Shown here: piece after piece, positions 1 through 64,000 of the stretch
Layout of the letters: every line of letters begins with the position of its first letter
How positions within the stretch are numbered: position 1 is the first letter of the stretch
Source of the DNA: Escherichia coli
Lineage (GTDB): Bacteria > Pseudomonadota > Gammaproteobacteria > Enterobacterales > Enterobacteriaceae
DNA length: 64,000 bases
Assembly: GCF_965641715.1 (NCBI RefSeq)
Contig: NZ_OZ282453.1
Strand: one strand, 5' to 3'
Made by a program: the position numbers and the translations under genes
The notes under the pieces: generated by a model
The model's input: only the letters and a program-made list of their open reading frames with translations
What the model was told of the DNA's origin: nothing
The model's database searches: none

Positions 1-1
1 C

Positions 2-115
2 TTTTGCCGAGAAGATGGCACGACTGACGGCGCAGCTGAAAGATCAGCTGGAAGAGAGCGCGAAGCTGGAAGCACAGATTAAGGCGAATCTGGGGGGGCT
101 GGGTTATGAGTTCTA
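2..115 (+). CDS. hsdM: Type I R-M methyltransferase subunit HsdM, C-terminal fragment (gene starts upstream of window)
   Basis: Open frame from window edge ending ...KLEAQIKANLGGLGYEF*, a typical HsdM C-terminus; stop overlaps the hsdS start (ATGAGTTCTAA). Confidence 0.7.
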
Positions 116-1461
116 AGTTTCGGAAAGTAAAACTATGTGAAATCCTCTCATTTAAGACAGGTAAACTCGACTCGAATGCAGCAGTAGATAATGGTTGTTA
201 TCCTTTTTTTACTTGCTCGCCAGTTACACTTTCGATTAATACGCATGCTTTTGACACTGAAGCAGTATTATTAGCTGGTAATAACGCAAATGGGGTATTT
301 TCAGTAAAATACCACAATGGTAAGTTTAATGCTTACCAAAGAACATATGTTATTACTCCTCTGGATAATTCAGCGGTCAATGTGAAATGGCTTTATTTTA
401 GAATAAAATATGTTACGTCAGAATTACAATCAATGTCAGTTGGCACTGCAACAAAATTCTTAACAAAAAAGATTTTGGATTCATTTGAGATTGAACTGCC
501 AACTTTTGAAGAGCAAACATATCAAGCTCAGATTTTATGGGCGTTACAGGATAAATTAGCTAATAATGAAGCTATAAACCAAACTCTCGAACAAATGGCG
601 CAAGCCCTGTTCAAAAGCTGGTTTGTCGATTTTGAACCGGTAAAAGCCAAAATGGCAGCGTTGGAAGCGGGCGGTTCGCAGGAAGACGCGACACGTGCCG
701 CCATGACGGCAATTTCCGGGAAAGATGCTGATGCGTTGGTGGTTTTTGCGCGTGAACATCCTGAGCAATATGCCGAGTTAAAAGCCACGGCAGAACTGTT
801 TCCGTCTGCGGTGCAGGAAAGTGAGTTGGGGGCGATTCCTAAAGGATGGGGGGTGGCGTCAATTAGTGAGATGGGGAAGATTACTTGTGGCAAAACTCCG
901 TCAAAAAAAGAACCAAAGTATTACGGTGGTGATGTTCCATTCATAAAGATACCAGATATGCATGGGCAACTCTTTGTGCTTAAAACTAATGAATATTTAA
1001 GCGAAGTCGGTTCAAAGTCGCAACTAAAAAAACTTGTGCCCGCTAACTCTATCTGTGTTAGTTGTATAGCTACTATTGGTGTTGTTTCTATCACCAATGA
1101 ACCATCTCATACCAATCAGCAAATAAATTCGGTTACACCTTATAAGAGTTCATTACTTTATTATCTTTATTTTTGTATATTGGGATTGAAAGATCATCTT
1201 CACGTTTTAGGTAGCGCAGGTAGTGCAACCTTAAATGTCAATACGTCTACTTTCTCAGGAATTAAAATCGCTCAGCCTGATGCTAAAGTATTGGAGTTAT
1301 TTCATGCCAAATGTACACAATTATTTAATGAGATTAAATCGCTCTGTGTACAAACTGAATCACTTGCACAACTACGAGACACCCTCCTCCCCAAACTCCT
1401 CTCCGGAGAAATTACGTTACCGGATGCCGAGGAAATAGCCAAGGAAGCTGACTATGTTTAA
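106..1461 (+). CDS. hsdS: Type I R-M specificity subunit HsdS
   Basis: 451 aa; two AT-rich variable target-recognition regions flank a conserved central block (LEQMAQALFKSWFVDFEP) and C-terminal block (LRDTLLPKLLSGEI); start coupled to the hsdM stop. Confidence 0.9.
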   Translation: MSSKFRKVKLCEILSFKTGKLDSNAAVDNGCYPFFTCSPVTLSINTHAFDTEAVLLAGNNANGVFSVKYHNGKFNAYQRTYVITPLDNSAVNVKWLYFRIKYVTSELQSMSVGTATKFLTKKILDSFEIELPTFEEQTYQAQILWALQDKLANNEAINQTLEQMAQALFKSWFVDFEPVKAKMAALEAGGSQEDATRAAMTAISGKDADALVVFAREHPEQYAELKATAELFPSAVQESELGAIPKGWGVASISEMGKITCGKTPSKKEPKYYGGDVPFIKIPDMHGQLFVLKTNEYLSEVGSKSQLKKLVPANSICVSCIATIGVVSITNEPSHTNQQINSVTPYKSSLLYYLYFCILGLKDHLHVLGSAGSATLNVNTSTFSGIKIAQPDAKVLELFHAKCTQLFNEIKSLCVQTESLAQLRDTLLPKLLSGEITLPDAEEIAKEADYV

Positions 1462-2647
1462 AGTCGATCAGCCCAGTAATAGCCTGCAACCGCTTCAGGA
1501 AACCACCTTCACTAACGCGGGTTTCACCGAGCGCTACCACTTACAGGAGTGGCTGGCAAAGCATCCGCAAGCATTGACTCGCAACAGCGATGACGAACTA
1601 CTTATCATCCAGAAAGAGTTTGCCGGGTTTGACGACACCAAAGAGCGGTTAGATCTGCTGGCGATCGACAAAGACGGCAATCTGGTGATCATCGAGAACA
1701 AGCTCGATGATTCCGGGCGTGATGTCGTATGGCAGGCGCTGAAGTACGCGGGCTACTGCGCGAATCTACGCAAAGAACATATTGTTGAGATCTTCCAGCG
1801 TTACCTCGATCAGAACGATCCAGAAGAAACACGCCCAGCCTCTGATGTGCTCGCAGAATTCCTCGAACATGAAAGCCTGGATGAAGTGCAAATTAACCAA
1901 AGCCGTTCCCAGCGTGTGATGATGGTTGCGGCAAATTTCCGCAAGGAAGTTACCAATACTGCGCTCTGGCTGATGCAGTTCAACATCCGTGTCCAATGCT
2001 TTAAGGTCACGCCTTACCGTTATGGAAATGATGTATTCATCGACATCCGCCAGGTTATTCCCACACCGGAAGCCGAATCCTACATGATCGGTATGGCGCA
2101 GAAGGAAGCAGAAGAACAATCAACCAGCGGTGAACTGAAACAGAGCCAACGCCTGCGCAAGGCGTTCTGGACGCAGATGCTGGAGAAATTTCATGCCAGC
2201 GACTGTACGCTGTATAACAACATCAGCCCGTCTATGGATCACTGGTTATGTGCAGGCTCTGGCATAAGTGGTATGCCTTATAGCCTAATATTCAGCAAGA
2301 AGGAAATCCGCGTAGAATTATGGATTTCGCGAGCATCGGCAGACATCAACACCATGGCGTTGAACTGGCTTGAACAACACCGCACATCTGTCGAAGAGGT
2401 ATTCGGCAACCCACTGGAGTGGCTATCGCTACCTGGTAAAAAAGCCTGCCGTATTCAATACCGCCAAAAAATAGATGGCTTCCAGCAGGAAAATTGGCCG
2501 CAAATGATCGACTGGCTGGTGGAACATATGACCCGTTTTGAGAATGCGCTTTCGCCGTATCTGCCACAGCTTAACCAGTTGATCAAGCAGACCTTTAACG
2601 GGCATGATGAAGCTGAAAATACAACAGAAGAAGCCGAACACGTATAA
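1454..2647 (+). CDS. Hypothetical protein embedded between hsdS and hsdR; N-terminal PD-(D/E)XK-like nuclease motif
   Basis: 397 aa; ATG overlaps the hsdS stop by 8 nt with an AAGGAAG RBS; motif ERLDLLAIDKDGNLVIIENK resembles the D...ExK core of Hjc/NucS/RecB-type nucleases; no P-loop. Confidence 0.6.
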   Translation: MFKVDQPSNSLQPLQETTFTNAGFTERYHLQEWLAKHPQALTRNSDDELLIIQKEFAGFDDTKERLDLLAIDKDGNLVIIENKLDDSGRDVVWQALKYAGYCANLRKEHIVEIFQRYLDQNDPEETRPASDVLAEFLEHESLDEVQINQSRSQRVMMVAANFRKEVTNTALWLMQFNIRVQCFKVTPYRYGNDVFIDIRQVIPTPEAESYMIGMAQKEAEEQSTSGELKQSQRLRKAFWTQMLEKFHASDCTLYNNISPSMDHWLCAGSGISGMPYSLIFSKKEIRVELWISRASADINTMALNWLEQHRTSVEEVFGNPLEWLSLPGKKACRIQYRQKIDGFQQENWPQMIDWLVEHMTRFENALSPYLPQLNQLIKQTFNGHDEAENTTEEAEHV

Positions 2648-2662
2648 CACAGGACGTTACCG

Positions 2663-5600
2663 ATGCTTACCGAAGACGACTTAGAACAGCTTTGCCAGGG
2701 CTGGTTTGCCGAACAAGGTTGGGAAATCCATCATGGGCCAGATATTGCCCCCGATGGCTGTAACCCGCAACGCGCCAGCTATCATGATGTATTCCTGACG
2801 CCCGTGTTGAACGCCTGCCTGCAAAAAATCAACCCGCACCTGCCCACTGACGTCTTCGAACAGGTCATCTCCCGTATTACTCGCGCTGAAAGCCCGGATC
2901 TGATTGCCAGTAACAAAGCCTTTCATCACTGGTTGCTGGAAGGGGTTCCGGTACAGTACCGTCGCGACGAAGAACTTATCCACGACCACGCCCTGCTGGT
3001 GGATTTTAGCCAGCCGCAAAACAACCGTTTTATGGTGGTCAATCAAATGACTATCAGCGGAACGAAACAGCCTCGCCGCCCGGATATCATCTGCTTTATT
3101 AACGGAATACCACTGGCGGTTGTGGAACTAAAAAGCCCTGTCGATGACAAGGTAGATATCTGGGATGCGTACCACCAGTTACAGACCTATAAAGATGAAA
3201 TACGCGACCTGTTTATCAGCAATGAAGCGTTGATTGTCAGTGATGGTTATCTGGCGCGTGTGGGGTCCCTGACCGCCACGGAAGAACGTTTTATGCCGTG
3301 GAAGACCATCAGCAATGAAAATGACAAGCCGTTGCTGGAATGGCAACTGGAAACTATGGTACGGGGTTTCTTCAACCGGGAATTGCTGCTCGACTATATC
3401 CGCTATTTCGTTCTGTTTGAAAATAACGATGAAAGGCTAATTAAGAAAATAGCTGGTTATCACCAGTTCCACGCGGTGCGTGAGGCCGTGCAGGCGACGA
3501 TCGTTGCTTCGACCGGTAAGCAACTGGTACTGCACAGTAATATTCAGCCAGGCAGTAAGAAAGCAGGCGTGGTCTGGCATACGCAGGGTTCCGGTAAAAG
3601 CATCTCCATGTGTTGCTATGTCGGCAAACTGTTGCAACAGCCGGAGATGGGCAACCCGACGATTGTTGTTGTGACCGATCGTAACGATCTGGACGGCCAG
3701 CTTTATGGTACATTCTGCCAGGCACAGGAGCTGCTCAAGCAAATGCCGGTACAGGCAGATGATCGTGAAACATTGCGTGATCTGCTTGCAACTCGCGATG
3801 CTGGCGGCATTATCTTTACCACCGTGCAGAAATTCTCCCCGGAAGAAGGGGAAAACGCCCATCCGATTCTCAATGGACGCAGCAATATCGTTGTTATTTC
3901 CGATGAAGCGCACCGCAGCCAGTACGGCATGAAAGCCAACCTGGATCGTAAAACCGGCGTCTATAAATACGGTTACGCTAAACATATGCGCGACGCGCTA
4001 CCTAACGCCTCGTTTCTGGGATTTACCGGTACACCGGTTTCGGCAGAGGATCGCGATACTCGCGCTGTATTTGGCGATTACGTCTCAATTTATGATATTC
4101 AGGACGCTGTGGACGATGGCGCAACGGTGCCTATTCACTATGAATCCCGGCTGGCAAAACTCGATCTCAATCATGAAGAGCTGGCGGCGCTGTCCGATCA
4201 GGTTGAAGAACTGATTGAGGACGATGAGCTGGATCAGAGAGAAAAAACCAAAGGTGAATGGAGCCGTCTGGAGAAACTAGTTGGTGCTAAACCACGTCTT
4301 CAGCAGATCGCTGCCGATCTGATTTCTCACTTTGAGAAGCGCAATACCGTAATGGACGGCAAGGCGATGATTGTCGCCATGAGCCGTGAAATCTGCGTCC
4401 ATCTTTACGATGAAATTATTGCGTTGCGTCCGGAGTGGCACGATGACGATCCTGAAAAAGGGCAAATCAAAATCGTGATGACCGGTACAGCATCTGATAA
4501 GGCAATGCTGCAACCGCATATCTACAACAAACGGACTAAAAAACGGCTGGAATCCCGCTTCAAGAATGTGAACGACCCGCTGAAGCTGGTGATAGTGCGT
4601 GATATGTGGCTGACCGGCTTTGATGCCCCATGCTGTCACACTATGTATATCGACAAACCGATGCGCGGCCATAACCTGATGCAGGCTATTGCCCGTGTCA
4701 ACCGGGTATTCAAAGACAAGCCCGGCGGGCTGGTGGTGGATTATATTGGTATCGCCAATGAGCTGAAACTGGCGCTGAAAACTTATACCGATGCAAACGG
4801 TAAAGGTGATGCGACCGTCAACGCTGAAGAAGCACTGGCAATCATGCTGGAAAAGCTGGACATCATCCACGGTATGTTTGCCAAAACGGCAACGTCAGCG
4901 GGTTTTGATTACACCGGCTTTGAAGCTCATGCGCAGAAGTTGCTAGTACCAGTTGCAAACTATGTGCTCGGCCTTGAAGACGGTAAGAAGCGTTTTCTCG
5001 ATAACGTACTGGCAATTACTAAAGCCTGGTCGCTTTGCTGTACGCTGGATGCGGCGCAGCCTTATAAACTAGAGATTGCTTTCTTGTCGGCGGTAAAAGC
5101 TGCTATCAGCAAATTCACCAGTGTGGACAAAAAAATAAGCCAGGCTGAGAAGAACTCCGCGCTGAAACAGATTCTGGATAATGCCGTAATTGCTAACGGC
5201 GTGGATGATATTTTCACGCTGGCTGGTCTGGATAAACCGAATATTGGCTTGCTTTCAGATGAATTCTTGCAGGAAGTCCGCGATATGCCATATCGAAATC
5301 TGGCGGTAGAGCTGCTGGAAAAACTGATTAATGACGGTATCCAGTCCCGTACAAAAAACAATGTAGTGCAGGAGAGGAAATATTCAGAACGTCTTCAGGC
5401 TGTATTGATTAAATACAACAACCGGGCTATTGAGACGGCGCAGGTGATTGAAGAGCTGATCCAGATGGCGAAGGATTTTCAGTCTGCAATGGCGCGTGAT
5501 GATGCGCTTGGCCTGAATCCTGACGAGATCGCTTTCTACGATGCACTGGCAGAAAACGAAAGCGCCGTCCGGGAGTTAGGAGATGAGGTACTTAAGAAAC

Positions 5601-5797
5601 TGGCGATAGAAGTGACGCTGAAGCTGCGCCAATCCACTACCGTTGACTGGCAGGTACGGGAAAGCGTTCGTGCAAGGCTGCGTATCCTGGTTCGCCAGAC
5701 TCTGCGTCGGTATAAGTATCCGCCAGATAAAACGCCGGGTGCGGTGGAGTTAATTTTGAAACAAGCGGAAGTTATTTCGAATCATTGGACGATGTGA
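2663..5797 (+). CDS. hsdR: Type I R-M restriction subunit HsdR
   Basis: 1044 aa; N-terminal nuclease motif ([18 protein letters not shown]), helicase motif I ([11 protein letters not shown]), DEAH box ([12 protein letters not shown]), motif III (GFTGTP). Confidence 0.92.
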
Positions 5798-5803
5798 ATT
5801 TTA

Positions 5804-5833
5804 GGCTGGCTGTATCAACTGCCAGCCATATTT
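5804..5833 (+). terminator. Hairpin downstream of hsdR (GGCTGGC-N10-GCCAGCC followed by ATATTT)
   Basis: Perfect 7-bp inverted repeat read directly from sequence, 7 nt after the hsdR stop; T-tract is weak. Confidence 0.45.
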
Positions 5834-5861
5834 AAATTATCATCAGTTAAAAGGCACAATT

Positions 5862-7604
5862 GTGAGTAAATATAGCGAAATACAACGTCAATTAGATGAA
5901 GTAAGCCCAATACCGAAAGGTATTCCTAAAGTATACCTTTTAGGGGACACTGGAGCAGGAAAGACGACTTTTATTCGAAAAATATTAGGAACTGAAAATA
6001 CCAAATTCCCTACCACCAGACAAAGTAGAACAACCGTTGCACCAACTGAGTATGTAATATGTAAATCATCCAATTATGAATTAACGATTCTGTTAAAATC
6101 TTTTGATGAGATTAATGGATATGTCAGAGAAATTCTAAAAGAAGCATTAGAGAAATCATTGAAAGGTGAAGATGTTAAAAGAAGCTTACGTCAAACAAAT
6201 GATCAGCGGTTTCGTTTATACTATCTTCTTGACGTCAGTGATATTGCAAATTTTGCTGAAGAAGTTATCTCTCTTACACCTCTTCTTTCCGAAAAAATTG
6301 ACGAATTAAAAGAAATTTTTACCGATGATATAACGGATCAAGATGAGTATATTAGTTTTGCTATTGATGAATTAAATGATAAAGTTGAATGTATCCAAAA
6401 TAAGATTATGGACTCCATTCAGAGTAATGTAATGTCCATTTGTAATGGAAGTATGTTAAGTAATGAATCACAGATATTTAAATACATTTCAACCGAAAAA
6501 GAAGACTTTATCAAAAAATGTAAAAAAATATTATCAAGTGATAAAGAGTCTATATCACCTGTTGTCGAGTATGCGAGACTGAGTGGAGAACTCAAATCAG
6601 AATGGGTGAATAGTTGTGCAGAAATAGTTATTATTGATGGTGAAGGTATTGGGCATAATACAAAAGAAACGGCACAACTAGACTCCAGGCATTATGATTT
6701 CTTTTATGATGTTAACTCAATCTTGCTTATCGAAGAGTCAAAAAAACCTTTTATTGCTGGGGGCAAAAATGCATTAAAAAGTATTTTTCAGCGTGGATAT
6801 GGTGATAAATTAAAACTAATCTTCACTAAGCTGGATGAAGTTATACCTTATGATTCAGACGAATCAACAGATGAAGATAGAATTGATTATGTAAAAGATG
6901 GTCTCAATAATGTTCTGGATGCATTAAAAAAAGAAGAGGTGAAGTGTAACATTGATATCGAGGATATTTATTTCATCGGAGATCTTGATAAACCTGAGCA
7001 TAACGCAAGACTTGAATTGGCTTTTAATTCCATATATGAAAACACAGTTTCCATGATAAATAATGATGAGGTTTTCATTGAGCCTAAGTATGACTTTGAG
7101 TTATTGGCCTTGCATATAAATTCTACTTCTAATGATTTTAAAACATACTATAGAAAATTATTAGATAGAGAACATTGGAAAACAATAGAAGCATTTAATC
7201 GACGGATGTATTCAAATATAGATGGGTTTAGGATGTTTATGCCTATTACCGATTTTGAGGAAACTGTGAGTAAATATATTGGTGGTTTTTTGACCTCGCC
7301 AATGGATTGGAAATATGAAGCGGTTGATAACTTGAAGCAAAAAAGTATTAATAAAATCAAGAGGGAATTCAACAAGCTTATTCTTAGCTTTATTCGCAAT
7401 AAGTTAATTATGGAACCATATGAAAAATGGAAAGAATCCTATTTCTTAGCTGGCACTGGTTCAACGATTAGTAGAAAACGTGAGATAACTACTATTTTTA
7501 GTGACACAATTATTGATGCCTCCCAAACTGAACGCTTTAAGGTGTTCAAGGATCAAATTAAAGAGATTGTTGTCAAGTCAATAGAGAACTGTAAGTCAAT
7601 ATAA
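5862..7604 (+). CDS. AT-rich P-loop NTPase of unknown function (GTPase-like or ABC-like)
   Basis: 580 aa, GTG start with AAAGG RBS; Walker A/G1 GDTGAGKTT (aa 28-36); far downstream VIIDGEG (DxxG or Walker B-like) and FTKLD ([N/T]KxD-like); LSGE ~15 aa before VIIDGEG could be an ABC signature; GC roughly one third by eye. Confidence 0.6.
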   Translation: MSKYSEIQRQLDEVSPIPKGIPKVYLLGDTGAGKTTFIRKILGTENTKFPTTRQSRTTVAPTEYVICKSSNYELTILLKSFDEINGYVREILKEALEKSLKGEDVKRSLRQTNDQRFRLYYLLDVSDIANFAEEVISLTPLLSEKIDELKEIFTDDITDQDEYISFAIDELNDKVECIQNKIMDSIQSNVMSICNGSMLSNESQIFKYISTEKEDFIKKCKKILSSDKESISPVVEYARLSGELKSEWVNSCAEIVIIDGEGIGHNTKETAQLDSRHYDFFYDVNSILLIEESKKPFIAGGKNALKSIFQRGYGDKLKLIFTKLDEVIPYDSDESTDEDRIDYVKDGLNNVLDALKKEEVKCNIDIEDIYFIGDLDKPEHNARLELAFNSIYENTVSMINNDEVFIEPKYDFELLALHINSTSNDFKTYYRKLLDREHWKTIEAFNRRMYSNIDGFRMFMPITDFEETVSKYIGGFLTSPMDWKYEAVDNLKQKSINKIKREFNKLILSFIRNKLIMEPYEKWKESYFLAGTGSTISRKREITTIFSDTIIDASQTERFKVFKDQIKEIVVKSIENCKSI

Positions 7605-7615
7605 TAAGATAGAAC

Positions 7616-7638
7616 AGTCCCGGATAATATTCGGGACT
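7616..7638 (+). other. Hairpin after NTPase gene (AGTCCCG-N9-CGGGACT)
   Basis: Perfect 7-bp stem 12 nt after the stop codon; no U-tract, so may be an RNA-stability or processing element rather than a terminator. Confidence 0.35.
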
Positions 7639-7706
7639 CATACACTTACAGATGGAGCTATGAATTTAGCAGTAAGAGTATTTGTGATTATTTAAGGAAA
7701 GTAACA

Positions 7707-8672
7707 ATGCCTTTAGATTTAAGTAACACTTTAGTTATTGGCATTAGCGCGACTGCGCTTTTTGACATGAGCGAATCCGACCATATGTTTCGGGAAACCT
7801 TTGCGACTGATCCTGATAGCGCCATTGAAAAATACCGCGCTTATATGCTAGAACACGAAAACCAACCTTTACAGCCCGGAACAGGCTACCCCTTAGTCAA
7901 AGCGTTGCTGGGTCTGAACCAGTACCGTCAACCGGATGATAAATCGCCGTTGGTTGAGGTTGTTGTGATGTCACGTAACAGCCCTGATACAGGTATCCGC
8001 GTTCTCAATACCATTCGCCATGACAAACTCGATATTACACGTTCAGCTTTTACCGCAGGCGAAACCGTTGCCGATTACCTTGATGCCTTTGATGTGGATC
8101 TGTTTTTAACGACCAACGTTGAAGATGCGCAAAAGGTGATTGATTCCCGATTCTGCGCCGCTGCAATCCTGAAAGATCCACCTTCTGACGCATCTGATAT
8201 CCCAGAAGGGCAAGTGCGCATTGCTTTTGATGGCGACGCGGTACTTTTTTCCGATCAAAGCGAACTGGTTTATAAGACCCAAGGAATGGCTGCCTTCCAT
8301 GCTCAGGAAGACGCGCAGCAGGATATCCCTATGGAAGAGGGGCCTTATGCCACTTTGCTAAAAAAAATAGCCAAGCTTCAGGAACGATTGCCGACCCGCG
8401 TTGAGTATTCTCCTGTTCGTATTGCGCTGGTGACAGCCCGAAATAGCCCTTCGGAAATGCGCGTTATTAAAACGCTAAGAAGCTGGGGGGTATATGTCGA
8501 TGAAGCTTTTTTTCTTGGCGGTGTAGAGAAAACAAAAGTTCTGAAGGCGTTTAGGCCACACATTTTCTTTGACGATCAGGATGTGCATTTGATCGCGGCT
8601 GCAAAGGTAGTACCTTCTGGTAAAGTACCTTATGCCAGTAACTCCGAACTTGCAGAACGTGAAGCATCGTGA
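7707..8672 (+). CDS. HAD-superfamily phosphatase, cytosolic 5'-nucleotidase-like
   Basis: 321 aa; RBS AAGGAAAG; C-terminal half carries HAD-like motifs I (IAFDGDAVLF), II (IALVTARN), a conserved Lys and IV (HIFFDDQDVH); N-terminal ~170 aa is a separate domain. Assignment is from motifs, not a search. Confidence 0.55.
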   Translation: MPLDLSNTLVIGISATALFDMSESDHMFRETFATDPDSAIEKYRAYMLEHENQPLQPGTGYPLVKALLGLNQYRQPDDKSPLVEVVVMSRNSPDTGIRVLNTIRHDKLDITRSAFTAGETVADYLDAFDVDLFLTTNVEDAQKVIDSRFCAAAILKDPPSDASDIPEGQVRIAFDGDAVLFSDQSELVYKTQGMAAFHAQEDAQQDIPMEEGPYATLLKKIAKLQERLPTRVEYSPVRIALVTARNSPSEMRVIKTLRSWGVYVDEAFFLGGVEKTKVLKAFRPHIFFDDQDVHLIAAAKVVPSGKVPYASNSELAEREAS

Positions 8673-8680
8673 TTATCGCT

Positions 8681-8715
8681 GACAAACCATTTAGTCATTA
8701 AGACTGAATGGTTTG
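8681..8715. other. Hairpin between convergent genes (ACAAACCATT-N15-AATGGTTTGT)
   Basis: Perfect 10-bp inverted repeat in the 77-bp gap between the nucleotidase-like gene and the HNH gene; possible bidirectional terminator. Confidence 0.4.
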
Positions 8716-8749
8716 TATGCCACTCGCAAAATATCTGCCCTACCTCAAA

Positions 8750-9625
8750 TCAATGCTCTCCTCTGAACACCTCTTTTCTGTGCCATTCCACAAACTGCTC
8801 GCCCGGATAATTTTCTTTAACCGGTGGCAACGCAATCGCCTTTCCCGCAAAATCCCAGAACAGTCGCTGTACCACTCCACCACCATTTACCGCGCCGGAA
8901 ACCACCACACGCATATTTTCATCCAAGCCAATCGAACCGCGATCAAACGCTTTATGATGGATTGCGCACAATGCCAGGCCATTAGGTACTTCACAAGGGC
9001 CATGGTGCTGCTTCCATCTGATATGAGCAGCTTCCAGAGCAATTGGCGCATTGTCGTGGCGCATGTTGAAGCCGCAGATCGCACACTGATAATTGTAAGC
9101 ACGTAGCACCATCTGGCGGAACTTCGGATCGCGTTGACGGAGAGAGGTGCGAATATCAAAACCCATCTCGTCAGCTATCTCTTCCTGAATACTGGCCGGG
9201 AAATGCGCCTCCAGGAGCTGCTGCGCCAGCGTATCAATTAACCTGTGATTTTTTGCCACCAACGCAAAATTATCGGCATCAAATCCACCAGCGACATTAT
9301 ATTCAATGAGTTCACGTCGGGGCGGCTGGCGGCTACCACTGGTTGAGCACAGTTGTGCGTTTTGTAGTTCCCAGAAGCCATCGCCCTTCAGACGCCAGAA
9401 CGGCATGTCCGGGCGCTGGTCACGGCGCTGCGGTCCATAACGTTCCAGAAGATCCAACAGGGGCTCGTAGATTTCAGAACCATAGTTAAACAGGCGACCA
9501 TGACCCTGCCGATAGTGTGAGAGGACGTGCAGCAGCAATAATGGCTTATGTGGCGCACGTTGTTCGCCTTTGCGCCAGATGGTGATATTTGATATCGCTT
9601 GCTTTAGGGCTTTGTCAGAGGTCAT
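8750..9625 (-). CDS. HNH endonuclease with N-terminal putative DNA-recognition domain (candidate Type IV restriction enzyme)
   Basis: C-terminal HNH motif YQCAICGF...AAHIRWKQHHGPCEVPNGLALCAIHHKAFDRG (CxxC, H, N, CxxHH); ~190-aa N-terminal domain unidentified. Start set at ATG (MTSDKAL); the track ORF extends to a TTG at 9670. Confidence 0.6.
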   Translation of the reverse strand: MTSDKALKQAISNITIWRKGEQRAPHKPLLLLHVLSHYRQGHGRLFNYGSEIYEPLLDLLERYGPQRRDQRPDMPFWRLKGDGFWELQNAQLCSTSGSRQPPRRELIEYNVAGGFDADNFALVAKNHRLIDTLAQQLLEAHFPASIQEEIADEMGFDIRTSLRQRDPKFRQMVLRAYNYQCAICGFNMRHDNAPIALEAAHIRWKQHHGPCEVPNGLALCAIHHKAFDRGSIGLDENMRVVVSGAVNGGGVVQRLFWDFAGKAIALPPVKENYPGEQFVEWHRKEVFRGEH

Positions 9626-9769
9626 TGCGTTGAAGAATCCATGAGCACATATTTGCGATGATGCTCGCAACTATATGTACATTCAAGGCATTATTGCAGA
9701 CATCCTTTTTGCCTGACTGCTCTGTACCTGGCAGATGAAATTCTGATAACAACGGTAAAAAATACAGCG

Positions 9770-9804
9770 ACCAACCAGTCCTAAGCGGGCTGGTTGGTCT
9801 TTTA
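9770..9804. terminator. Rho-independent-type hairpin downstream of integrase gene
   Basis: GACCAACCAG-N11-CTGGTTGGTC with A-run before and TTTT after on the + strand (bidirectional form). Confidence 0.55.
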
Positions 9805-9840
9805 AATTTAAACATCAGCCGAGGAATAACGGCATTCAAC

Positions 9841-11109
9841 TCACTCGCCATTACCCCGATTGATCTTCGCATAGTCAAACGGCGTAATCGCTCTCTCCCG
9901 ATTGGCATCCAGAAAATCAGCCCACCACTGCAACATCAGCTTGCGCTCATCCAGGTGTTCCGCTTTATGGATATACGCCGCCCTCACCGAGCTGCGTTCC
10001 ATATGGCTCATCTGCCTTTCCACCGCATCCTTCGACCATAACCCTGACTCAATCAATGAGCTACAGGCCATTGTGCGGAAGCCGTGGCCGCAAACTTCAA
10101 CCTTAGTGTCATAACCCATCACCCGTAGCGCACTGTTTACCGTGTTCTCGCTCATGGGCTTACGCGGATCGTGATCGCCAATAAAAATCAGCTCATGTTC
10201 GCCACAGAACTGTTTTATCTGCTTCAGGATCGCCAGCGCCTGCTTTGAAAGCGGCACCAGATGCGGTGTACGCATCTTTGAACCTCGCTGAGAATGTTTC
10301 ACACCGGGAATCGGTTCTCGCTCAGGCGGGATGGTCCACATTGACGTTTCAAAATCGATTTCTGACCAGCGAGCAAAACGTAGCTCACTGGATCGAATAA
10401 AGATAAGCAGAGTGAGTTCTGTCGCCCAGCGGGTTAGCGGCCTGCCTGTATAGCTATCTATTTTCTCAAGTAACTCAGGGATACGCTTTAATTCCAGCGC
10501 CGGGCGATGCTGTCGATTGCCAGAGGCGACTGCTCCAGCCATCTCCTGCGCTGGGTTGTAATCAATCAGCCCACTTTGCACTGCATAACGCATAATGGCC
10601 GTGGTACGCTGTTGGAGACGAGAAGCCACCTCAAGACGTCCAGACAGTTCCACCGCTTTAATGGGTGCCAGTAAGTCACGAGTGCCCAATTCGGCAATAT
10701 TGCGAGAACCAATTGCCGGGAAGATATTGTCCTCCAGGCTCTTTTTTACACGATTAGCATGATCTTCTGACCATTTTTGGTTGGTTACGAGCCACTCTCT
10801 GGCAACCTTCTCGAAAGTAATAATCTCTTTCGCCTGCTCTTCTTTCACAGCACGCTTATGCTCACGAGGATCGATACCAGCAGCTACCAGCTTTCTGGCC
10901 TCTTCCCTTTTCTTCCTGGCATCTGCCAGCGAAACATCCGGGTAAACGCCGAACGCCATCAAATGTTGTTTACCGCCAAAACGGAAACGAAATCGCCAAT
11001 ACTTTGAACCGCCAGGTTTTACAAGTAAGGACATGCCATCGCCGTCAACAAGTGAATACTCTTTCTCCTCAGGTTTCGCAGAGCGAACTTTAGTATCCGT
11101 TAGGGCCAT
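9841..11109 (-). CDS. intB: P4-type tyrosine integrase (IntB-like) adjacent to leuX
   Basis: Begins MALTDTKVRSAKP..., ends ...AITPFDYAKINRGNGE; C-terminal catalytic region with R...HxxR...Y pattern; start trimmed from the track ORF (448 aa) to the conserved MALTD start (422 aa). Confidence 0.85.
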   Translation of the reverse strand: MALTDTKVRSAKPEEKEYSLVDGDGMSLLVKPGGSKYWRFRFRFGGKQHLMAFGVYPDVSLADARKKREEARKLVAAGIDPREHKRAVKEEQAKEIITFEKVAREWLVTNQKWSEDHANRVKKSLEDNIFPAIGSRNIAELGTRDLLAPIKAVELSGRLEVASRLQQRTTAIMRYAVQSGLIDYNPAQEMAGAVASGNRQHRPALELKRIPELLEKIDSYTGRPLTRWATELTLLIFIRSSELRFARWSEIDFETSMWTIPPEREPIPGVKHSQRGSKMRTPHLVPLSKQALAILKQIKQFCGEHELIFIGDHDPRKPMSENTVNSALRVMGYDTKVEVCGHGFRTMACSSLIESGLWSKDAVERQMSHMERSSVRAAYIHKAEHLDERKLMLQWWADFLDANRERAITPFDYAKINRGNGE

Positions 11110-11280
11110 AATGGTCTTCCTTCCATTGGTATCTCGTGAGTATACAAGCAATATCGAATCGGCAAATATACTCATTAGTATACTCACAAGCCTGTTGATG
11201 TGGGTTGGTTCAGGTTGACTTCAGTTGAGGAGAAAAGCTGGAAAAGCCTTGCGTGGCGCGGATTTCAGGCATAAAAAAAG

Positions 11281-11306
11281 ACCTCAGTTGAGGTCTATTT
11301 ACATAC
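11281..11306 (-). terminator. leuX terminator
   Basis: On the minus strand AGACCTCAACTGAGGTCT hairpin followed by TTTTTT, immediately 3' of the tRNA. Confidence 0.7.
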
Positions 11307-11309
11307 TTT

Positions 11310-11394
11310 TGGTGCCGAAGGCCGGACTCGAACCGGCACGTATTTCTACGGTTGATTTTGAATCAACTGCGTCTACCGATTTCGCCACTTCGGC
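11310..11394 (-). tRNA. leuX: tRNA-Leu (anticodon CAA)
   Basis: Reverse complement reads GCCGAAGTGGCGAAATCGGTAGACGCAGTTGATTCAAAATCAACCGTAGAAATACGTGCCGGTTCGAGTCCGGCCTTCGGCACCA: cloverleaf with CAA anticodon and CCA end. Confidence 0.95.
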
Positions 11395-11589
11395 ACTGAA
11401 GAGGTATGCGGAAAACGTTGTGGATTATACCTGTCGCACGCCACCATGCAAGCGCCAGCTTGCTCGCACCTCGCTAAGTGCTGAAATTTTCAGCATTGCA
11501 TACAGCGATGTGTAACCTTTGTCACACTCCAGGCACCCCGCCCTGCCATGCTCTACACTTCCCAGACAACACCAGAGAAGGACCAAAAA

Positions 11590-12609
11590 ATGTCGATGAT
11601 AAGAAGCTATGCCGCAAAAGAAGCGGGCGGCGAACTGGAAGTTTATGAGTACGATCCCGGTGAGCTGAAGCCACAAGATGTTGAAGTGCAGGTGGATTAC
11701 TGCGGGATCTGCCATTCCGATCTGACGATGATCGATAACGAATGGGGATTTTCACAATATCCGCTGGTTGCCGGGCATGAGGTGATTGGGCGCGTGGTGG
11801 CACTCGGGAGCGCCGCGCAGGATAAAGGTTTGCAGGTCGGTCAGCGTGTCGGGATTGGCTGGACGGCGCGTAGCTGTGGTCACTGCGACGCCTGTATTAG
11901 CGGTAATCAGATCAACTGCGAGCAAGGTGCGGTGCCGACGATTATGAATCGCGGCGGTTTTGCCGAGAAGTTGCGTGCAGACTGGCAATGGGTGATTCCA
12001 CTGCCAGAAAATATTGATATCGAGTCCGCCGGGCCGCTGCTGTGTGGTGGTATCACGGTCTTTAAACCACTGTTGATGCACCATATCACTGCTACCAGCC
12101 GCGTTGGGGTAATTGGTATTGGCGGGCTGGGGCATATCGCTATAAAACTTCTGCACGCAATGGGATGCGAGGTGACAGCCTTTAGTTCTAATCCGGCGAA
12201 AGAGCAGGAAGTACTGGCGATGGGTGCCGATAAAGTGGTGAATAGCCGCGATCCGCAGGCACTGAAAGCCCTGTCGGGGCAGTTTGATCTCATTATCAAT
12301 ACTGTGAACGTCAGCCTCGACTGGCAGCCTTATTTTGAGGCGCTGGCCTATGGCGGTAATTTCCATACGGTCGGTGCGGTTCTCACGCCGCTATCTGTTC
12401 CGGCCTTTACGTTAATTGCGGGCGACCGCAGCATCTCTGGTTCTGCTACCGGCACGCCTTATGAGCTGCGAAAGCTGATGCGCTTTGCCGCCCGTAGCAA
12501 GGTTGCGCCGACCACCGAACTGTTCCCGATGTCGAAAATTAACGACGCCATCCAGCATGTGCGCGACGGTAAGGCGCGTTACCGCGTGGTGTTGAAAGCC
12601 GATTTTTGA
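11590..12609 (+). CDS. ahr: NADPH-dependent aldehyde reductase, Zn-dependent alcohol dehydrogenase family
   Basis: 339 aa starting [21 protein letters not shown] zinc-ADH motif; start trimmed from the track ORF to the ATG with GAAGGA RBS. Confidence 0.9.
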
Positions 12610-12612
12610 AAA

Positions 12613-13176
12613 TCATTCGCAGCGCTGATCTGAGGCGCTGCCCTCTTTCGCACATATTCTGTTTTGTCGTATCGCCAGCACAGCCTGCCGACATTGTTCG
12701 GTGACATTGGCAATATCATGGTTGATATCAATGCGCACAATATCCTGTTCATCTGCTTGTGGACGCTCCAGCGCCTCAAACTGACTTTTTAGTAACGCTA
12801 CCGGCATAAAATGCCCAGCCCGACGCTGCATTCGCGCGAGGATAGTTTCATAGTCGCCATCTAACCAGAGGAAATGAACATGGGGGCTACCCTTGCGTAA
12901 AATATCACGATACTGTTTTTTTAATGATGAACAGACAATAAATCCTGTTTCATTCTTTTTATAAAGACTGTATGAAGCATCATTTAAGCGTTCCAGCCAG
13001 GGAAGTCGATCTTCATCAGATAATGGAATACCCTGCGACATTTTATCTATATTTTTGGCTGGATGAAGATCGTCACCATCAATAAATTTAGCAGATAATA
13101 ACGCGGCAACCTTGCTACCAATTAATGTTTTACCACTCCCTGAAACGCCCATCAAAATAAAGCTTTCACCCGCCAT
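12613..13176 (-). CDS. idnK: Gluconokinase (thermosensitive, idonate pathway)
   Basis: 187 aa; P-loop GVSGSGKT; convergent with ahr with a 3-nt gap. Confidence 0.9.
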   Translation of the reverse strand: MAGESFILMGVSGSGKTLIGSKVAALLSAKFIDGDDLHPAKNIDKMSQGIPLSDEDRLPWLERLNDASYSLYKKNETGFIVCSSLKKQYRDILRKGSPHVHFLWLDGDYETILARMQRRAGHFMPVALLKSQFEALERPQADEQDIVRIDINHDIANVTEQCRQAVLAIRQNRICAKEGSASDQRCE

Positions 13177-13277
13177 TTAAAATCTCCTGAATCATCTTAC
13201 CTGCTGCGATACTACGCCTGGTGGCATAATAATTTCACGTTTTTTTATTTCTGCTGATAAGAATTACAAGGCACATC

Positions 13278-13293
13278 ACGTTATGCGTAACAT
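13278..13293. promoter_or_regulatory. GntR/IdnR-type operator-like site in idnK-idnD divergent promoter region
   Basis: ACGTTA-TGCG-TAACAT, one mismatch from the ATGTTA-N4-TAACAT consensus as recalled; a second GTAACA half-site lies at 13299-13304. Confidence 0.45.
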
Positions 13294-13392
13294 AGTAATG
13301 TAACAATTTTCTGACGTGATCTTCATCACAAATAATGACAATTAAAACCGCTTAAATGCTTCCGAGGTGTCTACCTGACCAGTGAGGAATTT

Positions 13393-14424
13393 ATGCAAGT
13401 GAAAACACAGTCCTGCGTTGTTGCGGGCAAGAAAACTGTTGCCGTTACCGAGCAGACGATAGATTGGAATAATAATGGAACATTAGTACAAATAACCCGA
13501 GGTGGAATTTGCGGTTCCGATTTACATTATTATCAGGAAGGAAAAGTAGGTAATTTCATGATAAAGGCACCGATGGTGTTAGGTCATGAAGTTATCGGTA
13601 AAGTTATTCATAGCGACTCATCAGAATTACATGAAGGGCAAACGGTAGCCATTAATCCGTCTAAACCGTGCGGTCACTGCAAATACTGCATTGAACATAA
13701 CGAGAATCAGTGTACAGAGATGCGTTTTTTTGGCAGTGCCATGTATTTCCCTCATGTTGATGGTGGCTTTACCCGTTATAAAATGGTCGAAACGTCGCAA
13801 TGTGTCCCTTATCCGGCCAAAGCTGACGAAAAGGTTATGGCTTTTGCCGAACCTTTAGCCGTCGCGATTCATGCCGCACATCAGGCCGGCGAGTTACAGG
13901 GCAAGCGAGTATTTATTTCTGGTGTTGGGCCCATTGGCTGCCTGATTGTCAGTGCTGTGAAAACACTGGGGGCCGCGGAAATTGTCTGTGCCGATGTGAG
14001 TCCCCGTTCCCTTTCGCTGGGCAAAGAGATGGGGGCGGATGTGCTCGTAAACCCACAAAACGACGACATGGATCACTGGAAAGCGGAAAAAGGCTATTTC
14101 GATGTCAGCTTTGAAGTGTCCGGTCATCCTTCATCAGTGAATACCTGTCTGGAGGTCACTCGTGCACGCGGCGTAATGGTGCAGGTAGGTATGGGAGGCG
14201 CGATGGCAGAATTCCCAATGATGGCATTGATTGGTAAGGAGATTTCACTCAAAGGCTCTTTCCGTTTTACCAGCGAATTTAATACCGCAGTGTCATGGCT
14301 GGCGAATGGCGTTATCAATCCACTGCCTTTACTGAGTGCTGAATATCCCTTCACTGACCTGGAAGAGGCGCTACGTTTCGCCGGTGATAAAACCCAGGCA
14401 GCAAAAGTCCAGCTTGTTTTCTAA
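13393..14424 (+). CDS. idnD: L-idonate 5-dehydrogenase
   Basis: 343 aa; Zn-ADH motifs (GICGSDLHYY, GHE). Confidence 0.9.
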   Translation: MQVKTQSCVVAGKKTVAVTEQTIDWNNNGTLVQITRGGICGSDLHYYQEGKVGNFMIKAPMVLGHEVIGKVIHSDSSELHEGQTVAINPSKPCGHCKYCIEHNENQCTEMRFFGSAMYFPHVDGGFTRYKMVETSQCVPYPAKADEKVMAFAEPLAVAIHAAHQAGELQGKRVFISGVGPIGCLIVSAVKTLGAAEIVCADVSPRSLSLGKEMGADVLVNPQNDDMDHWKAEKGYFDVSFEVSGHPSSVNTCLEVTRARGVMVQVGMGGAMAEFPMMALIGKEISLKGSFRFTSEFNTAVSWLANGVINPLPLLSAEYPFTDLEEALRFAGDKTQAAKVQLVF

Positions 14425-14447
14425 GAGATAAATAAAGGAATAATACA

Positions 14448-15212
14448 ATGAACGATCTATTTTCACTGGCAGGAAAAAATATCTTGATTACCGGTTCAGC
14501 ACAGGGCATTGGCTTTTTACTGGCAACCGGCCTGGGTAAATATGGCGCACAAATAATTATTAATGATATTACTGCCGAACGCGCAGAACTTGCTGTAGAA
14601 AAACTCCACCAGGAGGGTATTCAGGCCGTTGCCGCACCTTTTAATGTTACTCATAAACATGAAATTGATGCCGCCGTTGAACATATCGAAAAGGACATCG
14701 GCCCCATTGATGTGCTGGTGAATAACGCCGGTATCCAGCGCCGTCATCCTTTTACTGAGTTCCCTGAACAAGAGTGGAATGATGTGATCGCAGTAAACCA
14801 GACCGCCGTGTTCCTGGTATCGCAAGCGGTAACTCGTCACATGGTTGAACGCAAGGCAGGTAAAGTTATTAATATTTGCTCGATGCAAAGCGAACTGGGA
14901 CGTGACACCATCACCCCTTATGCCGCATCGAAAGGGGCGGTAAAAATGCTCACCCGCGGCATGTGCGTCGAGCTGGCGCGCCACAATATTCAGGTCAACG
15001 GTATTGCGCCGGGCTATTTCAAAACAGAAATGACTAAAGCACTGGTTGAGGACGAAGCCTTCACCGCCTGGTTGTGCAAACGGACCCCCGCCGCACGCTG
15101 GGGAGATCCGCAGGAACTGATTGGTGCTGCGGTGTTCCTTTCTTCAAAAGCCTCTGATTTCGTAAACGGCCACCTGTTGTTTGTTGATGGCGGCATGTTA
15201 GTGGCTGTTTAA
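14448..15212 (+). CDS. idnO: 5-keto-D-gluconate 5-reductase (SDR family)
   Basis: 254 aa; SDR Rossmann motif TGSAQGIG and catalytic YxxxK region. Confidence 0.9.
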   Translation: MNDLFSLAGKNILITGSAQGIGFLLATGLGKYGAQIIINDITAERAELAVEKLHQEGIQAVAAPFNVTHKHEIDAAVEHIEKDIGPIDVLVNNAGIQRRHPFTEFPEQEWNDVIAVNQTAVFLVSQAVTRHMVERKAGKVINICSMQSELGRDTITPYAASKGAVKMLTRGMCVELARHNIQVNGIAPGYFKTEMTKALVEDEAFTAWLCKRTPAARWGDPQELIGAAVFLSSKASDFVNGHLLFVDGGMLVAV

Positions 15213-15274
15213 CAGCCCCCCCTACGTGCAGCGCGAAAGCGCTGCTTTTCTGGCACTAATAAGAGATAAAGACT

Positions 15275-16594
15275 ATGCCATTAATCATTATTGCGGCAGG
15301 CGTCGCGCTGCTTCTTATCCTGATGATCGGCTTTAAAGTTAACGGCTTTATTGCCCTCGTTCTGGTAGCTGCCGTCGTCGGATTTGCCGAAGGGATGGAT
15401 GCACAGGCCGTCCTGCACTCTATACAAAATGGTATCGGCAGCACGCTCGGCGGGCTGGCAATGATCCTCGGTTTCGGGGCCATGTTAGGCAAGCTGATTT
15501 CTGATACGGGTGCGGCACAACGTATCGCCACTACGCTGATTGCTACTTTTGGTAAAAAACGCGTGCAATGGGCGCTAGTGATCACCGGTCTGGTTGTGGG
15601 CCTCGCCATGTTTTTTGAAGTGGGTTTTGTCCTGCTGTTGCCGTTGGTATTTACCATCGTAGCATCATCAGGATTACCCCTGTTGTATGTTGGCGTACCA
15701 ATGGTAGCAGCGCTCTCTGTAACCCACTGTTTTCTGCCGCCACATCCAGGGCCTACTGCCATCGCGACTATCTTTGAGGCTAATCTCGGAACGACTTTAC
15801 TGTATGGATTTATCATTACCATTCCGACAGTTATTGTCGCAGGACCGCTGTTTTCTAAACTGCTAACTCGCTTTGAGAAAGCACCACCGGAAGGCTTATT
15901 TAATCCTCATCTGTTTAGCGAAGAGGAGATGCCCTCCTTCTGGAACAGTATTTTCGCTGCCGTGATCCCGGTCATCCTGATGGCTATCGCCGCCGTTTGT
16001 GAAATTACGTTACCGAAAACTAACACCGTGCGCCTCTTCTTTGAATTTGTCGGTAACCCTGCCGTTGCGCTGTTTATTGCCATTGTTATTGCGATGTTCA
16101 CACTGGGCCGACGTAATGGACGCACCATCGAGCAAATCATGGATATCATTGGGGATTCTATAGGCGCTATCGCGATGATTGTGTTTATTATCGCTGGCGG
16201 CGGCGCGTTTAAGCAGGTATTAGTAGATAGCGGTGTCGGGCACTATATTTCACACTTAATGACCGGAACTACGCTTTCGCCGTTATTGATGTGCTGGACT
16301 GTTGCGGCGCTGTTGCGTATCGCTCTGGGCTCTGCCACCGTCGCGGCCATTACCACCGCGGGTGTGGTGTTGCCGATTATCAACGTTACCCATGCCGATC
16401 CCGCTTTAATGGTACTGGCAACCGGTGCGGGCAGCGTGATCGCGTCACACGTAAACGACCCTGGCTTCTGGCTATTTAAAGGGTATTTTAATCTGACGGT
16501 TGGTGAAACGTTGCGTACCTGGACGGTGATGGAAACCCTTATTTCTATTATGGGTTTGCTGGGCGTGTTAGCCATTAACGCCGTATTGCACTGA
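15275..16594 (+). CDS. idnT: Gluconate/idonate transporter (GntP family)
   Basis: 439 aa, highly hydrophobic polytopic membrane protein. Confidence 0.9.
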   Translation: MPLIIIAAGVALLLILMIGFKVNGFIALVLVAAVVGFAEGMDAQAVLHSIQNGIGSTLGGLAMILGFGAMLGKLISDTGAAQRIATTLIATFGKKRVQWALVITGLVVGLAMFFEVGFVLLLPLVFTIVASSGLPLLYVGVPMVAALSVTHCFLPPHPGPTAIATIFEANLGTTLLYGFIITIPTVIVAGPLFSKLLTRFEKAPPEGLFNPHLFSEEEMPSFWNSIFAAVIPVILMAIAAVCEITLPKTNTVRLFFEFVGNPAVALFIAIVIAMFTLGRRNGRTIEQIMDIIGDSIGAIAMIVFIIAGGGAFKQVLVDSGVGHYISHLMTGTTLSPLLMCWTVAALLRIALGSATVAAITTAGVVLPIINVTHADPALMVLATGAGSVIASHVNDPGFWLFKGYFNLTVGETLRTWTVMETLISIMGLLGVLAINAVLH

Positions 16595-16660
16595 AAGAAT
16601 AAAATATTGTGATGTAGTTTCGGGGGAAGATTGAAGATTCCCCCGACGTTGGGAGAAGTT

Positions 16661-17659
16661 ATGCGCAATCACAGAATTTCTTTACAGGATATCGCTACGC
16701 TGGCTGGCGTAACAAAAATGACCGTGAGTCGTTATATCCGCTCGCCGAAAAAGGTGGCAAAGGAAACAGGCGAGCGCATCGCCAAAATTATGGAAGAGAT
16801 CAATTATATCCCTAATCGCGCTCCCGGCATGTTGTTGAATGCACAAAGTTATACCCTCGGTATCTTGATTCCGTCATTTCAAAATCAACTCTTCGCTGAC
16901 ATTCTCGCGGGAATAGAATCCGTCACCTCTGAGCATAATTATCAGACCCTTATTGCTAATTACAATTACGATCGCGATTCCGAAGAAGAGTCGGTGATTA
17001 ACCTGCTCTCTTATAACATTGACGGGATTATACTTTCGGAAAAATATCACACCATCAGGACGGTGAAATTTCTGCGTTCAGCCACCATTCCGGTCGTGGA
17101 ATTGATGGATGTACAGGGAGAACGGCTGGATATGGAGGTCGGTTTTGATAATCGGCAGGCCGCTTTTGACATGGTGTGTACCATGCTGGAGAAGCGAGTC
17201 AGGCACAAAATTCTGTATCTCGGTTCCAAAGATGACACCCGCGATGAACAGCGTTATCAGGGGTATTGCGATGCGATGATGCTGCATAATCTTTCCCCAT
17301 TACGCATGAATCCACGCGCCATCTCATCCATTCATTTAGGAATGCAGTTAATGCGTGATGCCCTTAGCGCAAACCCGGATTTAGACGGTGTATTTTGCAC
17401 CAATGACGATATTGCGATGGGTGCGCTTCTGCTGTGCCGCGAGCGAAACCTCGCCGTGCCAGAACAAATTTCCATTGCGGGTTTTCATGGGCTGGAGATT
17501 GGCAGGCAAATGATCCCAAGCCTCGCCAGCGTAATTACTCCCCGTTTTGATATTGGTCGGATGGCCGCCCAAATGTTGCTGAGCAAAATTAAAAATAACG
17601 ATCACAACCACAACACTGTTGACCTCGGGTATCAGATTTATCACGGCAACACGCTTTAG
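16661..17659 (+). CDS. idnR: LacI-family transcriptional regulator of the idn operon
   Basis: 332 aa starting [17 protein letters not shown] (HTH); start trimmed to the ATG with GGGAGAAG RBS. Confidence 0.88.
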
Positions 17660-17736
17660 GTTATTTTCTCTTCATTACACGTATTCTCTTTGCCGGACGT
17701 TGCCTATACTCCAGGCAGGAAACTGGAGGATATCTC

Positions 17737-19239
17737 ATGAGCGAACCCCTGTTAATTGCCCGCACGCCGGACACAGAACTATTTTTACTGCCGGGAATGG
17801 CTAACCGTCACGGGCTGATTACTGGCGCAACGGGGACGGGTAAAACTGTCACGCTGCAAAAACTGGCGGAGTCTCTATCGGAAATCGGTGTTCCGGTGTT
17901 TATGGCTGATGTGAAAGGCGATCTGACCGGTATCGCGCAGGCAGGAACGGCGTCGGAAAAACTGCTCACAAGGCTTAAAAATATCGGCGTCAATGACTGG
18001 CAACCGCATGCCAATCCGGTGGTGGTGTGGGATATCTTTGGCGAGAAAGGCCACCCGGTGCGGGCGACGGTTTCGGATCTGGGGCCGCTGTTGCTGGCGC
18101 GGCTGTTGAATCTCAACGATGTGCAATCTGGCGTGCTGAATATCATCTTCCGCATTGCTGACGATCAGGGGCTGTTACTGCTCGACTTTAAAGATCTGCG
18201 GGCAATTACCCAGTACATCGGCGATAACGCCAAATCCTTCCAGAATCAGTACGGAAATATCAGTAGCGCATCGGTTGGTGCCATCCAGCGCGGGCTGTTG
18301 TCGCTGGAACAGCAAGGCGCAGCACACTTCTTTGGTGAGCCGATGCTGGATATCAAAGACTGGATGCGCACCGATGCCAACGGTAAAGGCGTTATCAATA
18401 TCCTCAGCGCCGAGAAACTTTATCAGATGCCGAAACTGTACGCCGCCAGCCTGCTGTGGATGCTTTCAGAGTTGTATGAACAATTGCCGGAAGCGGGCGA
18501 TCTGGAGAAACCAAAACTGGTGTTTTTCTTCGACGAGGCACATCTGCTGTTTAACGATGCCCCGCAGGTACTGCTGGATAAGATTGAGCAGGTGATAAGG
18601 CTTATTCGCTCAAAAGGCGTGGGCGTCTGGTTCGTTTCGCAAAACCCGTCTGATATTCCAGATAATGTGCTCGGCCAGCTCGGTAATCGCGTTCAACACG
18701 CTTTGCGTGCTTTTACGCCCAAAGATCAGAAAGCGGTAAAAGCTGCGGCGCAAACCATGCGCCCCAACCCTGCATTTGATACGGAAAAGGCAATCCAGGA
18801 ACTGGGGACCGGCGAGGCGTTAATCTCGTTTCTCGATGCAAAAGGAAGTCCTTCTGTGGTGGAACGGGCGATGGTGATTGCGCCTTGTTCGCGGATGGGA
18901 CCGGTGACGGAAGATGAGCGTAATGGCTTGATTAATCACTCTCCGGTGTATGGCAAGTACGAGGATGACGTGGACCGGGAATCCGCCTATGAGATGTTGC
19001 AAAAAGGCTTTCAGGCCAGTAACGAGCAGCAAAATAATCCCCCCGCGAAAGGGAAAGAGGTAGCGGTAGATGACGGCATTCTTGGTGGATTGAAGGATAT
19101 TTTGTTCGGCACTACCGGACCACGCGGCGGGAAGAAAGATGGTGTTGTGCAAACAATGGCGAAAAGCGCCGCCCGCCAGGTGACGAATCAGATTGTACGC
19201 GGGATGTTGGGGAGTTTGCTGGGGGGGAGAAAAAGGTAA
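17737..19239 (+). CDS. yjgR: DUF853-family P-loop ATPase
   Basis: 500 aa; Walker A GATGTGKT, Walker B-like FFFDEAH. Confidence 0.85.
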
Positions 19240-19259
19240 GCCAAGTGCGATTTGTCTTT

Positions 19260-19295
19260 GCCTGATGCGACGCTGGCGCGTCTTATCATGCCTAC
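19260..19295. repeat. REP element
   Basis: GCCTGATGCGACGCTGGCGCGTCTTATCATGCCTAC, the classic E. coli REP consensus shape. Confidence 0.8.
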
Positions 19296-19364
19296 ACCAC
19301 TGCAATATATTGGATTTTCATAATTTTTCAGTAATGAACGAAGCACACTTTGCTAATAATAATA

Positions 19365-19384
19365 AAGGGAGCTTTCGCTCCCTT
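19365..19384. terminator. Bidirectional terminator hairpin between yjgR and lptG
   Basis: AAGGGAGC-TTTC-GCTCCCTT flanked by A/T runs. Confidence 0.6.
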
Positions 19385-19399
19385 TATGCGTTCATTAGA

Positions 19400-20482
19400 T
19401 TACGATTTTCTCATTAACAGCCACAGGCTGATTAAGAAGAAGCTGGCGCTTGGCAACAGTGCGCCGATGATCGGCGGGATGCCATAAACCAACGTCAGCG
19501 GGCCGAAGATCTGGTCCAGTACGTAGAAGACAAAACCGAAGCTAATACCGGTGACCACACGCACACCCATCGGTACGCTACGCAGTGGGCCAAAGATGAA
19601 CGACAGCGCCATCAGCATCATCACCGCCACGGATAGCGGCTGGAAGATTTTGCTCCACATGTTGAGCTGATAACGTCCGGCATCCTGACCGCTCGACTTC
19701 AGATACTTCACATAGTTGTGCAAACCGCTGATAGAGAGTGCATCCGGGTCCAGCGCCACCACGCCCAGTTTGTCCGGCGTGAGGTTGGTTTTCCAGGTGC
19801 CGCTCACCGTCTGCGAACCGGTGATCTGTTTCGGATTGGTCAGATCAGATTCATCAACCTGCGACAGACGCCAGACTTTATGTTCCGGGTCAAACTTCGC
19901 GGTAGCGGCATAGCGTACGGATTGCAGACGACGATTCTCGTTAAAGGCATAAATACTGATGCCACCTAACTCTTCGTCACCTTTAACCCGCTCAATGTAG
20001 ACGAAGTTGTTGCCATCTTTCGCCCATAAACCTTGCTGGGTAGAGAGCAACGAGCCGCCGTACATCGCCTGCGCACGGTAGTTACGCGCCATCTGCTCGC
20101 CCTGCGGCGCGACCCATTCACCAATCGCCATCGTCAGTAAGACCAGCGGAATGGCGGTTTTCATCACCGACAGCGCCACCTGCATACGGGTAAAACCAGA
20201 AGCCTGCATCACCACCAGTTCGCTGCGCTGCGCCAGCATCCCAAGACCAAGCAACGCCCCAAGCAGAGCCGCCATCGGGAAGAAGATTTGCACATCTTTC
20301 GGCACGCTCAGCAAGGTATACATTCCTGCGCCTAACGCGTCGTAACTCCCCTGCCCGGCTTTTTTCAGCTGATCGACAAACTTGATAATGCCCGACAGCG
20401 ACACCAGCATGAACAGCGTCATCATGATGGTGGTGAAAATAGTTTTACCGATATAGCGGTCAAGTACGCCAAAAGGTTGCAT
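19400..20482 (-). CDS. lptG: LPS export ABC transporter permease LptG
   Basis: 360 aa starting MQPFGVLDRYIGKT; start overlaps the lptF stop (ATGA). Confidence 0.9.
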   Translation of the reverse strand: MQPFGVLDRYIGKTIFTTIMMTLFMLVSLSGIIKFVDQLKKAGQGSYDALGAGMYTLLSVPKDVQIFFPMAALLGALLGLGMLAQRSELVVMQASGFTRMQVALSVMKTAIPLVLLTMAIGEWVAPQGEQMARNYRAQAMYGGSLLSTQQGLWAKDGNNFVYIERVKGDEELGGISIYAFNENRRLQSVRYAATAKFDPEHKVWRLSQVDESDLTNPKQITGSQTVSGTWKTNLTPDKLGVVALDPDALSISGLHNYVKYLKSSGQDAGRYQLNMWSKIFQPLSVAVMMLMALSFIFGPLRSVPMGVRVVTGISFGFVFYVLDQIFGPLTLVYGIPPIIGALLPSASFFLISLWLLMRKS

Positions 20483-21582
20483 CATACCGCTCCTTTACGC
20501 GAAAAACTGGCGCGCAGGCGGCGGACCGGCACGGTGTCCCAAAGATTGAGAACAATCGCCAAAGCCAGATAAATCAGGTTAACGGTCCACATCCACAGCG
20601 TCGGGTCCAGCTTACCTTTACCGCCGTTCGATTTCAGGGAGGTTTGGATCAGGAAGAAAAGTAGATACAGCAGCATGGCTGGCAGCATCGATAGTACGCG
20701 TCCCTGACGCGGGTTAACCACGCTCAGCGGTACGACCATAAGTGCCATCATAAACACGGTGAATACCAACGTGATACGCCAGTTCAGTTCTGCGCGGGCA
20801 CGATCGGTGTCAGTGTTCCACAATGTACGCATGTCCATCTGGTCGGTATCGTTCGGGTCGAGCGCCACCGCCTGGTGACCAATGATCGCCTGATAATCCT
20901 GGAAGTCCGTAATGCGGAAATCACGTAACAGTGCAGTGCCTTCGAAGCGCGTTCCCTGGTTGAGAGTGACGACCTGGGAGCCGTCGCGCAGCTGGGTTAA
21001 ATGTCCGGAATCGGCCACCACCACAGAAGGACGTGCATTACCTTTTGGTCGAATTTGTGCGAGGAACACATCTTTGAAATCGCTGCCGTCAACGCTTTCG
21101 ATGAACAGCACCGAGCTGCCATTAGTCGCTTGCTGGAATTGCCCTTGCGCCAGCGCCGCCATGCCAGGGTTCGCTTTCGCTTCTGCTAACACTTCATCCT
21201 GATGACGCGATGACCACGGTCCCGCCCACATCACGTTAACCGCCGCGACGATTGCCGTGAATACCGCAAGGATCATTGCCGCTTTCACCAGAACCGCTTT
21301 GCTCAGGCCGCAGGCATGCATTACCGTAATTTCACTTTCGGTATACAGTTTGCCCAGCGTCATCAGCAGCCCGAGGAACAGGCTTAATGGCAGGATAAGC
21401 TGCGCCATTTCCGGCACGCCCAACCCGAGAAGGGAGAGCACCAGATTCGCCGGAATATCGCCGTCAACCGCTGCGCCGAGGATCCTCACTAACTTTTGAC
21501 AGAAGAAGATCAAAAGCAAGATGAAGAGTATCGCCAGCTGGCTTTTGAGCGTCTCCCGCACCAGATATCTTATGATTATCAC
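20482..21582 (-). CDS. lptF: LPS export ABC transporter permease LptF
   Basis: 366 aa starting MIIIRYLVRETLKSQ. Confidence 0.9.
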   Translation of the reverse strand: MIIIRYLVRETLKSQLAILFILLLIFFCQKLVRILGAAVDGDIPANLVLSLLGLGVPEMAQLILPLSLFLGLLMTLGKLYTESEITVMHACGLSKAVLVKAAMILAVFTAIVAAVNVMWAGPWSSRHQDEVLAEAKANPGMAALAQGQFQQATNGSSVLFIESVDGSDFKDVFLAQIRPKGNARPSVVVADSGHLTQLRDGSQVVTLNQGTRFEGTALLRDFRITDFQDYQAIIGHQAVALDPNDTDQMDMRTLWNTDTDRARAELNWRITLVFTVFMMALMVVPLSVVNPRQGRVLSMLPAMLLYLLFFLIQTSLKSNGGKGKLDPTLWMWTVNLIYLALAIVLNLWDTVPVRRLRASFSRKGAV

Positions 21583-21845
21583 TTTAAATACGCCCGTAAA
21601 AACTCGTCTTTTGCAGGATTTTAGCTTGTTTCATGGCTTAAACGTCATTTATTCTCTTGAGTCGTCGAAATCGTCGCTAAGATAATTATACTCAACGGAT
21701 TCACCTCTCAGATTTTGTTCTGACGTGCCAATGCCGTAATAACGTTAAGATTAACACGAAGTCATCGCAACAGCGGACATGAGTTACGAAAGCTTGCAAT
21801 TCTATCTGTAGCCACCGCCGTTGTCTTTAAGATTCAGGAGCGTAG

Positions 21846-23360
<1,515 letters not shown>

Positions 23361-23382
23361 TTGCGTCAGGCAAGGCTGTTAT

Positions 23383-23470
<88 letters not shown>

Positions 23471-23521
23471 CTGCGGTGTATACCTGATGCGTATTTAAAT
23501 CCACCACAAGAAGCCCCATTT

Positions 23522-23965
23522 ATGAAAAACGCGACGTTCTACCTTCTGGACAATGACACCACCGTCGATGGCTTAAGCGCCGTTGAGCAACTGGTGTGTG
23601 AAATTGCCGCAGAACGTTGGCGCAGCGGTAAGCGCGTGCTCATCGCCTGTGAAGATGAAAAGCAGGCTTACCGGCTGGATGAAGCCCTGTGGGCGCGTCC
23701 GGCAGAAAGCTTTGTTCCGCATAATTTAGCGGGAGAAGGACCGCGCGGCGGTGCGCCGGTGGAGATCGCCTGGCCGCAAAAACGCAGCAGCAGCCCGCGC
23801 GATATATTGATTAGTCTGCGAACAAGCTTTGCAGATTTTGCCACCGCTTTCACAGAAGTGGTAGACTTCGTTCCTTATGAAGATTCTCTGAAACAACTGG
23901 CGCGCGAACGCTATAAAGCCTACCGCGTGGCTGGTTTCAACCTGAATACGGCAACCTGGAAATAA
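23522..23965 (+). CDS. holC: DNA polymerase III chi subunit
   Basis: 147 aa starting [14 protein letters not shown]; stop overlaps the valS start. Confidence 0.9.
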
Positions 23966-26820
23966 TGGAAAAGACATATAACCCACAAGATATCGAACAG
24001 CCGCTTTACGAGCACTGGGAAAAGCAGGGCTACTTTAAGCCTAATGGCGATGAAAGCCAGGAAAGTTTCTGCATCATGATCCCGCCGCCGAACGTCACCG
24101 GCAGTTTGCATATGGGTCACGCCTTCCAGCAAACCATCATGGATACCATGATCCGCTATCAGCGCATGCAGGGCAAAAACACCCTGTGGCAGGTCGGTAC
24201 TGACCACGCCGGGATCGCTACCCAGATGGTCGTTGAGCGCAAGATTGCCGCAGAAGAAGGTAAAACCCGTCACGACTACGGCCGCGAAGCTTTCATCGAC
24301 AAAATCTGGGAATGGAAAGCGGAGTCCGGCGGCACCATTACCCGTCAGATGCGCCGTCTCGGCAACTCCGTCGACTGGGAGCGTGAACGCTTCACGATGG
24401 ACGAAGGCCTGTCCAATGCGGTGAAAGAAGTTTTCGTTCGTCTGTATAAAGAAGACCTGATTTACCGTGGCAAACGCCTGGTAAACTGGGATCCGAAACT
24501 GCGCACCGCTATCTCTGACCTGGAAGTGGAAAACCGCGAATCGAAAGGTTCGATGTGGCACATCCGCTATCCGCTGGCTGACGGTGCGAAAACCGCAGAC
24601 GGTAAAGATTATCTGGTGGTCGCGACTACCCGTCCGGAAACCCTGCTGGGCGATACTGGCGTAGCCGTTAACCCGGAAGATCCGCGTTACAAAGATCTGA
24701 TTGGCAAATATGTCATTCTGCCGCTGGTTAACCGTCGTATTCCGATCGTTGGCGACGAACACGCCGACATGGAAAAAGGCACCGGCTGCGTGAAAATCAC
24801 TCCGGCGCACGACTTTAACGACTATGAAGTGGGTAAACGTCACGCGCTGCCGATGATCAACATCCTGACCTTTGACGGCGATATCCGTGAAAGCGCCCAG
24901 GTGTTCGATACCAAAGGTAACGAATCTGACGTTTATTCCAGCGAAATCCCGGCAGAGTTCCAGAAACTCGAGCGTTTTGCTGCACGTAAAGCAGTCGTTG
25001 CTGCGGTTGACGCACTCGGCCTGCTGGAAGAAATTAAACCGCACGACCTGACCGTTCCTTACGGCGACCGTGGCGGCGTGGTTATCGAACCAATGCTGAC
25101 CGACCAGTGGTACGTGCGTGCCGATGTACTGGCGAAACCGGCGGTTGAAGCGGTTGAGAACGGCGACATTCAGTTCGTACCGAAGCAGTACGAAAACATG
25201 TACTTCTCCTGGATGCGCGATATTCAGGACTGGTGTATCTCTCGTCAGCTGTGGTGGGGTCACCGTATCCCGGCATGGTATGACGAAGCGGGTAATGTTT
25301 ATGTTGGCCGCAACGAAGAAGAAGTGCGCAAGGAAAATAACCTCGGTGCCGACGTTGCCCTGCGTCAGGACGAAGACGTTCTCGACACCTGGTTCTCTTC
25401 TGCGCTGTGGACCTTCTCTACCCTAGGCTGGCCGGAAAACACCGACGCACTGCGCCAGTTCCACCCAACCAGCGTGATGGTATCTGGTTTCGACATCATT
25501 TTCTTCTGGATTGCCCGCATGATCATGATGACCATGCACTTCATCAAAGATGAAAATGGCAAACCGCAGGTGCCGTTCCACACCGTTTACATGACCGGCC
25601 TGATTCGTGACGACGAAGGCCAGAAGATGTCCAAATCCAAGGGTAACGTTATTGACCCGCTGGATATGGTTGACGGTATTTCGCTGCCGGAACTGCTGGA
25701 GAAACGTACCGGCAATATGATGCAGCCGCAGCTGGCGGACAAAATCCGTAAGCGCACCGAGAAGCAGTTCCCGAACGGTATTGAGCCACACGGTACTGAC
25801 GCGCTGCGTTTCACCCTGGCGGCACTGGCTTCTACCGGTCGTGACATCAACTGGGATATGAAGCGCCTGGAAGGTTACCGTAACTTCTGTAACAAGCTGT
25901 GGAACGCCAGCCGCTTTGTGCTGATGAACACAGAAGGTCAGGATTGCGGCTTTAACGGCGGTGAAATGACGCTGTCGCTGGCGGATCGCTGGATTCTGGC
26001 GGAGTTCAACCAGACCATCAAAGCGTACCGCGAAGCGCTGGACAGCTTCCGCTTCGATATCGCTGCAGGCATTCTGTATGAGTTCACCTGGAACCAGTTC
26101 TGTGACTGGTATCTGGAGCTGACTAAGCCGGTAATGAACGGTGGCACCGAAGCCGAACTGCGCGGTACTCGCCATACGCTGGTGACTGTACTGGAAGGTC
26201 TGCTGCGCCTCGCGCATCCGATCATTCCGTTCATCACCGAAACCATCTGGCAGCGTGTGAAAGTACTTTGCGGTATCACTGCCGACACCATCATGCTGCA
26301 GCCGTTCCCGCAGTATGATGCGTCTCAGGTTGATGAAGCGGCGCTGGCCGACACCGAGTGGCTGAAACAGGCGATCGTTGCCGTACGTAACATCCGTGCA
26401 GAAATGAATATCGCGCCGGGCAAACCGCTGGAGCTGCTGCTGCGTGGTTGCAGCGCGGATGCAGAACGTCGCGTAAATGAAAACCGTGGCTTCCTGCAAA
26501 CCCTGGCGCGTCTGGAAAGCATCACCGTGCTGCCTGCCGATGACAAAGGTCCGGTTTCCGTTACGAAGATCATCGACGGCGCAGAGCTGCTGATCCCGAT
26601 GGCTGGCCTCATCAACAAAGAAGATGAGCTGGCGCGTCTGGCGAAAGAAGTGGCGAAGATCGAAGGCGAAATCAGCCGTATCGAGAACAAGCTGGCGAAT
26701 GAAGGCTTTGTCGCCCGCGCACCGGAAGCGGTCATCGCGAAAGAGCGTGAGAAGCTGGAAGGCTATGCGGAAGCGAAAGCGAAACTGATTGAACAGCAGG
26801 CTGTTATCGCCGCGCTGTAA
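23965..26820 (+). CDS. valS: Valine--tRNA ligase
   Basis: 951 aa; class I aaRS HIGH (HMGHAF) and KMSKS motifs; C-terminal coiled coil. Confidence 0.95.
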
Positions 26821-26842
26821 TCAAAACACAGTGATGAAAACG

Positions 26843-26870
26843 AAGGCCGGAGCATGCTCCGGCCTTTTTA
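26843..26870. terminator. Bidirectional rho-independent terminator between valS and yjgN
   Basis: GGCCGGAGC-ATG-CTCCGGCC followed by TTTTT. Confidence 0.75.
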
Positions 26871-26874
26871 TCTC

Positions 26875-28071
26875 TTACAGAAATGGTAAAGAAGGCATAA
26901 TTCCCCGTGAAATACTGGCTAAGAAGCCTTTATCTGGTTGTTCTTCTTTATTGATTAAAGGAAGGTCATCCAAATCGCCCAGCAAATACGTATTTTTTGC
27001 CTGCCAGTCAATCATCCATATTTTCAGCAGTGGATAAGCCAGACCGCCCGTAATCCCGGATATCACCACCAACGCACACATGCGATAAAGCATACCGTGG
27101 TATGTTAAAGTTGAGCGAAAACGAATACGCCCATCATTCAGTGACAGGTTGCTCATAAAATGATTTCGCAACGACACCGTTAAATAACTGGTGCTAACAG
27201 CAATCCCAAAATAATAGATTAACTGCGCGATTATCATTTTACGTTGCATTTCCATAAATTGCTGTAAATTCTCAATATCATCATTTGCATACACAGAACT
27301 ATCATACGCATTTAATATTTGATCGAAGATAATATAACCAGCAACAGCGAGAAAAGGTAATAAAGCTAAAAATGCGAGGATGGCATATTTTATACAATAC
27401 GCAGTATCTAATTTCACCTTGAAACGATGTATACCGAAACTGGTATTGCTCCAGAGAAAACTCATTACCAGGCTATATAAAGTACCATTAAAAATACCAA
27501 TGGAAACAATACCAACTATTGCCATCAGAACCACAGATATAATAACACTACTTGAACTATTGGCATGTAGCATCTTTGTCGAGATAAAGAAAACAGTCCC
27601 CATCCCAATGGCCATTAAAATCGGCAAGAAAAAGGTTACCCACCAGAACCTTTTCATAGAGCAATTAAAACTAAATCTTACGCCGTTGAGACTAGTCATC
27701 AAGGCCTGATAACGCAGTCCTTTTGCTGCCATAAATATAAGCAAAACCAACAGTGACAAAGTCAAAACACAGCCAACAAGCGGCATATCTGCTGACACTG
27801 TCATTAAGATTGCGAAATAGAAAAAAACAAAAACAAGACAACTAAAAAAAACATTCCCACCGGTAATCCCATAAGAAAATCGTTGTCCGTTAACTTCCAT
27901 ATTAGCATAGAGATAACGCTTACATTTCATTAATGCCCATGGTAAATAGATACCTAGCGTTATAATCGTTAACAACACATTCACCACACAAATAAGAAAA
28001 TATCTCTCACCTGTACCATGAAAAACAAACGAATGGGACGGAACATCCATTTCATTAATAACTTGAGCCAT
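26875..28071 (-). CDS. yjgN: DUF898-family inner membrane protein
   Basis: 398 aa from MAQVINEMDV; multiple hydrophobic segments; AT-rich. Confidence 0.8.
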   Translation of the reverse strand: MAQVINEMDVPSHSFVFHGTGERYFLICVVNVLLTIITLGIYLPWALMKCKRYLYANMEVNGQRFSYGITGGNVFFSCLVFVFFYFAILMTVSADMPLVGCVLTLSLLVLLIFMAAKGLRYQALMTSLNGVRFSFNCSMKRFWWVTFFLPILMAIGMGTVFFISTKMLHANSSSSVIISVVLMAIVGIVSIGIFNGTLYSLVMSFLWSNTSFGIHRFKVKLDTAYCIKYAILAFLALLPFLAVAGYIIFDQILNAYDSSVYANDDIENLQQFMEMQRKMIIAQLIYYFGIAVSTSYLTVSLRNHFMSNLSLNDGRIRFRSTLTYHGMLYRMCALVVISGITGGLAYPLLKIWMIDWQAKNTYLLGDLDDLPLINKEEQPDKGFLASISRGIMPSLPFL

Positions 28072-28263
28072 AAAAATTCCCTGAATTAAAAAATCCATTG
28101 ATATAATTTATAGATACAGACAGTAAAATGTTCTGCCACGTTACAATACTCTTATCAGTAATAGGCTGGCAAAAACTTTATTGCTTTATAAGACGCTTGC
28201 GCACGTAAGAAGAGAGTGGTATTAAACAAATGTATAATTACTTTATTTTTATTGGGTTAAACT

Positions 28264-28767
28264 ATGAATAACATTGCGCCGCAATCACCTGTAATGCGTC
28301 GCCTGACGCTGCAGGATAATCCTGCTATCGCCCGCGTCATTCGTCAGGTATCCGCCGAATACGGTCTTACCGCTGATAAAGGCTACACCGTCGCCGATCC
28401 GAATCTTGACGAGCTGTATCAAGTGTATAGTCAGCCGGGTCATGCATATTGGGTGGTTGAGTACGAGGGTGAAGTGGTCGGCGGCGGTGGGATTGCGCCA
28501 TTAGCAGGTAGTGAATCGGACATTTGCGAACTGCAAAAGATGTATTTTCTTCCGGCTATTCGCGGTAAAGGGCTGGCAAAAAAACTGGCCTTAAAGGCGA
28601 TGGAGGAGGCAAGAGAAATGGGCTTCAAACGCTGCTATCTGGAAACGACCGCTTTTTTGAAAGAAGCGATTGGTTTGTATGAACATTTAGGTTTTCAACA
28701 TATCGACTATGCACTTGGCTGCACGGGCCATGTTGATTGTGAAGTGCGGATGTTGCGCGAACTCTAA
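28264..28767 (+). CDS. yjgM: GNAT-family N-acetyltransferase
   Basis: 167 aa; acetyl-CoA binding motif region (RGKGLAKKL). Confidence 0.8.
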
Positions 28768-28812
28768 AAAAATGCCCGCTAGTGTGTGCTATCGGGCATT
28801 TTAATCAATTAA

Positions 28813-29229
28813 TTAGTGGCGAACCCCGTCATCGTCTTCATCGACAAAATCTTCATCGTCGCCGTCTTCGCCGTTGGGATCTTCAAAGTAAGTGCCCCAA
28901 CCGTCGTACTCAACGTCAAATTTCTCCGCCAGCGTCATCAGTTGTTCAACCTGGGCATCGATCAGATCGGCATTCAACGCGCACTCGCTGAGGATGTCGC
29001 AGCAAATCACGATATCACCATCTTCAACTTCCAGCTCTTCTGGATCGGTCACTTCGTAACCGAGTTTAAACGCTTCAACTGCTGCTTTTTCCAGGGTTTC
29101 CAGATCGTCTGCGGAAAGATGGTGTTCGATGGTGTACAGCGCGTCCGGATCGCTGCCATCTTCCAGTAATTCTTCAATAATCAAACGTGTTTCTTCACGC
29201 TGTTCTTCCAGTTGTTCCGGGTTTGCCAT
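28813..29229 (-). CDS. rraB: RNase E inhibitor RraB
   Basis: 138 aa starting [15 protein letters not shown] with acidic C-terminal tail. Confidence 0.88.
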
Positions 29230-29325
29230 GGCTCATTCCTCTTAATGTCCTGCCGATACTCATATTGTCACACACCACTGGCATTGCCTCCACCTTTGTG
29301 ACAAAGATTTATGCTTTAGACTTGC

Positions 29326-29364
29326 AAATGAATAATCATACATATAAATTGAATTTTAATTCAT
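29326..29364. promoter_or_regulatory. ArgR operator (two ARG boxes) in argI promoter
   Basis: AATGAATAATCATACATA and ATTGAATTTTAATTCATT, two 18-bp boxes 3 bp apart, ~27 bp upstream of the argI ATG. Confidence 0.8.
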
Positions 29365-29390
29365 TGAGGCGTTAGCCACAGGAGGGATCT

Positions 29391-30395
29391 ATGTCCGGGT
29401 TTTATCATAAGCATTTCCTGAAATTACTCGATTTCACGCCAGCTGAACTCAACAGCCTGCTGCAGTTAGCCGCGAAGCTGAAAGCCGATAAGAAAAGCGG
29501 CAAAGAAGAAGCCAAACTCACTGGTAAAAACATCGCGCTCATCTTCGAAAAAGACTCGACCCGTACCCGATGCTCTTTCGAAGTTGCCGCATATGACCAG
29601 GGTGCTCGCGTTACTTATCTCGGCCCAAGCGGCAGTCAGATTGGTCATAAAGAGTCGATTAAAGACACTGCCCGCGTGCTGGGTCGCATGTATGACGGTA
29701 TTCAGTATCGCGGCTATGGTCAGGAGATTGTCGAAACACTGGCGGAATACGCTGGCGTGCCGGTATGGAACGGCCTGACCAATGAGTTTCACCCCACGCA
29801 GTTGCTGGCGGATCTCCTCACCATGCAGGAGCATTTACCCGGTAAAGCATTCAACGAAATGACGCTGGTCTATGCAGGTGACGCACGTAACAACATGGGC
29901 AATTCGATGCTCGAAGCTGCGGCGCTTACCGGTCTGGATTTGCGTCTGGTCGCGCCACAGGCATGCTGGCCGGAAGCTGCGCTGGTTACGGAATGCCGCG
30001 CCCTGGCACAGCAAAATGGCGGGGATATTACGCTGACGGAAGATGTAGCCAAAGGAGTTGAAGGTGCTGACTTTATCTATACCGATGTATGGGTGTCGAT
30101 GGGTGAAGCAAAAGAGAAATGGGCTGAACGCATTGCATTGCTGCGTGATTATCAGGTGAACAGCAAGATGATGCAGTTGACCGGTAACCCGGAGGTCAAA
30201 TTCCTCCACTGCCTGCCCGCGTTTCATGACGACCAGACGACGCTTGGTAAGAAAATGGCGGAAGAGTTTGGCCTACATGGCGGAATGGAAGTGACTGATG
30301 AGGTCTTCGAATCTGCCGCCAGCATTGTTTTTGATCAGGCGGAAAACCGTATGCATACCATCAAAGCAGTGATGGTCGCGACGCTCAGTAACTAA
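29391..30395 (+). CDS. argI: Ornithine carbamoyltransferase
   Basis: 334 aa; carbamoyl-phosphate motif STRTR and HCLP motif. Confidence 0.93.
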
Positions 30396-30411
30396 TTGAT
30401 ATCGCTATAAA

Positions 30412-30443
30412 GATGCCGGGAAATACAAAACTATCCCGGCATC
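30412..30443. terminator. Bidirectional terminator hairpin between argI and yjgL
   Basis: GATGCCGGGA-N12-TCCCGGCATC, perfect 10-bp stem. Confidence 0.6.
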
Positions 30444-30451
30444 ACATTATT

Positions 30452-41374: not shown

Positions 41375-42796
41375 ATGATGAGCAAAATAAACCAAACGGA
41401 TATCGATCGGTTGATTGAACTGGTCGGCGGGCGCGGCAATATTGCGACGGTGAGCCACTGTATTACTCGCCTGCGCTTTGTCCTCAACCAACCGGCCAAT
41501 GCCAGACCGAAAGAAATTGAGCAACTCCCCATGGTGAAAGGCTGTTTCACCAATGCCGGGCAATTTCAGGTGGTGATTGGCACCAACGTGGGTGATTACT
41601 ATCAAGCACTGATAGCGTCAACCGGACAGGCGCAGGTTGATAAAGAGCAGGTAAAAAAAGCCGCCCGGCAGAATATGAAATGGCATGAGCAGTTGATCTC
41701 TCATTTCGCAGAGATCTTCTTCCCGTTGCTGCCCGCGTTGATTAGCGGCGGTTTGATCCTCGGTTTTCGCAATGTGATCGGCGATTTGCCCATGAGCAAC
41801 GGTCAAACGCTGGCGCAAATGTACCCTTCCCTGCAAACGATCTACGATTTTCTGTGGTTGATCGGTGAAGCGATCTTCTTCTACCTGCCGGTCGGGATTT
41901 GCTGGTCAGCGGTGAAAAAAATGGGCGGCACGCCGATCCTTGGTATCGTACTTGGCGTAACGCTGGTTTCTCCACAGCTGATGAACGCTTATCTGCTCGG
42001 GCAGCAGCTGCCGGAAGTGTGGGACTTTGGCATGTTCAGCATCGCCAAAGTGGGCTATCAGGCGCAGGTGATCCCGGCACTATTAGCCGGGCTGGCGCTG
42101 GGCGTTATTGAAACTCGCCTTAAACGCATCGTGCCAGATTACCTCTATCTGGTGGTGGTGCCCGTCTGTTCGCTGATCCTCGCGGTGTTCCTCGCCCATG
42201 CGCTGATTGGTCCGTTTGGACGCATGATTGGCGATGGCGTTGCCTTTGCGGTACGTCACCTGATGACCGGCAGCTTTGCTCCGATTGGCGCGGCATTGTT
42301 TGGCTTCCTGTACGCCCCGCTGGTGATCACCGGGGTACACCAGACCACGCTTGCTATTGATTTGCAGATGATTCAAAGCATGGGTGGTACGCCAGTGTGG
42401 CCGCTGATTGCGCTGTCGAATATCGCTCAGGGCTCCGCCGTGATAGGCATTATCATTTCCAGCCGCAAGCACAATGAACGCGAGATCTCCGTGCCTGCGG
42501 CGATCTCCGCCTGGCTTGGGGTCACTGAGCCTGCAATGTACGGCATCAACCTGAAATATCGCTTCCCGATGCTGTGCGCGATGATTGGTTCTGGTCTGGC
42601 AGGATTGCTATGCGGCCTGAACGGCGTTATGGCGAATGGCATCGGCGTAGGCGGCCTGCCGGGAATTCTCTCGATTCAACCAAGCTACTGGCAGGTGTTT
42701 GCGCTGGCAATGGCTATCGCCATCATCATCCCGATTGTACTCACCTCGTTTATCTATCAGCGGAAATACCGCCTGGGCACGCTGGACATTGTTTAA
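41375..42796 (+). CDS. treB: PTS trehalose-specific EIIBC component
   Basis: 473 aa; EIIB cysteine motif (VSHCITRLR) plus polytopic EIIC. Confidence 0.92.
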   Translation: MMSKINQTDIDRLIELVGGRGNIATVSHCITRLRFVLNQPANARPKEIEQLPMVKGCFTNAGQFQVVIGTNVGDYYQALIASTGQAQVDKEQVKKAARQNMKWHEQLISHFAEIFFPLLPALISGGLILGFRNVIGDLPMSNGQTLAQMYPSLQTIYDFLWLIGEAIFFYLPVGICWSAVKKMGGTPILGIVLGVTLVSPQLMNAYLLGQQLPEVWDFGMFSIAKVGYQAQVIPALLAGLALGVIETRLKRIVPDYLYLVVVPVCSLILAVFLAHALIGPFGRMIGDGVAFAVRHLMTGSFAPIGAALFGFLYAPLVITGVHQTTLAIDLQMIQSMGGTPVWPLIALSNIAQGSAVIGIIISSRKHNEREISVPAAISAWLGVTEPAMYGINLKYRFPMLCAMIGSGLAGLLCGLNGVMANGIGVGGLPGILSIQPSYWQVFALAMAIAIIIPIVLTSFIYQRKYRLGTLDIV

Positions 42797-42804
42797 TTTT
42801 CTTC

Positions 42805-42822
42805 GGGGCGCAATTGCGCCCC
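42805..42822. other. Perfect 18-bp palindrome between treB and treC (GGGGCGCAATTGCGCCCC)
   Basis: Read directly; 9 nt after the treB stop and 23 nt before the treC ATG. Confidence 0.8.
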
Positions 42823-42845
42823 CTCGCATTCGCAGGAATAACGTA

Positions 42846-44501
42846 ATGACTAATCTTCCCCACTGGTGGCAAAACGGCGTTATCTACCAGATTTATCCAA
42901 AGAGTTTTCAGGACACCACGGGTAGCGGTACCGGCGATTTACGTGGCGTTATCCAACGCCTGGACTATCTGCATAAACTGGGCGTTGATGCCATCTGGCT
43001 AACCCCCTTTTATGTCTCTCCGCAGGTCGATAACGGTTACGACGTAGCGAACTATACAGCGATTGATCCCACCTACGGCACGCTGGACGATTTTGACGAA
43101 CTGGTGACGCAGGCAAAATCGCGCGGGATTCGTATCATTCTCGATATGGTGTTTAACCATACCTCTACCCAACATGCCTGGTTTCGCGAGGCGCTGAACA
43201 AAGAAAGCCCTTACCGCCAGTTTTATATCTGGCGCGATGGAGAACCAGAAACGCCACCGAACAACTGGCGTTCAAAATTTGGCGGTAGTGCGTGGCGCTG
43301 GCATGCGGAAAGCGAACAGTACTATTTGCATCTCTTTGCACCAGAACAGGCGGATCTCAACTGGGAGAATCCAGCGGTACGCGCAGAGCTGAAAAAAGTC
43401 TGTGAGTTCTGGGCCGATCGTGGGGTCGACGGGTTGCGCCTGGATGTGGTGAATCTGATCTCCAAAGACCCGCGTTTCCCTGAAGACCTGGACGGCGACG
43501 GGCGTCGCTTCTACACCGACGGGCCACGAGCACACGAGTTTTTGCACGAGATGAACCGCGATGTGTTTACGCCACGCGGGTTAATGACCGTAGGTGAAAT
43601 GTCCTCCACCAGCCTTGAGCATTGCCAGCGATACGCGGCTCTGACAGGCAGTGAATTGTCGATGACCTTTAATTTTCATCACCTGAAGGTCGATTATCCC
43701 GGTGGTGAAAAATGGACGCTGGCTAAACCTGACTTTGTGGCGTTGAAAACATTGTTCCGCCACTGGCAACAAGGAATGCACAACGTAGCATGGAATGCCT
43801 TGTTCTGGTGTAACCACGATCAGCCGCGCATTGTTTCTCGCTTTGGTGATGAAGGTGAATACCGCGTGCCTGCGGCAAAAATGCTGGCGATGGTGCTGCA
43901 TGGCATGCAGGGAACGCCGTATATCTACCAGGGCGAAGAGATTGGCATGACCAACCCACATTTCACGCGCATTACTGACTATCGCGACGTAGAGAGCCTC
44001 AATATGTTTGCCGAGCTGCGCAACGATGGGCGTGATGCCGACGAGTTATTGGCAATCCTCGCCAGTAAATCCCGTGACAACAGCCGCACGCCCATGCAAT
44101 GGAGCAACGGCGATAATGCCGGGTTTACGGCTGGCGAACCGTGGATTGGCCTGGGCGATAACTATCAACAAATCAACGTAGAAGCCGCGCTGGCCGATGA
44201 TTCCTCGGTGTTTTACACCTACCAAAAGTTAATCGCACTGCGTAAGCAGGAAGCCATCCTGACATGGGGCAATTACCAGGATCTGCTGCCAAACAGCCCT
44301 GTATTGTGGTGCTATCGCCGTGAATGGAAGGGGCAAACCTTGCTGGTCATTGCCAACCTTAGCCGTGAGATCCAACCCTGGCAGCCAGGGCAAATGCGCG
44401 GCAACTGGCAGCTTGTGATGCATAACTACGAAGAAGCCTCACCACAACCCTGTGCCATGAATTTACGGCCTTTTGAGGCTGTCTGGTGGTTACAGAAGTA
44501 A
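42846..44501 (+). CDS. treC: Trehalose-6-phosphate hydrolase
   Basis: 551 aa from MTNLPHWWQNG; GH13 motifs; the track ORF is extended upstream across the treB end. Confidence 0.92.
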   Translation: MTNLPHWWQNGVIYQIYPKSFQDTTGSGTGDLRGVIQRLDYLHKLGVDAIWLTPFYVSPQVDNGYDVANYTAIDPTYGTLDDFDELVTQAKSRGIRIILDMVFNHTSTQHAWFREALNKESPYRQFYIWRDGEPETPPNNWRSKFGGSAWRWHAESEQYYLHLFAPEQADLNWENPAVRAELKKVCEFWADRGVDGLRLDVVNLISKDPRFPEDLDGDGRRFYTDGPRAHEFLHEMNRDVFTPRGLMTVGEMSSTSLEHCQRYAALTGSELSMTFNFHHLKVDYPGGEKWTLAKPDFVALKTLFRHWQQGMHNVAWNALFWCNHDQPRIVSRFGDEGEYRVPAAKMLAMVLHGMQGTPYIYQGEEIGMTNPHFTRITDYRDVESLNMFAELRNDGRDADELLAILASKSRDNSRTPMQWSNGDNAGFTAGEPWIGLGDNYQQINVEAALADDSSVFYTYQKLIALRKQEAILTWGNYQDLLPNSPVLWCYRREWKGQTLLVIANLSREIQPWQPGQMRGNWQLVMHNYEEASPQPCAMNLRPFEAVWWLQK

Positions 44502-44513
44502 ATCTTCGCTAAG

Positions 44514-44544
44514 CCCCGGTAATGCCGGTCATTCCGGGGTTTTG
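44514..44544 (+). terminator. treC terminator
   Basis: CCCCGG...CCGGGG hairpin followed by TTTTG. Confidence 0.6.
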
Positions 44545-44894
44545 TCTGTCAGTATGTTGTTTTTGTTGATTTTTCAACCAGCAAATTCATTAAAAAATTT
44601 ACATAACGCTGTAGCGCCCGTCATCCGTACGCTCTGCTTTTTACTTTGAGCTACATCAAAAAAAGTTCAAACATCCTTGATGCAAAGCACTATATATAGA
44701 CTTTAAAATGCGTCCCAACCCAATATGTTGTATTAATCGACTATAATTGCTACTACAGCTCCCCACGAAAAAGGTGCGGCGTTGTGGATAAGCGGATGGC
44801 GATTGCGGAAAGCACCGGAAAACGAAACGAAAAAACCGGAAAACGCCTTTCCCAATTTCTGTGGATAACCTGTTCTTAAAAATATGGAGCGATC

Positions 44895-47033
44895 ATGACA
44901 CCGCATGTGATGAAACGAGACGGCTGCAAAGTGCCGTTTAAATCAGAGCGCATCAAAGAAGCGATTCTGCGTGCAGCTAAAGCAGCGGAAGTCGATGATG
45001 CCGATTATTGCGCCACTGTTGCTGCAGTTGTCAGCGAGCAGATGCAGGGCCGCAACCAGGTGGATATCAATGAGATCCAGACCGCTGTTGAAAACCAGCT
45101 GATGTCAGGTCCATACAAACAACTGGCTCGTGCTTACATCGAGTACCGTCACGATCGCGACATTGAACGTGAAAAACGCGGTCGCCTGAATCAGGAGATC
45201 CGTGGTCTGGTCGAGCAGACCAACGCCTCGTTACTCAACGAAAACGCCAACAAAGACAGCAAGGTGATTCCAACCCAGCGCGACCTGCTGGCCGGGATCG
45301 TGGCTAAACACTATGCACGTCAGCACCTGCTGCCGCGTGACGTGGTGCAGGCACATGAGCGTGGCGATATTCACTATCACGATCTCGATTACTCGCCGTT
45401 CTTCCCGATGTTCAACTGCATGTTGATCGACCTGAAAGGCATGCTGACCCAGGGCTTTAAGATGGGGAACGCCGAGATTGAACCGCCGAAGTCGATCTCT
45501 ACGGCAACCGCTGTAACTGCGCAGATTATTGCTCAGGTCGCCAGCCATATTTATGGCGGCACCACCATTAACCGTATCGATGAAGTGCTGGCACCGTTTG
45601 TCACCGCCAGCTACAACAAACATCGCAAGACCGCAGAAGAGTGGAACATCCCGGACGCCGAAGGCTACGCTAACTCTCGTACCATTAAAGAGTGCTACGA
45701 TGCCTTCCAGTCGCTGGAGTACGAAGTAAACACCCTGCACACCGCCAACGGTCAGACGCCGTTTGTAACCTTTGGTTTTGGTCTGGGCACCAGCTGGGAA
45801 TCGCGCCTGATTCAGGAATCGATCCTGCGTAACCGTATCGCAGGCCTCGGTAAAAACCGTAAAACTGCGGTGTTCCCGAAACTGGTGTTTGCGATTCGCG
45901 ATGGCCTGAACCATAAAAAAGGCGATCCGAACTACGACATCAAACAGCTGGCGCTGGAGTGCGCAAGCAAGCGCATGTATCCGGATATCCTGAACTACGA
46001 TCAGGTAGTGAAAGTCACCGGTTCGTTTAAAACCCCGATGGGCTGCCGCAGCTTCCTCGGCGTGTGGGAAAATGAAAACGGCGAGCAGATCCACGATGGT
46101 CGTAACAACCTCGGCGTGATCAGCCTGAACCTGCCGCGTATTGCTCTGGAAGCAAAAGGCGATGAAGCCACCTTCTGGAAGCTGCTGGATGAACGTCTGG
46201 TGCTGGCACGTAAGGCGCTGATGACCCGTATCGCTCGTCTCGAAGGCGTGAAAGCGCGCGTGGCCCCGATCCTCTATATGGAAGGTGCTTGTGGCGTGCG
46301 TCTCAATGCTGACGATGATGTTTCTGAAATCTTCAAAAACGGTCGTGCGTCTATTTCGCTGGGTTACATCGGCATCCACGAAACCATTAACGCGCTGTTC
46401 GGCGGCGAACATGTTTACGACAACGAGCAGCTTCGCGCGAAAGGTATCGCCATTGTTGAACGTCTACGTCAGGCAGTGGATCAGTGGAAGGAAGAAACGG
46501 GTTATGGTTTCAGTCTCTACAGCACGCCGAGTGAAAACCTGTGCGACCGCTTCTGCCGTCTCGATACTGCTGAGTTTGGCGTGGTGCCGGGCGTGACCGA
46601 TAAAGGTTACTACACCAACAGTTTCCACCTCGATGTGGAGAAGAAGGTGAACCCGTACGACAAGATCGACTTTGAAGCGCCTTACCCGCCGCTGGCGAAC
46701 GGTGGTTTCATTTGCTACGGCGAGTATCCAAACATTCAGCACAACCTGAAGGCGCTGGAAGATGTCTGGGATTACAGCTATCAGCATGTACCGTATTACG
46801 GCACCAATACACCGATTGATGAGTGCTACGAGTGTGGCTTTACCGGTGAGTTCGAGTGCACCAGCAAAGGCTTCACTTGCCCGAAATGTGGTAACCATGA
46901 CGCCTCCCGTGTGTCGGTAACTCGCCGCGTGTGCGGATATTTAGGTAGCCCGGATGCACGTCCGTTTAACGCTGGTAAGCAGGAAGAAGTTAAGCGCCGC
47001 GTTAAACATTTGGGAAATGGGCAGATAGGTTGA
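44895..47033 (+). CDS. nrdD: Anaerobic ribonucleoside-triphosphate reductase
   Basis: 712 aa; N-terminal ATP-cone; C-terminal glycyl-radical motif and Zn cysteines. Confidence 0.95.
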   Translation: MTPHVMKRDGCKVPFKSERIKEAILRAAKAAEVDDADYCATVAAVVSEQMQGRNQVDINEIQTAVENQLMSGPYKQLARAYIEYRHDRDIEREKRGRLNQEIRGLVEQTNASLLNENANKDSKVIPTQRDLLAGIVAKHYARQHLLPRDVVQAHERGDIHYHDLDYSPFFPMFNCMLIDLKGMLTQGFKMGNAEIEPPKSISTATAVTAQIIAQVASHIYGGTTINRIDEVLAPFVTASYNKHRKTAEEWNIPDAEGYANSRTIKECYDAFQSLEYEVNTLHTANGQTPFVTFGFGLGTSWESRLIQESILRNRIAGLGKNRKTAVFPKLVFAIRDGLNHKKGDPNYDIKQLALECASKRMYPDILNYDQVVKVTGSFKTPMGCRSFLGVWENENGEQIHDGRNNLGVISLNLPRIALEAKGDEATFWKLLDERLVLARKALMTRIARLEGVKARVAPILYMEGACGVRLNADDDVSEIFKNGRASISLGYIGIHETINALFGGEHVYDNEQLRAKGIAIVERLRQAVDQWKEETGYGFSLYSTPSENLCDRFCRLDTAEFGVVPGVTDKGYYTNSFHLDVEKKVNPYDKIDFEAPYPPLANGGFICYGEYPNIQHNLKALEDVWDYSYQHVPYYGTNTPIDECYECGFTGEFECTSKGFTCPKCGNHDASRVSVTRRVCGYLGSPDARPFNAGKQEEVKRRVKHLGNGQIG

Positions 47034-47049
47034 TCTGCACTAAGCAAAT

Positions 47050-47200
<151 letters not shown>

Positions 47201-47222
47201 GACTGATAAGCCAGGCGAAATA

Positions 47223-47687
47223 ATGAATTATCATCAGTACTATCCTGTCGACATCGTCAACGGCCCCGGCACTCGCTGCACCCTGTTTGTCTCCGGGTGT
47301 GTTCATGAATGCCCCGGTTGCTATAACAAAAGCACATGGCGGGTAAATTCCGGTCAGCCATTTACTAAAGCAATGGAAGACCAGATCATTAACGATCTGA
47401 ATGACACTCGTATCAAACGCCAGGGTATTTCCCTCTCCGGCGGCGATCCGCTGCATCCGCAAAACGTGCCGGATATTCTGAAACTGGTACAACGCATCCG
47501 CGCCGAGTGTCCGGGTAAAGACATCTGGGTGTGGACAGGCTATAAACTCGACGAACTCAACGCTGCGCAAATGCAGGTTGTTGATTTGATTAACGTGCTG
47601 GTCGACGGCAAATTTGTGCAGGATTTAAAAGACCCTTCCCTGATCTGGCGCGGCAGCAGCAATCAGGTGGTGCATCATTTGCGATGA
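47223..47687 (+). CDS. nrdG: Anaerobic ribonucleotide reductase activating protein (radical SAM)
   Basis: 154 aa from MNYHQYYPVD; CxxxCxxC-type cluster (CVHECPGC). Confidence 0.92.
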   Translation: MNYHQYYPVDIVNGPGTRCTLFVSGCVHECPGCYNKSTWRVNSGQPFTKAMEDQIINDLNDTRIKRQGISLSGGDPLHPQNVPDILKLVQRIRAECPGKDIWVWTGYKLDELNAAQMQVVDLINVLVDGKFVQDLKDPSLIWRGSSNQVVHHLR

Positions 47688-47731
47688 TAAGTTCCCTGTT
47701 ACCTGAGTGCAGGCAACAGGGAAATGAGGAA

Positions 47732-48121
<390 letters not shown>

Positions 48122-48300
48122 TCACTTCCTTTTTTATTTACACTTCATCCTTCACACTGCCTCATCGACGACTACGCTCATTCGACCGGGTCACGTACTG
48201 CGAGTACGCTCCCCGGCCCTCATTCACTTTCCGTCTCGATGCAGTGCGAATGATTTTGTGTAATTTTTTAGTTTATAGCGCGGCAGGTCGCGCCAGTTTT

Positions 48301-49653
48301 TTACTGCCCGGCGATTTTCATCTCCGGCAACAGCACAGAACCACACTGTATATTACTGCGTGTTTCAATATCGTTACCGACGGTGACAATATTGCGCCAC
48401 ATATCTTTTAAATTACCTGCGATGGTGATTTCGCTCACCGGATACTGAATTTCGCCATTCTCTACCCAGAAGCCCGCTGCACCACGGGAATAATCACCAG
48501 TAATGGCACTCACGCCCTGGCCCATCAGCTCCGTCACCACCAGCCCGGTGCCCATCTCTTTGAGCATTTGTTCGAAGCTTAGCCCTTGTCCGGCAATCCG
48601 CCAGTTGTGAATACCGCCCGCATGTCCGGTGCTTTTCAGCCCCAGTTTCCGCGCCGAGTAGCTGGTCAGCAGCCACTGAGTCAGGATGCCATCTTTAATA
48701 ATATCGCGACGCTCGGTGCGCACACCTTCGCTGTCGAATGGCGTCGACGCCAGCCCTTTCAGCAGATGCGGATGCTCTTCAATGGTCAGCCAGTCCGGCA
48801 GAATTTGTTTACCCAGCGAATCCAGCAGGAAGGTAGATTTACGGTAAACCGATCCACCCGCTATCGCCCCCACCAGATGCCCAAACAGCCCGGTTGCCAC
48901 TTCATTGGCAAAAATGACCGGCGCTTTCATGGTGGAGAGTTTACGCGGTGACAGGCGCGATAAAGTACGGCGAGCACAGTCGGCCCCGACCCACTCTGGC
49001 GTCTGCAGATCGCTCATCGCACGACCAATGGTGTAGGCGTAATCACGCTCCATATCGCCATTTTCTTCGGCAATTACACAGCTGGAGAGCGAATGACGCG
49101 TAGAGCAGTAACCCTGCAACATGCCGTGGCTGTTGCCAAAAACTTTGACACCGTAGTGGCTGTTAAAGCTGCCACCTTCGGTATTGGTGATGCGTTTGTC
49201 CGCCTGCAATGCCGCCTGTTCTGCGCGGGCCGCCAGTTCAATGGCTTCATCCGGGGAAACTTCCGCAGGGTGGAACAAGTCGAGATCTGGTGCGTCAAAG
49301 GCCAGCAGCTCTTTGTCTGCCACGCCGGCACAGGGATCTGGCGAGGTATAACGGGCAATATCCAGCGCCGCCTGTACAGTACGGGCAATGGCCTGCGGGC
49401 TTAAATCGGTGGATGATGCGCTACCTTTGCGGTTCTGGTGATAAACAGTGATCCCCAGCGCGCCATCGCTATTGAATTCAACATTCTCCACTTCACCATA
49501 ACGCGTGCTTACGCTAATGCCGGTGGTCTTGCTGACGGCAACTTCCGCACCGTCCGATTTGCCTGAGGCCAACTCCAGCGCAGTGGAAACTGCTTCTTCC
49601 AGAATCTTGCGCTGCGCTTCAACTTGAGAGATTACTTTCATTGCAAGTGCCAT
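48301..49653 (-). CDS. pmbA: Metalloprotease PmbA (TldE)
   Basis: 450 aa starting [22 protein letters not shown]. Confidence 0.92.
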
Positions 49654-49746
49654 AATGTAGAGAGTTTCTCTGAAGTCTAACAGAGAACCGTTTTTCAGTG
49701 CGCATCTTAACTGGTAACATTAGCCTCTTTTTTTAAGGAGCCTGAG

Positions 49747-50298
49747 ATGACTAAGCAGCCCGAAGACTGGCTCGACGACGTTCCCGGTGATGACATCGAA
49801 GACGAAGACGATGAAATTATCTGGGTCAGTAAAAGTGAAATTAAACGTGATGCCGAGGAGCTAAAACGCCTTGGCGCGGAAATTGTTGATCTGGGGAAAA
49901 ACGCGCTGGATAAGATCCCGTTAGATGCGGATCTGCGCGCGGCTATTGAGCTCGCCCAGCGTATTAAGATGGAAGGTCGCCGCCGCCAGTTGCAGCTCAT
50001 TGGTAAGATGCTGCGCCAGCGCGACGTAGAGCCTATTCGTCAGGCGCTGGATAAGCTGAAAAACCGTCACAACCAGCAGGTGGTGCTGTTCCATAAACTG
50101 GAAAACCTGCGCGATCGTCTGATCGATCAAGGTGATGACGCCATCGCTGAGGTATTAAATCTGTGGCCCGATGCCGATCGTCAGCAACTGCGTACTCTGA
50201 TCCGCAACGCGAAGAAAGAGAAAGAAGGGAATAAGCCGCCGAAATCCGCACGCCAGATTTTCCAGTATCTGCGCGAGTTAGCGGAGAACGAAGGGTAA
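49747..50298 (+). CDS. yjgA: DUF615-family ribosome-associated protein
   Basis: 183 aa, acidic N-terminus and basic helical region. Confidence 0.85.
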
Positions 50299-50323
50299 TT
50301 TTCGTTGTTGATGTGAGTATGGT

Positions 50324-50428
50324 TTGCCGGATACGGTGCACCTGTAGGCCTGATAAGACGCATCAAGCGTCGCATCAGGCACTATGCTCAAATGCCGGAT
50401 GCGGCGTGAACGCCTTATCCGGCCTACG
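50324..50428. repeat. REP/BIME cluster
   Basis: GCCGGATACGG..., GTAGGCCTGATAAGACGCATC..., GCCGGATGCGGCGTGAACGCCTTATCCGGCCTAC. Confidence 0.85.
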
Positions 50429-50453
50429 CACACTATATCTGGCTAAGGCCGAA

Positions 50454-51827
50454 TTACTGCGCGGCTTCCGCCTTCTTCGCCAGCCCATCCAGCAGTTTCT
50501 GATGGATCCCACCAAAACCGCCGTTGCTCATCACCAGAATATGGTCGCCAGGCTGAGCGGTTTTCACCACCATATCTGCCAGCGTATCCACATCGCCACT
50601 CCAGTGTGCAGGCTGAACGCAGGCTTCTGCCACTTCTGCCACCTGCCACGGAATATGCGCCGGTTGCAGCAGGAAGACTTCATCGGCACGACCTAATGAA
50701 GGTGCCAGATCGTCTTTGCAGATCCCCATTTTCATGGTATTCGAGCGCGGTTCCAGCACAGCAATAATGCGCGCCGTACCACCAACTTTGCCACGCAGCG
50801 CCGCCAGTGTTGCCAGAATCGCCGTTGGGTGATGGGCGAAATCGTCATATACCGTGACGCCATTCGCTTCACCACGCAACTCCAGACGGCGGCGAGCGTT
50901 AATAAACGAACCCAGCGCGTTAGCGGCATCTGCCGGCGCTACACCAACATGACGAGCCGCCGCAATCGCCATCAGGCCATTGTGCATATTATGTTCGCCT
51001 ACCAGCGACCATTTCACTTCGCCCACTTTTTCGCCATCCAGCAAGACTTCCCATTCGGAAGCATCGGTGGTCAGCTTTTTCGCCTGCCAGTGGCCCTGCT
51101 CGCCCACCAGCTCCTGCTCGCTCCAGCAGCCCATCGCCATGGTCTGTTTCAGGTTGATGTCGTTTTCCGGCCAGATAATACGGCCCTGCCCCGGAACGAT
51201 ACGCACCAGATGGTGGAACTGTTTCTGGATCGCTTTCAGGTCGTCAAAGATATCGGCGTGATCGAACTCAAGGTTGTTGAGGATCAGCGTACGCGGGCAG
51301 TAATGGACAAATTTAGAGCGTTTGTCGAAGAAGGCGCAGTCATACTCATCCGCTTCGATAACAAAGAAGTCGCTTTCGCCCAGACGAGCCGAAACCTCAA
51401 AGTTCCCCGGCACACCGCCGATCACAAATCCCGGTTTGTAACCGCACTGTTCCAGAATCCAGGTCGCCATTCCCGCGGTGGTAGTTTTGCCGTGTGTACC
51501 GGCAACGGCCAGCACCCAGCGGTCGCGCAGCACAAAATCGTGCAGCCACTGTGGACCTGACATATAAGGGATGTTTTTTTCCAGTACCGCTTCCACACAC
51601 GGATTTCCACGGGTCATGGCGTTGCCAATAATCACCAGATCCGGCTGCGGATCGAGCTGGCTGGCATCGTAACCCTGAATCAGTTCAATGCCTTGCTTCT
51701 CAAGTAAGGTGCTCATCGGCGGATACACATTGGCGTCCGAACCCGTTACTTCATGGCCTAACTGGCGCGCCAGCATCGCCAGACCGCCCATAAACGTGCC
51801 ACAAATTCCTAAAATATGAATGCGCAT
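50454..51827 (-). CDS. mpl: UDP-N-acetylmuramate:L-alanyl-gamma-D-glutamyl-meso-diaminopimelate ligase
   Basis: 457 aa; Mur ligase motifs (GTHGKTTT). Confidence 0.92.
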   Translation of the reverse strand: MRIHILGICGTFMGGLAMLARQLGHEVTGSDANVYPPMSTLLEKQGIELIQGYDASQLDPQPDLVIIGNAMTRGNPCVEAVLEKNIPYMSGPQWLHDFVLRDRWVLAVAGTHGKTTTAGMATWILEQCGYKPGFVIGGVPGNFEVSARLGESDFFVIEADEYDCAFFDKRSKFVHYCPRTLILNNLEFDHADIFDDLKAIQKQFHHLVRIVPGQGRIIWPENDINLKQTMAMGCWSEQELVGEQGHWQAKKLTTDASEWEVLLDGEKVGEVKWSLVGEHNMHNGLMAIAAARHVGVAPADAANALGSFINARRRLELRGEANGVTVYDDFAHHPTAILATLAALRGKVGGTARIIAVLEPRSNTMKMGICKDDLAPSLGRADEVFLLQPAHIPWQVAEVAEACVQPAHWSGDVDTLADMVVKTAQPGDHILVMSNGGFGGIHQKLLDGLAKKAEAAQ

Positions 51828-52002
51828 ACGTCACTATCCTTTTTTAATCTGCCGCTCATTTTACGCATATGTCGGGCAAGTGAGAAACGCATTTCAGGAT
51901 AATCCGTAATTTGCTGGCGCGATTCACCTGAGCGCAACATTGAGATTATTTGTTAAGATTGTTGCGGTCGCTTTACTCCATAAACATTGCAGGGAAAGTT
52001 TT

Positions 52003-53001
52003 ATGAAAACGTTAGGTGAATTTATTGTCGAAAAGCAGCACGAGTTTTCTCATGCTACCGGTGAGCTCACTGCTTTGCTGTCGGCAATAAAACTGGGCGC
52101 CAAGATTATCCATCGCGATATCAACAAAGCAGGACTGGTTGATATCCTGGGTGCCAGCGGTGCTGAGAACGTGCAGGGCGAGGTTCAACAGAAACTCGAC
52201 TTGTTCGCTAATGAAAAACTGAAAGCCGCACTGAAAGCACGCGATATCGTTGCGGGCATTGCCTCTGAAGAAGAAGATGAGATTGTTGTCTTTGAAGGCT
52301 GTGAACATGCAAAATACGTGGTGCTGATGGACCCCCTGGATGGCTCGTCCAACATCGATGTTAACGTCTCTGTCGGTACCATTTTCTCCATCTACCGCCG
52401 CGTTACGCCTGTTGGCACGCCGGTAACGGAAGAAGATTTCCTCCAGCCTGGTAACAAACAGGTTGCGGCAGGTTACGTGGTATACGGCTCCTCTACCATG
52501 CTGGTTTACACTACCGGATGCGGTGTTCACGCCTTTACTTACGATCCTTCGCTCGGCGTTTTCTGCCTGTGCCAGGAACGGATGCGCTTCCCGGAGAAAG
52601 GCAAAACCTACTCCATCAACGAAGGAAACTACATTAAGTTTCCGAACGGGGTGAAGAAGTACATTAAATTCTGCCAGGAAGAAGATAAGTCCACCAACCG
52701 CCCGTATACCTCACGTTATATCGGTTCACTGGTCGCGGATTTCCACCGTAACCTGCTGAAAGGCGGTATTTATCTCTACCCAAGCACCGCCAGCCACCCG
52801 GACGGTAAACTGCGTTTACTGTATGAGTGCAACCCGATGGCATTCCTGGCGGAACAAGCGGGCGGTAAAGCGAGCGATGGCAAAGAGCGTATTCTGGATA
52901 TCATCCCGGAAACCCTGCACCAGCGCCGTTCGTTCTTTGTCGGCAACGACCATATGGTTGAAGATGTCGAACGCTTTATCCGTGAGTTCCCGGACGCGTA
53001 A
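52003..53001 (+). CDS. fbp: Fructose-1,6-bisphosphatase class I
   Basis: 332 aa from [12 protein letters not shown]; the track ORF is extended upstream. Confidence 0.93.
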
Positions 53002-53033
53002 TCTCCTGCGCCTCTCCACACGGAGAGGCGTTT

Positions 53034-64000: not shown

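Follow-up and report, generated by a model that had tools for sequence, protein, structure and literature searches.

Known leuX islands and related defence systems

The tRNA gene leuX is E. coli defence hotspot #37, a phage-defence site (Hochhauser et al. 2023, PMC10121019; PMC12707154). A defence system is found in 97.4% of occupied genomes, with 31 system types in total (PMC10121019; PMC12707154). The hotspot is occupied in 97.3% of genomes, K-12 included, and the mode of mobilisation was not identified for 68% of its occupants (Hochhauser et al., PMC10121019).

Individual cargo genes of such islands have described relatives. MdgA is a single-gene, modification-dependent nuclease that combines NucS and DUF4268 (PMC12366544; bioRxiv 10.1101/2025.02.28.640651). 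Dynamin-like proteins in phage defence are represented by Eleos (LeoA/LeoBC) and B. subtilis DynA (bioRxiv 10.1101/2022.05.11.491447; PMC8844932). The EcoWI/ScoMcrA family comprises phosphorothioate (PT)-dependent type IV enzymes in which a sulfur-binding domain is followed by an HNH domain (SBD-HNH; PMC9521924).

The window analysed here is a stretch of 64,000 nucleotides from E. coli. Its positions 1-11309 are the integrase-proximal 46% of an island of about 24.5 kb (island A), located at the same site as the classical leuX islands (KpLE2/intB of K-12; attB of phage P4), between ahr-leuX and nanS. With hotspot #37 islands it shares the arm-type class of integrase at the tRNA and a cargo of Type I restriction-modification (R-M), PT-related restriction and other defence genes. 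Island A differs from them in two cassettes outside the validated systems, a nucleotidase of the PDC-S08 type and an unlisted GTPase. Since the locus is a published hotspot, we class island A with a known kind of island, of which it represents a new mosaic. Our main reading, with a probability of about 0.9, is that a P4-family integrase integrated island A at leuX, before an older island B, and that its cargo is a stack of exchangeable immunity cassettes. The preliminary description had likewise proposed integration at leuX, a P4-type integrase and stacked defence cargo, and is borne out by tRNA/integrase adjacency, P4 core, cargo and distal repeat. The features are:

1-116, plus strand: 3' end of hsdM, Type I R-M methyltransferase (PADLOC MTase_I, 587 bits)
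106-1461, plus strand: hsdS, Type I specificity subunit, 451 aa (PADLOC Specificity_I, 534 bits)
1454-2647, plus strand: fusion of a NucS-like PD-(D/E)xK nuclease and DUF4268, 397 aa, putatively MdgA-like (PADLOC candidate PDC-S11)
2663-5797, plus strand: hsdR, Type I restriction subunit, 1044 aa, intact (TIGR00348; PADLOC REase_I)
5862-7604, plus strand: stand-alone predicted dynamin-like GTPase with P-loop, 580 aa, 32% GC, uncharacterised family, candidate defence gene
7707-8672, plus strand: PF06189 HAD-type 5'-nucleotidase, 321 aa (PADLOC candidate PDC-S08; Pfam)
8750-9625, minus strand: predicted PT-dependent SBD-HNH type IV restriction endonuclease, 291 aa (NCBIfam NF045808; Pfam)
9769-9799, no strand assigned: hairpin with 13-bp stem between integrase stop and start of the PT-dependent endonuclease gene (terminator-like scan)
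9841-11187, minus strand: integrase open reading frame, full extent
9841-11109, minus strand: P4-type tyrosine integrase, 422 aa, apparently intact (MALTDTK...)
11279-11296, minus strand: intrinsic terminator hairpin of leuX, inside the island-borne attL arm (terminator scan)
11310-11394, minus strand: leuX, tRNA-Leu(CAA) (ARAGORN; Rfam tRNA)

Integration site and integrase

The 3'-terminal 23-mer of leuX (TTCGAGTCCGGCCTTCGGCACCA) occurs once in the window and is exactly the sequence given for it in the preliminary description. The last 20 nt of the gene (11310-11329), the attL core, are identical to the annotated attP core of phage P4 (GAGTCCGGCCTTCGGCACCA), a 20-bp core that P4 and island A have in common. 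Integrase and leuX are neighbours on the same strand. The earlier placement of a P4-type integrase at the 3' side of tRNA-Leu(CAA) holds; the two do not strictly abut, as had been stated, but are separated by a 200-bp spacer containing the leuX terminator hairpin. Translation likely starts at 11109, within the longer open reading frame. The protein consists of the domains Arm-DNA-bind_3, Phage_int_M and Phage_integrase, is 57.4% identical to P4 Int across 97% of its length, and carries RSSELR (residue 239), HGFR (342) and AAYIH (377) as putative catalytic-residue contexts. A P4-family tyrosine integrase would have placed island A into the 3' end of leuX at the P4 core. Integration would have rebuilt leuX from the island-borne 3' copy (attL), and the original 3' end, together with all that lay behind it, would have been displaced to a distal junction.

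Distal junction and tandem arrangement

The DNA upstream of the window was taken from contig DBKREQ010000008.1 of assembly GCA_053637755.1, whose identity with window positions 1-11460 is 99.99%. Some 13.2 kb upstream from position 1, this retrieved DNA contains a distal copy of the leuX 3' end, CGGCCTTCGCACCA (L016:10915-10928), also written CGGCCTTCG-CACCA. A direct repeat beyond position 1 had been expected and was found, in an imperfect form that retains 14 of the 15 terminal leuX nucleotides with a one-base deletion. Because of this imperfection, searches with the earlier 23-mer, exact or with up to three mismatches, miss it. Unrelated E. coli (L021, L026) have a one-base-deleted repeat of this type at their far flank as well. 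In the retrieved DNA the repeat is followed, within L016:10915-11371, by a copy of the leuX terminator, diverged with compensatory changes in the stem, by the sequence normally found upstream of the integrase gene and by an integrase pseudogene that has been gutted. The arrangement is the expected distal junction of a tRNA island inserted before an older one. Also located upstream are a gene of the AlpA family and a backbone resembling that of CP4-57 (YfjP-like GTPase, DUF932, RadC, CbeA/CbtA).

Behind the distal repeat lies the older, decayed island B (about 9.4 kb, with a dead integrase), and the locus is therefore a tandem array. Island B would already have been in place when island A arrived, which suggests tandem accretion. 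No further leuX repeat was found beyond island B, and only comparison with other strains defines where the variable region ends. K-12, which had been suggested as the empty site for comparison, is occupied by an intB pseudogene and KpLE2, and neither an excised nor an empty-site form of island A was observed. The distal repeat may have lost the ability to support excision, since it retains 14 of 15 nucleotides with an indel. The distal repeat and tandem structure resolved here bear on the unclear mode of mobilisation at hotspot #37.

Restriction cassettes

The Type I R-M genes and the embedded nuclease-like reading frame named in the preliminary description are both present. The complete hsdM, read from a 99.99% identical sequence (L010), encodes 568 aa and ends at window position 116. 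The hsdR product scores 620 bits against TIGR00348 (cut-off 285) and 1207 bits against PADLOC REase_I. Compared with other strains, hsdS matches only in its conserved N-terminal and central parts and differs in the target-recognition domains. The system is complete and would cut unmethylated DNA. Between hsdS and hsdR, inside the operon, lies the NucS-like/DUF4268 gene. Like MdgA, its product has an N-terminal NucS-like PD-(D/E)xK fold and a C-terminal DUF4268, with an almost identical catalytic context (VI[IV]ENKLDD); unlike MdgA, it is embedded in a Type I R-M operon. Domain architecture, fold and this 9-residue motif, rather than a full-length alignment, suggest an MdgA-like protein, and by analogy it may cut hypermodified phage DNA.

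The HNH nuclease of the preliminary description is present and can be specified as a type IV enzyme that binds phosphorothioated DNA. It scores 443 bits against the curated model NF045808 (cut-off 180), as befits a member of the EcoWI/ScoMcrA family, and shows the same domain order (Pfam DNA-SBD_ScoMcrA, HNH_2), with PDB sequence matches to the ScoMcrA SBD (5zmo) and the TagI HNH domain. The orthologue in E. coli W, presumably EcoWI itself, is also located at leuX and is 98% identical (5 residues differ). The predicted activity would be cleavage of phosphorothioated DNA.

GTPase and nucleotidase cassettes

The 580-aa protein matched no family in any of the libraries searched. A dynamin-like GTPase fold is assigned to it with confidence, with SynDLP, BDLP, mitofusin and IniA as nearest structural relatives. 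It has no hydrophobic paddle or transmembrane segment (maximum Kyte-Doolittle value of 0.87 over 19 residues), and none of the PADLOC LeoA/LeoBC models matches it significantly. With Eleos and DynA it shares the fold, a helical stalk and the location in a defence island, but it is shorter, is a single gene instead of a two- or three-gene operon, and lacks a membrane paddle. Further relatives link it to Septu (PtuA/PtuB) and the AriA protein of PARIS: they form the N-terminal 570 residues of proteins of about 975 aa, whose C-terminus matches AriA (1e-40) and PtuA (9e-24) and whose next gene matches PtuB (2e-16). In contrast, the module in the window stands alone, without ABC ATPase or PtuB-like neighbour. 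Its genomic context makes it a plausible new defence gene, conceivably a GTP-driven sensor or effector, and the most interesting element of an otherwise ordinary island.

The neighbouring nucleotidase is a clear family member (Pfam 5-nucleotidase, 4.6e-119; PDC-S08, 444 bits) with HAD motif I (FDGDAVLF) at residue 174. A role in defence is suggested by its genomic context and by candidate lists; the enzyme may deplete the nucleotide pool or remove a modified nucleotide. Where the gene accompanies Type I R-M and an integrase, its upstream neighbour takes six different forms; elsewhere these include an unrelated 582-aa protein, ISKpn26, HrgA, Dsr1 and a 421-aa hypothetical protein.

The NTPase/nucleotidase pair of the preliminary description exists as two adjacent genes, but each is widespread without the other, and we regard them as two independent cassettes. 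It is very improbable that they form one obligate two-gene system in which an infection-sensing GTPase would activate the nucleotidase. The genes are co-oriented across a 102-bp gap with no predicted terminator, and they travel together in four enterobacterial islands (window, EC291, G3/10, Buttiauxella). Yet no PF06189 gene lies within 8 kb of the GTPase at four distant loci with called genes and Pfam annotation; BLASTP with the window nucleotidase against 34 GTPase loci matched no neighbour outside the Buttiauxella island (L029), a close relative, and the ~580-aa form has no conserved neighbour among these loci. Conversely, of the 87-100 complete E. coli genomes with the nucleotidase, only 2 also have the GTPase. 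The upstream neighbour of the nucleotidase changes between islands, a recombination breakpoint lies at about 7696-7707, just ahead of its start codon, and its GC content is 47% compared to 32% for the GTPase. The GTPase might also be no immune gene at all, being a membrane-remodelling or housekeeping accessory that hitch-hikes in islands. Its structural relatives act on membranes, it has no recognisable effector domain, and in Aeromonas and Pectobacterium it stands alone amid housekeeping genes. We consider this unlikely: the gene is patchily distributed across more than 8 phyla, as expected of a horizontally transferred gene, and lacks membrane paddle and transmembrane segment. Of the 34 loci, 6 have Type I R-M genes at a distance of up to 10 kb, others adjoin DISARM DrmD, BrxH/HmaA-like, PbeA/PbeC or GajB-like genes, a RecD-like PDC-S68, a ThsB-like fragment or a DUF4268 gene, and the module is elsewhere fused to a PtuA/AriA-type ABC ATPase, with a PtuB-like gene next in 9 loci.

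Mosaic structure and origin of the locus

Strains were compared across 5,426 complete E. coli genomes, with regions searched in differing BLAST modes. Window positions 1-12000 are found at ≥80% coverage in none of them (0/5,426), and this exact mosaic is in that respect distinct from other hotspot #37 islands. Integrase and PT-dependent endonuclease are common to 124 genomes, DUF4268 and hsdR to 62; the nucleotidase is present in 87, and GTPase and nucleotidase together in 2, the latter two counts deriving from the more sensitive distant mode. Mosaic breakpoints coincide with gene ends (5801, 7696-7707, 8672-8756), and the GTPase gene has 32% GC compared to 47-52% in its neighbours. The block of hsd, DUF4268, GTPase and nucleotidase genes recurs in Buttiauxella and, in strain G3/10, at tRNA-Sec (selC) with a different integrase. 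The immunity cassettes stacked here would be exchanged independently of one another, through recombination that joins related islands at gene boundaries, islands at selC among them; the three non-R-M cassettes would probably act against phages.

A competing reading holds that the locus is an immobile, decaying remnant in which integrase and repeats are fossils, and that its cargo diversified without integrase-mediated movement, by nothing but homologous recombination in the conserved flanks of DNA received through transduction or conjugation. The imperfect distal repeat and the dead second integrase are consistent with it, as are breakpoints at gene boundaries inside shared backbone genes, identical cargo at selC behind another integrase, and the share of hotspot occupants without an identified mobilisation mode (68%; Hochhauser et al., PMC10121019). 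A 94-kb plasmid carrying leuX, its chromosomal flanks and a related island indicates that transfer of large segments can occur. We treat this reading as a serious but less favoured possibility, because the leuX-proximal integrase is full length with its putative catalytic-residue contexts present, a gene of the AlpA family of excision or regulator proteins is retained, and the tandem arrangement records at least two separate integrase-type insertions. Integration by the P4-family integrase, with present-day excision at best presumptive, remains our preferred reading; homologous recombination and integrase-mediated movement are not mutually exclusive.

Integration site and integrase

The island at leuX proposed in the preliminary description is real, and its interpretation as a P4-type integrase island with a far repeat is correct. 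It is a new mosaic of an already documented class, namely the P4-type integrase islands of the leuX defence hotspot (hotspot #37). The island itself matters little, since earlier work shows leuX to be the E. coli defence hotspot with the highest occupancy and the greatest diversity. What is added here is its tandem structure with an imperfect repeat, the assignment of an embedded open reading frame (ORF) as MdgA-like and of an HNH protein as EcoWI-type, the dissolution of a supposed gene pair, and a concrete candidate for a single-gene defence family. The features are:

1-116, 3' end of hsdM (intact 568-aa gene upstream, in the extension piece L010)
106-1461, hsdS, 451 aa
1454-2647, DUF4268 protein, 397 aa, between hsdS and hsdR
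2663-5797, hsdR, 1044 aa
5862-7604 (+), 580-aa P-loop protein, hereafter GTPase
7707-8672, PF06189 5'-nucleotidase, 321 aa
8750-9625 (-), HNH protein, 291 aa, hereafter PT-REase
9841-11109 (-), integrase, 422 aa
11279-11296, leuX terminator hairpin
11310-11394 (-), tRNA-Leu(CAA), leuX

The leuX gene is the sole tRNA found by ARAGORN in the window, in agreement with Rfam. The integrase consists of the domains Arm-DNA-bind_3, Phage_int_M and Phage_integrase (PF13356, PF22022, PF00589), contains sequence contexts in which the catalytic residues would be expected, and shares 57.4% identity with phage P4 Int across 97% of its length. It is located downstream of the leuX 3' end on the same strand, separated by a 200-bp spacer that holds the leuX terminator hairpin. 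The annotated 20-bp attP core of P4, GAGTCCGGCCTTCGGCACCA, is the same sequence as the 20 nt at the leuX 3' end (window 11310-11329). The likeness to P4 Int and the match of the attP core to the leuX 3' end therefore bear out the earlier reading of a P4-type integrase at a classic site. Beyond leuX follows the E. coli leuX neighbourhood ahr-idnK-idnD-idnO-idnT-idnR-yjgR-lptGF-pepA. Scans for promoters and terminators gave counts not above those of shuffled sequence and are hence uninformative on operon structure, except for the leuX terminator and one strong hairpin. The latter, at 9769-9799 in the gap that separates the stop of the integrase from the start of PT-REase, has a perfect 13-bp stem with a T-run after it and is the strongest terminator-like structure of the island.

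Distal boundary and tandem structure

The exact HsdS of the window is also encoded on public contigs, one of which (GCA_053637755.1, DBKREQ010000008.1) matches window 1-11460 with 99.99% identity. The far boundary was read in this assembly, outside the window itself. Upstream of position 1 the gene order is hsdM, a ThsB-like TIR protein, a WYL protein, a YfjP-like GTPase and a 261-aa protein, followed by AlpA, YagK/YfjJ, a 317-aa protein, DUF932, RadC, CbeA/CbtA and DUF4942, and finally RHH/ParE and an HTH regulator. This gene set is a CP4-57-like island backbone. The ThsB-like gene (L010:7112-8089, ~1.8-2.8 kb upstream of position 1; PADLOC ThsB PDLC00420, 521 bits) adjoins hsdM. No ThsA-like gene, which together with ThsB would make up Thoeris, is found among the annotated genes of the island; the protein is either an orphan Thoeris sensor or part of a different TIR system.

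The preliminary description placed the far boundary at a repeat of the leuX 3' end upstream of position 1, to be found by a search with the 3'-terminal 23-mer of leuX. The 23-mer was given exactly and occurs once in the window. Its use as a probe fails: with up to 3 mismatches, only leuX itself is found in the window, the related complete genomes and the upstream extension. The repeat does exist in imperfect form. It was located when the far flank conserved in other E. coli was compared with these loci by BLAST, which returned a stretch homologous to the leuX-integrase spacer, and then by alignment and inspection of the raw sequence. At L016:10915-10928 (a second piece of the same extension, ~13.2 kb upstream of window position 1) stands CGGCCTTCGCACCA, the final 15 nt of leuX minus one G; that is, CGGCCTTCG-CACCA, 14/15 nt with one deletion. 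Next come a leuX terminator copy whose stem changes are compensatory, the region upstream of the integrase, and the start of an integrase (MALSDVKVRSAKPEAKAY, stop) with a short C-terminal integrase fragment. We read the junction as the original tRNA end in displaced position, with the left end of an older island behind it. From the position of the repeat, the younger island (island A) spans ~24.5 kb.

The older island (island B, ~9.4 kb) retains the dead integrase and two large genes. Past it follows a flank common to most E. coli, leading to a 216-aa ScoMcrA_N protein, nanS, nanM, nanC and fimB. Two other E. coli (L021, L026) have the same flank, with GTT[C/T]GAGTCCGGCCTTCGCACCTTCGCACCTTCGCACCA, the terminator and the integrase upstream region, the integrase itself being deleted cleanly. 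Their distal leuX repeat (L021:9200-9237, and likewise L026) carries a tandem triplication of CACCTTCG in addition to the one-G deletion of the window genome. Since the repeat carries an indel, and elsewhere the CACCTTCG triplication, a 23-mer search that allows only mismatches misses it.

The cargo of island B comprises overlapping, co-oriented genes for a 1,569-aa and a 743-aa protein (L016:12497-19434, ~15-22 kb upstream of position 1). Neither protein has a match in Pfam, PADLOC, PHROGs or NCBIfam. The pair could be an undescribed two-gene system and, just outside the window, is another testable immunity candidate.

Variability and mosaic composition

An occupied hotspot #37 is reported for 97.3% of E. 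coli genomes, K-12 included; the site usually holds defence systems, of 31 system types, and its mode of mobilisation was given as unclear (PMC10121019; PMC12707154). K-12, suggested earlier as the empty site for comparison, is unsuitable, because an intB pseudogene and KpLE2 occupy its leuX. None of 5,426 complete E. coli genomes covers at least 80% of window 1-12000, and other strains have quite different content from leuX to nanS, as expected for a presence/absence polymorphism. Identical content at leuX in all relatives, without integrase-associated boundaries, would have spoken against an island; what is found instead is that content varies. Each part of the island is individually uncommon in E. 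coli: of the 5,426 genomes, 124 have the integrase and PT-REase, 62 the DUF4268 and hsdR genes, 87 the nucleotidase and 2 the GTPase with the nucleotidase, counts that come from differing BLAST modes, the latter two from a more sensitive mode for distant matches.

In pairwise BLAST comparisons the similarity breakpoints coincide with gene ends. Strain 2EC1 shares 1368-5801 and 8756-12000 with the window, E. coli W 7696-12000, and G3/10 1362-8672; in K-12 the similarity is confined to 9859-12000, at 82% identity. In G3/10 a block of TerY-P, hsdMS, DUF4268, hsdR, GTPase and nucleotidase is located at tRNA-Sec (selC) behind a different integrase, and a near-identical block occurs in Buttiauxella. 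The dead second integrase and the presence of the same block behind a different integrase at selC indicate successive P4-type insertions and, after them, cassette exchange through recombination. With the distal repeat resolved, a concrete history of mobilisation can be given for this hotspot, where the mode had been called unclear.

We also note that G3/10 has two DUF4268-hsdR modules: one, ~80% identical to that of the window, stands at selC with the GTPase and nucleotidase genes, the other, 98.6% identical, at a second chromosomal site, presumably leuX. The island of the window looks like a recombinant of these two module types. In the selC island of CFSAN051542 (L059:5767-6950), ISKpn26 and a 73-aa ORF replace the GTPase gene of G3/10, and the nucleotidase is retained. 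Plasmid pMTY18781-2 (NZ_AP023207.1, 93.8 kb) carries leuX with chromosomal flanks (ahr fragment, yjgR, lptG, lptF) and a related island of integrase, PT-REase, nucleotidase, Dsr1 and Type I R-M; either the plasmid has captured chromosomal DNA or the record is misassembled.

Restriction systems of the island

The genes hsdM, hsdS and hsdR are found in one locus, all intact and with strong PADLOC and TIGR00348 matches, and make up a complete Type I R-M system. Compared with related islands, hsdS matches only at its N-terminal junction and in the conserved central part (574-849). With both target-recognition domains differing, the specificity of the system is probably unlike that of its closest relatives. 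The ORF embedded between hsdS and hsdR is identified as a candidate MdgA-like nuclease: its protein has both parts of MdgA, an N-terminal NucS-like PD-(D/E)xK nuclease fold with the catalytic E-x-K and a C-terminal DUF4268 domain (PF14088, 3e-36, residues 234-370).

PT-REase passes the curated model NF045808 for phosphorothioated-DNA-binding restriction endonucleases (442.6 bits, cut-off 180). It consists of a ScoMcrA-type sulfur-binding domain (SBD) and an HNH domain (PF26340, PF13391), has PDB matches to the SBD of ScoMcrA and the HNH domain of TagI, and shares 98% identity with its counterpart at this locus in E. coli W. By these matches it is an EcoWI-type, phosphorothioate-dependent type IV enzyme, of the same kind as the EcoWI/ScoMcrA enzymes (PMC9521924).

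The GTPase and nucleotidase genes

The preliminary description had grouped the P-loop NTPase and the nucleotidase into a pair. The nucleotidase matches PDC-S08 over its full length (444 bits) and PF06189 (4.6e-119) and carries the DxDx(V) motif. It occurs without the GTPase in ~85-100 E. coli genomes, where its upstream neighbour is an unrelated 582-aa protein, ISKpn26, HrgA, Dsr1 or a 421-aa protein; in the loci inspected it is always flanked by Type I R-M and integrase. The 582-aa protein of E. coli W was considered as a divergent GTPase homologue and rejected, as BLASTP finds no similarity and neither PADLOC nor NCBIfam gives a match. Conversely, in four distant GTPase loci with annotated neighbours the GTPase stands alone, with no nucleotidase within 8 kb, and BLASTP of the nucleotidase against the neighbours at 34 GTPase loci matches solely the closely related Buttiauxella island. 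A recombination breakpoint (~7696-7707) lies directly ahead of the nucleotidase start codon, and GC content is unequal (GTPase 32% vs nucleotidase 47%). The pair hence dissolves, and the two genes are best read as independent cassettes. In the literature on PDC-S08 and PF06189 in defence we found no functional study and no established anti-phage activity; the PDC-S08 nucleotidase is a testable candidate immunity gene.

A candidate single-gene defence family

For the 580-aa protein, which lacks a Pfam domain, over 300 close homologues are found, and their length is conserved. An exhaustive profile search recovers 792 clusters at E <= 1e-3 (554 of them at <= 1e-10), and the family falls into length classes of ~585, ~750 and ~975 aa. 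Neighbourhoods were compared in 34 loci, 30 from a scan with one genome per species plus four distant genomes. Their all-vs-all comparison yields no conserved partner for the ~580-aa form. Defence genes abound in these neighbourhoods: 6 of the 34 loci have genes of Type I R-M at a distance of up to 10 kb, including Bacillota, where the GTPase gene adjoins hsdR as in the window; at other loci the adjoining gene is DrmD, BrxH/HmaA with a methyltransferase, PbeA/PbeC with a DUF4268 gene, a GajB-like helicase, a RecD-like PDC-S68 or a ThsB-like fragment.

In the ~975-aa class the module is joined to an ABC ATPase at the C-terminus, with matches to AriA (1e-40) and PtuA (9e-24), and in 9 loci a ~255-aa gene matching PtuB directly follows the fusion. 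The same fusions are seen in AFDB50. Those at loci L039-L048 and L051 (e.g. L043:9986-13740) belong to Campylobacterota, Gammaproteobacteria and Bacteroidota. The fusion with its PtuB-like gene looks like a Septu/PARIS-like system with a GTPase at the N-terminus, and the most plausible role of that GTPase module is to gate a nuclease system of Septu type.

Two described systems come close to the window gene. Eleos (LeoA/LeoBC) is a multi-gene dynamin-like operon, whereas the ~580-aa form has no conserved neighbour, and no PADLOC family, LeoA/LeoBC included, matches the 580-aa protein at E <= 0.001. Septu comprises an ABC-type ATPase and PtuB; neither is found in the window gene or next to it, and both occur only with the ~975-aa fused relatives. 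By inference, we propose the stand-alone 580-aa protein as an immune GTPase. The full reading, to which we assign a probability slightly below one half (about 0.45), is that it founds an undescribed single-gene anti-phage system: a soluble, stand-alone dynamin-like GTPase working as a GTP-driven sensor or effector, whose module forms, in other proteins, the N-terminal sensor part of an ABC-ATPase of Septu/PARIS type that is partnered by a PtuB-type nuclease. If so, the family (~550-800 clusters at 50% identity) joins dynamin-like mechanochemistry to nucleic-acid-targeting immunity. A dynamin-like GTPase outside the known lists, with a fused Septu-like relative, is a testable candidate for immunity.

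Other features of the window

A 555-aa ORF of low GC content (~36%) at 30452-32119 (-) adjoins argF/argI and a YjgK/TabA-like gene; it has no NCBIfam match and, by position, is probably yjgL. Rfam matches at gathering score are found at 22407-22601, 40024-40139, 47049-47119, 50347-50424 and 56587-56665. They comprise a Ysr276 antisense RNA (180 bits), an Mg riboswitch (126 bits), which is presumably the mgtA leader, and three naRNA4/REP-type elements.

Follow-up and report, generated by a model that had tools for sequence, protein, structure and literature searches.

An Escherichia coli Type I restriction-modification operon with an optional embedded gene for a putative MdgA-like nuclease

The locus at positions 3..5797 of the window (the whole 64,000-nucleotide stretch of Escherichia coli DNA that was analysed) is an ordinary Type I restriction-modification operon that looks intact, with hsdM lying mostly beyond the window. 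We hold it almost certain that this is a Type I system of which the window has only the hsdM 3' end, and the segment is the distal portion of the operon. The most informative element of the locus, and the only one out of the ordinary, is ORF-X, an accessory gene embedded between hsdS and hsdR. Our overall interpretation, which we rate as moderately probable, is that of a Type I operon with an embedded gene for an MdgA-like, modification-dependent nuclease. An optional 1.2-kb gene would have been inserted exactly at the hsdS|hsdR junction, with the coupled architecture of the operon preserved.

Read on the + strand, the gene order is hsdM(3' end)-hsdS-ORF-X-hsdR (Table 1), and the domains found in hsdS, the ORF and hsdR confirm the M-S-X-R arrangement given in the initial annotation. 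Pfam detects two Methylase_S domains in the hsdS product (E 2.3e-38), which also matches the PADLOC Specificity_I model (E 7e-161). The identification of the leftmost gene as hsdM likewise holds, although its frame starts at base 3 rather than base 2 and only 38 codons lie inside the window. This frame is open to ...GGLGYEF*, with a TAA stop at 114..116. The 38-codon remnant is called hsdM because of its 95.5% nucleotide identity to annotated E. coli hsdM 3' ends, here that of the 2EC1 gene for 'type I restriction-modification system subunit M'; full-length relatives have 569 aa and carry HsdM_N and N6_Mtase domains. HsdR matches TIGR00348 with 620 bits (cut-off 284.55) and comprises HSDR_N, SWI2_SNF2/ResIII, T1R_D3-like and T1RH-like_C domains (Pfam/NCBIfam). 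It combines an N-terminal PD-(D/E)xK nuclease, whose residues D141...E155-x-K157 are all present, with an SF2 ATP-dependent motor (Walker A GSGKS at 309-313, DEAH at 414-417), the pairing by which an HsdR subunit is recognised.

Table 1. Features of the Type I locus, in window coordinates.
Feature	Position	Strand	Remarks
hsdM 3' end, last 38 codons	3..116	+	gene extends past left window edge
hsdS, specificity subunit, 451 aa	106..1461	+	Pfam Methylase_S, PADLOC Specificity_I
TRD1-coding variable region, ~aa 4-156	115..573	+	GC 0.34
Central conserved region of hsdS	574..849	+	GC 0.50
TRD2-coding variable region, ~aa 249-421	850..1367	+	GC 0.375
Mosaic (recombination) junction, conserved 3' end of hsdS	1350..1368	+	identity shift
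ORF-X, embedded accessory gene, 397 aa	1454..2647	+	DUF4268, PADLOC PDC-S11
hsdR, restriction/translocase subunit, 1044 aa	2663..5797	+	HSDR_N, SWI2_SNF2, TIGR00348
GC-rich hairpin GGCTGGC-10 nt-GCCAGCC, then A/T-rich run	5804..5827	+	read directly

The genes are tightly joined. As originally annotated, hsdM and hsdS overlap, by 11 nt (ATGAGTTCTAA, 106..116), and hsdS and ORF-X overlap by 8 nt (ATGTTTAA, 1454..1461). No chance model is needed for these overlaps because they are read directly from the sequence, and RefSeq annotates matching overlaps in relatives. An SD-like AAGGAAG lies immediately 5' of the ORF-X start, and the 15-nt spacer between ORF-X and hsdR includes AGGA. The overlapping junctions are compatible with the translational coupling proposed earlier. 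The hairpin that starts 7 nt past the hsdR stop is possibly the operon terminator; with a loop limit of 8 nt, our terminator scan did not return this 10-nt-loop structure. Consensus scans yielded 16 promoters (18.9 expected from shuffles) and 8 terminators (8.9 expected), and neither an hsdR internal promoter nor a terminator is claimed from them.

In Type I enzymes generally, the HsdM2-HsdS core methylates adenines within a bipartite target, with TRD1 and TRD2 of HsdS each reading one target half. HsdR2 joins this core and, starting from unmethylated targets, uses ATP to translocate DNA, which is cut at some distance. The present locus has in common with the IA, IB and IC families this three-subunit logic, a two-TRD HsdS and an hsdM/hsdS overlap, which in EcoKI is 4 nt. 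Judged by sequence comparison, the enzyme belongs outside all three families and has an HsdR with a HindI-like C-terminal domain. Type IA (EcoKI) was rejected on HsdR (24% over 278 aa), on the HsdM of the related AL.H8 locus (26% over 288 aa) and on HsdS, which scores 38 bits against the EcoKI-type equivalog (cut-off 662). Type IB (EcoAI) was rejected on HsdR, which scores 29.3 bits against the EcoAI/FtnUII equivalog (cut-off 550). The M-S-R order is that of Type IC, but HsdR shows remote and partial similarity to EcoR124I (E 1e-29) and aligns to it in two stretches only, the best chain being partial (E 3.5e-29, roughly 28% identity by eye). The hsdM of KpnBI (IE) is ~2.6 kb compared with 1.7 kb here, a difference that would argue against IE.

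ORF-X, which the initial annotation did not interpret, consists of an N-terminal NucS/RecB-like PD-(D/E)xK nuclease domain and a C-terminal DUF4268 domain. It is placed in the PDC-S11/DUF4268 nuclease family by the PADLOC PDC-S11 model (PDLC04913), which matches aa 1-379 of 397 (E 1.1e-177), and by PF14088 (DUF4268; 125.8 bits, cut-off 27). Among 64 homologues (27-53% identity), E26, D67, K83 and Q94xxxY98 are invariant, and E55 and E81 are conserved. A search of the PDB with the ORF-X sequence gave no match at E<=1, and for this reason fold comparison was used. The AF2 model of ORF-X is confident. The catalytic residues, the QxxxY motif and a restriction-endonuclease fold identify the protein as a member of the PD-(D/E)xK (RecB/NucS-like) group. 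We consider it likely that ORF-X serves in defence as an active nuclease. The possibility that it is a phage gene was rejected, with just 3 weak matches among 50,697 phage records. PDC-S11 is one of 145 untested 'guilt by embedding' candidates from Type I, BREX and DISARM loci (bioRxiv 10.1101/2024.01.29.577857); it is the same kind of protein as ORF-X, and because it is an untested candidate the match names a family and gives no function.

A function is suggested by MdgA and MdgB (modification defence genes), DUF4268 nucleases that shield E. coli against T4 but not against T4-GT7, which is unmodified. With MdgA, protection extends to Mu and T4 DNA is broken down in vitro; its E77A mutant is dead (Cell Host Microbe 2025, PMC12366544). 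Like ORF-X, both are single-gene systems with DUF4268. MdgA, whose catalytic residue is Glu77 and which occurs widely across phyla, acts against T4 and Mu in a modification-dependent way. Among the 64 aligned members of the ORF-X family, 41 have the E of E-x-K at their own residue 77. By domain name, residue number and distribution, ORF-X is probably of the MdgA family. MdgA differs in its source, a metagenomic insert, and is not reported as Type I-embedded. Most likely ORF-X acts on its own, as a Type IV-like DNA endonuclease that resembles MdgA in its dependence on modification. It would destroy phage DNA with hypermodified bases, such as T-even glucosyl-hmC or Mu Mom-modified adenine. Hypermodified DNA escapes Type I restriction, and therefore ORF-X and the Type I enzyme would cover complementary targets. 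We give even odds that ORF-X depends on modification and also works apart from the Type I complex.

Nesting of modification-dependent (Type IV) restriction within a Type I operon is already known from TgvAB on VPI-2 of V. cholerae, a system that is commoner outside Type I clusters than inside them (PMC11411939). TgvAB is related to GmrSD and made up of two proteins (DUF262/DUF1524), whereas ORF-X is one protein with a NucS/RecB-like nuclease domain.

Comparison of related loci reveals that ORF-X is optional in the present Type I family. Salmonella and ~12 E. coli genomes carry the same family without it, and there hsdS abuts hsdR (TGATG). ORF-X is present in 156 of 5426 complete E. coli genomes. 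Homologue loci were sought with the closer of two alignments, the first being too divergent for pattern design. Of 80 species-level homologue loci, 27 are in the present Type I family and 24 are flanked by genes of other Type I families (hsdR after ORF-X in 20 of the 24, hsdM also before it in 19). Type I genes occur in the flanks of 51 of the 80 loci, with hsdR after ORF-X in 46 of these and hsdM usually before, and the Type I families that host ORF-X homologues have only 23-44% mutual identity. No Type I gene was detected within up to 8 kb per side at 29 loci, a number that is an upper bound (single-query tblastn, E<=1e-5; many flanks short, both complete in only ~10 of the 29). Neighbours sampled at these loci included gyrA, rpoC and a transporter. 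The overlap with hsdS and the recurrent S-R position would be equally expected if ORF-X worked in partnership with the Type I complex.

The operon sits on a defence island integrated at leuX, the tRNA-Leu(CAA) gene of the E. coli chromosome. The tRNA-Leu(CAA) is at 11310..11394 with an integrase ORF adjoining, the core DNA rightwards has 99.1% identity to E. coli, and the island layout is common to relatives. EcoKI of K-12, in contrast, is in the hsd-mcr-mrr region.

HsdS has the two-TRD organisation of Type I specificity subunits, with variable regions around a conserved centre (Table 1). The AT-rich and divergent character ascribed to these regions in the initial annotation is borne out, and they behave like cassettes; ORF-X and hsdR, by comparison, have a GC content of 0.50. 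Against the E. coli 2EC1 locus, the hsdM tail, the central region of hsdS (91% nt) and 1368..5801 (97.4%) align, and no nucleotide similarity to the 2EC1 allele was detected in either variable region. The central region also has 80% nt identity to C. amalonaticus alleles having unrelated TRDs. TRD1 is 100% identical to that of E. coli AL.H8 and 97.6% (nt) to that of E. coli PSS-08-1, whose TRD2 differs; TRD2 has 94-97% nt identity to AL.H8 and ~92% to many E. coli alleles with another TRD1. To the left of the mosaic junction, identity to AL.H8 is 95-100%, compared with only 51-81% to the right, where identity to 2EC1 and C. amalonaticus is 97.4-98.5%. By these patterns the locus is itself a recombinant, with hsdS from one lineage and ORF-X plus hsdR from a different one. 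Swaps of the AT-rich TRD cassettes change specificity. Phase variation of hsdS was rejected, as the locus is without inverted repeats, spare hsdS copies and simple-sequence tracts.

A possible but doubtful view is that the locus is of interest chiefly because its HsdS recognises a new and uncharacterised sequence. Both TRDs diverge from the alleles in the majority of related E. coli loci, the HsdS proteins of solved or curated systems are only weakly similar (E 6.6e-10 for TRD2 with EcoR124, along with the low EcoKI-type score), and sources give this HsdS a generic name only. A recognition motif could not be predicted from the TRDs, which resemble HsdS of EcoR124I, of EcoKI-type systems and of M. 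jannaschii only in a generic way, and the E. coli and Klebsiella methylome literature yielded nothing linked to the present allele. However, the 'likely novel specificity' of the initial annotation does not stand as a claim of novelty, since 33 public E. coli contigs already carry an identical 451-aa protein and relatives with the same TRD pair exist elsewhere. The AL.H8 HsdS is 94% identical overall, and a K. pneumoniae HsdS, with complete genomes among its carriers, is 93% identical across both TRDs; the 90% HsdS cluster includes K. pneumoniae proteins on 322, 289, 92 and 48 contigs. Moreover, the motif for these alleles may already stand in REBASE from SMRT data, and fresh TRD combinations are routine in Type I systems.

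Other explanations concern ORF-X itself. The initial annotation was right that the gene order differs from that of EcoKI, but this is unremarkable, given that M-S-R is the IC order and that the prr locus, hsdM-hsdS-prrC-hsdR, is itself M-S-X-R (PMC3874165). EcoprrI of E. coli CT196 (Type IC) thus has the identical order, with an accessory defence gene between hsdS and hsdR (PMC3874165, PMC12707154). Its PrrC is an ABC-ATPase anticodon nuclease that acts on tRNA-Lys under the control of the Type I complex, whereas ORF-X is PD-(D/E)xK DNA-nuclease-like with DUF4268 and is found away from Type I loci too. ORF-X could be a similar guardian that is silenced by the Type I complex until an Ocr- or Stp-like phage anti-restriction protein disables that complex and frees the nuclease, leading to abortive infection. 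We judge this unlikely despite the shared prrC position, the overlap with hsdS, the short distance to hsdR and the 51 homologue loci with flanking Type I genes. PrrC is nearly always embedded, unlike ORF-X, which has no ABC-ATPase domain and lies at 29 of 80 loci without Type I genes in the fetched flanks, in some cases adjoining housekeeping genes. The low identity among host Type I families counts against a specific fit between proteins, operons of the present Type I family also exist without ORF-X, and MdgA and MdgB protect E. coli when cloned alone.

A role as an integral or regulatory Type I component (an assembly factor, a restriction-alleviation factor or a second nuclease subunit) would agree with the operon position, the stop/start overlap and the inheritance of ORF-X together with hsdR across the mosaic junction. 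This role is nonetheless very unlikely, given the presence/absence polymorphism within one Type I family, including the Salmonella islands with directly joined hsdS and hsdR, the full set of PD-(D/E)xK and motor motifs already in HsdR, and the wide occurrence of the ORF-X family outside Type I loci. Lowest of all we place a housekeeping NucS/EndoMS-type DNA-repair nuclease that is in the operon by chance. Its nuclease domain is N-terminal and followed by DUF4268, which is not the NucS architecture; moreover, its distribution in E. coli is patchy, it is on an integrase-bearing island amid defence genes, and most homologue loci embed it in R-M operons. A functional connection of ORF-X to the Type I machine, for example through docking of its YbjN/chaperone-like DUF4268 domain on HsdS/HsdM, is distinctly improbable in our view; ORF-X could then be triggered by a block of the Type I complex or by its stalling on modified DNA. 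Room for such a connection is left by the repeated S|R insertion in unrelated Type I families, the kept coupling and the co-inheritance with hsdR.

Our current understanding is unchanged by this locus. About 1-3% of complete E. coli genomes, and many Klebsiella, have in this operon a further barrier to transformation and phage, and knowledge of its motif would aid strain engineering and phage-therapy matching. With an optional nuclease cassette at the hsdS|hsdR junction, it is a clean natural case of 'defence within defence', and operon versions with and without ORF-X both exist for comparison. It is therefore a convenient system in which to ask whether the DUF4268/PDC-S11 protein acts alone as a Type IV enzyme, as in our preferred interpretation, or interacts with the Type I complex. 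If the latter is true, the locus would encode a one-operon hybrid enzyme that restricts both unmodified and hypermodified DNA.

The initial annotation had described an hsdM-hsdS-ORF-hsdR operon with overlapping start and stop codons, and this description is borne out by ORF listing, translation, profile matches and GC values. Four reading frames, all in the same direction, establish the gene content: the 3' end of hsdM, hsdS, an embedded gene designated ORF-X, and hsdR (see the table of features). The start of the upstream frame, placed earlier at base 2, needs correction to base 3. The short hsdM tail has 95.5% DNA identity to the 3' end of annotated E. coli hsdM genes. The overlap between hsdM and hsdS is 11 nt (ATGAGTTCTAA), that between hsdS and ORF-X is 8 nt (ATGTTTAA), and a 15-nt spacer with AGGA inside separates ORF-X from hsdR. 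HsdR scores 620 bits with TIGR00348 and retains D141/E155-x-K157, GSGKS and DEAH.

Features of the restriction operon and its surroundings (window numbering unless a comparison locus is named)
Feature	Coordinates	Strand	Remarks
hsdM 3' end	left window edge..TAA 114..116	+	frame from base 3; only 38 codons present; product ends AQIKANLGGLGYEF*
hsdS	106..1461	+	451 aa; two Methylase_S stretches (profile search)
Mosaic junction, sharp	about 1350..1368		conserved 3' end of hsdS; opposing AL.H8 and 2EC1 identities
ORF-X	1454..2647	+	397 aa; DUF4268 at aa 234-370 (profile search)
hsdR	2663..5797	+	1044 aa; HSDR_N, SWI2_SNF2/ResIII, T1R_D3-like, T1RH-like_C
580-aa P-loop ORF	5862..7604	+	directly after hsdR; GC 0.32; P-loop GDTGAGKT
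5'-nucleotidase	7707..8672	+	PF06189; PADLOC PDC-S08, E 5e-134
Phosphorothioated-DNA-binding restriction endonuclease	8750..about 9628	-	ScoMcrA-like SBD + HNH; NF045808, 443 bits
Tyrosine integrase-sized ORF	9841..11187	-	beside tRNA-Leu(CAA), right end of island
tRNA-Leu(CAA) leuX	11310..11394	-	right end of island
X-less junction (ORF-X lacking)	3790..3815 in L084-L089 (Salmonella and relatives)		hsdS stop/hsdR start overlap TGATG

As had been pointed out, the gene order departs from that of EcoKI. Type IC systems share the M-S-R order of the present operon, the prr locus shares its M-S-X-R order (PMC3874165), and hsdM and hsdS overlap in EcoKI too. Neither feature is unusual, and the operon belongs to kinds of system that are already familiar. 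Its HsdR is 24% identical to EcoKI HsdR across 278 aa, EcoKI HsdM and the HsdM of a close relative share 26% identity, and the EcoAI equivalog model gives HsdR 29 bits versus a cut-off of 550. The nearest solved structure is EcoR124I HsdR, which aligns in two stretches only (E about 1e-29). By these low similarities, the system falls outside Types IA, IB and IC.

As had been proposed, the variable regions of HsdS are AT-rich and diverge from the core. The two variable parts of hsdS, which encode the target-recognition domains TRD1 (115..573) and TRD2 (850..1367), have GC contents of 0.34 and 0.375, respectively, versus 0.50 in the central part and neighbouring genes. Alignments to E. coli 2EC1 and C. 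amalonaticus cover the hsdM tail, the central block 574..849 (80-91% identity) and 1350/1368..5801, with 97-98.5% identity in the hsdS 3' end, ORF-X and hsdR, and the two variable parts do not align with either genome at all. This alternation of aligned and unaligned blocks is the classical TRD-cassette pattern. Among complete E. coli genomes, TRD2 is found at about 92% identity beside other TRD1s and TRD1 at 97.6% beside a different TRD2, and the whole hsdS recurs once, at 95.5%, in strain AL.H8 (protein identity 94%; TRD1 100%). The likely novel specificity that had been suggested is not upheld as novelty of sequence, since the exact 451-aa HsdS is present on 33 public E. coli contigs, where its accessions are consecutive with those of ORF-X, HsdR and the 580-aa protein. 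The 90% cluster of this HsdS contains K. pneumoniae proteins that occur on hundreds of contigs, and one of these has 93% identity spanning both TRDs. Given these identical and near-identical proteins, the allele is not a new sequence.

A sliding comparison with AL.H8 yields 95-100% identity up to about 1350 and 51-81% beyond, and the 2EC1 pattern is the reverse. Thus the hsdM tail and hsdS are AL.H8-like and ORF-X and hsdR are 2EC1/C. amalonaticus-like, which establishes the mosaic structure. These opposite patterns make the locus a recombinant whose junction lies within the conserved 3' end of hsdS. Phase variation of hsdS was considered and rejected, because a search for inverted repeats, extra hsdS copies and simple repeats found none.

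To the right of tRNA-Leu(CAA), the DNA matches E. coli core genes, among them idnT, lptFG and pepA, at 99.1% identity. In 2EC1 the same operon is annotated in an island with nanM on one side, tRNA-Leu/ahr on the other, and an integrase. The tRNA and integrase, the core DNA beyond them and the 2EC1 layout show the window to be E. coli chromosome and place the operon towards the inside of a leuX island. The interval from hsdR to the integrase also carries defence-like genes. Profile searches assigned the 580-aa ORF to no family in Pfam or NCBIfam and to no clear one in PADLOC; its roughly 315 homologues, constant in length (about 583 aa), are spread over Enterobacterales, Vibrio, Aeromonas and other phyla. 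Its AF2 model (pLDDT 88) is similar to bacterial dynamin-like proteins, with Foldseek matches (E about 6e-7, low TM) to SynDLP, Campylobacter DLP1/2, EHD4 and mitofusin, and the protein is possibly a defence GTPase of the dynamin-like kind, so far uncharacterised. The 5'-nucleotidase gene comes after this ORF in E. coli as well as in 5 of 6 Salmonella-type islands examined, and the two possibly form a two-gene unit. The SBD-HNH gene probably starts further downstream than the mechanical ORF start (TTG at 9670), as its relatives are annotated at 291-292 aa; no dnd/ssp modification genes are visible within the seen part of the island. The exact module combination of 1..9700 occurs in none of 5426 complete E. 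coli RefSeq genomes at >=80% coverage, but in draft genomes HsdS, ORF-X, HsdR and the 580-aa protein have consecutive accessions (EFO3601390-393). The island is an assembly of interchangeable modules.

The optionality and distribution of ORF-X are likewise established. In Salmonella islands with the same chromosomal site and Type I family, hsdS abuts hsdR (…GCCTGATGCTAAGC…) without ORF-X, and some twelve complete E. coli genomes share this junction. Within E. coli, 156 of 5426 genomes have a detectable ORF-X, and the gene is nearly absent from phages. We sampled 80 species-level ORF-X loci from many phyla, using HsdM, HsdS and HsdR as tblastn probes. The M-S-X-R order with the same Type I family occurs in 27 loci, and in another 24 the flanks hold genes from different Type I families (23-44% identity), with ORF-X followed by hsdR in 20 of these and hsdM ahead as well in 19. 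The remaining 29 gave no Type I match by tblastn in flanks fetched up to 8 kb per side, both flanks being complete in only about 10; neighbours in a sample of these include gyrA, rpoC, an MFS transporter and an OLD-family nuclease. From the X-less relatives and this distribution, ORF-X is an optional, self-contained cassette that inserts at the hsdS/hsdR junction and retains the coupled operon layout. In several same-family loci of marine Gammaproteobacteria (L012-L019, L025), a further 1-2.3 kb separates ORF-X from hsdR, so some species seem to have more than one gene embedded at this junction.

ORF-X gives an end-to-end match (E 1.1e-177) to PADLOC PDC-S11, one of 145 phage defence candidates picked out because they are embedded in Type I, BREX and DISARM loci (bioRxiv 10.1101/2024.01.29.577857). 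The sequences of the locus are public, and the embedded family is already catalogued. This family is large, with 5102 clusters (50% identity) at E<=1e-3 and 458 at E<=1e-30. The motifs and fold of ORF-X are established: among 64 family members (27-53% identity), E26, D67, K83, Q94 and Y98 are invariant and E55 and E81 nearly so, and the AlphaFold model is confident (pLDDT 93.8). The conserved residues constitute the D...E-x-K...QxxxY signature of RecB/NucS-like nucleases; matches to PDDEXK_4 and NucS_C are weak.

The main rival account of ORF-X is a PrrC-like guardian of the Type I complex, and PrrC provides a precedent for a guardian at this position (PMC3874165, PMC12707154). We disfavour this account because some ORF-X loci show no Type I genes in the flanks fetched and because ORF-X associates with several unrelated Type I families. 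Fusion to DUF4268 is frequent in GmrSD Type IV enzymes (PMC4619093), and the DUF4268 nucleases MdgA and MdgB protect E. coli against T4 but not T4-GT7, MdgA also protecting against Mu; purified MdgA preferentially degrades T4 DNA, an activity lost in E77A (PMC12366544). The catalytic E is residue 77 in its own protein in 41 of 64 aligned ORF-X homologues, an agreement that gives circumstantial support for MdgA belonging to the ORF-X family. An earlier case of a Type IV system inside a Type I operon is TgvAB (PMC11411939), and ORF-X is proposed here to be Type IV-like. We infer that ORF-X is an autonomous modification-dependent nuclease. The Type I enzyme would methylate and restrict a bipartite target that its two TRDs determine, and ORF-X, acting alone, would attack phages that evade Type I restriction.

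Follow-up and report, generated by a model that had tools for sequence, protein, structure and literature searches.

A Type I restriction-modification (R-M) locus lies at the start of the Escherichia coli DNA analyzed here, a 64,000-nucleotide stretch of contig NZ_OZ282453.1 (assembly GCF_965641715.1) that we call the window. An open reading frame (ORF) encoding 397 aa is nested between its specificity gene, hsdS, and its restriction gene, hsdR. The question raised by this locus is what the nested gene encodes, and whether its product would serve the Type I enzyme or act on its own. We conclude that the ORF is probably (with a probability of roughly 0.7) a restriction endonuclease that consists of one self-sufficient protein, belongs to the PDC-S11/MdgA family, and has a modification-dependent, Type IV-like mode of action. 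The genes and junctions of the locus are as follows:

3 to 116, plus strand: 3' end of hsdM (frame-3 translation ending in ...KLEAQIKANLGGLGYEF and a stop; the remainder lies to the left of the window)
106 to 1461, plus strand: hsdS, Type I specificity subunit, 451 aa (partial match to NF007278)
1441 to 1461, plus strand: coupling junction (AAGGAAG at 1441-1447, ATG at 1454-1456, hsdS stop TAA at 1459-1461)
1454 to 2647, plus strand: the ORF, a PDC-S11/MdgA-family gene, 397 aa (PADLOC model PDLC04913, E = 1.1e-177, full length)
2663 to 5797, plus strand: hsdR, Type I restriction subunit, 1044 aa (TIGR00348, E = 5.5e-186)

The position of the ORF and its 8-nt overlap with the end of hsdS (..GACTATGTTTAAAG..), both reported in the preliminary description, were confirmed. 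The hsdM stop and the hsdS start overlap by 11 nt, and 15 nt separate the end of the ORF from the hsdR ATG; the hsdM/hsdS overlap and the junctions of the ORF together make M-S-ORF-R a single compact block on one strand. The hsdS gene has two AT-rich target-recognition regions (GC content of 0.34 to 0.36) around a conserved middle (GC content of 0.52), its match in E. coli records is labeled "restriction endonuclease subunit S," and the M-S gene order is also found in relatives. The AAGGAAG upstream of the ORF is Shine-Dalgarno-like and was rated a good ribosome-binding site. The same -8 overlap recurs in six loci, from Hafnia, an Enterobacteriaceae MAG, Serratia, a Gammaproteobacteria MAG, a Halieaceae MAG, and Microbulbifer. 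A promoter and terminator consensus scan of positions 1 to 9000 gave site counts that were not above those of shuffled sequence and thus neither supports nor opposes an internal promoter; the sole plus-strand promoter-like match inside the block was weak and fell within the ORF (1665-1692). Judging from this layout, the ORF is very probably cotranscribed and coexpressed with the Type I operon, as had been proposed, and it would be translationally coupled to hsdS.

Downstream of hsdR, the island continues with further defense cargo up to an integrase and a tRNA gene:

5862 to 7604, plus strand: P-loop protein, 580 aa, with no assigned family (island defense cargo)
7707 to 8672, plus strand: PDC-S08, 5'-nucleotidase-like (island defense cargo)
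8750 to 9670, minus strand: phosphorothioate-DNA-dependent HNH restriction endonuclease (island defense cargo)
9841 to 11187, minus strand: tyrosine integrase (island boundary)
11310 to 11394, minus strand: tRNA-Leu(CAA), leuX (island boundary)

Beyond leuX lie the E. coli core genes ahr, yjgR, and idn, and the same island layout is present in E. coli AH65. The phosphorothioate-dependent HNH nuclease is located downstream of the M-S-ORF-R block in the same island.

The protein encoded by the ORF has two domains joined by a helix:

1454 to 2065, plus strand: N-terminal NucS-like PD-(D/E)XK nuclease domain (approximately residues 1-204)
1529 to 1531 and 1616 to 1618, plus strand: acidic residues upstream of the core, E26 and E55, respectively
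1643 to 1747, plus strand: catalytic core (D67 at 1652-1654, E81 at 1694-1696, K83 at 1700-1702, Q94 at 1733-1735, Y98 at 1745-1747)
2066 to 2197, plus strand: long connecting helix, residues 205-248 (from secondary structure in AF2 models)
2153 to 2563, plus strand: DUF4268, residues 234-370 (Pfam, E = 3e-36)

The preliminary description had taken the motif ERLDLLAIDKDGNLVIIENK (residues 64-83, nt 1643-1702) as a sign of a PD-(D/E)XK nuclease whose core resembles that of NucS, and this reading holds. A comparison of 91 diverse homologs (27 to 89% identity) found E26, D67, K83, Q94, and Y98 to be invariant, with conservation of at least 90% for E55 and E81; all seven residues are present in the full-length window protein. 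The protein also lacks a Walker A motif or P-loop anywhere in its 397 residues, in agreement with the earlier remark that the P-loop of PrrC is missing. The C-terminal ~250 aa, by contrast, had been called unassigned, whereas residues 234-370 belong to DUF4268, presumed to be a sensor or partner-binding module. Structure comparison placed the DUF4268 fold nearest to protein-binding type III secretion system (T3SS) chaperones and YbjN proteins, with no likeness to the known modified-base readers (SRA, PUA/EVE/YTH/ASCH, winged helix, iEndoIII, and similar folds). In the model, the helix at residues 205-248 could possibly serve as a dimerization or spacer element. The dN/dS ratio was 0.04 in the comparison with a 98%-identical allele and 0.08 to 0.10 in comparisons with other genera. 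The thousands of homologs, the dN/dS of 0.04 to 0.10, and the (near-)invariance of the catalytic residues rule out an ORF that arose by chance. The ORF is an intact gene of the PDC-S11 family that encodes a nuclease fold with a conserved active site.

The likeness to NucS/EndoMS itself is limited. The window protein is 18% identical to the NucS structure (PDB 2vld) over aligned residues, lacks the N-terminal mismatch-binding domain of NucS, and differs from it in the C-terminal domain; the NucS PDB profile match is confined to the catalytic motif. NCBIfam returned no family for the ORF except a subthreshold match to the NucS equivalog NF003270, at 15.1 bits against a cutoff of 216 and limited to residues 65-107. 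NucS also works in a repair context, whereas the window gene stands in a defense context.

Although the preliminary description treated the protein as unknown, RefSeq lists an E. coli protein of 99% identity as a DUF4268 domain-containing protein, and PADLOC assigns the window protein to PDC-S11. Residues 1-379 align with positions 1-373 of the 375 in PDLC04913, and seven more PDC-S11 models match it (E = 2e-64 to 3e-28). Proteins of the family are typically 370 to 397 aa long. Members of the PDC set were chosen for "guilt-by-embedding," their occurrence inside Type I R-M, BREX, and DISARM loci (Payne et al. 2024, bioRxiv 10.1101/2024.01.29.577857). The PDC-S11 label therein denotes a computational candidate without a mechanism, and the window gene is embedded in just the way that defines the set; the supplementary text of Payne et al., of which a part was available, contained no mention of PDC-S11, PDC-S08, or DUF4268 in that part. 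An ortholog is present in 156 of 5,426 complete E. coli genomes (~3%), and relatives occur on several hundred plasmids, mostly of Klebsiella. A mainly phage-borne or anti-defense gene was rejected, with 3 weak matches among 50,697 phage records.

A tested member of the family is available for comparison. MdgA (modification defense gene A), which combines NucS and DUF4268, is both required and sufficient for protection from T4 in E. coli but not from T4-GT7, and it protects against Mu as well (Rodriguez-Rodriguez et al., Cell Host Microbe 2025, PMC12366544). Purified MdgA degrades T4 DNA, which contains glucosyl-hmC, far better than GT7 DNA, although its activity on the unmodified GT7 DNA is reduced rather than absent, and the E77A substitution abolishes T4 DNA degradation (PMC12366544). 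MdgA and the window protein alike form a single-protein system in which an N-terminal NucS-type PD-(D/E)XK nuclease and a C-terminal DUF4268 share one polypeptide of ~370 to 400 aa. The source insert of MdgA, T4-29 (F01A_T4_pc4_2), is among the PDC-S11 hits (PMC12366544). The sequence encoded by the E77A primer is VIV(E>A)NKLDD, and in family genes this primer falls on codons 74-82 with 2 mismatches; VIVENKLDD compares with IIE81NKLDD in the window protein, so that E81 corresponds to the essential E77 of MdgA. The link to MdgA is thus drawn from how its domains are described, from the label that PADLOC gives to its source insert, and from a motif of 9 residues; an MdgA 27-mer had no exact match in metagenome contigs. 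Relatives carrying the E77-type motif match the same model, PDLC04913, and those with E at position 77 are ~37 to 42% identical to the window protein, a distance at which substrate preference may differ. MdgA, recovered on an insert from a human gut metagenome, was assayed out of context, whereas the window copy is from E. coli and nested in a Type I operon. Given PDC-S11 membership and the tested member MdgA, the window gene is a real but largely explained defense gene, whose family and defense role are already published.

We surveyed the genomic context of the family in 80 genomes of different species, with Type I genes sought within 8 kb by phmmer. Such genes were found this close to the copy in 35 of the 80 loci, and in 25 the copy lay between M/S and R; the other 45 had no Type I gene within that distance. 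The family is strongly enriched in R-M and defense contexts, by a rough estimate from these 80 genomes, a point on which the preliminary description had made its proposal depend together with conservation of the motif. Other defense neighbors were BrxL (three loci), a Type IIG R-M enzyme, GajA, PDC-S02, and PDC-M03A. Some copies follow hsdR, while others are found among housekeeping genes (glcD, recA, and a histidine kinase gene) or stand alone. The possibility that an undetected HsdS was hidden among the 400- to 500-aa upstream neighbors in the loci without Type I genes was rejected; among these neighbors were a GlcD-like oxidase, an FMN monooxygenase, a histidine kinase, and RecA. No constant partner gene was found in the S-R slot of relatives, where the other cargo consists of unrelated defense genes (PDC-S23, SoFic, DarG, and DRT4/6). 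No dedicated cognate methyltransferase accompanies the gene, which can occur as a solitary nuclease gene. The 45 loci without a Type I gene and the lack of a constant slot partner argue for autonomy.

Among known systems, the GmrSD/BrxU and MspJI/AspBHI Type IV enzymes likewise join a sensor and a nuclease in one polypeptide and have no cognate methyltransferase. The glc-hmC targets of GmrSD overlap those of the homolog MdgA, and DUF4268 is also an add-on domain in some GmrSD enzymes (PMC4619093). The window protein differs from these enzymes in that it has neither the DUF262/DUF1524 domains of GmrSD nor the SRA-like module of MspJI, and no NTPase. END nucleases (iEndoIII fusions) were rejected as relatives; they belong to a different family and offer a conceptual parallel only. 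PrrC occupies the same slot inside Type I operons as the ORF but combines an N-terminal ABC-type ATPase, which has a Walker A motif, with a C-terminal anticodon nuclease, whereas the window protein has a DNase fold, and its family is not confined to Type I loci.

We infer that the window ortholog is modification dependent in the manner of MdgA, with DUF4268 as its sensor and with an action independent of the Type I enzyme. The NucS-like domain (E26, E55, D67, E81-x-K83, Q94, and Y98) would cut DNA, and DUF4268, joined to it by the long helix, would most likely select the substrate and might also mediate oligomerization. By analogy with MdgA, the target would be incoming phage DNA with hypermodified bases, such as glucosyl-hmC in T-even phages or Mom-modified adenine in Mu, and the host's own DNA would be spared by the enzyme. 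From the hsdS-hsdR slot, the gene would be transcribed with the Type I operon and coupled to hsdS. Hypermodified phage DNA generally resists Type I restriction. By virtue of the shared operon, the Type I system would cover unmodified foreign DNA, and the nested enzyme would cover hypermodified DNA.

Several other readings deserve consideration. The preliminary description had suggested a backup or abortive-infection nuclease, and such an enzyme might act as a guard, kept inactive and freed as PrrC is when Ocr, ArdA, or a Stp-like protein disables the Type I enzyme, and then degrade host and phage DNA alike. Occupation of the slot that is classically that of PrrC (Payne et al. 2024, 10.1101/2024.01.29.577857), tight coupling to hsdS, and a DUF4268 fold nearest to protein-binding, chaperone-like folds would all suit this role. 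It is nevertheless improbable, considering that more than half of the surveyed homologs have no nearby Type I system, that the protein has no PrrC-like ATPase or sensor module and no PrrC model among its PADLOC matches, and that MdgA alone defends a heterologous E. coli host and, when purified, cuts T4 DNA without a partner or trigger (PMC12366544). The MdgA work instead favors direct, modification-dependent cleavage by a self-sufficient enzyme. That DUF4268 specifically in nested copies docks on the Type I enzyme or monitors its inhibition, making the protein a PrrC-like DNase guard, also seems unlikely to us; in a milder version, DUF4268 might read hypermodified DNA and represent a class of reader that is new in structure. 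An equally doubtful alternative is a Shedu- or NucS-like DNase that senses structures or ends (free ends, mismatches, or replication intermediates of phage DNA), in which case the difference between T4 and GT7 would be secondary. The residual activity of MdgA on GT7 DNA (PMC12366544) and the departure of DUF4268 from known base-reader folds would fit, but the NucS mismatch-binding domain is absent, the NucS equivalog model scores 15 bits against 216, the MdgA phenotype follows modification (restriction of T4 and Mu but not of GT7; PMC12366544), and DUF4268 recurs as an add-on of GmrSD Type IV enzymes (PMC4619093).

A closer tie to the operon, with the protein as a true accessory subunit that binds HsdR or HsdS, supplies or modulates cleavage, or controls restriction alleviation, is very improbable. 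In its favor, 25 of 80 species share the S-R position, an overlap of reading frames is typical for subunits made in fixed ratios, and the C-terminal fold is chaperone-like. Against this, the family is also found after hsdR, next to BREX, Gabija, and Type IIG systems, or with housekeeping genes around it; unrelated stand-alone defense genes fill the same slot in relatives; and most E. coli Type I loci have no copy, with 156 of 5,426 genomes carrying one. Canonical Type I enzymes are not known to require such a subunit. We give the least credence to a decaying or silent passenger without present function: although the island is mobile with variable cargo, and the hsdM beside the gene is a pseudogene in E. 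coli AH65, the encoded protein retains its full length and every (near-)invariant catalytic residue, dN/dS is low both against the 98%-identical allele (0.04) and against other genera (0.08 to 0.10), and the ribosome-binding site is good.

A self-sufficient, modification-dependent nuclease in this position would make the locus a layered defense, in which a Type I R-M system and a nested nuclease, probably directed against hypermodified phage DNA, are combined in one operon of a leuX island. The narrower scientific point is how DUF4268, which is unlike known modified-base readers, confers the choice of substrate. Considering the presence of the ortholog in ~3% of complete E. coli genomes and of relatives on several hundred plasmids, the gene may affect the host range of T-even-like therapeutic phages.

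The ORF between hsdS and hsdR, previously described as unknown, is not an orphan: it belongs to the already known PDC-S11/MdgA family, PDC-S11 being a PADLOC class of candidate antiphage nucleases and MdgA a tested member with a NucS-like nuclease and DUF4268. The PADLOC-DB PDC-S11 model PDLC04913 matches the protein over its full length (E = 1.1e-177). The C terminus, taken in the preliminary description to be unassigned, carries Pfam DUF4268 at residues 234 to 370 (E = 3e-36), and in the N terminus Pfam finds PDDEXK_4 and NucS_C only weakly. The protein fits no NCBIfam family (NucS equivalog, 15 bits versus a cutoff of 216). The label "DUF4268 domain-containing protein" is carried by an E. 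coli protein of 99% identity and by hundreds of orthologues in enterobacteria. The family is large: among cluster representatives at 50% identity, 5,102 match at E ≤ 1e-3, of which 458 reach E ≤ 1e-30, the best-scoring being mostly ~370 aa and aligned over almost their full length. The preliminary observation was confirmed (position, strand, length, and an 8-nt overlap with hsdS all match the sequence), and its interpretation is partly supported. The features concerned are as follows.

3 to 116, +, hsdM 3′ end (last 38 codons visible; 11-nt overlap with hsdS)
106 to 1461, +, hsdS
1441 to 1447, +, Shine-Dalgarno-like AAGGAAG at the ORF start
1454 to 2647, +, ORF of the PDC-S11/MdgA family, 397 aa
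2663 to 5797, +, hsdR (TIGR00348, E = 5.5e-186)
5862 to 7604, +, P-loop protein directly after hsdR, 580 aa, AT-rich (GC 0.32), N-terminal GDTGAGKTT
7707 to 8672, +, 5′-nucleotidase-like protein, 321 aa (PADLOC PDC-S08, E = 5e-134)
8750 to 9670, −, phosphorothioated-DNA-binding HNH restriction endonuclease (NF045808, E = 5e-133)
9841 to 11187, −, tyrosine integrase adjoining leuX
11310 to 11394, −, tRNA-Leu(CAA) gene leuX, island integration site

The ORF start codon (1454 to 1456) lies inside the end of hsdS (GAC TAT GTT TAA versus ATG TTT AAA), and the hsdR ATG follows 15 nt after the ORF end; with such short overlaps and gaps, hsdM, hsdS, the ORF, and hsdR are packed into a single block on one strand. 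Consensus scanning counted no more promoter- or terminator-like sites than in shuffled sequence, a count that argues neither for nor against an internal promoter. The proposed NucS-like motif, ERLDLLAIDKDGNLVIIENK (residues 64 to 83), was borne out by a profile-to-PDB sequence search, which aligned D67...E81-x-K83...Q94...Y98 with the NucS catalytic segment. Its conservation, on which the proposal depended, also held: a 91-sequence alignment spanning 27 to 89% identity to the window protein showed no variation at E26, D67, K83, Q94, and Y98 and ≥90% conservation at E55 and E81. The full-protein AlphaFold2 model, with 91 homologues as input, was confident (pLDDT 92.1). Comparison with an E. coli allele of 98% identity gave a dN/dS of 0.044, and comparison with Hafnia and Cedecea orthologues gave 0.08 to 0.10. 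Conserved catalytic residues and low dN/dS thus indicate an intact nuclease gene under purifying selection and not a degenerate remnant.

Residues 205 to 397, modeled alone (pLDDT 89.4), consist of a long helix and, after it, a beta-beta-beta-alpha-alpha-beta-beta-alpha unit, with no known modified-base reader fold seen in this model. Five residues in the C-terminal part are invariant (K217, W239, N299, W323, and W348). The window protein shares DUF4268 with some GmrSD Type IV enzymes, in which it is a C-terminal add-on with predicted DNA binding (PMC4619093, PMC5714182).

MdgA was characterized in a functional metagenomic study (Rodriguez-Rodriguez et al. 2025, PMC12366544). MdgA was both necessary and sufficient for protection of E. 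coli against T4, and purified MdgA degraded T4 DNA (glucosyl-hmC) much better than DNA of T4-GT7 (unmodified cytosine); MdgA also protected against Mu (Mom-modified adenine) and gave no protection against T4-GT7, and an E77A substitution abolished both cleavage and defense (PMC12366544). Its source insert, T4-29, is F01A_T4_pc4_2, among the authors' tabulated PADLOC PDC-S11 hits, and the primer used to introduce E77A, GTTATTGTTGCAAACAAGCTAGATGAT, translates as V-I-V-(E>A)-N-K-L-D-D (PMC12366544), compared with I-I-E81-N-K-L-D-D in the window protein. Family genes, e.g., at loci L004 and L021, match the wild-type form of the primer 27-mer at codons 74 to 82 with 2 mismatches, and the PADLOC sub-model that such relatives match is also the one matched by the window protein; an exact 27-mer scan of metagenome contigs gave no match. 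Insert label, primer motif, and shared sub-model together make a strong but indirect case that MdgA belongs with the window protein's family. The window orthologue is ~37 to 42% identical to the E77-type relatives.

The preliminary argument from hsdS-hsdR nesting is the reasoning already behind the PADLOC PDC set, built by "guilt-by-embedding," with nesting inside Type I R-M, BREX, and DISARM loci as the criterion (Payne et al. 2024). The enrichment of homologues in such contexts was evident in a survey of the 80 best loci, one genome per species, from Proteobacteria, Bacteroidota, Verrucomicrobiota, Firmicutes, Spirochaetes, and one archaeon. Type I neighbors were sought by single-sequence phmmer with HsdM, HsdS, and HsdR queries. 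Copies lay between M/S and R at 25 loci and directly after R at 4; at 6 more, a Type I subunit was no farther than 8 kb away but differently arranged (on other strands or sides at five, with hsdR alone, downstream, at the sixth), giving at least 35/80. Six loci repeat the exact −8 overlap with hsdS. About 1% of random genes would be expected to lie this close (8 kb) to a Type I locus, by a rough estimate based on usual genome sizes and numbers of Type I copies; against this figure, the enrichment is very large. At loci without Type I genes, neighbors included BrxL (three loci), a Type IIG R-M enzyme, GajA, PDC-S02, PDC-M03A, and a DpdF-like helicase, as well as housekeeping genes (GlcD-like oxidase, RecA, and histidine kinase). 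Co-residents of the S-R slot (PDC-S23, SoFic, DarG, and DRT4/6) are unrelated stand-alone defense genes, so no partner is constant and the slot acts as a landing pad, as had been claimed. A second defense gene often occupies the PDC-S11 slot (L013 to L018, L026, L027, L047, and L059). Several slot ORFs without a PADLOC match, e.g., of 629 to 656 aa (L015, L059), 247 to 270 aa (L041, L076), and 424 aa (L027), are candidates for further embedded defense genes.

A recognizable DNA-level copy occurs in 156 of 5,426 complete E. coli genomes, and many of these copies overlap an annotated S subunit. Phage genomes almost entirely lack the family (3/50,697 records), and it is present on 372 plasmids, mostly of Klebsiella (227/372 matching records); plasmid pSLy3 carries a 67%-identical copy inside an M-S-DUF4268-R block. 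A single 61.7%-identical allele recurs on numerous plasmids (33 to 324 kb) of Klebsiella, E. coli, Raoultella, and Shigella, which suggests recent horizontal spread on resistance-type plasmids. In E. coli O15:H12 2273-PO3, a 61%-identical lone member (L002, 6935 to 8116) adjoins a truncated hsdR pseudogene in an IS-rich region and looks like what is left of a Type I block, the nested nuclease gene having survived the loss of its host system.

The window comes from the E. coli chromosome (core genes on its right-hand side share 99% identity with E. coli), and the Type I block occupies the right-hand end of a leuX-integrated island, bounded by leuX and the integrase and followed by core genes ahr, yjgR, and the idn operon. 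E. coli AH65 shares this layout of Type I block, integrase, and leuX, with a 165-aa hypothetical protein in place of the 580-aa P-loop ORF and the next gene. Three genes separate hsdR from the integrase. The P-loop protein matches no family at E < 1e-3 in Pfam, NCBIfam, or PADLOC (weak best matches, MMR_HSR1, mad3, and mad8) and is possibly an uncharacterized NTPase defense gene. The PDC-S08 gene, over whose matching stretch a related E. coli record annotates a "5′-nucleotidase," is a candidate embedded or adjacent defense gene. The HNH gene would be the island's second modification-dependent nuclease, which would bring the island to three restriction modalities.

On the best-supported reading, the window protein works by itself as a modification-dependent restriction endonuclease of Type IV-like character, in which the NucS-like domain would cut DNA, DUF4268 would most likely select the substrate, and the long helix may mediate dimerization. 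Its modification dependence, the sensor role of DUF4268, and its independence from the Type I enzyme are inferred. Because homologues function and occur alone, four other explanations are less likely: a PrrC-like guard or an abortive-infection nuclease, the latter among the roles first suggested (the protein lacks a Walker A motif, in line with the reported absence of a P-loop); a true Type I accessory subunit; a DNase sensing structures or ends; and a silent passenger gene.

Type I restriction targets DNA without the host methylation pattern, and phages with glucosyl-hmC DNA, the T-evens among them, are generally resistant to it. Nesting a modification-dependent restriction endonuclease in a Type I operon would allow co-transfer, co-expression, and complementary coverage. 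The residual novelty lies in the mode of action of DUF4268 and in the possible interaction of nested copies with the Type I enzyme.

Follow-up and report, generated by a model that had tools for sequence, protein, structure and literature searches.

A gene lying directly behind a type I restriction-modification (R-M) system in Escherichia coli encodes a 580-amino acid P-loop protein whose motifs can be read as those of a GTPase or as those of a degenerate ABC-type ATPase, which raises the question of what class of enzyme it is and what it does at this locus. The gene occupies positions 5862 to 7604 of the window, as the whole stretch of 64,000 nucleotides analysed here is called, and all features given below with coordinates lie on the + strand. 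Its open reading frame begins with GTG, the stop codon being included in the coordinates. A Shine-Dalgarno-like AAAGG, read directly in the sequence, lies 7 nucleotides 5' of the GTG (5850..5854), and the N-terminus MSKYSEIQ agrees with the starts of homologues. The gene has a G+C content of 32%, whereas hsdR upstream of it reaches 50% and the next gene downstream 47%. One stem-loop (5804..5827; RNA fold -15.8 kcal/mol, z -3.85 versus shuffles) is located inside the spacer between hsdR and the gene, and another (7616..7638; -14.0 kcal/mol, z -4.18), with a 10-bp stem and no T-run, lies 12 nucleotides 3' of the stop; a consensus terminator scan called neither of them a terminator.

The sequence-only reading took the P-loop, VIIDGEG and FTKLD as G1, G3 and G4 of a TRAFAC GTPase with a large insertion, and also noted LSGE, at the spacing from VIIDGEG that is expected of an ABC signature and Walker B. 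The open reading frame is real and all four motifs are present as described: GDTGAGKTT at residues 28-36, LSGE at 240-243, VIIDGEG at 256-262 and FTKLD at 321-325. As set out below, the gene encodes a large GTPase of dynamin type and not an ABC-type ATPase, the use of GTP itself being predicted by analogy with other dynamin-like proteins.

Sequence motifs and the class of the protein

Conservation was assessed in 35 homologues (down to 38% identity), in 131 representatives of 50%-identity clusters and in a set of 101 relatives. Residues G28, D29, T30, G31, G33, K34, T36, the stretch D259-G-E-G-I-G-H265, K323, L324, E326 and V327 are invariant in the 35 homologues; counts out of 131 given below refer to the cluster representatives. 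The G1 motif, or P-loop, GDTGAGKTT (5943..5969) is located between a predicted strand (23-28) and a predicted helix (32-42), and G28, G33 and K34 of the pattern GxxGxGK[TS] are kept in 128-130/131 relatives. The putative switch I or G2 region, FPTTRQSRTTVAPTEY (residues 49-64, 6006..6053), was delimited by conservation and by the strand that follows (62-66): F49, P50, [RK]56, T57, T58 and E63 are kept in at least 123/131 relatives, and the candidate G2 Thr pair (T57 in 123/131, T58 in 130/131) stands just before strand beta2. An hhalign comparison of the family profile with E. coli RdcA/YjdA aligned the G1-G2 stretch only, from P-loop to switch I, and was weak (probability 26%).

The G3 motif, in the place of Walker B and switch II, is IVIIDGEGIGH (residues 255-265, 6624..6656), a strand (255-259) followed by a loop (263-270) whose low pLDDT in the predicted model is in keeping with a switch region. 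D259, G262 and H265 are found in 131/131 relatives and G264 in 122/131, while position 260 is Gly in 104/131 and a conserved Glu never occurs there. The strand before G3 has the family consensus I-R-V-x-G-P-F, which resembles 'LRVYSP' of dynamin and 'VRVFWP' of mitofusin, and the G3 form DxEGxG resembles 'DTEGLGD' of GBP.

The G4 motif FTKLD (6822..6836), recognised by its conservation, ends the predicted strand beta5 (317-322). F321 is kept in 120/131 relatives, Thr or Ser at position 322 in 126/131 and D325 in 125/131. Position 323 is His in 93 relatives, Lys in 28 and Arg in 6; Lys is therefore not a family feature, and the general G4 motif, judged from the sequences, is [TS][HKR]xD, not TKxD. 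The Asp and the location of FTKLD fit the G4 motif [NT]KxD of TRAFAC GTPases, which closes strand beta5 and confers guanine specificity, although the Lys is not family-wide. Thus, the homologue alignment bears out DGEG and T-x-x-D, and with them the GTPase motifs, but not K323 of TKLD, which is mostly His, nor S241 of LSGE. EHD proteins have an NKxD-like G4 yet use ATP; because of this, and because residue 323 is mostly His, the nucleotide preference is not fixed by sequence.

The protein cannot be classified from sequence libraries alone, and to this extent its class did look ambiguous. Searches of the target against Pfam, NCBIfam, PADLOC and PHROGs, and with phmmer against the PDB, gave just P-loop-level or marginal matches, the top marginal library matches being MMR_HSR1 (E 0.005) and mad3 (E 1.2e-3). 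Dynamin_N (PF00350) has no significant match to the target in the Pfam search; among the 101 relatives it is matched at E <= 1e-3 by 3 and at E <= 0.1 by 14, and it aligns with the distant member P0150 across the whole model (1-164/168, E 9.5e-4). The profile of the 101 relatives gave P-loop matches only against PDB sequences and reached no solved dynamin-like protein beyond the P-loop, apart from a weak and individually non-significant alignment with the GTPase Der that runs from G3 to G4. Fold and conservation, in contrast, resolve the ambiguity to a GTPase.

It is very improbable that the protein is a degenerate ABC-type ATPase of the OLD, PtuA or GajA type, with LSGE serving as the signature motif and VIIDGEG as Walker B. 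LSGE does stand 16 residues ahead of VIIDGEG, a spacing to the acidic strand that suits this reading, as do the weak PADLOC matches to mad3 (E 1.2e-3) and mad8 (E 2e-3), both ABC-like, weak matches to ABC_tran, FtsE and ST1066 in the P-loop region only, and the few relatives that match AAA_23, AAA_15 or ABC_tran at E <= 1e-3. However, LSGE belongs to the segment VEYARLSGELK (residues 235-245, 6564..6596), where it is part of a predicted beta-strand (235-242) and not at a helix N-terminus; the only conserved residues around it are G242 (129/131) and the preceding R239 (131/131), and S241 is Ser in just 20/131 relatives. There is no Glu after D259 and no Q-loop, and the target has IIDGEGIGH where the ABC domains of fused relatives, described below, have LDEPExSLH ... 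ATH. ABC ATPases possess an N-terminal antiparallel sheet, whereas the predicted model has a leading helix (3-14) and just ~20 residues ahead of beta1 and so would lack such a sheet. An hhalign comparison with a genuine PtuA/AriA-type ABC domain covers 16-17 P-loop columns only, and an HMM of the genuine ABC domain matches 0/256 unfused members at E <= 1. An ABC-type identity is thus contradicted by the lack of a conserved signature Ser, of a Walker B hhhhDE and of similarity past the P-loop. The protein looks ambiguous because its one-dimensional layout (P-loop, long helical insert, short motif, acidic strand) mimics that of SMC/Rad50-like ABC ATPases.

Fold and domain layout

The AF2 model of the 580-amino acid protein has a pLDDT of 87.8 and a pTM of 0.88. 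A Foldseek search of the PDB returned SynDLP as the best match (E 1.7e-7), followed by Campylobacter DLP1/2, dynamin, MFN1/2, OPA1, Drp1 and LeoA; the outcome is the dynamin superfamily and not an unrelated P-loop class, and in structure the enlarged G domain comes closest to dynamin-like proteins, not to small or translational GTPases. Past G3, the predicted secondary structure follows the canonical G-domain order alpha2-beta4-alpha3-beta5(G4)-alpha4-beta6-alpha5. Over the full length, the TM-scores against dynamin-like proteins of known structure reach just ~0.3, with clear superposition for the G domain only, and the helical parts of the protein may be unrelated to dynamin stalks.

The large insertion that the GTPase reading called for appears in the predicted model as a helical subdomain of ~150 residues (81-234, 6102..6563), set within the G domain after the beta2 hairpin and ahead of the pre-G3 strand. 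It comprises helices 81-100, 125-137, 139-152, 160-170, 172-193 and 213-224 and a strand at 204-210. It is the most variable part of the protein, with conservation lowest at residues 125-200. Its site probably corresponds to that of the insertion in dynamin and mitofusin. The C-terminal domain (residues 406-580, 7077..7601) is ~175 residues long and all-helical, with predicted helices at 412-436, 439-450, 461-478, 489-517, 520-527, 534-549 and 556-579. It is basic, with a pI of 9.1 versus 4.5 for the G-domain parts, and carries the conserved patches HWxTxxAFNRRM (438-449), P461, W523 and GxGSTxxR (531-538); A444, P461, W523 and R538 are invariant in the 101 relatives. The stand-alone protein contains no recognisable effector domain. 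It also contains no membrane-spanning or strongly hydrophobic segment, the top 19-residue Kyte-Doolittle mean being 0.87, and a membrane-protein identity was rejected on this ground.

SynDLP, Campylobacter DLP1/DLP2, Nostoc BDLP, IniA, LeoA, MFN1/2 and Fzo1 likewise possess an enlarged G domain in which an insertion comes ahead of the G3 strand; these bacterial dynamin-like proteins and mitofusins also share with the window protein a G4 of the [NT][KRH]xD kind and helical regions that follow the G domain. Unlike in these proteins, the insertion of the window protein is a ~150-residue subdomain rather than one helix, there is no membrane paddle or transmembrane segment, the C-terminal helical domain fails global superposition, and an invariant His follows three residues past the G3 glycine (DxEGxGH).

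Distribution of the family and its fused relatives

Within the known dynamin superfamily, the protein represents a separate family that has not been named so far. Pfam, NCBIfam, PADLOC and PHROG contain no model for it, and a literature search of the main full texts found no paper on it; the DefensePredictor paper and a protein-language-model paper make no mention of a GTPase or dynamin system. Many members are annotated as 'ATP-binding protein'. The family is sparse yet phylogenetically wide, with at least 30 carriers, spread over many phyla, among 100,044 species genomes. Among complete E. coli genomes, 2 of 5,426 contain the gene, at two different tRNA sites. Relatives are also found on plasmids, including conjugative and mobilisable ones. 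A tblastn search of 50,697 phage records found no family member, so a phage-borne gene was rejected.

A C-terminal AAA_21/AAA_15, AriA/PtuA-like ABC domain is present in 12 of 268 relatives, and the ABC HMM matches solely these 12 proteins. In the fused relatives (29-38% identity), the entire module forms an N-terminal extension of a PtuA/AriA-type ATPase, whose ABC domain scores best against AriA of PARIS (E 1e-40). In one of them (P0134) an HNH domain is attached too, and the open reading frame downstream of the fused gene is PtuB in 7/7 tested loci (E 1e-13 to 1e-20). These fused distant relatives with their PtuB partner are a variant of Septu, the system composed of the ABC ATPase PtuA and the HNH nuclease PtuB. 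Both features are present in the fused relatives and neither is present in the window protein, for which a Septu identity was rejected because it has no ABC ATPase domain and no PtuB partner. The fusion to a Septu nuclease system suggests a sensing or regulatory function for the module.

Genomic neighbourhood and proposed role

The type I R-M block upstream of the gene (106..5797) consists of hsdS (106-1461), a DUF4268 gene (1454-2647; PADLOC PDC-S11, E 1e-177) and hsdR (2663-5797), with hsdM presumably beyond the left end of the window. Two E. coli genomes show an identical gene order in their PGAP annotation, and the corresponding blocks of Buttiauxella and Citrobacter contain the Pfam domains HsdM_N/N6_Mtase, Methylase_S, DUF4268 and HSDR_N/ResIII. 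The window gene is part of an E. coli genomic island; Enterobacterales islands with the order hsdM-hsdS-DUF4268-hsdR-gene also hold TerY-P, TIR, ScoMcrA-like or PT-DNA endonuclease genes. The downstream neighbour in the window is a 5'-nucleotidase-like gene (PDC-S08), which was rejected as an obligate partner because it is missing in Citrobacter (L020) and in all distant loci.

Type I R-M genes also lie beside relatives elsewhere (L008, L016, L023, L039, L044, L045), with adjacency in Desulfarcum (45% identity), Aliidiomarina, Methylomonas, Fictibacillus, Paenibacillus and a Rhodococcus plasmid. R-M genes are the commonest defence genes, and adjacency to them is weak evidence of a specific partnership. 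Other neighbours of relatives include a Hma/BrxH-like gene (L028), DrmD of DISARM (L050), PbeC/DndD with DUF4268 (L049), DGQHR/radical SAM genes (L017), CRISPR-Cas (L006), toxin-antitoxin genes, and integrases and IS elements (L003, L004, L011). Flanks unrelated to defence comprise leuA/ilvC (L027), RND efflux genes (L040) and housekeeping genes (L009, L010). Of the species-genome loci whose flanks were usable, about half have no known defence gene within 10 kb, a rough figure that comes from partial annotation without a matched control: PADLOC and NCBIfam were applied to 30 of 334 neighbour open reading frames of these loci, giving 13 defence matches (7 of them the PtuB partners) and 17 non-matches or housekeeping genes.

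Our preferred reading, to which we give a probability of about 60%, is a stand-alone dynamin-superfamily GTPase of an unnamed family that serves as an anti-phage or anti-mobile-element immunity gene in a single-gene cassette, immunity being indicated by the neighbourhood and the fusions. The gene is probably an anti-phage gene and its product a plausible single-gene defence protein. Its low G+C content and its scattered occurrence, at two tRNA sites in E. coli and on plasmids in relatives, fit a mobile gene; against immunity stand the loci that have no known defence gene nearby and the lack of an effector domain in the stand-alone protein. By analogy with other dynamin-like proteins, the protein would bind GTP, and nucleotide-dependent dimerisation or oligomerisation of the G domain may act as a switch that moves the helical parts. 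The conserved G domain and the C-terminal domain would form the engine, and the variable helical insert together with residues 361-405 would form the surface that contacts the invader. In E. coli, where the gene is fixed directly behind it, the protein may add a second layer to the type I R-M system.

A non-immune dynamin-like role, either in membrane repair or remodelling (as for DynA, IniA and BDLP) or in the maintenance or transfer of mobile elements, appears quite unlikely. The nearest solved structures are indeed membrane-remodelling proteins, several homologues stand alone among housekeeping genes (L009, L010, L027), and relatives occur on conjugative and mobilisable plasmids. Such a role is, however, opposed by the lack of any hydrophobic or paddle-like segment, by the very patchy distribution and foreign base composition of the gene, by the zero matches in phage records, by the recurrence in defence islands and by the fusion of the entire module to the Septu nuclease system.

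The preferred reading, immunity, has a precedent among bacterial dynamin-type proteins in Eleos (formerly 'Dynamins'), which includes LeoA and LeoBC and for which P-loop-dependent protection has been shown (Millman et al. 2022, bioRxiv 10.1101/2022.05.11.491447). Eleos likewise encodes dynamin-like GTPases of defence islands, but its operon comprises two or three such genes, matched by Dynamin_N/LeoA models, whereas the window protein is encoded by a single gene. The PADLOC LeoA/LeoBC models do not match the target and match one distant relative at P-loop level (E 4.9e-5). An Eleos identity was rejected because the neighbours of the gene are hsdR and the 5'-nucleotidase-like gene, with no second dynamin-like gene.

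A more specific proposal is that the protein guards or assists the neighbouring type I R-M system: it would sense that restriction has failed or is inhibited (by Ocr/ArdA-type anti-restriction proteins, for example) and then act in the manner of PrrC or PARIS. The prrC gene sits within hsdMS-prrC-hsdR, and the trigger of PARIS is Ocr, an anti-restriction protein. PrrC and PARIS (AriA/AriB) likewise have a P-loop NTPase gene tied to a type I R-M locus or backing up restriction, but the window protein has no anticodon-nuclease or Toprim domain and is a TRAFAC GTPase in contrast to the ABC-like PrrC and AriA, its guard role being hypothetical. The gene lies exactly 64 nucleotides past hsdR in 5/5 Enterobacterales loci (three E. 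coli genomes, Buttiauxella and Citrobacter), with differing genes on its downstream side, and this fixed position argues for a guard, as do the independent type I R-M adjacencies elsewhere, the other modification-based systems beside relatives (Hma-like, DrmD, PbeC/DndD, DGQHR) and the best match of the C-terminal domain of fused relatives to AriA. Against it, many homologues are without R-M genes within 10 kb (none at L003, L004, L006, L009, L010, L011, L025, L027 and L047), and R-M is so common in defence islands that any island gene should adjoin it; moreover, the difference in G+C content between the gene and hsdR argues for a separate origin and against long co-evolution, and the stem-loop between the two suggests separate transcription units. 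We consider a guard of this kind unlikely. Such a guard would be one particular form of immunity and does not compete with that explanation.

The immunity explanation can be extended, speculatively and at low probability, to a module that works as a sensor and switch backing up modification-based immunity in general (type I R-M, Hma, DISARM, Dnd/Pbe). The variable helical insert would sense that restriction has been evaded, the sign being an anti-restriction protein or a structure of the invader, for example, and GTP-driven assembly would follow, acting alone in the 580-amino acid form of the window or releasing the PtuA/PtuB nuclease in the fused, Septu-like form.

Dynamin-type GTPases are central to animal antiviral immunity, where Mx, GBP and IRG proteins are large GTPases without enzymatic effector domains that undergo nucleotide-driven assembly on pathogen structures. 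The likeness of the window protein to these is one of superfamily and working principle only, as the helical domains differ and there is no sign of direct descent. In bacteria, Eleos/LeoABC, a multi-gene system, is to our knowledge the sole defence system built on dynamin-type GTPases so far, and housekeeping DynA affects phage outcome as well. What is new here is a separate, wide and sparse single-gene family (~580 codons) that repeatedly adjoins restriction-type systems and has one branch forming the N-terminal half of a Septu nuclease system. The finding that an ABC-like one-dimensional layout can conceal a dynamin fold is relevant to annotating the 'ATP-binding protein' entries of the family. 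If the protein protects against phages or plasmids, it would provide a compact and tractable model of how an effector-less large GTPase stops an invader, would show how a GTPase module is wired to a nuclease and would help to test whether bacteria guard restriction systems with GTPase switches. If it acts as a sensor and switch, it would be a bacterial counterpart of Mx/GBP-type GTPases that works as a single gene.

Class and fold of the encoded protein

The reading frame at 5862-7604 (+ strand) is a genuine gene of 580 codons: it starts with GTG, carries AAAGG 7 nt 5' of this codon, and its predicted N-terminus (MSKYSEIQ) aligns with those of its homologues. The four motifs named in the sequence-only reading are all present in the form described there, namely the G1/P-loop GDTGAGKTT (residues 28-36), LSGE (240-243), VIIDGEG (G3; 256-262) and FTKLD (G4; 321-325). 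That reading left the class of the NTPase ambiguous between a GTPase and an ABC-type ATPase; the puzzle is resolved in the expected direction, and the protein is very probably a dynamin-superfamily NTPase (probability about 0.9).

An AlphaFold2 model built on a 35-sequence alignment (pLDDT 87.8, pTM 0.88) matches dynamin-like proteins best. The fold-comparison scores were 16.9 and 16.6 for SynDLP, 16.6 for both Campylobacter DLP1 and Fzo1, 16.2 for MFN2, 15.4 for IniA, 14.2-14.6 for Mgm1/OPA1, 14.1 for EHD4, 14.0 for Campylobacter DLP2 and 13.8 for MxB. Consistent with this, Foldseek against the PDB ranked SynDLP first (E 1.7e-7), followed by Campylobacter DLP1/2, dynamin, MFN1/2, OPA1, Drp1 and LeoA; the AFDB50 search returned uncharacterised relatives only. 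Over the full length, solved dynamin-like proteins give TM-scores of about 0.3, with clear superposition for the G domain only. The predicted order of elements is beta1, P-loop, alpha1, switch I, a beta-hairpin (62-66, 72-78), a helical insert (81-234), a strand at 235-242 and a strand at 255-259 carrying DxxG, then alpha2-beta4-alpha3-beta5 with [TS]KxD, alpha4-beta6-alpha5 and seven C-terminal helices. From G3 onward, the modelled order is the canonical one of G domains. The target has no significant match to Dynamin_N, which was found at E <= 1e-3 in 3 of 101 relatives, one match spanning the whole model.

The ABC reading relied on LSGE as a signature preceding a Walker B motif. It is rejected because the position of the LSGE Ser (S241) holds Ser in only 20 of 131 relatives, the motif lies within a predicted strand and not at a helix start, and the position after D259 is Gly rather than the catalytic Glu of Walker B; around LSGE, only R239 (131/131) and G242 (129/131) are fixed. 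Twelve distant relatives bear a genuine C-terminal ABC domain (GKNGxGKST ... LSSGEKQ ... LDEPExSLH ... ATH; AAA_21 E 3.9e-20, AriA/PtuA E down to 1e-40), which served as an internal control. Aligned to this domain with hhalign, the family profile matched over 16-17 P-loop columns and none beyond, and an HMM of the domain matched 0 of 256 unfused proteins at E <= 1, both of which add to the case for rejection. The strand bearing LSGE (family consensus I-R-V-x-G-P-F) may correspond to the strand just before the G3 strand in dynamin ('LRVYSP') and mitofusin ('VRVFWP'), which is offered as a lead.

A new family and its fusions

No model in Pfam, NCBIfam, PADLOC or PHROG matches the target past the P-loop, no solved structure is related to it by sequence, and a literature search found no paper on its family. 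Hundreds of full-length relatives (about 583 aa) exist without a precomputed Pfam domain, under names that vary by source ('hypothetical', 'ATP-binding', 'P-loop NTPase', 'GTPase SAR1 family', 'Dynamin family protein'). When 1.84 billion cluster representatives were searched exhaustively, 516 passed E <= 1e-3 and 122 passed E <= 1e-30. The family has no dedicated library entry and is best described as new within a known fold class.

Conservation is high and patterned across the protein. The G motifs, the strand preceding G3 and the C-terminal patches 438-449 and 531-538 are conserved, while residues 125-200 and 361-405 are variable. The alignment upheld the GTPase motifs, though neither the Lys of TKLD nor the Ser of LSGE is a family feature: the Lys position is His in 93 of 131 relatives, and the family motif is therefore [TS][HKR]xD. 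An invariant His follows G3 (DxEGxGH); this His, the altered G4 motif and the helical insert of about 150 residues are non-canonical traits of the family.

Relatives 29-38% identical over the whole 580 residues show three other architectures. In the first (about 975-990 aa), the module is joined to a PtuA/AriA-type ABC ATPase, and an overlapping ORF of about 260 aa at the 3' end is PtuB in 7/7 loci tested (E 1e-13 to 1e-20); four more loci have an ORF of PtuB-like size and position. In the second (P0134, 1183 aa), an HNH domain is fused as well. Both are variants of Septu whose PtuA has the dynamin-like module for its N-terminal half. This fusion is the strongest single argument for a role of the module in immunity, where it would sense or switch and leave the killing to another part. 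Septu variants (proteins P0127, P0132, P0134-P0137, P0139, P0140, P0142, P0146, P0148 and P0149; loci L031-L040 and L043, for example L039 10001-12937 and 12909-13700) occur mostly in Campylobacterota, Marinomonas, Methylomonas, Nitrosomonas and Aureivirga.

The third architecture (about 750 aa) is extended at the N-terminus by about 100 conserved residues belonging to no known family. It is the largest branch of the superfamily (P0150, P0162 and about 100 others; loci L044, L045, L047, L049, L050, L016 and L017), and its extension motif, S[LM]xFRHPxxxDxxGKxGLRxxxGLGTxDxxEA, has no Pfam match. In Agrobacterium (L017) a 598-aa hypothetical gene lies 12 nt 3' of this form, and in Rhodococcus (L016) the form closes a series of three small, overlapping ORFs; such neighbours are candidate partner genes.

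Genomic neighbourhoods

In the window, the target gene lies inside an island integrated at tRNA-Leu(CAA) (11310-11394, minus strand), adjoining a P4-type integrase; in the ahr-idnK-idnD flank, identity to E. coli chromosomes is 99.6%. Its G+C content is 32%, versus 50% in hsdR upstream and 47% in the downstream gene, and a stable stem-loop flanks it on either side (5804-5827, z -3.85; 7616-7638, z -4.18). Among Enterobacterales, the gene always lies 64 nt 3' of hsdR in one hsdM-hsdS-DUF4268-hsdR block, seen in the window, E. coli G3/10 (island at tRNA-Sec), E. coli EC291 (tRNA-Leu), Buttiauxella and Citrobacter. The surrounding islands also hold TerY-P, TIR, ScoMcrA-like or PT-DNA endonuclease, toxin-antitoxin and anti-restriction genes. 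Within E. coli, the GTPase gene was found in only 2 of 5,426 complete genomes.

The spacer (window 5798-5861) is exactly 64 nt in 5/5 Enterobacterales loci (including L001, L002, L019 and L020), although the GTPase proteins diverge by up to 24%; its stem-loop is a candidate terminator, processing site or recombination scar. The DUF4268 gene (1454-2647, +; PADLOC candidate PDC-S11, E 1e-177) lies between hsdS and hsdR, with start and stop codons overlapping, an arrangement kept in 5/5 of these loci; in Bacillus sp. ISL-37, another DUF4268 gene (L049 11989-12972, E 2e-20) adjoins a distant relative of the GTPase. The hsdS gene (106-1461, +) has 39.5% G+C versus 50% in the adjoining DUF4268 and hsdR genes, as would fit a history in which specificity subunits or target-recognition domains were swapped. 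A 306-aa HNH protein (8750-9670, -), encoded between the integrase and the GTPase cassette, matches the NCBIfam 'phosphorothioated DNA-binding restriction endonuclease' above cutoff (E 5e-133), a modification-dependent nuclease of ScoMcrA/SprMcrA type. A second stretch of low G+C (36%) spans 30-32 kb; there a 555-aa ORF (30452-32119, -) without NCBIfam match adjoins argI (ornithine carbamoyltransferase, 29391-30395), and we take it to be possibly yjgL of the K-12 map.

The downstream '5'-nucleotidase' gene (7707-8672, +; 321 aa; Pfam PF06189 in Buttiauxella) matches the PADLOC single-gene defence candidate PDC-S08 over nearly its whole length (E 5e-134). In E. coli and Buttiauxella it occurs together with the GTPase gene, but Citrobacter lacks it, and therefore it is no fixed partner; it may itself be a defence gene that degrades nucleotides.

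Outside this block, homologues adjoin an integrase (Vibrio parahaemolyticus), type I R-M with an AAA/S8-peptidase pair (Desulfarcum), or DGQHR and radical-SAM genes (Agrobacterium plasmid). Others lie beside BrnT/BrnA and a cI-like repressor, amid IS elements, PemK, Dcm methylase and AbiJ, 1 kb from type I R-M (Rhodococcus plasmid), or 6 kb from cas genes (Photobacterium); lone homologues sit amid housekeeping genes in Pectobacterium and two further loci. Scanning 100,044 species genomes by pattern recovered at least 30 loci, a minimum since loci without the exact motif patterns would be missed, spanning Gamma-, Beta- and Zetaproteobacteria, Campylobacterota, Verrucomicrobiota, Nitrospirota, Melainabacteria-like bacteria, Bacteroidota and Bacillota. 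About 22 of the 30 had at least 5 kb of flank and were usable, and 10-11 of these had a known defence gene within 10 kb; as only part of the 334 neighbour ORFs was annotated and there was no matched control, this association is suggestive, not measured. The neighbours are type I R-M (L021, L023, L039, L044, L045), Hma/BrxH-like methylase and helicase (L028), DrmD (L050), PbeC/DndD with DUF4268 and PDC-M26A (L049), GajB-like and mad3-like genes (L043), RecD-like PDC-S68 (L024) and a TIR fragment (L037); at the remaining loci they are housekeeping or unannotatable. At L028 of Paraburkholderia sp. (1682-9859), genes for an HmaB-like methylase and a helicase resembling HmaA/BrxH/DrmD, with two small ORFs, immediately precede a homologue of 38% identity, which thereby occupies the kind of slot catalogued in PADLOC for 'Hma-embedded candidate' defence genes.

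Proposed role

The target combines a dynamin-type G domain having intact, conserved catalytic motifs with a helical, variable insert and a conserved, basic, helical C-terminal domain; a search for hydrophobic segments and effector domains found none. Its gene is a single-gene cassette of foreign base composition, from a family that recurs in defence islands and fuses to Septu. The protein would bind GTP, its G domains would dimerise or oligomerise, and the signal would pass to the helical parts, the variable insert perhaps contacting a component of the invader. Infection might be hindered directly, by Mx/GBP-like assembly, or jointly with neighbouring systems. On balance we favour a role in immunity; that the protein specifically backs up restriction-type systems appears unlikely.

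DynA provides an indirect link of a dynamin-like protein to bacterial immunity. In Eleos/LeoABC, P-loop mutants lose defence against jumbo phages (bioRxiv 10.1101/2022.05.11.491447). Both Eleos and the target family are dynamin-like GTPases, and bacterial dynamin-like immunity is known from Eleos; however, the target family is unmatched by LeoA/LeoBC models, is encoded by a single gene and has its own insert and C-terminal domain. The fold class is already known and the family itself is new; with its link to restriction loci and its fusions to Septu, the family offers a concrete testable lead.

Follow-up and report, generated by a model that had tools for sequence, protein, structure and literature searches.

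An open reading frame on a mobile restriction island of Escherichia coli, located at 7707-8672 (+) of the analysed DNA (contig NZ_OZ282453.1 of assembly GCF_965641715.1; 64,000 nt, here called the window), codes for a bacterial protein that is intact and related to cN-IA, the cytosolic 5'-nucleotidase of animals; its identity as a phosphatase is solid, as judged from sequence comparison and a predicted structure. The same evidence strongly supports the prediction that the protein is a two-lobed, Mg2+-dependent phosphomonoesterase of the cN-I 5'-nucleotidase family (Pfam PF06189); this family is already known. There is strong support, too, for its gene being a conserved terminal part of the 'backbone' of restriction/defence islands that integrate at tRNA genes. 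As overall explanation we favour, with a little less than even confidence, that from this place on the island backbone the cN-I phosphomonoesterase supports restriction immunity via the nucleotide pool.

The reading frame is genuine and complete (ATG start, 321 aa plus stop in the ORF list), and its translation contains the HAD-type motifs DGDAV, IALVTARN and FFDDQD that the first-pass annotation had read from it. That annotation had proposed a HAD-like nucleotidase and expected a 5'-nucleotidase match from Pfam. The search returned exactly this: the PF06189 model '5-nucleotidase', given as the NT5C1A family in Table 1 of PMC5098729, matched residues 1-312 over model positions 1-300 of 302 with an E value of 4.6e-119. 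No NCBIfam model matched the protein. Since neither the protein itself nor a profile of its family retrieved a sequence relative of the entire protein from the PDB, the structural comparison rests on an AlphaFold (AF2) model. This model is confident (pLDDT 95.3, pTM 0.92), has a repeated beta-alpha topology with the Rossmannoid alpha/beta core fold of the HAD superfamily, and finds its best structural neighbours among HAD phosphatases. Foldseek against the PDB gave weak single-lobe matches only. The match to vertebrate cytosolic 5'-nucleotidase 1A spans the full length (TMq 0.90, 36% identity, 338 aligned columns), and the predicted models share the architecture of the animal enzyme, a dead N-lobe followed by a catalytic C-lobe. 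AphA (class B/C acid phosphatases) and the 3'-phosphatase domain of T4 Pnkp are only 8-13% identical over a single lobe; AphA is periplasmic, and Pnkp is fused to a kinase and acts on polynucleotide ends, both unlike a two-lobed nucleotidase.

The C-terminal catalytic HAD lobe comprises residues 165-312 (8199..8642, +), as delimited by motifs, the AlphaFold model, structural neighbours and a lobe-lobe profile match. Motif I, D175-G-D177-A-V179 (DGDAV, residues 175-179; 8229..8243, +), conforms to DxDx(T/V) and supplies the predicted nucleophile D175 and general acid/base D177. Motif II is Thr243 (8433..8435, +) inside IALVTARN (239-246), motif III is Lys275 (8529..8531, +), and motif IV is the acidic pair Asp289-Asp290 (8571..8576, +) inside FFDDQD (287-292). 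The order is the expected one, as had been claimed from inspection. Counted over 113-126 diverse homologs, 35-61% identical to the query, conservation is 99% for D175, 100% for D177, 98% for T243, 97% for K275 and 94% for both D289 and D290, so that the motif aspartates, on whose conservation the original proposal had been made to depend, are retained across the family. The catalytic aspartates had been numbered D176 and D178, which is off by one; the correct residues are D175 and D177.

The N-terminal domain of about 170 aa had been described as unassigned. Instead, the same Pfam model covers these ~165 aa, and by its sequence the N-terminal lobe (residues 1-160; 7707..8186, +) is a catalytically dead, degenerate duplicate of the C-terminal HAD lobe, with the same predicted fold. 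The two lobes are homologous by BLASTP (E 9e-7) and by profile-profile comparison (hhalign, 99.1%, E 1.3e-18, 143 columns). The N-lobe has neither the DxD motif, in whose place stands ISAT (family consensus VSSRA), nor the motif III Lys nor the motif IV DD, and its conserved residues are G58, S89, N91, R98, G118 and L132-L134. The earlier idea that this domain binds substrate or regulates activity is reasonable: the dead lobe would probably be a structural or allosteric nucleotide-binding module, the allosteric role being conceivable. Together the two HAD lobes account for the whole protein, and no infection-triggered sensor or switch was found in it; nor did all-against-all clustering of the neighbours of 90 loci reveal a universally conserved partner gene.

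The vertebrate enzymes cN-IA/IB (NT5C1A) are like the bacterial protein in Pfam family, two-lobed fold and HAD motifs. However, animal cN-I has about 369 aa including an N-terminal extension that is missing from the bacterial protein, and cN-IA is a tissue-specific metabolic enzyme, whereas the bacterial gene lies on a mobile restriction island. AMP is a substrate of cN-IA and ADP its activator, and the Km of the enzyme for pyrimidine dNMPs is low (PMC10383617). Because of these properties of the vertebrate homolog, we infer that the bacterial enzyme probably converts nucleoside 5'-monophosphates, likely including dNMPs, into nucleosides and phosphate; ADP activation and the preference for AMP and pyrimidine dNMPs belong to the animal enzyme (PMC10383617) and are assumed for the bacterial one. 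Extrapolation of the substrate range from an enzyme only 36% identical counts against the explanation favoured here. In the literature we found no biochemical or phage-challenge work on bacterial PF06189 proteins.

The defence context that the first-pass annotation had invoked is clearly present. Upstream and on the same strand lie the type I restriction-modification (R-M) genes (106..5797), comprising hsdS (106-1461, +), a PDC-S11/DUF4268 gene embedded in the type I R-M locus between hsdS and hsdR (1454-2647, +), and hsdR (2663-5797, +), while hsdM is located ahead of the window start. They are followed by a variable cargo slot, here holding the low-GC gene of a 580-aa protein in which no more than a weak P-loop signature is seen (5862..7604, +), and by the nucleotidase gene, whose other neighbour encodes a phosphorothioated-DNA-binding (PT) HNH restriction endonuclease of type IV (8750..9670, -). 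The island ends with a P4-type tyrosine recombinase as integrase (9841..11187, -) and its attachment site, the tRNA-Leu(CAA) gene leuX (11310..11394, -), after which come the E. coli core genes ahr, idnK and idnD. The position of the nucleotidase gene was identical in all eight E. coli islands inspected, integrated at leuX, selC or a tRNA-Phe site, and the slot cargo varied among them (DSR1, SIR2, AAA+HNH, nitrilase-like, IS elements and unknowns). The PT-dependent HNH endonuclease accompanies the nucleotidase in leuX-type islands and is absent from selC-type islands. Used alone as query, the nucleotidase matched 72 of 5426 E. coli genomes, compared with 254 genomes matched by the region spanning both genes.

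Two other arrangements were considered and rejected. That the nucleotidase and the PT-dependent HNH endonuclease form an obligate two-gene system is contradicted by the convergent orientation of the genes with a strong hairpin between them, by the selC-type islands that have the nucleotidase without the endonuclease, and by the unequal genome counts (254 vs 72). A phage- or plasmid-borne anti-defence gene was discarded as homologs occurred in only 3 of 50,697 phage and 46 of 72,556 plasmid records.

Beyond E. coli, more than 10 genera have close homologs (at least 71% identity) at this position behind R-M operons. In Pseudoalteromonas, Photobacterium, Alteromonas and Desulfomicrobium the nucleotidase gene lies directly behind hsdS or res, at a distance of 21-36 nt and in the same orientation; in Shewanella, Stutzerimonas, Azotobacter, Pseudidiomarina and a Bacillota MAG it follows R-M genes and cargo. 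Type IV enzymes (GmrSD, DUF262, McrBC, PT-HNH) are often found 3' of it. Between genera the nucleotidases are 77-86% identical, compared with 40-80% for co-located HsdR and 53-79% for HsdM. The nucleotidase thus evolves more slowly than the adjacent Hsd genes, which agrees with a target that is an invariant small molecule and not a phage protein.

Such recurrence with R-M systems of types I, II and III-like, in more than 10 genera and several phyla and with tight same-strand spacing, is unlikely for a passenger gene. It therefore weighs against the principal alternative, which we regard as possible but doubtful: an ordinary metabolic or house-cleaning cN-I nucleotidase, hitch-hiking on the island backbone or serving as homology arm for cargo exchange, that gives no phage protection. 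It also speaks against this alternative that E. coli already has several housekeeping nucleotidases and that the gene, present in few genomes, was on a mobile island in eight of the eight contexts inspected. On the other hand, the surrounding 10 kb are free of R-M genes in the majority of 80 species-representative loci, and several show clearly housekeeping or genus-conserved synteny. Homologs 44-68% identical lie among housekeeping genes (alaS/ask, rsmB-like, dhaK, mtgA, TRAP transporter), those of Lachnospiraceae in a holA...sfsA-mutY synteny; as such homologs are many, the basic role of the family should be ordinary metabolism. Furthermore, purifying selection is very strong, and some E. 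coli copies are pseudogenes with frameshifts or with truncation by IS elements. When different E. coli islands are compared, homology starts approximately at the Shine-Dalgarno sequence or ATG of the nucleotidase gene, which implies that the gene marks a recombination junction.

The classification of the protein as a defence gene is subject to the same doubt. It matched the PADLOC model PDLC04900 for PDC-S08 over its full length (E 5.3e-134, 444 bits), and PDC-S08 is already listed as a defence candidate. However, this match is not specific, because the model scores housekeeping homologs at 378-437 bits; it is effectively a generic PF06189 model. The context is like that of the PDCs of Payne et al. 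('guilt by embedding', bioRxiv 10.1101/2024.01.29.577857) in being R-M-adjacent, the type of setting used to define PDCs, with type I R-M genes upstream and the PT-HNH gene adjoining; it differs in that the nucleotidase gene here is located downstream of the R-M genes and not embedded within them. The accessible parts of the main text and supplements of that study do not mention PDC-S08, nor do these supplements mention the family. Among P. aeruginosa strains, PDC-S08 was split 50/50 between phage-resistant and phage-susceptible ones (PMC10855318). In the literature we found no report of catalytic-residue-dependent phage protection by a PDC-S08/PF06189 nucleotidase.

The first-pass annotation had gone further in suggesting a nucleotide-depleting antiphage effector. 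Of this proposal, the nucleotidase and its defence context stand, whereas the effector role amounts to guilt by association, given the non-specific PDC-S08 model, the prevalence of loci devoid of R-M genes among the 80 and the lack of an attached sensor or regulator. A role in the nucleotide pool during defence is plausible, and it is the location of the gene that points to an anti-phage function; a phage-sensing toxin is unlikely. In the explanation that we favour, the island nucleotidase would most likely back immunity by restriction through an action on the nucleotide pool, as its context suggests. It might drain (d)NMPs released from degraded DNA, leaving phages unable to re-use them, and might also deplete adenylates while ADP and AMP rise through the ATP consumption of restriction motors.

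HAD phosphatases have a precedent as nucleotide-pool effectors in the validated defence systems PUA-Cal-HAD and CARF-HAD. Like these and DS-9B, for which an action on the nucleotide pool during infection is established or proposed, the nucleotidase is a HAD phosphatase. PUA-Cal-HAD, CARF-HAD (Chp) and DS-9B enzymes are C1-cap HAD proteins, whereas the nucleotidase belongs to a different subfamily with tandem capless lobes of cN-I type. PUA-Cal-HAD and CARF-HAD are coupled to sensors (PUA with a calcineurin-like partner, or CARF), while the nucleotidase has no recognisable sensor or partner. The known enzymes respond to a signal by acting on (d)NTPs or other substrates; the nucleotidase probably acts on monophosphates. 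It has no sensor, antitoxin or regulator attached, and an unregulated NMP phosphatase would be costly to the cell; this, like the pseudogenised E. coli copies, the P. aeruginosa distribution, the housekeeping homologs and the broad PADLOC model, argues against a role in defence.

A stronger version of a defence function, which we consider rather improbable, makes the nucleotidase a functional extra part of restriction systems that couples restriction to destruction of (d)NMPs or AMP, with the N-lobe sensing ADP or other nucleotides. The conserved module would then consist of a sigma54-type AAA+ protein, HsdR, HsdM, HsdS and the 5'-nucleotidase, with variants, and would constitute a 'salvage-denial' or energy-collapse layer of immunity having common ancestry with animal cN-IA.

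Less credence still is due to a restriction-coupled back-up effector of abortive infection, normally inactive and switched on when restriction fails or runs away, possibly by an ADP/AMP surge from type I/III motors sensed via the dead N-lobe and ending in adenylate or dNMP collapse. The logic would be that of PrrC, cited as an example of an embedded system (bioRxiv 10.1101/2024.01.29.577857): both are accessory non-R-M genes repeatedly found on the same strand as type I R-M operons. The operon-like position directly 3' of hsdS or res, the activation of cN-IA by ADP (PMC10383617), the conservation of a catalytically dead N-lobe and the existence of nucleotide-depleting HAD effectors in defence are consistent with it. 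However, the anticodon nuclease PrrC is activated by a mechanism that has been demonstrated, and it occurs almost only inside type I R-M loci, and unlike PrrC the nucleotidase also accompanies type II and III-like R-M and very often stands without R-M. The association thus spans unrelated R-M types including the ATP-independent type II, near-identical enzymes are present with no R-M nearby, variable cargo separates the nucleotidase from the R-M genes in E. coli, and toxicity and allosteric ligand are both putative.

We also think it quite unlikely that the enzyme cleans up signal nucleotides or modified ones (for example m6-dAMP, hm-dCMP or phosphorothioate-linked products) left by the breakdown of methylated or phage DNA, preventing their re-incorporation and self-attack by adjacent type IV enzymes, or resetting danger signals. 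Type IV enzymes are directly downstream in several lineages (PT-HNH, GmrSD/DUF262, McrBC), m6-dAMP set free when methylated DNA is degraded has been documented as an immune signal, the Lachnospiraceae gene adjoins an sfsA-mutY repair fusion, and among HAD nucleotidases YjjG provides a house-cleaning precedent (cited in PMC12715507). Nevertheless, selC-type E. coli islands and many other loci have no type IV neighbour, the PT-endonuclease would be present in many more E. coli genomes than the nucleotidase (254 matched by the region spanning both genes vs 72), and the preference for modified nucleotides is putative. Least probable of all is a polynucleotide 3'-phosphatase or end-processing enzyme for DNA or RNA ends made by island nucleases: the AphA/Pnkp-type structural matches extend over 114-118 residues of generic HAD core only, it is cN-IA, known from biochemistry to be a mononucleotidase, that matches over the full length, and the protein has neither a kinase nor a ligase domain and none that binds nucleic acids.

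Should the nucleotidase contribute to immunity, as in the favoured explanation, a monophosphate-level 'salvage denial' would be added to the known nucleotide-depletion defences, bacterial restriction islands would be connected with cN-IA of animals, and a first model of function and regulation would be at hand for the bacterial members of PF06189, among which we found no solved structure. If it does not, PADLOC PDC-S08 calls would largely represent ordinary nucleotidases, and the gene would serve better as landmark for the right-hand edge of a cargo slot occupied by genuine defence genes (DSR1, SIR2, AAA+HNH) and by unknowns, e.g. the 580-aa protein encoded here.

A Shine-Dalgarno sequence AAGGAA (7694..7699, +) lies 7 nt upstream of the nucleotidase ATG. 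A hairpin with a 15-bp stem (8682..8716; z -6.4 on the plus and -4.0 on the minus strand) is situated between the convergent nucleotidase and HNH endonuclease genes and is likely a bidirectional terminator, though one with no clear U-tract after it. A further, 10-bp hairpin (7616..7638, +; z -3.1) directly 3' of the 580-aa gene falls within a leader of about 95 nt that is common to three of six E. coli-type islands compared.

The ORF at 7707-8672 (+) is preceded by an AAGGAA ribosome-binding site 7 nt upstream and translates into a 321-aa protein that RefSeq already annotates as 5'-nucleotidase. Its residues 1-312 matched positions 1-300 of the 302 in the Pfam model PF06189 ('5-nucleotidase') with an E-value of 4.6e-119, and this nearly full-length match puts the gene and its family assignment far beyond chance. 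The first-pass annotation had predicted such a profile match for a HAD nucleotidase and regarded a missing match or unconserved motif aspartates as arguments against it; neither was observed. The motifs DGDAV, IALVTARN and FFDDQD occupy residues 175-179, 239-246 and 287-292, respectively, and the catalytic positions were nearly invariant, at 94-100%, both in one alignment comprising 112 diverse homologs (34-84% identity) and in a second one of 126 representatives (D175 99%, D177 100%, T243 98%, K275 97%, D289/D290 94%). The sole slip concerned numbering, the catalytic aspartates being D175/D177 and not D176/D178.

The N-terminal half, previously left unassigned, is spanned by the same PF06189 model and duplicates the C-terminal HAD lobe. 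BLASTP aligned the two halves with an E-value of 9e-7, comparison of the half-specific family profiles with hhalign gave a probability of 99.1% (E 1.3e-18, 143 columns), and the strand-helix order occurs twice in the AlphaFold2 model (pLDDT 95.3, pTM 0.92). The N-terminal lobe is a pseudo-enzyme lobe: it lacks the DxD motif (ISAT in the window protein, VSSRA in the family consensus), the lysine of motif III and the acidic pair of motif IV, and retains a handful of conserved residues whose positions correspond to ones in the C-terminal lobe (G58~G212, S89~T243, R98~R252). Its role may be structural or allosteric. Human cytosolic 5'-nucleotidase IA (cN-IA) belongs to PF06189 (PMC5098729, Table 1), and Foldseek against AFDB50 retrieved a vertebrate 'Cytosolic 5'-nucleotidase 1A' (TMq 0.90, 36% identity) in an alignment of 338 columns, which implies that both lobes are common to the bacterial and the animal enzyme. 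Its identity as a cN-I-type, two-lobed HAD 5'-nucleotidase is secure. While the enzyme family and the listing as PADLOC phage-defence candidate PDC-S08 are already known, the dead HAD duplicate that the protein has in common with animal cN-IA goes beyond the databases. cN-IA is an ADP-activated enzyme that hydrolyses AMP, its Km being millimolar for this substrate and low for pyrimidine dNMPs (PMC10383617); by extrapolation, the bacterial protein may have similar properties. The family is large, with about 8000 word-sharing candidates scored and 404 clusters (50% identity) at E below 1e-30.

The island carrying the gene is integrated at tRNA-Leu(CAA), next to a core flank (tRNA-Leu, ahr, idnK, idnD) with 98.5% identity to E. 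coli chromosomes. It includes hsdS (106-1461), hsdR (2663-5797) and, embedded between them, a 397-aa PDC-S11/DUF4268 gene (1454-2647, +; PADLOC PDC-S11, E 1e-177), whose homologs carry the annotation DUF4268 in related loci. The nucleotidase gene is convergent with that of an HNH restriction endonuclease binding phosphorothioated DNA (PT-endonuclease; 8750-9670, -; NF045808, E 5e-133; SBD_ScoMcrA and HNH_2), which is followed by the integrase (9841-11187, -) and the tRNA. A hairpin with a 15-bp stem (8682-8716, z -6.4) separates the convergent genes and another with a 10-bp stem (7616-7638, z -3.1) lies on the 5' side of the nucleotidase gene, which showed no convincing dedicated promoter. The same gene arrangement, with hsdM upstream, surrounds the nearest database relative of the nucleotidase (91% identical). 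Between hsdR and the nucleotidase lies a low-GC ORF of 580 aa (5862-7604, +; ~32% GC in a region of roughly 50%) found in 2 of 5426 E. coli genomes, which drew only weak N-terminal P-loop matches from Pfam and none from NCBIfam or PADLOC. Its position in a slot that holds DSR1, SIR2 or AAA+HNH genes elsewhere makes it a candidate for a new defence gene.

The nucleotidase gene was present in 72 of 5426 complete E. coli genomes, and all eight inspected contexts shared an identical layout of type I restriction-modification (R-M) genes, variable cargo, 5'-nucleotidase, optional PT-endonuclease, integrase and tRNA (leuX, selC or a tRNA-Phe). Between strains, the cargo slot contained DSR1, a SIR2 protein, an AAA ATPase with an HNH nuclease, a carbon-nitrogen hydrolase, a DEAD-box helicase, an IS element or unknown proteins. 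Island-to-island homology started at the nucleotidase RBS/ATG in three of six compared sequences and about 95 nt upstream in the other three; beginning thus at or near the gene start beside varying cargo, it identifies the nucleotidase as the conserved element that bounds a defence-cargo hotspot on the right. That the gene belongs to the backbone of restriction/defence islands we regard as secure. It need not be paired with the PT-endonuclease, which is missing from selC islands; a query covering both genes matched 254 E. coli genomes, compared to 72 for the nucleotidase alone. The PT-endonuclease gene is a pseudogene in several strains. In some strains nucleotidase copies are frameshifted or cut by IS/transposase insertions (homolog locus L099, 9079-9965; E. 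coli genome matches H52-H54), so that the gene is dispensable there.

Homologs with 71-91% identity span many genera, the majority placed behind a same-strand R-M operon. The order is type I R-M, variable cargo (McrBC, Zorya-like, AAA_15), nucleotidase and a dynamin-like operon in Shewanella; type I R-M, nucleotidase and a DUF262/GmrSD-type enzyme in Azotobacter and Stutzerimonas; and type III-like R-M, a 27-nt gap, nucleotidase and GmrSD in Desulfomicrobium. The gene follows hsdS after 21-36 nt in Pseudoalteromonas, Photobacterium and Alteromonas, lies between type II R-M and PD-T4-2 in Pseudidiomarina, and occurs in the same hsdM-hsdS-hsdR-cargo-nucleotidase layout in a Bacillota MAG (50% identical). 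That the gene is so strongly conserved, in several phyla, at the end of R-M operons and islands is not apparent from databases. Within the shared type I module, between-genus identity was 77-86% for the nucleotidase but 40-80% for HsdR and 53-79% for HsdM, which indicates purifying selection unusually strong for a defence-island gene.

The PADLOC match (PDC-S08, model PDLC04900; E 5e-134, 444 bits) is not independent evidence for defence, because the same model scored copies in housekeeping contexts at 378-437 bits (homolog loci L018, L020, L027, L030, L042, L060). This failure to discriminate island from housekeeping copies is not recorded in databases, and PDC-S08 calls likely include many non-defence genes. 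PDCs are 'guilt-by-embedding' candidates (bioRxiv 10.1101/2024.01.29.577857), and in P. aeruginosa PDC-S08 was split 50/50 between phage-resistant and susceptible strains (PMC10855318), the only mention found in the literature. A genome scan gave 80 species-representative loci, and seed searches of limited sensitivity placed R-M genes near only a minority of them. Annotated homologs (44-68% identity) had housekeeping neighbours, such as alaS with aspartate kinase, an RsmB-like methyltransferase, dihydroxyacetone kinase, mtgA or a TRAP transporter, and a Desulfuromonas copy (76% identical) had transposases as its only neighbours. In Lachnospiraceae, the conserved housekeeping synteny holA...DUF1653-nucleotidase-sfsA/mutY (L060 9401-12717; L045, L050, L058, L062, L063, L074, L077, L080) hints at a connection with DNA repair or nucleotide sanitation; there, a DUF1653 protein is encoded upstream and, on the same strand, an SfsA-MutY fusion (586 aa) begins 14 nt downstream.

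From the enzyme and its place in the island backbone we infer a possible defence effector. Tentatively, and at slightly below an even chance, we favour an island copy that acts on the monophosphate pool in support of defence: it would drain (d)NMPs arising from DNA degradation or, alternatively, AMP upon a rise in ADP, leaving less for the phage to salvage. This fits the cN-IA substrate range, the slow protein evolution and the absence of a sensor domain. PUA-Cal-HAD and CARF-HAD, HAD phosphatases with proven defence roles, demonstrate that such chemistry is used in immunity, but they belong to other, sensor-coupled subfamilies, and the infection-triggered switch defining that class was not evident in the nucleotidase. 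The main rival, a metabolic nucleotidase that hitch-hikes or acts as a homology arm, is somewhat less probable but deserves weight given the housekeeping copies, the island edge and the disrupted alleles. A PrrC-like back-up effector coupled to restriction is improbable, an enzyme that clears modified or signal nucleotides and is tied to adjoining type IV enzymes still more so, and a polynucleotide end phosphatase the least credible. Hardly any phage records (3 of 50,697) and few plasmid records (46 of 72,556) contained a homolog; the three phage-labelled records, DQ115828.1 (cyanophage AS-1), MT839593.1 and MT839165.1, carry PF06189 homologs of 37-48% identity.

In at least six genera, a gene for a Sigma54_activat AAA+ protein of about 490-500 aa lies upstream of the HsdR-HsdM-HsdS-5'-nucleotidase module (L008 2135-3607; L094 118-1611; L096 1-439; L004 1-410), with a seed match in L011/L059, which suggests a conserved five-gene unit of AAA+ protein, HsdR, HsdM, HsdS and 5'-nucleotidase. 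Small conserved ORFs directly precede the nucleotidase in Shewanella (55 aa; L002-L005, 9661-9828) and Azotobacter (38 aa; L008, 9852-9968), the former being kept in four strains with different cargo.

What the first reader, a model, noticed from the sequence alone, without database searches (positions are those of the whole stretch)
8750..9625. Convergent HNH endonuclease with an unassigned N-terminal domain: candidate modification-dependent (Type IV) restriction enzyme
The C-terminal HNH core (CxxC...HH...N...CAIHH) follows a ~190-aa N-terminal domain. This is the architecture of McrA-like Type IV enzymes, in which an N-terminal reader recognises modified DNA (5mC via SRA, or phosphorothioate via an SBD). 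Next to a Type I system and an integrase, this completes a multi-layer defense cluster. Which modification it reads cannot be told from sequence alone.
Basis: partly seen in the sequence, partly recalled or inferred. Interest (0 to 1): 0.6.

Follow-up and report, generated by a model that had tools for sequence, protein, structure and literature searches.

The report
Known phosphorothioate-DNA restriction enzyme (EcoWI type)
This gene encodes a near-identical (98%) copy of what appears to be EcoWI, an E. coli restriction enzyme already shown to cut incoming DNA whose backbone carries sulfur (phosphorothioate) marks, so the feature is real but ordinary and already annotated.

Summary
The ORF at 8750-9625 (minus strand, 291 aa from ATG 9625) is a real, intact gene in the leuX tRNA island of an E. 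coli chromosome.

- **Family:** it scores 442.8 bits against NCBIfam NF045808, "phosphorothioated DNA-binding restriction endonuclease" (cut-off 180).
- **Closest relative:** it is 286/291 identical to the E. coli W protein that is evidently EcoWI. Its exact sequence is already in NCBI under that name.
- **N-terminal domain:** this is the sulfur-binding domain (SBD) of ScoMcrA and SprMcrA. A family profile hits PDB 5ZMO at E=1e-20, and the pLDDT-95.7 model superposes on it (TM 0.80). Sulfur-cavity residues H26, K27 and P75 are conserved.
- **C-terminal domain:** this is an HNH_2 nuclease with zinc ligands C181, C184, C220, H223 and catalytic H201, N215, H224.
- **Differences from the E. coli W protein:** all five lie in SBD residues 6-91. 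The linker and nuclease are identical.

It was wrong that the modification cannot be read from sequence: it is phosphorothioate, most likely GpsAAC/GpsTTC.

Verdict: already known, low interest.

The parts
8750..9625 (-). Complete CDS (291 aa plus stop codon) of an SBD-HNH phosphorothioate-dependent restriction endonuclease, an EcoWI orthologue
   Evidence: ORF. NCBIfam NF045808 at 442.8 bits against a 180-bit cut-off, covering residues 6-288. 286/291 identical to E. coli W WP_000199891.1. The exact protein is in NCBI under that name.
9200..9625 (-). Sulfur-binding domain (SBD), residues 1-142. Sulfur-cavity codons are H26-K27 at 9545-9550 and M74-P75 at 9401-9406, plus R78. The putative base-reading loop S96-Q100 lies in this domain.
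   Evidence: phmmer to the ScoMcrA SBD 5ZMO, E=2.7e-5. Family profile to 5ZMM/5ZMO at E=5.6e-25/1.4e-20, SprMcrA SBD at 1e-16, SBDHga at 1e-9. Foldseek TM 0.80 to 5ZMO. H26 120/131, K27 129/131, P75 130/131 conserved. Residue roles are taken from PMC6224610.
9101..9199 (-). Helical linker between the SBD and HNH domains, residues 143-175
   Evidence: The AF2 model has helices 144-154 and 167-176. A variable linker was proposed to set the cleavage distance (PMC7461809). Identical to the E. coli W protein.
8753..9100 (-). HNH (beta-beta-alpha-metal) nuclease domain with C-terminal extension, residues 176-291. Catalytic H201 (9023-9025), N215 (8981-8983), H224 (8954-8956). Zinc ligands C181, C184, C220, H223.
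   Evidence: Pfam HNH_2 at residues 181-235, E=1e-9. Aligns to the TagI HNH domain 6GHS. Residues are invariant or nearly so in 131 homologues. 100% identical to the E. coli W protein over this stretch.
9626..9768 (-). Upstream non-coding region that presumably holds the gene's own promoter. It contains a conserved 42-bp imperfect palindrome (arms 9641-9658 and 9665-9682, core TTGCGA-N6-TCGCAA).
   Evidence: Inverted repeat. Conserved in E. coli W, 2EC1, EC291 and two Salmonella loci. No sigma-70 consensus match on this strand. Function is inferred only.
9769..9799 (-). Terminator-like hairpin after the integrase stop codon, which separates integrase transcription from the nuclease gene
   Evidence: 13-bp stem with 8 GC pairs followed by a T-run.
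8682..8716 (.). 15-bp-stem hairpin in the 77-bp gap between the convergent 5'-nucleotidase and nuclease genes. Possible bidirectional transcript end.
   Evidence: Inverted repeat. RNA fold -25 kcal/mol, z=-4.0. No T-run, so terminator function is only inferred.
9841..11109 (-). Context: P4-type tyrosine integrase of the leuX island
   Evidence: NCBIfam NF007246 at E=1e-82. Annotated as a tyrosine-type recombinase in syntenic E. coli loci.
11310..11394 (-). Context: tRNA-Leu(CAA) (leuX), the integration site of the island
   Evidence: ARAGORN. Same position in E. coli W, 2EC1, EC291 and NCTC10444.

Best explanation
The gene encodes a stand-alone SBD-HNH restriction endonuclease that depends on phosphorothioate (PT) in the DNA backbone. 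It is an allele of what appears to be EcoWI.

**Shown here:**
- The N-terminal 142 residues have the ScoMcrA-type sulfur-binding fold, with the conserved cavity residues H26, K27, P75, and M74/R78.
- The C-terminus is an HNH_2 beta-beta-alpha-metal nuclease with a CxxC...CxxH zinc site and H201/N215/H224.
- The protein is 98% identical to the E. coli W protein, with every difference inside SBD residues 6-91.

**Inferred from published work on EcoWI and SBD crystal structures:**
- The enzyme is a dimer.
- Each SBD inserts the Rp sulfur of a PT linkage into the hydrophobic cavity, K27 salt-bridges it, and a loop (S96-Q100) reads the GAAC/GTTC context.
- The Mg2+-dependent HNH domain then cuts both strands about 7/6 nt away, leaving a 1-nt 3' overhang, and works better with two modified sites.

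**Biological role (inferred):** the enzyme destroys plasmid or phage DNA arriving from Dnd+ (GpsAAC/GpsTTC-modifying) hosts. The carrier strain must itself lack that modification. The gene sits next to the integrase in a variable defence island at leuX.
For: - **Family match:** NCBIfam NF045808 at 442.8 bits against a 180-bit cut-off, full length.
- **Identity:** 286/291 to E. coli W WP_000199891.1, with identical linker and HNH. The computed mass of the W protein, 33.41 kDa, equals the 33.4 kDa reported for EcoWI (PMC7461809).
- **Already annotated:** the exact sequence is in NCBI as 'phosphorothioated DNA-binding restriction endonuclease', on 34 contigs.
- **SBD by sequence:**
- **SBD by fold:** model pLDDT 95.7, TM 0.80 and rmsd 2.7 A to 5ZMO.
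- **Pfam:** PF26340 DNA-SBD_ScoMcrA plus HNH_2 on a 91%-identical Salmonella orthologue.
- **Residue conservation:** cavity and catalytic residues are conserved in 131 homologues of 33-57% identity.
- **Purifying selection:** 18 synonymous against 5 non-synonymous codon differences from the E. coli W gene.
- **Stand-alone gene:** neighbours differ in Salmonella and between E. coli strains.
- **Published function:** EcoWI biochemistry and in vivo restriction of dnd+ plasmids (PMC7461809), use in PT mapping (PMC9521924), and the SBD mechanism (PMC6224610, PMC10602919).
Against: - No experiment exists on this exact allele.
- Y33H replaces a residue that is hydrophobic or aromatic in the homologues (L/Y/W/M/I/F as the six commonest residues, 127 of 131). 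It aligns with the buried W123 of ScoMcrA, so stability or affinity could be lower.
- E91Q lies five residues before the putative base-reading loop.
- The papers read here give no accession for EcoWI. Equating it with the E. coli W protein rests on the naming convention, the matching mass and the single copy in that genome.
- No consensus sigma-70 promoter was found upstream, so expression is unproven.
- Whether the host genome carries dnd or ssp genes cannot be seen from a 64-kb window.
Confidence: 0.93

Rival explanations
1. It is a cytosine-modification-dependent (5mC/5hmC) McrA-like Type IV enzyme. The N-terminal domain would read a modified base through an SRA-like or EcoKMcrA-like domain.
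For: The overall reader-plus-HNH architecture is shared with TagI, VcaM4I and EcoKMcrA, which appear as weaker matches. ScoMcrA itself also cleaves 5hmC DNA, through its SRA domain (PMC7461809).
Against: - The sequence matches to TagI and VcaM4I cover only the C-terminal (linker-to-HNH) part of the query.
- The N-terminal domain matches SBD structures only: all 12 best fold hits are SBDs.
- EcoKMcrA scores only E~1e-2 with rmsd above 12 A.
- No SRA family was detected by Pfam, NCBIfam or PDB searches.
- At 291 aa there is no room for an additional SRA domain.
Confidence: 0.02
2. It is an EcoWI-family protein that is functionally impaired or altered. The SBD substitutions, especially Y33H in the core helix and E91Q near the reading loop, would weaken PT binding, change sequence context or fidelity, or leave a largely non-specific HNH nickase.
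For: - H33 is not among the six commonest residues at that position, which cover 127 of 131 homologues, and Y is found in the other 14 close orthologues.
- Deleting the N-terminal 87 residues of the SprMcrA SBD turns that enzyme into a non-specific nickase (PMC7461809).
- One close orthologue, P0010, carries Y at H201, so decayed alleles do exist.
Against: - All cavity residues and the S96-Q100 loop are identical to the E. coli W protein.
- At positions 37 and 88 the window allele carries the family-typical residue, and it is the W protein that deviates.
- The substitution pattern indicates purifying selection (18 synonymous against 5 non-synonymous).
- The exact allele circulates on 34 contigs.
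- The AF2 model is confident across the SBD.
Confidence: 0.05

Closest known systems
EcoWI (SBD-HNH PT-dependent restriction endonuclease of E. coli W; Lutz et al. 2020, PMC7461809; NCBIfam NF045808)
   Same: - 98% identical over all 291 residues, with identical linker and HNH domain, identical sulfur-cavity residues and identical putative base-reading loop.
- Same chromosomal position: the integrase-proximal gene of the leuX island, convergent with a 5'-nucleotidase gene.
   Different: - Five substitutions in the SBD (window to W: A6T, H33Y, H37L, Q88H, Q91E).
- The rest of the island is a different mosaic: no complete E. coli genome in the collection covers more than 74% of window 1-11300.
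- The link between the name EcoWI and this W protein is inferred, not stated in the papers.
SprMcrA (Streptomyces pristinaespiralis SBD-HNH; PDB 7CC9, 7CCD, 7CCJ)
   Same: Same two-domain SBD-HNH architecture without an SRA domain. SBD fold match with TM 0.69-0.77 and profile E=1e-16.
   Different: - About 19% identity in the SBD.
- SprMcrA needs Mn2+, cuts at a variable distance (N11-13/N10-12) and has an H-N-R catalytic triad (PMC7461809). The window protein has H-N-H like EcoWI.
ScoMcrA (Streptomyces coelicolor Type IV enzyme; PDB 5ZMM, 5ZMO)
   Same: Homologous SBD (TM 0.80, rmsd 2.7 A, about 23% identity) with equivalent cavity residues: H116/R117/Y164/P165/A168 correspond to H26/K27/M74/P75/R78. 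The C-terminal HNH is also homologous (PMC6224610).
   Different: ScoMcrA is 561 aa and has an extra N-terminal head domain plus an SRA domain that reads 5mC/5hmC. It recognises GpsGCC and cuts at variable distance.
TagI, VcaM4I and EcoKMcrA (base-modification-dependent HNH restriction enzymes; PDB 6GHS, 6YEX, 6GHC)
   Same: Same HNH_2-type nuclease module at the C-terminus of a reader-nuclease fusion.
   Different: Their N-terminal readers bind modified cytosines and are unrelated to the SBD. In the sequence searches only the C-terminal (linker-to-HNH) part of the query aligns to TagI and VcaM4I.

Membership tests
EcoWI-type SBD-HNH PT-dependent restriction endonucleases (NCBIfam NF045808) | Full-length match to the curated family model above its cut-off | tested here: met
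   442.8 bits against a 180-bit cut-off, residues 6-288 on profile positions 2-284 of 284.
EcoWI-type SBD-HNH PT-dependent restriction endonucleases (NCBIfam NF045808) | N-terminal domain has the sulfur-binding-domain fold | tested here: met
   Profile against PDB: 5ZMO E=1.4e-20, 7CC9 1.4e-16, 8H0L 1.2e-9. The AF2 model (pLDDT 95.7) gives Foldseek TM 0.80 to 5ZMO. PF26340 is recorded on a 91%-identical orthologue.
EcoWI-type SBD-HNH PT-dependent restriction endonucleases (NCBIfam NF045808) | Sulfur-cavity residues present: His, Lys/Arg, and the central Pro of the xPFW motif | tested here: met
   H26, K27 and P75 align to ScoMcrA H116, R117 and P165. They are conserved 120/131, 129/131 and 130/131. 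Roles are taken from PMC6224610 and PMC10602919.
EcoWI-type SBD-HNH PT-dependent restriction endonucleases (NCBIfam NF045808) | C-terminal HNH nuclease with catalytic H...N...H and a CxxC/CxxH zinc site | tested here: met
   Pfam HNH_2 at E=1e-9. H201, N215, H224 and C181, C184, C220, H223 are invariant or nearly so. The domain is identical to the E. coli W protein.
EcoWI-type SBD-HNH PT-dependent restriction endonucleases (NCBIfam NF045808) | PT-dependent cleavage in vitro and restriction of dnd+ DNA in vivo | not testable with these tools
   Shown for EcoWI (PMC7461809). Inferred here from 98% identity.
EcoWI-type SBD-HNH PT-dependent restriction endonucleases (NCBIfam NF045808) | Host lacks a cognate dnd modification cluster of the same specificity | tested here: inconclusive
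   No island protein reaches a dnd-family cut-off (HsdR scores 19 bits against 600 for dnd_restrict_1). Window 11400-36000 is core chromosome by comparison with E. coli genomes. The stretch 36000-64000 was not searched directly. The rest of the genome is unseen.
ScoMcrA-type SBD-SRA-HNH Type IV enzymes | SRA domain between the SBD and HNH domains | tested here: not met
   No SRA hit in Pfam, NCBIfam or PDB. Only a 33-residue helical linker separates the two domains.
EcoKMcrA / TagI-type 5mC-dependent HNH enzymes | N-terminal domain homologous to their modified-cytosine readers | tested here: not met
   In the sequence searches only the C-terminal (linker-to-HNH) part of the query aligns to TagI and VcaM4I. 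EcoKMcrA fold match is E~1e-2 with rmsd above 12 A.

The most novel reading that the evidence does not exclude
This natural allele may not be functionally equivalent to EcoWI. Y33H lies in the core helix directly behind the H26-K27 cavity wall, and E91Q lies just before the base-reading loop. Together they could shift PT selectivity, star activity or sequence context, giving a natural fidelity or specificity variant of a reagent enzyme used for PT mapping. Separately, the conserved 42-bp palindrome upstream could be an operator that regulates expression of the nuclease.
Probability: 0.08. Interest if true: 0.3.

Novelty: already known. Interest (0 to 1): 0.08.

Why it matters
The finding adds little. 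The enzyme family is characterised biochemically, structurally (for the SBD) and in vivo, and NCBI's pipeline already names this exact protein.

The value of the check is in three places:
- It fixes the start codon and the catalytic residues.
- It shows the gene is the constant, integrase-proximal member of a variable leuX defence island, present in about 4% of complete E. coli genomes (241 of 5426).

The strain is predicted to be a poor recipient of DNA from Dnd+ donors such as E. coli B7A or Salmonella Cerro 87.

Tried and rejected
- **First structure prediction.** It used 15 near-identical orthologues and gave pLDDT 42.9, which is unusable. A 131-sequence alignment was needed.
- **Pfam-A scan of the protein.** It reported only HNH_2. 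The SBD family PF26340 appeared only in the precomputed annotation of an orthologue, so 'no Pfam hit' on the N-terminus was a limit of that scan, not evidence of novelty.
- **Accession or strain statement for EcoWI.** I looked in PMC7461809 (text and supplement) and in PMC9521924 and found none. The link to the E. coli W protein therefore stays an inference.
- **Two-gene module with the adjacent 5'-nucleotidase (PADLOC PDC-S08).** Rejected. Salmonella orthologues and E. coli 2EC1 lack that neighbour.
- **TTG 9670 as the start codon.** Rejected.
- **The overlapping ORFs 8708-9106 (+) and 9615-9908 (-).** ORF 9615-9908 has no family hit. Neither is annotated in relatives, so both are treated as spurious.
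- **Promoter scan.** No consensus sigma-70 site was found on the coding strand.

Full report
**Observation**

The window has a minus-strand ORF at 8750..9670 (306 aa from TTG) with an in-frame ATG at 9625 that gives a 291-aa protein, MTSDKALKQ...FRGEH. It converges on a plus-strand gene at 7707-8672, across a 77-bp gap that holds a 15-bp-stem hairpin. It lies 215 nt downstream of an integrase gene (9841-11109, minus strand), which follows tRNA-Leu(CAA) at 11310-11394. The coordinates and the observation are confirmed.

**What it is**

- The protein scores 442.8 bits (cut-off 180) over its whole length against NCBIfam NF045808, 'phosphorothioated DNA-binding restriction endonuclease'.
- Pfam finds HNH_2 at residues 181-235.
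- Against PDB sequences, residues 8-142 match the sulfur-binding domain (SBD) of ScoMcrA (5ZMO, E=2.7e-5) and of SprMcrA. Residues 174-248 match the HNH domain of TagI.
- A search of 1.84 billion cluster representatives found 516 relatives at E<=1e-30, most of them 280-320 aa.
- A profile of 131 of these (33-57% identical) hits the ScoMcrA SBD at E=1e-20 to 6e-25, the SprMcrA SBD at 1e-16, SBDHga at 1e-9 and TagI at 9e-11.
- With that alignment AlphaFold2 gives a confident model (pLDDT 95.7, pTM 0.91). Its 12 best PDB fold matches are all SBDs, with 5ZMO at TM 0.80 and rmsd 2.7 A. HNH modification-dependent enzymes (VcaM4I, TagI) come next, and EcoKMcrA scores much more weakly (E~1e-2).
- A 91%-identical Salmonella orthologue is recorded with PF26340 DNA-SBD_ScoMcrA plus PF13391 HNH_2.

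**Relation to the characterised enzyme**

The core of the window is E. coli chromosome: positions 11400-36000 are 98.9% identical to E. coli genomes. A DNA search found the gene in 241 of 5426 complete E. coli genomes, and wherever a full-length copy is listed it is annotated as a PT-DNA-binding restriction endonuclease.

E. coli W carries it at the same place: tRNA-Leu, integrase, this gene, then a convergent 5'-nucleotidase. The W protein, WP_000199891.1, is 286/291 identical to the window protein with no gaps.

All five differences lie in SBD residues 6-91 (A6T, H33Y, H37L, Q88H, Q91E, window to W). The two genes differ at 18 synonymous and 5 non-synonymous codons.

The computed mass of the W protein is 33.41 kDa, which equals the 33.4 kDa given for EcoWI (PMC7461809). 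The papers give no accession. Equating EcoWI with the E. coli W protein therefore rests on the enzyme-naming convention (my own knowledge), the matching mass and the single copy in that genome. The exact window protein is already in NCBI under the PT-endonuclease name, on 34 contigs.

**Residues**

The alignment to ScoMcrA, read with the crystal-structure paper (PMC6224610), gives these equivalences:

| ScoMcrA | Window protein | Role |
|---|---|---|
| H116 | H26 | cavity wall |
| R117 | K27 | salt bridge to sulfur (Lys in most homologues) |
| Y164 | M74 | cavity lid, poorly conserved |
| P165 | P75 | cavity floor |
| A168 | R78 | cavity wall |
| S187-R191 | S96-Q100 | base-reading loop |

SBDHga uses H25, K26, L75, P76 and H79 (PMC10602919).

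In the 131-member alignment H26, K27 and P75 are conserved 120, 129 and 130 times. In the nuclease, C181, C184, C220 and H223 (the CxxC...CxxH zinc site noted in PMC7461809) and H201, N215 and H224 are invariant or nearly so.

**Start codon**

RefSeq relatives are annotated as 291-aa MTSDK... proteins, and the family profile starts at residue 6. In Salmonella locus L003 the DNA that would carry the TTG is replaced by unrelated sequence, with no alternative start before the ATG. ATG 9625 is therefore the start.

**Mechanism**

*Shown here:* the domain identities, the intact cavity, zinc and catalytic residues, near-identity to the E. coli W protein, and stand-alone inheritance.

*Inferred from EcoWI (PMC7461809, PMC9521924) and SBD structures (PMC6224610, PMC7470945, PMC10602919):*
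- The enzyme is a dimer.
- Each SBD buries the Rp sulfur of a PT linkage in a hydrophobic cavity and reads GAAC/GTTC.
- The Mg2+-dependent HNH domain cuts N7/N6 away, leaving a 1-nt 3' overhang.
- Two modified sites stimulate cleavage, and Mn2+ relaxes specificity.
- In cells, EcoWI abolished transformation by dnd+ (GpsAAC) plasmids.

The authors class EcoWI as Type IIM/IIS-like because of its fixed cut distance, whereas ScoMcrA and SprMcrA are classed as Type IV.

**Context**

| Window coordinates | Feature | Evidence |
|---|---|---|
| 3-116 | C-terminus of hsdM, cut by the window edge | |
| 106-1461 | hsdS | |
| 1454-2647 | DUF4268 protein (PADLOC candidate PDC-S11) | |
| 2663-5797 | hsdR | |
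| 5862-7604 | 580-aa P-loop protein with no family | |
| 7707-8672 | PF06189 5'-nucleotidase (PADLOC candidate PDC-S08) | |

The nuclease is not tied to these neighbours. E. coli 2EC1 lacks the P-loop and nucleotidase pair. Salmonella orthologues sit beside helicase, methyltransferase or AIPR genes instead. No complete E. coli genome in the collection covers more than 74% of window 1-11300, so the island is a mosaic with a constant integrase-plus-nuclease end.

**Caveats**

- H33 replaces a residue that is hydrophobic or aromatic in the homologues (the six commonest residues, L/Y/W/M/I/F, cover 127 of 131). It is Tyr in the 14 other close orthologues and aligns to ScoMcrA W123.
- Q91 replaces the Glu found in those 14 close orthologues.
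- At positions 37 and 88 it is the E. coli W protein that deviates from the family.
- A functional shift is possible but unlikely.
- Expression is unproven: no consensus promoter was found.
- The host's own PT status cannot be seen from this window.

**Verdict**

It is an already-known, already-annotated enzyme, so interest is low.

Noticed in passing
window 9641-9682 (minus strand, 16-57 nt upstream of ATG 9625): A 42-bp imperfect palindrome, ATGTACATATAGTTGCGA-GCATCA-TCGCAAATATGTGCTCAT (18-nt arms, 78% complementary, core TTGCGA-N6-TCGCAA). It is conserved upstream of the orthologues in E. coli W, 2EC1 and EC291 and in two Salmonella loci. In Salmonella L003 the left arm is replaced by other DNA. 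It could be an operator or promoter element. No regulator was identified.
   Followed up: partly
window 5862-7604 (+) and 7707-8672 (+): A 580-aa protein with only a Walker A motif (GDTGAGKTT) has no Pfam, NCBIfam or PADLOC family. It is followed by a PF06189 5'-nucleotidase that matches the PADLOC candidate defence gene PDC-S08 (E=5e-134). E. coli EC291 has the same gene pair and E. coli W a similarly placed pair (a 582-aa hypothetical protein and a 5'-nucleotidase, separated by a small extra ORF); neither 580-aa-type protein was compared by sequence. Strain 2EC1 lacks the pair. This may be an uncharacterised two-gene defence module.
   Followed up: partly
window 1454-2647 (+): A DUF4268 protein (PADLOC candidate PDC-S11, E=1e-177) sits between hsdS and hsdR of the Type I system, overlapping the end of hsdS by 8 nt. 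E. coli 2EC1 and EC291 have the same arrangement.
   Followed up: no
window 1-11300: The leuX island is a mosaic. No complete E. coli genome of 5426 covers 80% or more of it, and the best cover 62-74% in pieces. Its GC content is 45.4% against 51.1% for the core, while the nuclease gene itself is 51.9%. Strain NCTC10444 carries entirely different cargo (fimbrial genes) at the same tRNA.
   Followed up: partly
window 8682-8716 and 9769-9799: Two strong hairpins. One is a 15-bp stem between the convergent genes (RNA fold -25 kcal/mol, z=-4.0, no T-run). The other is a 13-bp GC-rich stem followed by a T-run just after the integrase stop codon, and looks like a terminator.
   Followed up: partly
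alignment A1, protein P0010 (Salmonella orthologue): One orthologue that is 91% identical to the window protein carries Tyr in place of the catalytic H201. That suggests naturally inactivated alleles occur in this family.
   Followed up: no
E. coli plasmid NZ_AP023207.1 (93.8 kb), 62949-64178: The nuclease-plus-5'-nucleotidase segment also occurs on a plasmid record at 96.6% identity. Only 2 of the 245 matching places in E. coli are on plasmids.
   Followed up: no

Follow-up and report, generated by a model that had tools for sequence, protein, structure and literature searches.

The imperfect 16-bp inverted repeat ACGTTA-TGCG-TAACAT at positions 13278–13293 (no strand assigned) of the 64,000-nucleotide stretch of Escherichia coli DNA analyzed here (contig NZ_OZ282453.1 of assembly GCF_965641715.1; hereafter the window) is a real, functional and already known regulatory element: the operator of the idnK–idnDOTR control region, at which the LacI-family proteins IdnR and GntR are predicted to bind. 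We consider it very probable that the divergent idnK and idnDOTR promoters of the L-idonate (GntII) pathway share this element as their operator, bound by IdnR with GntR as a competitor. A preliminary description of this DNA had read the repeat as a GntR/IdnR operator from its resemblance to the consensus, and that reading is supported by a scan with the gnt consensus, by conservation, by the recognition helix of IdnR and by the literature. The significance of the operator itself is small, as it belongs to textbook-level E. coli gluconate/idonate regulation, is present in regulatory databases and has been studied experimentally. What the analysis adds is that the initial reading is upheld, that the half-site spacing is corrected, and that the module is found to be conserved far outside E. 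coli.

Genes of the idn locus

The operator lies, as had been proposed, between two divergent transcription units, and these were verified using NCBIfam models and RefSeq names, the latter taken from the annotation of near-identical E. coli genomes. On the minus strand, idnK (12613–13176; RefSeq name idnK) encodes a gluconokinase that scores 395.8 bits against NF007336 (cut-off 304). The plus strand carries idnD (13393–14424) and idnO (14448–15212), each above the cut-off of an NCBIfam equivalog model and so named in RefSeq, followed by idnT (15275–16594), which matches a gntP subfamily model only and takes its name from RefSeq, and by idnR (16661–17659), which encodes the LacI-family regulator predicted to bind the operator (596 bits against NF047913, TransRegIdnR; cut-off 500). 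The ORF finder began idnR at a TTG codon (16631). The likely start is the ATG at 16661, 10 codons further in, and is backed by the NF047913 alignment, which runs from residue 11, and by the K-12 annotation (332 aa). The locus is flanked by ahr, the tRNA-Leu(CAA) gene leuX and an integrase gene at one end and by yjgR, lptG and lptF at the other, the same arrangement as in K-12 but in reverse orientation. Over the 216-bp idnK–idnD intergenic region the window differs from K-12 at three positions (13222, 13253 and 13341), none of them within the operator, and the RefSeq annotation of K-12 and of near-identical E. coli genomes has no regulatory feature there. The element shares its genes, its intergenic region and its position between divergent promoters with the published K-12 IdnR/GntR site (PMC4052901), from which it shows no difference of substance; it is the same element in a different E. 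coli strain.

The operator sequence and its regulators

Positions 13278–13293 read ACGTTATGCGTAACAT, just as first described, and match 11 of the 12 specified bases of the consensus ATGTTA-N4-TAACAT. With this one mismatch, no other place in the 64-kb window matches as well or better (0.15 matches expected at up to one mismatch), so the likeness to the GntR/IdnR consensus that had been pointed out is borne out and is unique at that level. A match of the same quality was obtained in 15 of 100 shuffles, and at two or fewer mismatches the window contains three matches where 2.1 are expected, which is chance level. The 28-bp composite ACGTTA-N4-TAACA-N7-GTAACA has one exact match in the window; when up to three mismatches are allowed there are three matches against 0.10 expected, a number reached by no shuffle. 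Judged by within-window statistics alone, the operator is suggestive and not proven. Both consensus matches with two mismatches occur at chance frequency. One of them, ACGTTAAGATTAACAC, is located at 21742–21757 in the lptF–pepA intergenic region and is not followed by a third half-site (21742–21769); the other is at 6937–6952.

A comparison with the gntT and gntK operators had also been proposed. When the K-12 promoter regions of GntR-regulated genes were scanned with ATGTTA-N4-TAACAT, the same consensus found a pair of sites upstream of each of these genes: ATGTTACCCGTATCAT and ACGTTACCCATAACAA at gntT, and ATGTTACGGGTAACTG and CTGTTATCGGTAACAT, which overlap and are 13 bp apart, at gntK. 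These sites have one or two mismatches to the consensus, and the idn operator, with its one mismatch, is therefore as good a site as they are. The operators differ in other respects. That of the idn genes has an invariant TCAC extension on its 5′ side and the center TGCG, whereas the gntT and gntKU operators have CCGG-like centers; and it is positioned roughly 80 bp upstream of the inferred transcription starts and not over the promoter.

Aligned along its whole length, IdnR shares 46% identity with K-12 GntR, and the recognition helix (GVTKMTVSR) and hinge (YIPNRAP) are identical in the two proteins, so a common DNA specificity is to be expected. Both IdnR and E. coli GntR match LacI-family models (RbsR, CcpA, CytR, LacI, PurR). 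A regulator of the GntR winged-helix superfamily (FadR/HutC-type) was therefore rejected as a candidate, and the term GntR-type refers to the E. coli gene name and not to that superfamily. Published work agrees with shared specificity: gntR and idnR have been described as paralogues with common binding sites (Price et al. 2008, PMC2395238), and Ravcheev et al. (2014, PMC4052901), who cite Tsunedomi et al. 2003b, state that IdnR-binding sites precede idnK and idnDOTR and that GntR recognizes them. An IdnR regulog has been reconstructed for the Enterobacteriales, with 5-dehydro-D-gluconate and L-idonate as effectors (Ravcheev et al. 2014, PMC4052901; RegPrecise), and the IdnR sites in RegulonDB show very strong occupancy in vivo (Freddolino et al. 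2021, PMC8282354). A literature search for the operator sequence itself returned an unrelated match only.

Conservation of the operator across genera

A single scan of species-representative genomes for IdnD yielded 45 loci. A divergent idnK adjoins idnD across a spacer of 214–218 bp in 22 of them, and together with the window these gave 23 distinct intergenic sequences, which represent the genera Escherichia, Citrobacter, Phytobacter, Kosakonia, Enterobacter, Trabulsiella and Mangrovibacter. In their alignment, the longest invariant run is the 16-base TCACGTTATGCGTAAC (13276–13291, no strand assigned), which covers most of the palindrome and includes a 5′ TC extension, and the second longest is TGTAACA (13299–13305, no strand assigned), a third half-site in the orientation of the right arm of the main operator. 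Next in length come GTGA (13316–13319) and TCACAA (13326–13331), corresponding to the arms of a CRP-like site. Invariant bases make up 24 of the 30 positions in 13276–13305, against 28% over the whole intergenic region. Operator identity to the window ranges from 0.90 to 1.00 across the 23 regions; for Mangrovibacter it is 0.90–0.93, compared with 0.40–0.42 outside the operator and CRP site. An Rfam scan of 13100–13450 gave only a chance-level snoRNA match (E = 0.8), so no RNA element accounts for this conservation.

The palindrome is found upstream of the first gene of the idn operon in 43 of the 45 loci, with ACGTTA and TAAC invariant, and the full module of palindrome, half-site and CRP-like site was recovered with a regular expression in 41 of them. 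The palindrome is missing from one locus that has no upstream sequence (L015) and from one that has diverged (L041). The other two loci outside the 41 are L042, in which TTAACA replaces GTAACA, and L036 from Prodigiosinella confusarubida, in which palindrome and half-site occur twice and the CRP arm is degenerate. The two units of the latter, ACGTTATTTGTAACAT...GTAACA and ACGTTATGCGTAACAT...GTAACA, follow one another in tandem at a distance of 45 bp ahead of idnD (2834–2915 of that locus). The module also precedes idnD in the absence of an idnK neighbor, namely in other members of Enterobacter and Trabulsiella and in Pantoea, Winslowiella and Tatumella. In Serratia the operon order is idnO–idnD, and the module, TCACGTTAAAGGTAACAG-N6-GTAACA-N8-AGTGA-N6-TCACG, is found upstream of idnO. 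An idnR homologue accompanies the operator in the other genera as well, and in Serratia this regulator, whose gene is divergently oriented, is just 45–49% identical to IdnR.

Third half-site and 5′ extension

The third half-site, GTAACA at 13300–13305, is separated from the palindrome by a 6-bp gap (AGTAAT, 13294–13299) and lies in register, at a 13-bp offset, with the GTAACA at 13287–13292. The preliminary description was correct in noting a second GTAACA but placed it 10 bp downstream, a spacing that agrees with neither the gap nor the register. Among the 45 loci, GTAACA follows the palindrome at 6–7 bp in 42 and TTAACA does so in one more, and across the Enterobacterales the register of this lone half-site to the palindrome stays at 13–14 bp even in rearranged operons. 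A full second palindrome centered 13 bp downstream was not found, the left arm there reading CATAGT as compared with ATGTTA; within the 16 bp so centered, the distal arm (TAACAA) is good and the proximal arm is poor. Its conservation across genera shows TGTAACA to be a constrained part of the element.

Most likely this half-site allows either a second regulator dimer, overlapping the first, or a more extended contact, by analogy with the overlapping sites at gntK. The offset of those sites, which belong to the GntI system, equals the 13-bp register of the extra idn half-site, but both gntK sites are full palindromes while the second idn site has a distal arm only. LacI-family sites that overlap at about 13 bp are common, are preferred among GntR orthologues and are functional at gntKU, and they are hard to reconcile with known structures (PMC4052901). 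Going by its sequence, the idn element would be another conserved case of such an overlap. If a second dimer does read the third half-site by one arm only, or if a non-canonical oligomer reads it, this would represent a new binding geometry for the LacI family.

Two more skeptical views of these sequences can be weighed against the conservation data. The palindrome could be a functionless chance match in an AT-rich intergenic region, as the consensus statistics of the window would allow, given the three matches at up to two mismatches and the 15 shuffles that still yielded one at a single mismatch. This view is refuted by conservation across genera and can be given practically no weight, since the palindrome coincides with the longest invariant run in seven genera, between flanks that retain only about 40% identity, and since 43 of 45 loci, rearranged ones among them, have it ahead of the idn operon. 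More can be said for the idea that function is confined to the 16-bp palindrome and that the second GTAACA is repeated there by accident. A LacI-family dimer normally requires two arms, and the 16-bp site centered 13 bp downstream has a poor left one. Even so, we regard this as unlikely: TGTAACA is invariant in the 23 sequences whereas the 5–6 bases preceding it vary, and the 6–7 bp gap is preserved in the 42 loci, Serratia and Erwiniaceae among them. It is also at odds with a sentence from Tsunedomi 2003b, known here as quoted in PMC11363960, which counts three sites, and with the functional overlapping 13-bp GntR sites at gntKU (PMC4052901). The quoted sentence refers to "binding of GntR to all 3 sites" at gntV (= idnK), a wording that, as far as the quotation goes, fits three half-sites or elements. 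The conservation across genera of the module, with its three half-sites and CRP site, supports treating the third half-site as functional.

On the opposite side of the palindrome, TCAC at 13276–13279 overlaps the 5′ end of the repeat (TCACGTTA) and is invariant in every taxon examined. It is kept in Serratia, Pantoea, Winslowiella and Tatumella and is absent from the K-12 gntT and gntK operators. This asymmetric extension may serve as a contact specific to IdnR. A search for a CRP partner of this TCAC, which lies 5′ of the operator, found none.

CRP-like site and promoter geometry

Downstream of the third half-site is a CRP-like site, cGTGA-N6-TCACA (13315–13330, no strand assigned), that has 9 of the 10 consensus bases and is centered at 13322.5, 37 bp from the operator center. 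Taken alone, this match to TGTGA-N6-TCACA is no rarer in the window than expected by chance. The CRP-like site is nevertheless present in 41 of the 45 loci at a fixed distance from the operator, the centers being 37 bp apart here and 36 bp apart in Serratia.

Candidate −10 elements were assigned to both promoters. For idnD this is TTAAAT on the plus strand (13352–13357), within a conserved CGyTTwAAT block and implying a start near 13364, and for idnK it is TAGTAT on the minus strand (13209–13214), which is part of a conserved GATAyTA block as read on the plus strand and implies a start near 13202. The implied starts appear to agree with those reportedly mapped by Bausch and colleagues at −29 (idnD) and −26 (idnK) from the start codons. 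An A-tract upstream of the idnK −35 position (13240–13246, minus strand) is a candidate UP element, a reading that is said to go back to the same authors; it appears on the plus strand as a partly conserved T-run, with TTT invariant at 13242–13244 in the 23 sequences. Both candidate promoters are missing a good −35 element, and a simple sigma-70 promoter scan of 13150–13420 found nothing, which together fit a dependence on activators.

With the implied starts as reference points, the CRP-like site would be centered at −41.5 of idnD. The operator center would fall at −78.5 relative to idnD and near −83.5 relative to idnK, midway between the two promoters and outside both. The arrangement at idnD resembles CRP class II promoters with an upstream co-regulator in that the CRP-like site is about 41.5 bp upstream of the inferred start, with the idn regulator site further upstream at a fixed spacing of 36–37 bp. 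It differs from them in that the upstream partner is a LacI-family protein, from a family that mostly represses, and the assignment to class II itself depends on the inferred start.

A model for control of the divergent promoters

In the mechanism that we favor, a dimer of IdnR, whose gene closes the idnDOTR operon, would bind the imperfect palindrome ACGTTA-TGCG-TAACAT, and the paralogue GntR, having the same recognition helix, could occupy the same DNA. With L-idonate or 5-ketogluconate bound, IdnR would activate both divergent promoters from its upstream position, and at idnD it would act jointly with CRP bound at about −41.5. GntR would lower expression mainly by competing for the operator. 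The extra GTAACA on the side toward idnD belongs to the same module. Of this scheme, the present analysis shows the sequence and its rarity, the gene context, the conservation across genera of the three half-sites and the CRP-like site, and the similarity of the two regulators. That both proteins bind, and in which direction they regulate, is taken from the literature, and we infer the promoter distances and the mode of action. Activation by IdnR is suggested by the distances, because an operator some 78 and 83 bp upstream of the inferred starts would be too far away to block RNA polymerase directly. A stricter version, in which palindrome, half-site and CRP site are one unit because IdnR and CRP form an obligatory activation complex with two LacI-family dimers overlapping on the DNA, is conceivable but speculative, and we think it rather unlikely.

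The main alternative to activation by IdnR is that the site is a classical repressor operator, used by GntR only or by an IdnR that purely represses, from which access of RNA polymerase is blocked. LacI-family proteins are mostly repressors, and the sites from which GntR represses gntT and gntKU share this consensus (PMC4052901). Such an operator would be expected nearer the start sites than this one, which is outside the core promoters by the distances just given, and at every locus bearing the operator it co-occurs with idnR and not with gntR. Furthermore, the K-12 RefSeq annotation designates IdnR a "dual regulator", and the title of Tsunedomi 2003a, as cited in PMC4052901, calls GntH (= IdnR) "the activator of GntII genes". 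We therefore judge purely repressive action to be very unlikely. Still less probable is a further auxiliary operator within idnD that loops with the main site, as the downstream site at gntT might. The composite search at up to three mismatches, with its three matches against 0.10 expected, did place one match with three mismatches on the minus strand at 13577–13604, about 200 bp past the start of idnD, and at gntT, too, the first site is followed by another about 140 bp further downstream. However, the match falls on the codons of a conserved dehydrogenase motif, PMVLGHEVIGK, and synonymous positions there vary freely among orthologues, which destroys it. Conservation at this place is thus that of the protein; the GHEVIG codons are not conserved at synonymous sites, and 13577–13604 was rejected as an operator and is best seen as a by-product of coding.

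Distribution of the idn locus and an adjacent island

Of 5426 complete E. coli genomes, 2053 carry the idn locus, in each case on the chromosome; with this distribution it is accessory and not core. Elsewhere in the window, within positions 1–11394, a genomic island adjoins the tRNA-Leu(CAA) gene leuX (11310–11394, minus strand). No complete E. coli genome covers at least 80% of this island, the best reaching 65% at 96% identity. Its integrase gene is intact (448 aa; 9841–11187, minus strand), and its long open reading frames lie at 106–1461, 1454–2647, 2663–5797, 5862–7604, 7707–8672 and 8750–9670. The RefSeq names found under partial matches to the island include type I restriction subunits R and S, a DUF4268 protein and a phosphorothioated-DNA-binding restriction endonuclease.

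Follow-up and report, generated by a model that had tools for sequence, protein, structure and literature searches.

Intercistronic stabiliser hairpins give differential expression of genes within an operon, the malE-malF REP element of E. coli and the intercistronic hairpins of the Rhodobacter puf operon being examples. Stem-loops also shape the ends of Rho-dependent E. coli transcripts, whose precise steady-state 3' ends lie at stable stem-loops that guard against PNPase and RNase II (PMC6061677). Such protective stem-loops resemble terminators in stem energy, are poor in U and have no A-tract before them (PMC6061677; Dar & Sorek 2018). Their RNA 3' ends are expected to lie just after the stem and to respond to bicyclomycin and to pnp/rnb mutations. 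The hairpin analysed here, which lies between idnT and idnR of E. coli, is an undescribed but ordinary element: an intercistronic mRNA stem-loop without a U-tract. It probably sets expression of the regulator gene apart from that of the enzyme and transporter genes.

The window (the whole stretch of E. coli DNA that was analysed, 64,000 nucleotides long) contains the idn (GntII) locus at 12613-17659. The names of idnK (12613-13176, - strand), idnD (13393-14424, +) and idnO (14448-15212, +), like those of idnT and idnR, were taken from the RefSeq annotation of identical DNA. The coding sequence of idnT (15275-16594, +) ends with the stop TGA at 16592-94, and that of idnR (16661-17659, +) begins with the ATG at 16661-63. 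For a window coordinate x, the MG1655 position is 4507800 - x on the minus strand. The supplement of Adams et al. 2021 has an entry antisense to idnO at MG1655 4493012 (+), which corresponds to about 14788 (-) in the window. A Citrobacter-type idnK-idnDOTR copy was also found on a Klebsiella pneumoniae conjugative IncF plasmid (locus L033 of the collection).

The idnT-idnR spacer of 66 nt reads AAGAAUAAAAUAUUGUGAUGUAGUU-UCGGGGGAA-GAUUGAAGA-UUCCCCCGA-CGUU-GGGAGA-AGUU-AUG. The hairpin, UCGGGGGAA-GAUUGAAGA-UUCCCCCGA (16620..16646, +), is 27 nt in total, with a perfect 9-bp stem and a 9-nt loop (16629..16637, +). Its 5' arm (16620..16628, +) is purine- and G-rich and pairs with the pyrimidine- and C-rich 3' arm (16638..16646, +). 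Six of the nine pairs are G-C or C-G, as in the GC-rich stems of terminators (about 5-15 bp). The minimum free energy of -16.3 kcal/mol lies below that of dinucleotide-shuffled sequences (z = -3.5). An AU-rich spacer of 25 nt, predicted to be single-stranded (16595..16619, +), leads from the idnT stop to the hairpin. On the other side, a 4-nt CGUU spacer without a U-tract (16647..16650, +) leads to the idnR Shine-Dalgarno (SD) sequence GGGAGA (16651-56, +), which together with the ATG occupies 16651..16663; both SD and ATG were invariant in the alignments. The loop also holds a TTG (16631-16633, +) in frame with the idnR ATG, which would add 10 codons (ORF 16631..17659). This start is probably unused: other genera do not conserve it, and the G-run lies too near for proper SD spacing.

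The first-pass annotation had placed an inverted repeat CGGGGGA-N11-TCCCCCG, lacking a U-tract, between the idnT stop and the idnR SD. The placement was confirmed, and the motif is present at 16621-16645, with one match in the window and none in shuffles. The span given for it, 16621-16647, was right at its start and ran 1-2 nt too far at its end. The 7-bp repeat is likewise present as part of a longer helix, in which U16620-A16646 and A16628-U16638 pair too. The missing U-tract was borne out: the 8 nt 3' of the stem, CGUUGGGA, contain two U, and the terminator scan gave no flag.

Within a single genome, a hairpin of this kind is not beyond chance. At a threshold of -16 kcal/mol or lower, 0.6% of 36-nt segments fold, equal to 86 distinct sites in the 64-kb window, and stable structure also occurs in three of the five other co-directional junctions of the window. 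This abundance of comparable hairpins speaks for the explanation that the hairpin has no function, being either what is left of a former idnDOT terminator, now in decay, or a palindrome that arose by chance; the ordinary hairpins that follow idnT in loci where idnT is the terminal gene (Tatumella, Paramixta and Rosenbergiella) speak for it too. Of 5426 complete E. coli genomes, 2053 carried the idn locus, in each case on the chromosome. Across the 501-bp junction query all 2053 loci shared at least 99% identity, and therefore offered no useful within-species variation. The hairpin was raised above chance because its position and structure are conserved across genera.

A few E. coli genomes differed in the arms. 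In E. coli 2013C-4830 (L044), one G of the 5' arm and one C of the 3' arm were lost in the equivalent of 16622-16644, leaving exactly one pair fewer. Seven other E. coli genomes had a 1-nt indel in a single arm only. These arm indels are either genuine or artefacts of homopolymer assembly; because the seven genomes show one-arm indels, assembly error stays possible for the symmetric loss as well.

Orthologous junctions, defined as idnT (C-terminus ...LNAILH*) followed by a LacI-type regulator, were gathered in three ways: by an IdnR scan of the genome collection, by a plasmid search, and from IdnT homologues with their contigs. The 20 junctions came from E. coli, seven Citrobacter lineages (including the Citrobacter freundii complex and three C. 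amalonaticus variants), S. enterica diarizonae, Trabulsiella, Phytobacter, Kosakonia, UBA3516, Enterobacter (two), Mangrovibacter, Pectobacterium, Brenneria, Musicola, Sodalis and Erwinia. A strong spacer hairpin of -16 to -30 kcal/mol was present in all 20, a count of related lineages and not of independent events. The arm sequences varied by lineage and complementarity was kept: CGGGGGAA/UUCCCCCG in E. coli, CCGGGGAGC/GCUCCCCGG in Citrobacter, CCCGGGAAAAGUGG/CCGCUUUUCCCGGG in Kosakonia, ACCGGAGGCGC/GCGCCGCCGGU in Enterobacter, CAGGGCAGGAAG/CUUCCUGCCCUG in Brenneria and UCCCGGUCUGCCGG/CUGCCGGACCGGGA in Sodalis. The loop varied among orthologues in both sequence and length.

Covariation across genera could not be computed from a MAFFT alignment, for which RNAalifold gave only a 4-pair core, as helix length and register vary between the lineages. 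An arm-swap energy test and within-clade alignments were used for this reason. In the arm-swap test, every 5' arm was joined to every 3' arm via a neutral GAAA loop. The mean energy was -21.3 kcal/mol for cognate arms versus -12.6 kcal/mol for non-cognate arms, and the cognate sum was reached in 0 of 20,000 permutations, the lineages compared again being related and not independent. A covariance model built on Citrobacter missed the hairpin of E. coli, which confirms that structure and not sequence is conserved.

The within-clade alignments contained compensatory changes. Between Kosakonia and Phytobacter, two adjacent pairs changed from G-C to A-U, and one pair changed from G-C to A-U between C. 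amalonaticus S646 and the other Citrobacter. Among nine Citrobacter sequences, the invariant columns were 16 of 18 in the stem, 1 of 10 in the loop and 1 of 6 in the 5' flank (stem versus the 2 of 16 in loop and 5' flank together, Fisher p = 1.4e-5). The two stem columns that did vary were the partners in one compensatory pair. The explanation without function is disfavoured on two counts, the stems being invariant or compensated while loops and flanks drift, and the hairpin being kept in every lineage across family-level divergence; it is considered very improbable.

The strand of the folding molecule could also be assessed. A purine stood on the 5' arm in 168 of 241 pairs from 21 lineages. 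There were 11 G-U or U-G pairs on the + strand, each of which would be an A-C mismatch in the antisense RNA, and one mismatch of the opposite type, so the mRNA-sense RNA is indicated as the folding molecule. Taken from these sequence comparisons, the hairpin is a structure of the mRNA-sense RNA whose base-paired helix is under selection in all lineages examined in which idnR follows idnT. The differential expression of idnR proposed in the first-pass annotation fits this selection on RNA structure in every idnT-idnR junction examined, and the proposal is partly supported.

Several known classes of element were excluded. A REP/BIME repeat was rejected, as the hairpin had one copy in the window (up to 3 mismatches allowed) and was found at exactly one place per genome in the 2053 E. 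coli genomes. Very stable palindromes that do look like REP/BIME elements, GCCGGAUG...CAUCCGGC, lie elsewhere in the window at 23383-23472, 37143-37178, 47067-47176, 50347-50424 and 56631-56666, and are unrelated to the idn hairpin. A permissive scan of 15000-18000 with Rfam 15 gave only a Guanidine-II match (E = 5.9), a chance hit inside idnT on the other strand. A LacI-family (IdnR/GntR) operator was rejected on the grounds that the arm sequences differ between genera and covary, and that the Citrobacter model misses the E. coli site. A GntR-type palindrome, searched with a possibly inexact consensus, had no match in the window, a result that says little about operators. The known IdnR/GntR sites are located upstream of idnK and idnD (PMC4052901).

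A canonical intrinsic terminator was likewise excluded, since a U-tract is missing 3' of the stem in 19 of the 20 lineages. In these, 0-3 of the 8 nt 3' of the stem were U; the exception was Erwinia, in which the equivalent hairpin is followed by UUUUCACGUUU. The consensus terminator scan flagged the idnT-idnR hairpin in neither E. coli nor Citrobacter, and the Erwinia site stayed under the threshold. The same observations bear on a weaker version of this function, in which the hairpin would be a transcriptional attenuator that pauses or partly terminates RNA polymerase, so that a fraction of transcripts enters idnR. The terminator-like stem energy, the polarity of a G-rich 5' arm and a C-rich 3' arm, and the U-containing Erwinia sequence agree with an attenuator, against which stand the few U of the other lineages and the negative scan. 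Hairpins without a U-tract are inefficient terminators of E. coli RNA polymerase, and this too counts against it. Weak attenuation is accordingly regarded as improbable, and the partial termination suggested in the first-pass annotation, which the anatomy does not support, becomes the weaker of its two options.

The scan did flag a different hairpin of the operon. In the idnO-idnT spacer, GCAGCGC-GAAA-GCGCUGC followed by UUUUCUGG (15228..15253, +) was flagged as terminator-like in both E. coli and Citrobacter. The sequence GCAGCGC-N4-GCGCUGC with its U-run is conserved in Citrobacter, S. diarizonae, Trabulsiella, Phytobacter, Kosakonia, UBA3516 and Enterobacter, and Pectobacteriaceae have an analogue at idnO-idnT, GGCGGCGA...UCGCUGCC UUUAUU. 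The idnO-idnT hairpin probably serves as an attenuator inside the operon, separating idnDO from idnT. Judged by these features, the operon holds two conserved intercistronic hairpins of different types. A canonical-looking terminator hairpin at idnO|idnT means that attenuation would already be part of the design of the operon, a further point for attenuation at idnT-idnR. In some Citrobacter (L007, L012), the idnO-idnT spacer was 187 nt versus 62 nt in E. coli, owing to a long palindromic insertion of about 125 nt. This insertion may be an ERIC/IRU repeat, to judge by its resemblance to the ERIC2 primer sequence.

The region upstream of the hairpin was considered with regard to protection of a 5' end. 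A separate idnR message could arise if RNase E cut within the AU-rich spacer or if a weak promoter lay inside the operon, and the hairpin could shield this message from 5'-end-dependent decay. The E. coli 25-nt spacer is suited to this by its AU-richness and its predicted single-strandedness, and IdnR would have to pre-exist induction, which makes some operon-independent expression plausible. Against this, the consensus scan found no sigma-70-like promoter between the idnT 3' end and idnR, and the spacer is neither AU-rich nor conserved in other genera, that of Citrobacter being GACGGUCAUCA. The supplement of the transcription start site (TSS) study that was searched also had no idnR TSS or processing-site entry. 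A 5' protective hairpin is therefore thought quite unlikely.

The position of the hairpin relative to idnR was more constant than its distance from idnT. In Enterobacteriaceae, only 1-5 nt separate the end of the stem from the SD and 10-14 nt separate it from the idnR ATG; the stem lies 17-25 nt from the ATG in Pectobacteriaceae, Sodalis and Erwinia. The gap between the idnT stop and the hairpin is far less uniform (9 to 40 nt), with no conservation of its sequence. A pure 3'-end barrier needs no such fixed position, and therefore a role in idnR translation is hinted at. The hairpin could be a translational damper or insulator, with its helix on the standby region 4 nt upstream of the SD, or with a block to ribosomes coming from the idnT stop, keeping IdnR low and independent of idnT translation. 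Besides the constant spacing, the invariant SD and ATG beside the hairpin agree with this explanation, and a regulator at the end of an operon would be expected to be needed in small amounts. Other junctions disagree with it. The main helix of Trabulsiella and Mangrovibacter lies 35-37 nt from the ATG, and no conserved anti-SD partner was found: predicted SD pairing showed no consistent rise or fall against controls in which the upstream spacer had been shuffled, and different lineages had different predicted partners. On a Kosakonia cowanii plasmid, an IdnR-like regulator after an MFS transporter has no GC-rich hairpin before its SD (n = 1). On balance a damper or insulator, possible but rather unlikely, is the chief rival of the barrier explanation given below.

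The arrangement on this plasmid (L034, 1799-4978) is idnO - MFS transporter - IdnR-like LacI regulator, with a transporter of another family and a hairpin-free spacer of 102 nt.

The more specific form, a dedicated translational insulator in which the helix on the idnR standby site stops re-initiation by ribosomes leaving idnT, is held with clearly less confidence and is judged doubtful. If it were true, IdnR would be synthesised at a low set-point whatever the induction of the operon, which would limit the positive autoregulatory loop. The polarity of a purine-rich 5' arm and a pyrimidine-rich 3' arm would then be part of the mechanism and not the relic of a terminator.

The explanation tentatively favoured, held at somewhat less than even confidence, is that the hairpin is a protective stem-loop without a U-tract, which marks the 3' end of a stable idnDOT mRNA and thereby uncouples idnR. 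It is favoured because the features of the hairpin, namely terminator-like energy, a U-poor 3' side and no A-tract before the stem, match those of protective 3' stem-loops without a U-tract (PMC6061677). The stable fold, its presence at all 20 junctions, the covarying arms and the lack of a sigma-70-like promoter before idnR in the consensus scan also speak for it. The transcript stabilisation offered by the first-pass annotation is in this respect plausible and preferred, its mechanism being drawn by analogy. As a protective stem-loop, the hairpin would act post-transcriptionally as a barrier to 3'-to-5' exonucleases (PNPase and RNase II). Transcripts would end inside idnR, either by Rho-dependent termination, the regulator gene being probably weakly translated, or by endonuclease cleavage. 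Such transcripts would be degraded from the 3' side as far as the stem base, giving a stable idnDOT message with an end near 16646-16648. The idnR segment would decay, so that a single promoter would yield more enzyme and transporter mRNA than regulator mRNA. Together with the terminator-like idnO|idnT hairpin, a graded expression of D,O > T > R would result.

The C/G ratio was 1.5-1.75, above the 90th percentile of the operon, at 16816-16970 (+) inside idnR, compared with 0.9-1.0 over the first ~150 nt after the stem. This segment may be a rut-like region, which would lend the barrier explanation weak support given its distance of ~170 nt. The finding that stable hairpins are common at co-directional junctions in general counts against the barrier explanation.

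The E. coli 3'-end (Term-seq) and TSS supplements searched had no idnT or idnR entries. For the Term-seq maps this is expected, as the operon is silent in the media used and is induced only by idonate or 5-ketogluconate. The literature searched on idn and gntH/gntW gave no 3'-end, TSS or expression data for the idnT-idnR junction.

If the hairpin is a protective stem-loop, two hairpin types would set the stoichiometry of enzyme, transporter and regulator: a U-tract attenuator at idnO|idnT and a barrier without a U-tract at idnT|idnR. The idn operon would then show, in compact and testable form, how a catabolic operon with positive autoregulation keeps its activator low. It would also provide an intra-operon stem-loop without a U-tract that is backed by covariation, beyond 3'-end mapping alone. 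The engineering of idnR or idnT constructs should take the hairpin into account. No general principle is altered by it.

The idnT-idnR hairpin resembles intrinsic terminators and attenuators in its GC-rich stem, its G-rich 5' arm and C-rich 3' arm, and its similar stem length and energy. It differs from intrinsic terminators in having no U-tract, a short U-run occurring in Erwinia only, and in being directly followed by an SD. Compared with REP/BIME elements, it is single-copy and lacks the REP consensus. Like the stem-loops of PMC6061677, it sits where an upstream message could end, and a stretch of C>G further downstream may correspond to theirs. It differs from them in being intra-operon, 4 nt from the next SD and not after a terminal gene, and in being known from sequence alone; the C>G region that adjoins the stem in those termini begins ~170 nt downstream in idn. 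In contrast to the malE-malF REP element, the idnT-idnR hairpin is no REP/BIME repeat and is only 27 nt long, and its effect on half-life is a predicted one. It is similar to the malE-malF REP and puf hairpins in its intra-operon location, in its position after the more-needed genes and before a less-needed gene, and in its proposed role as an exonuclease barrier.
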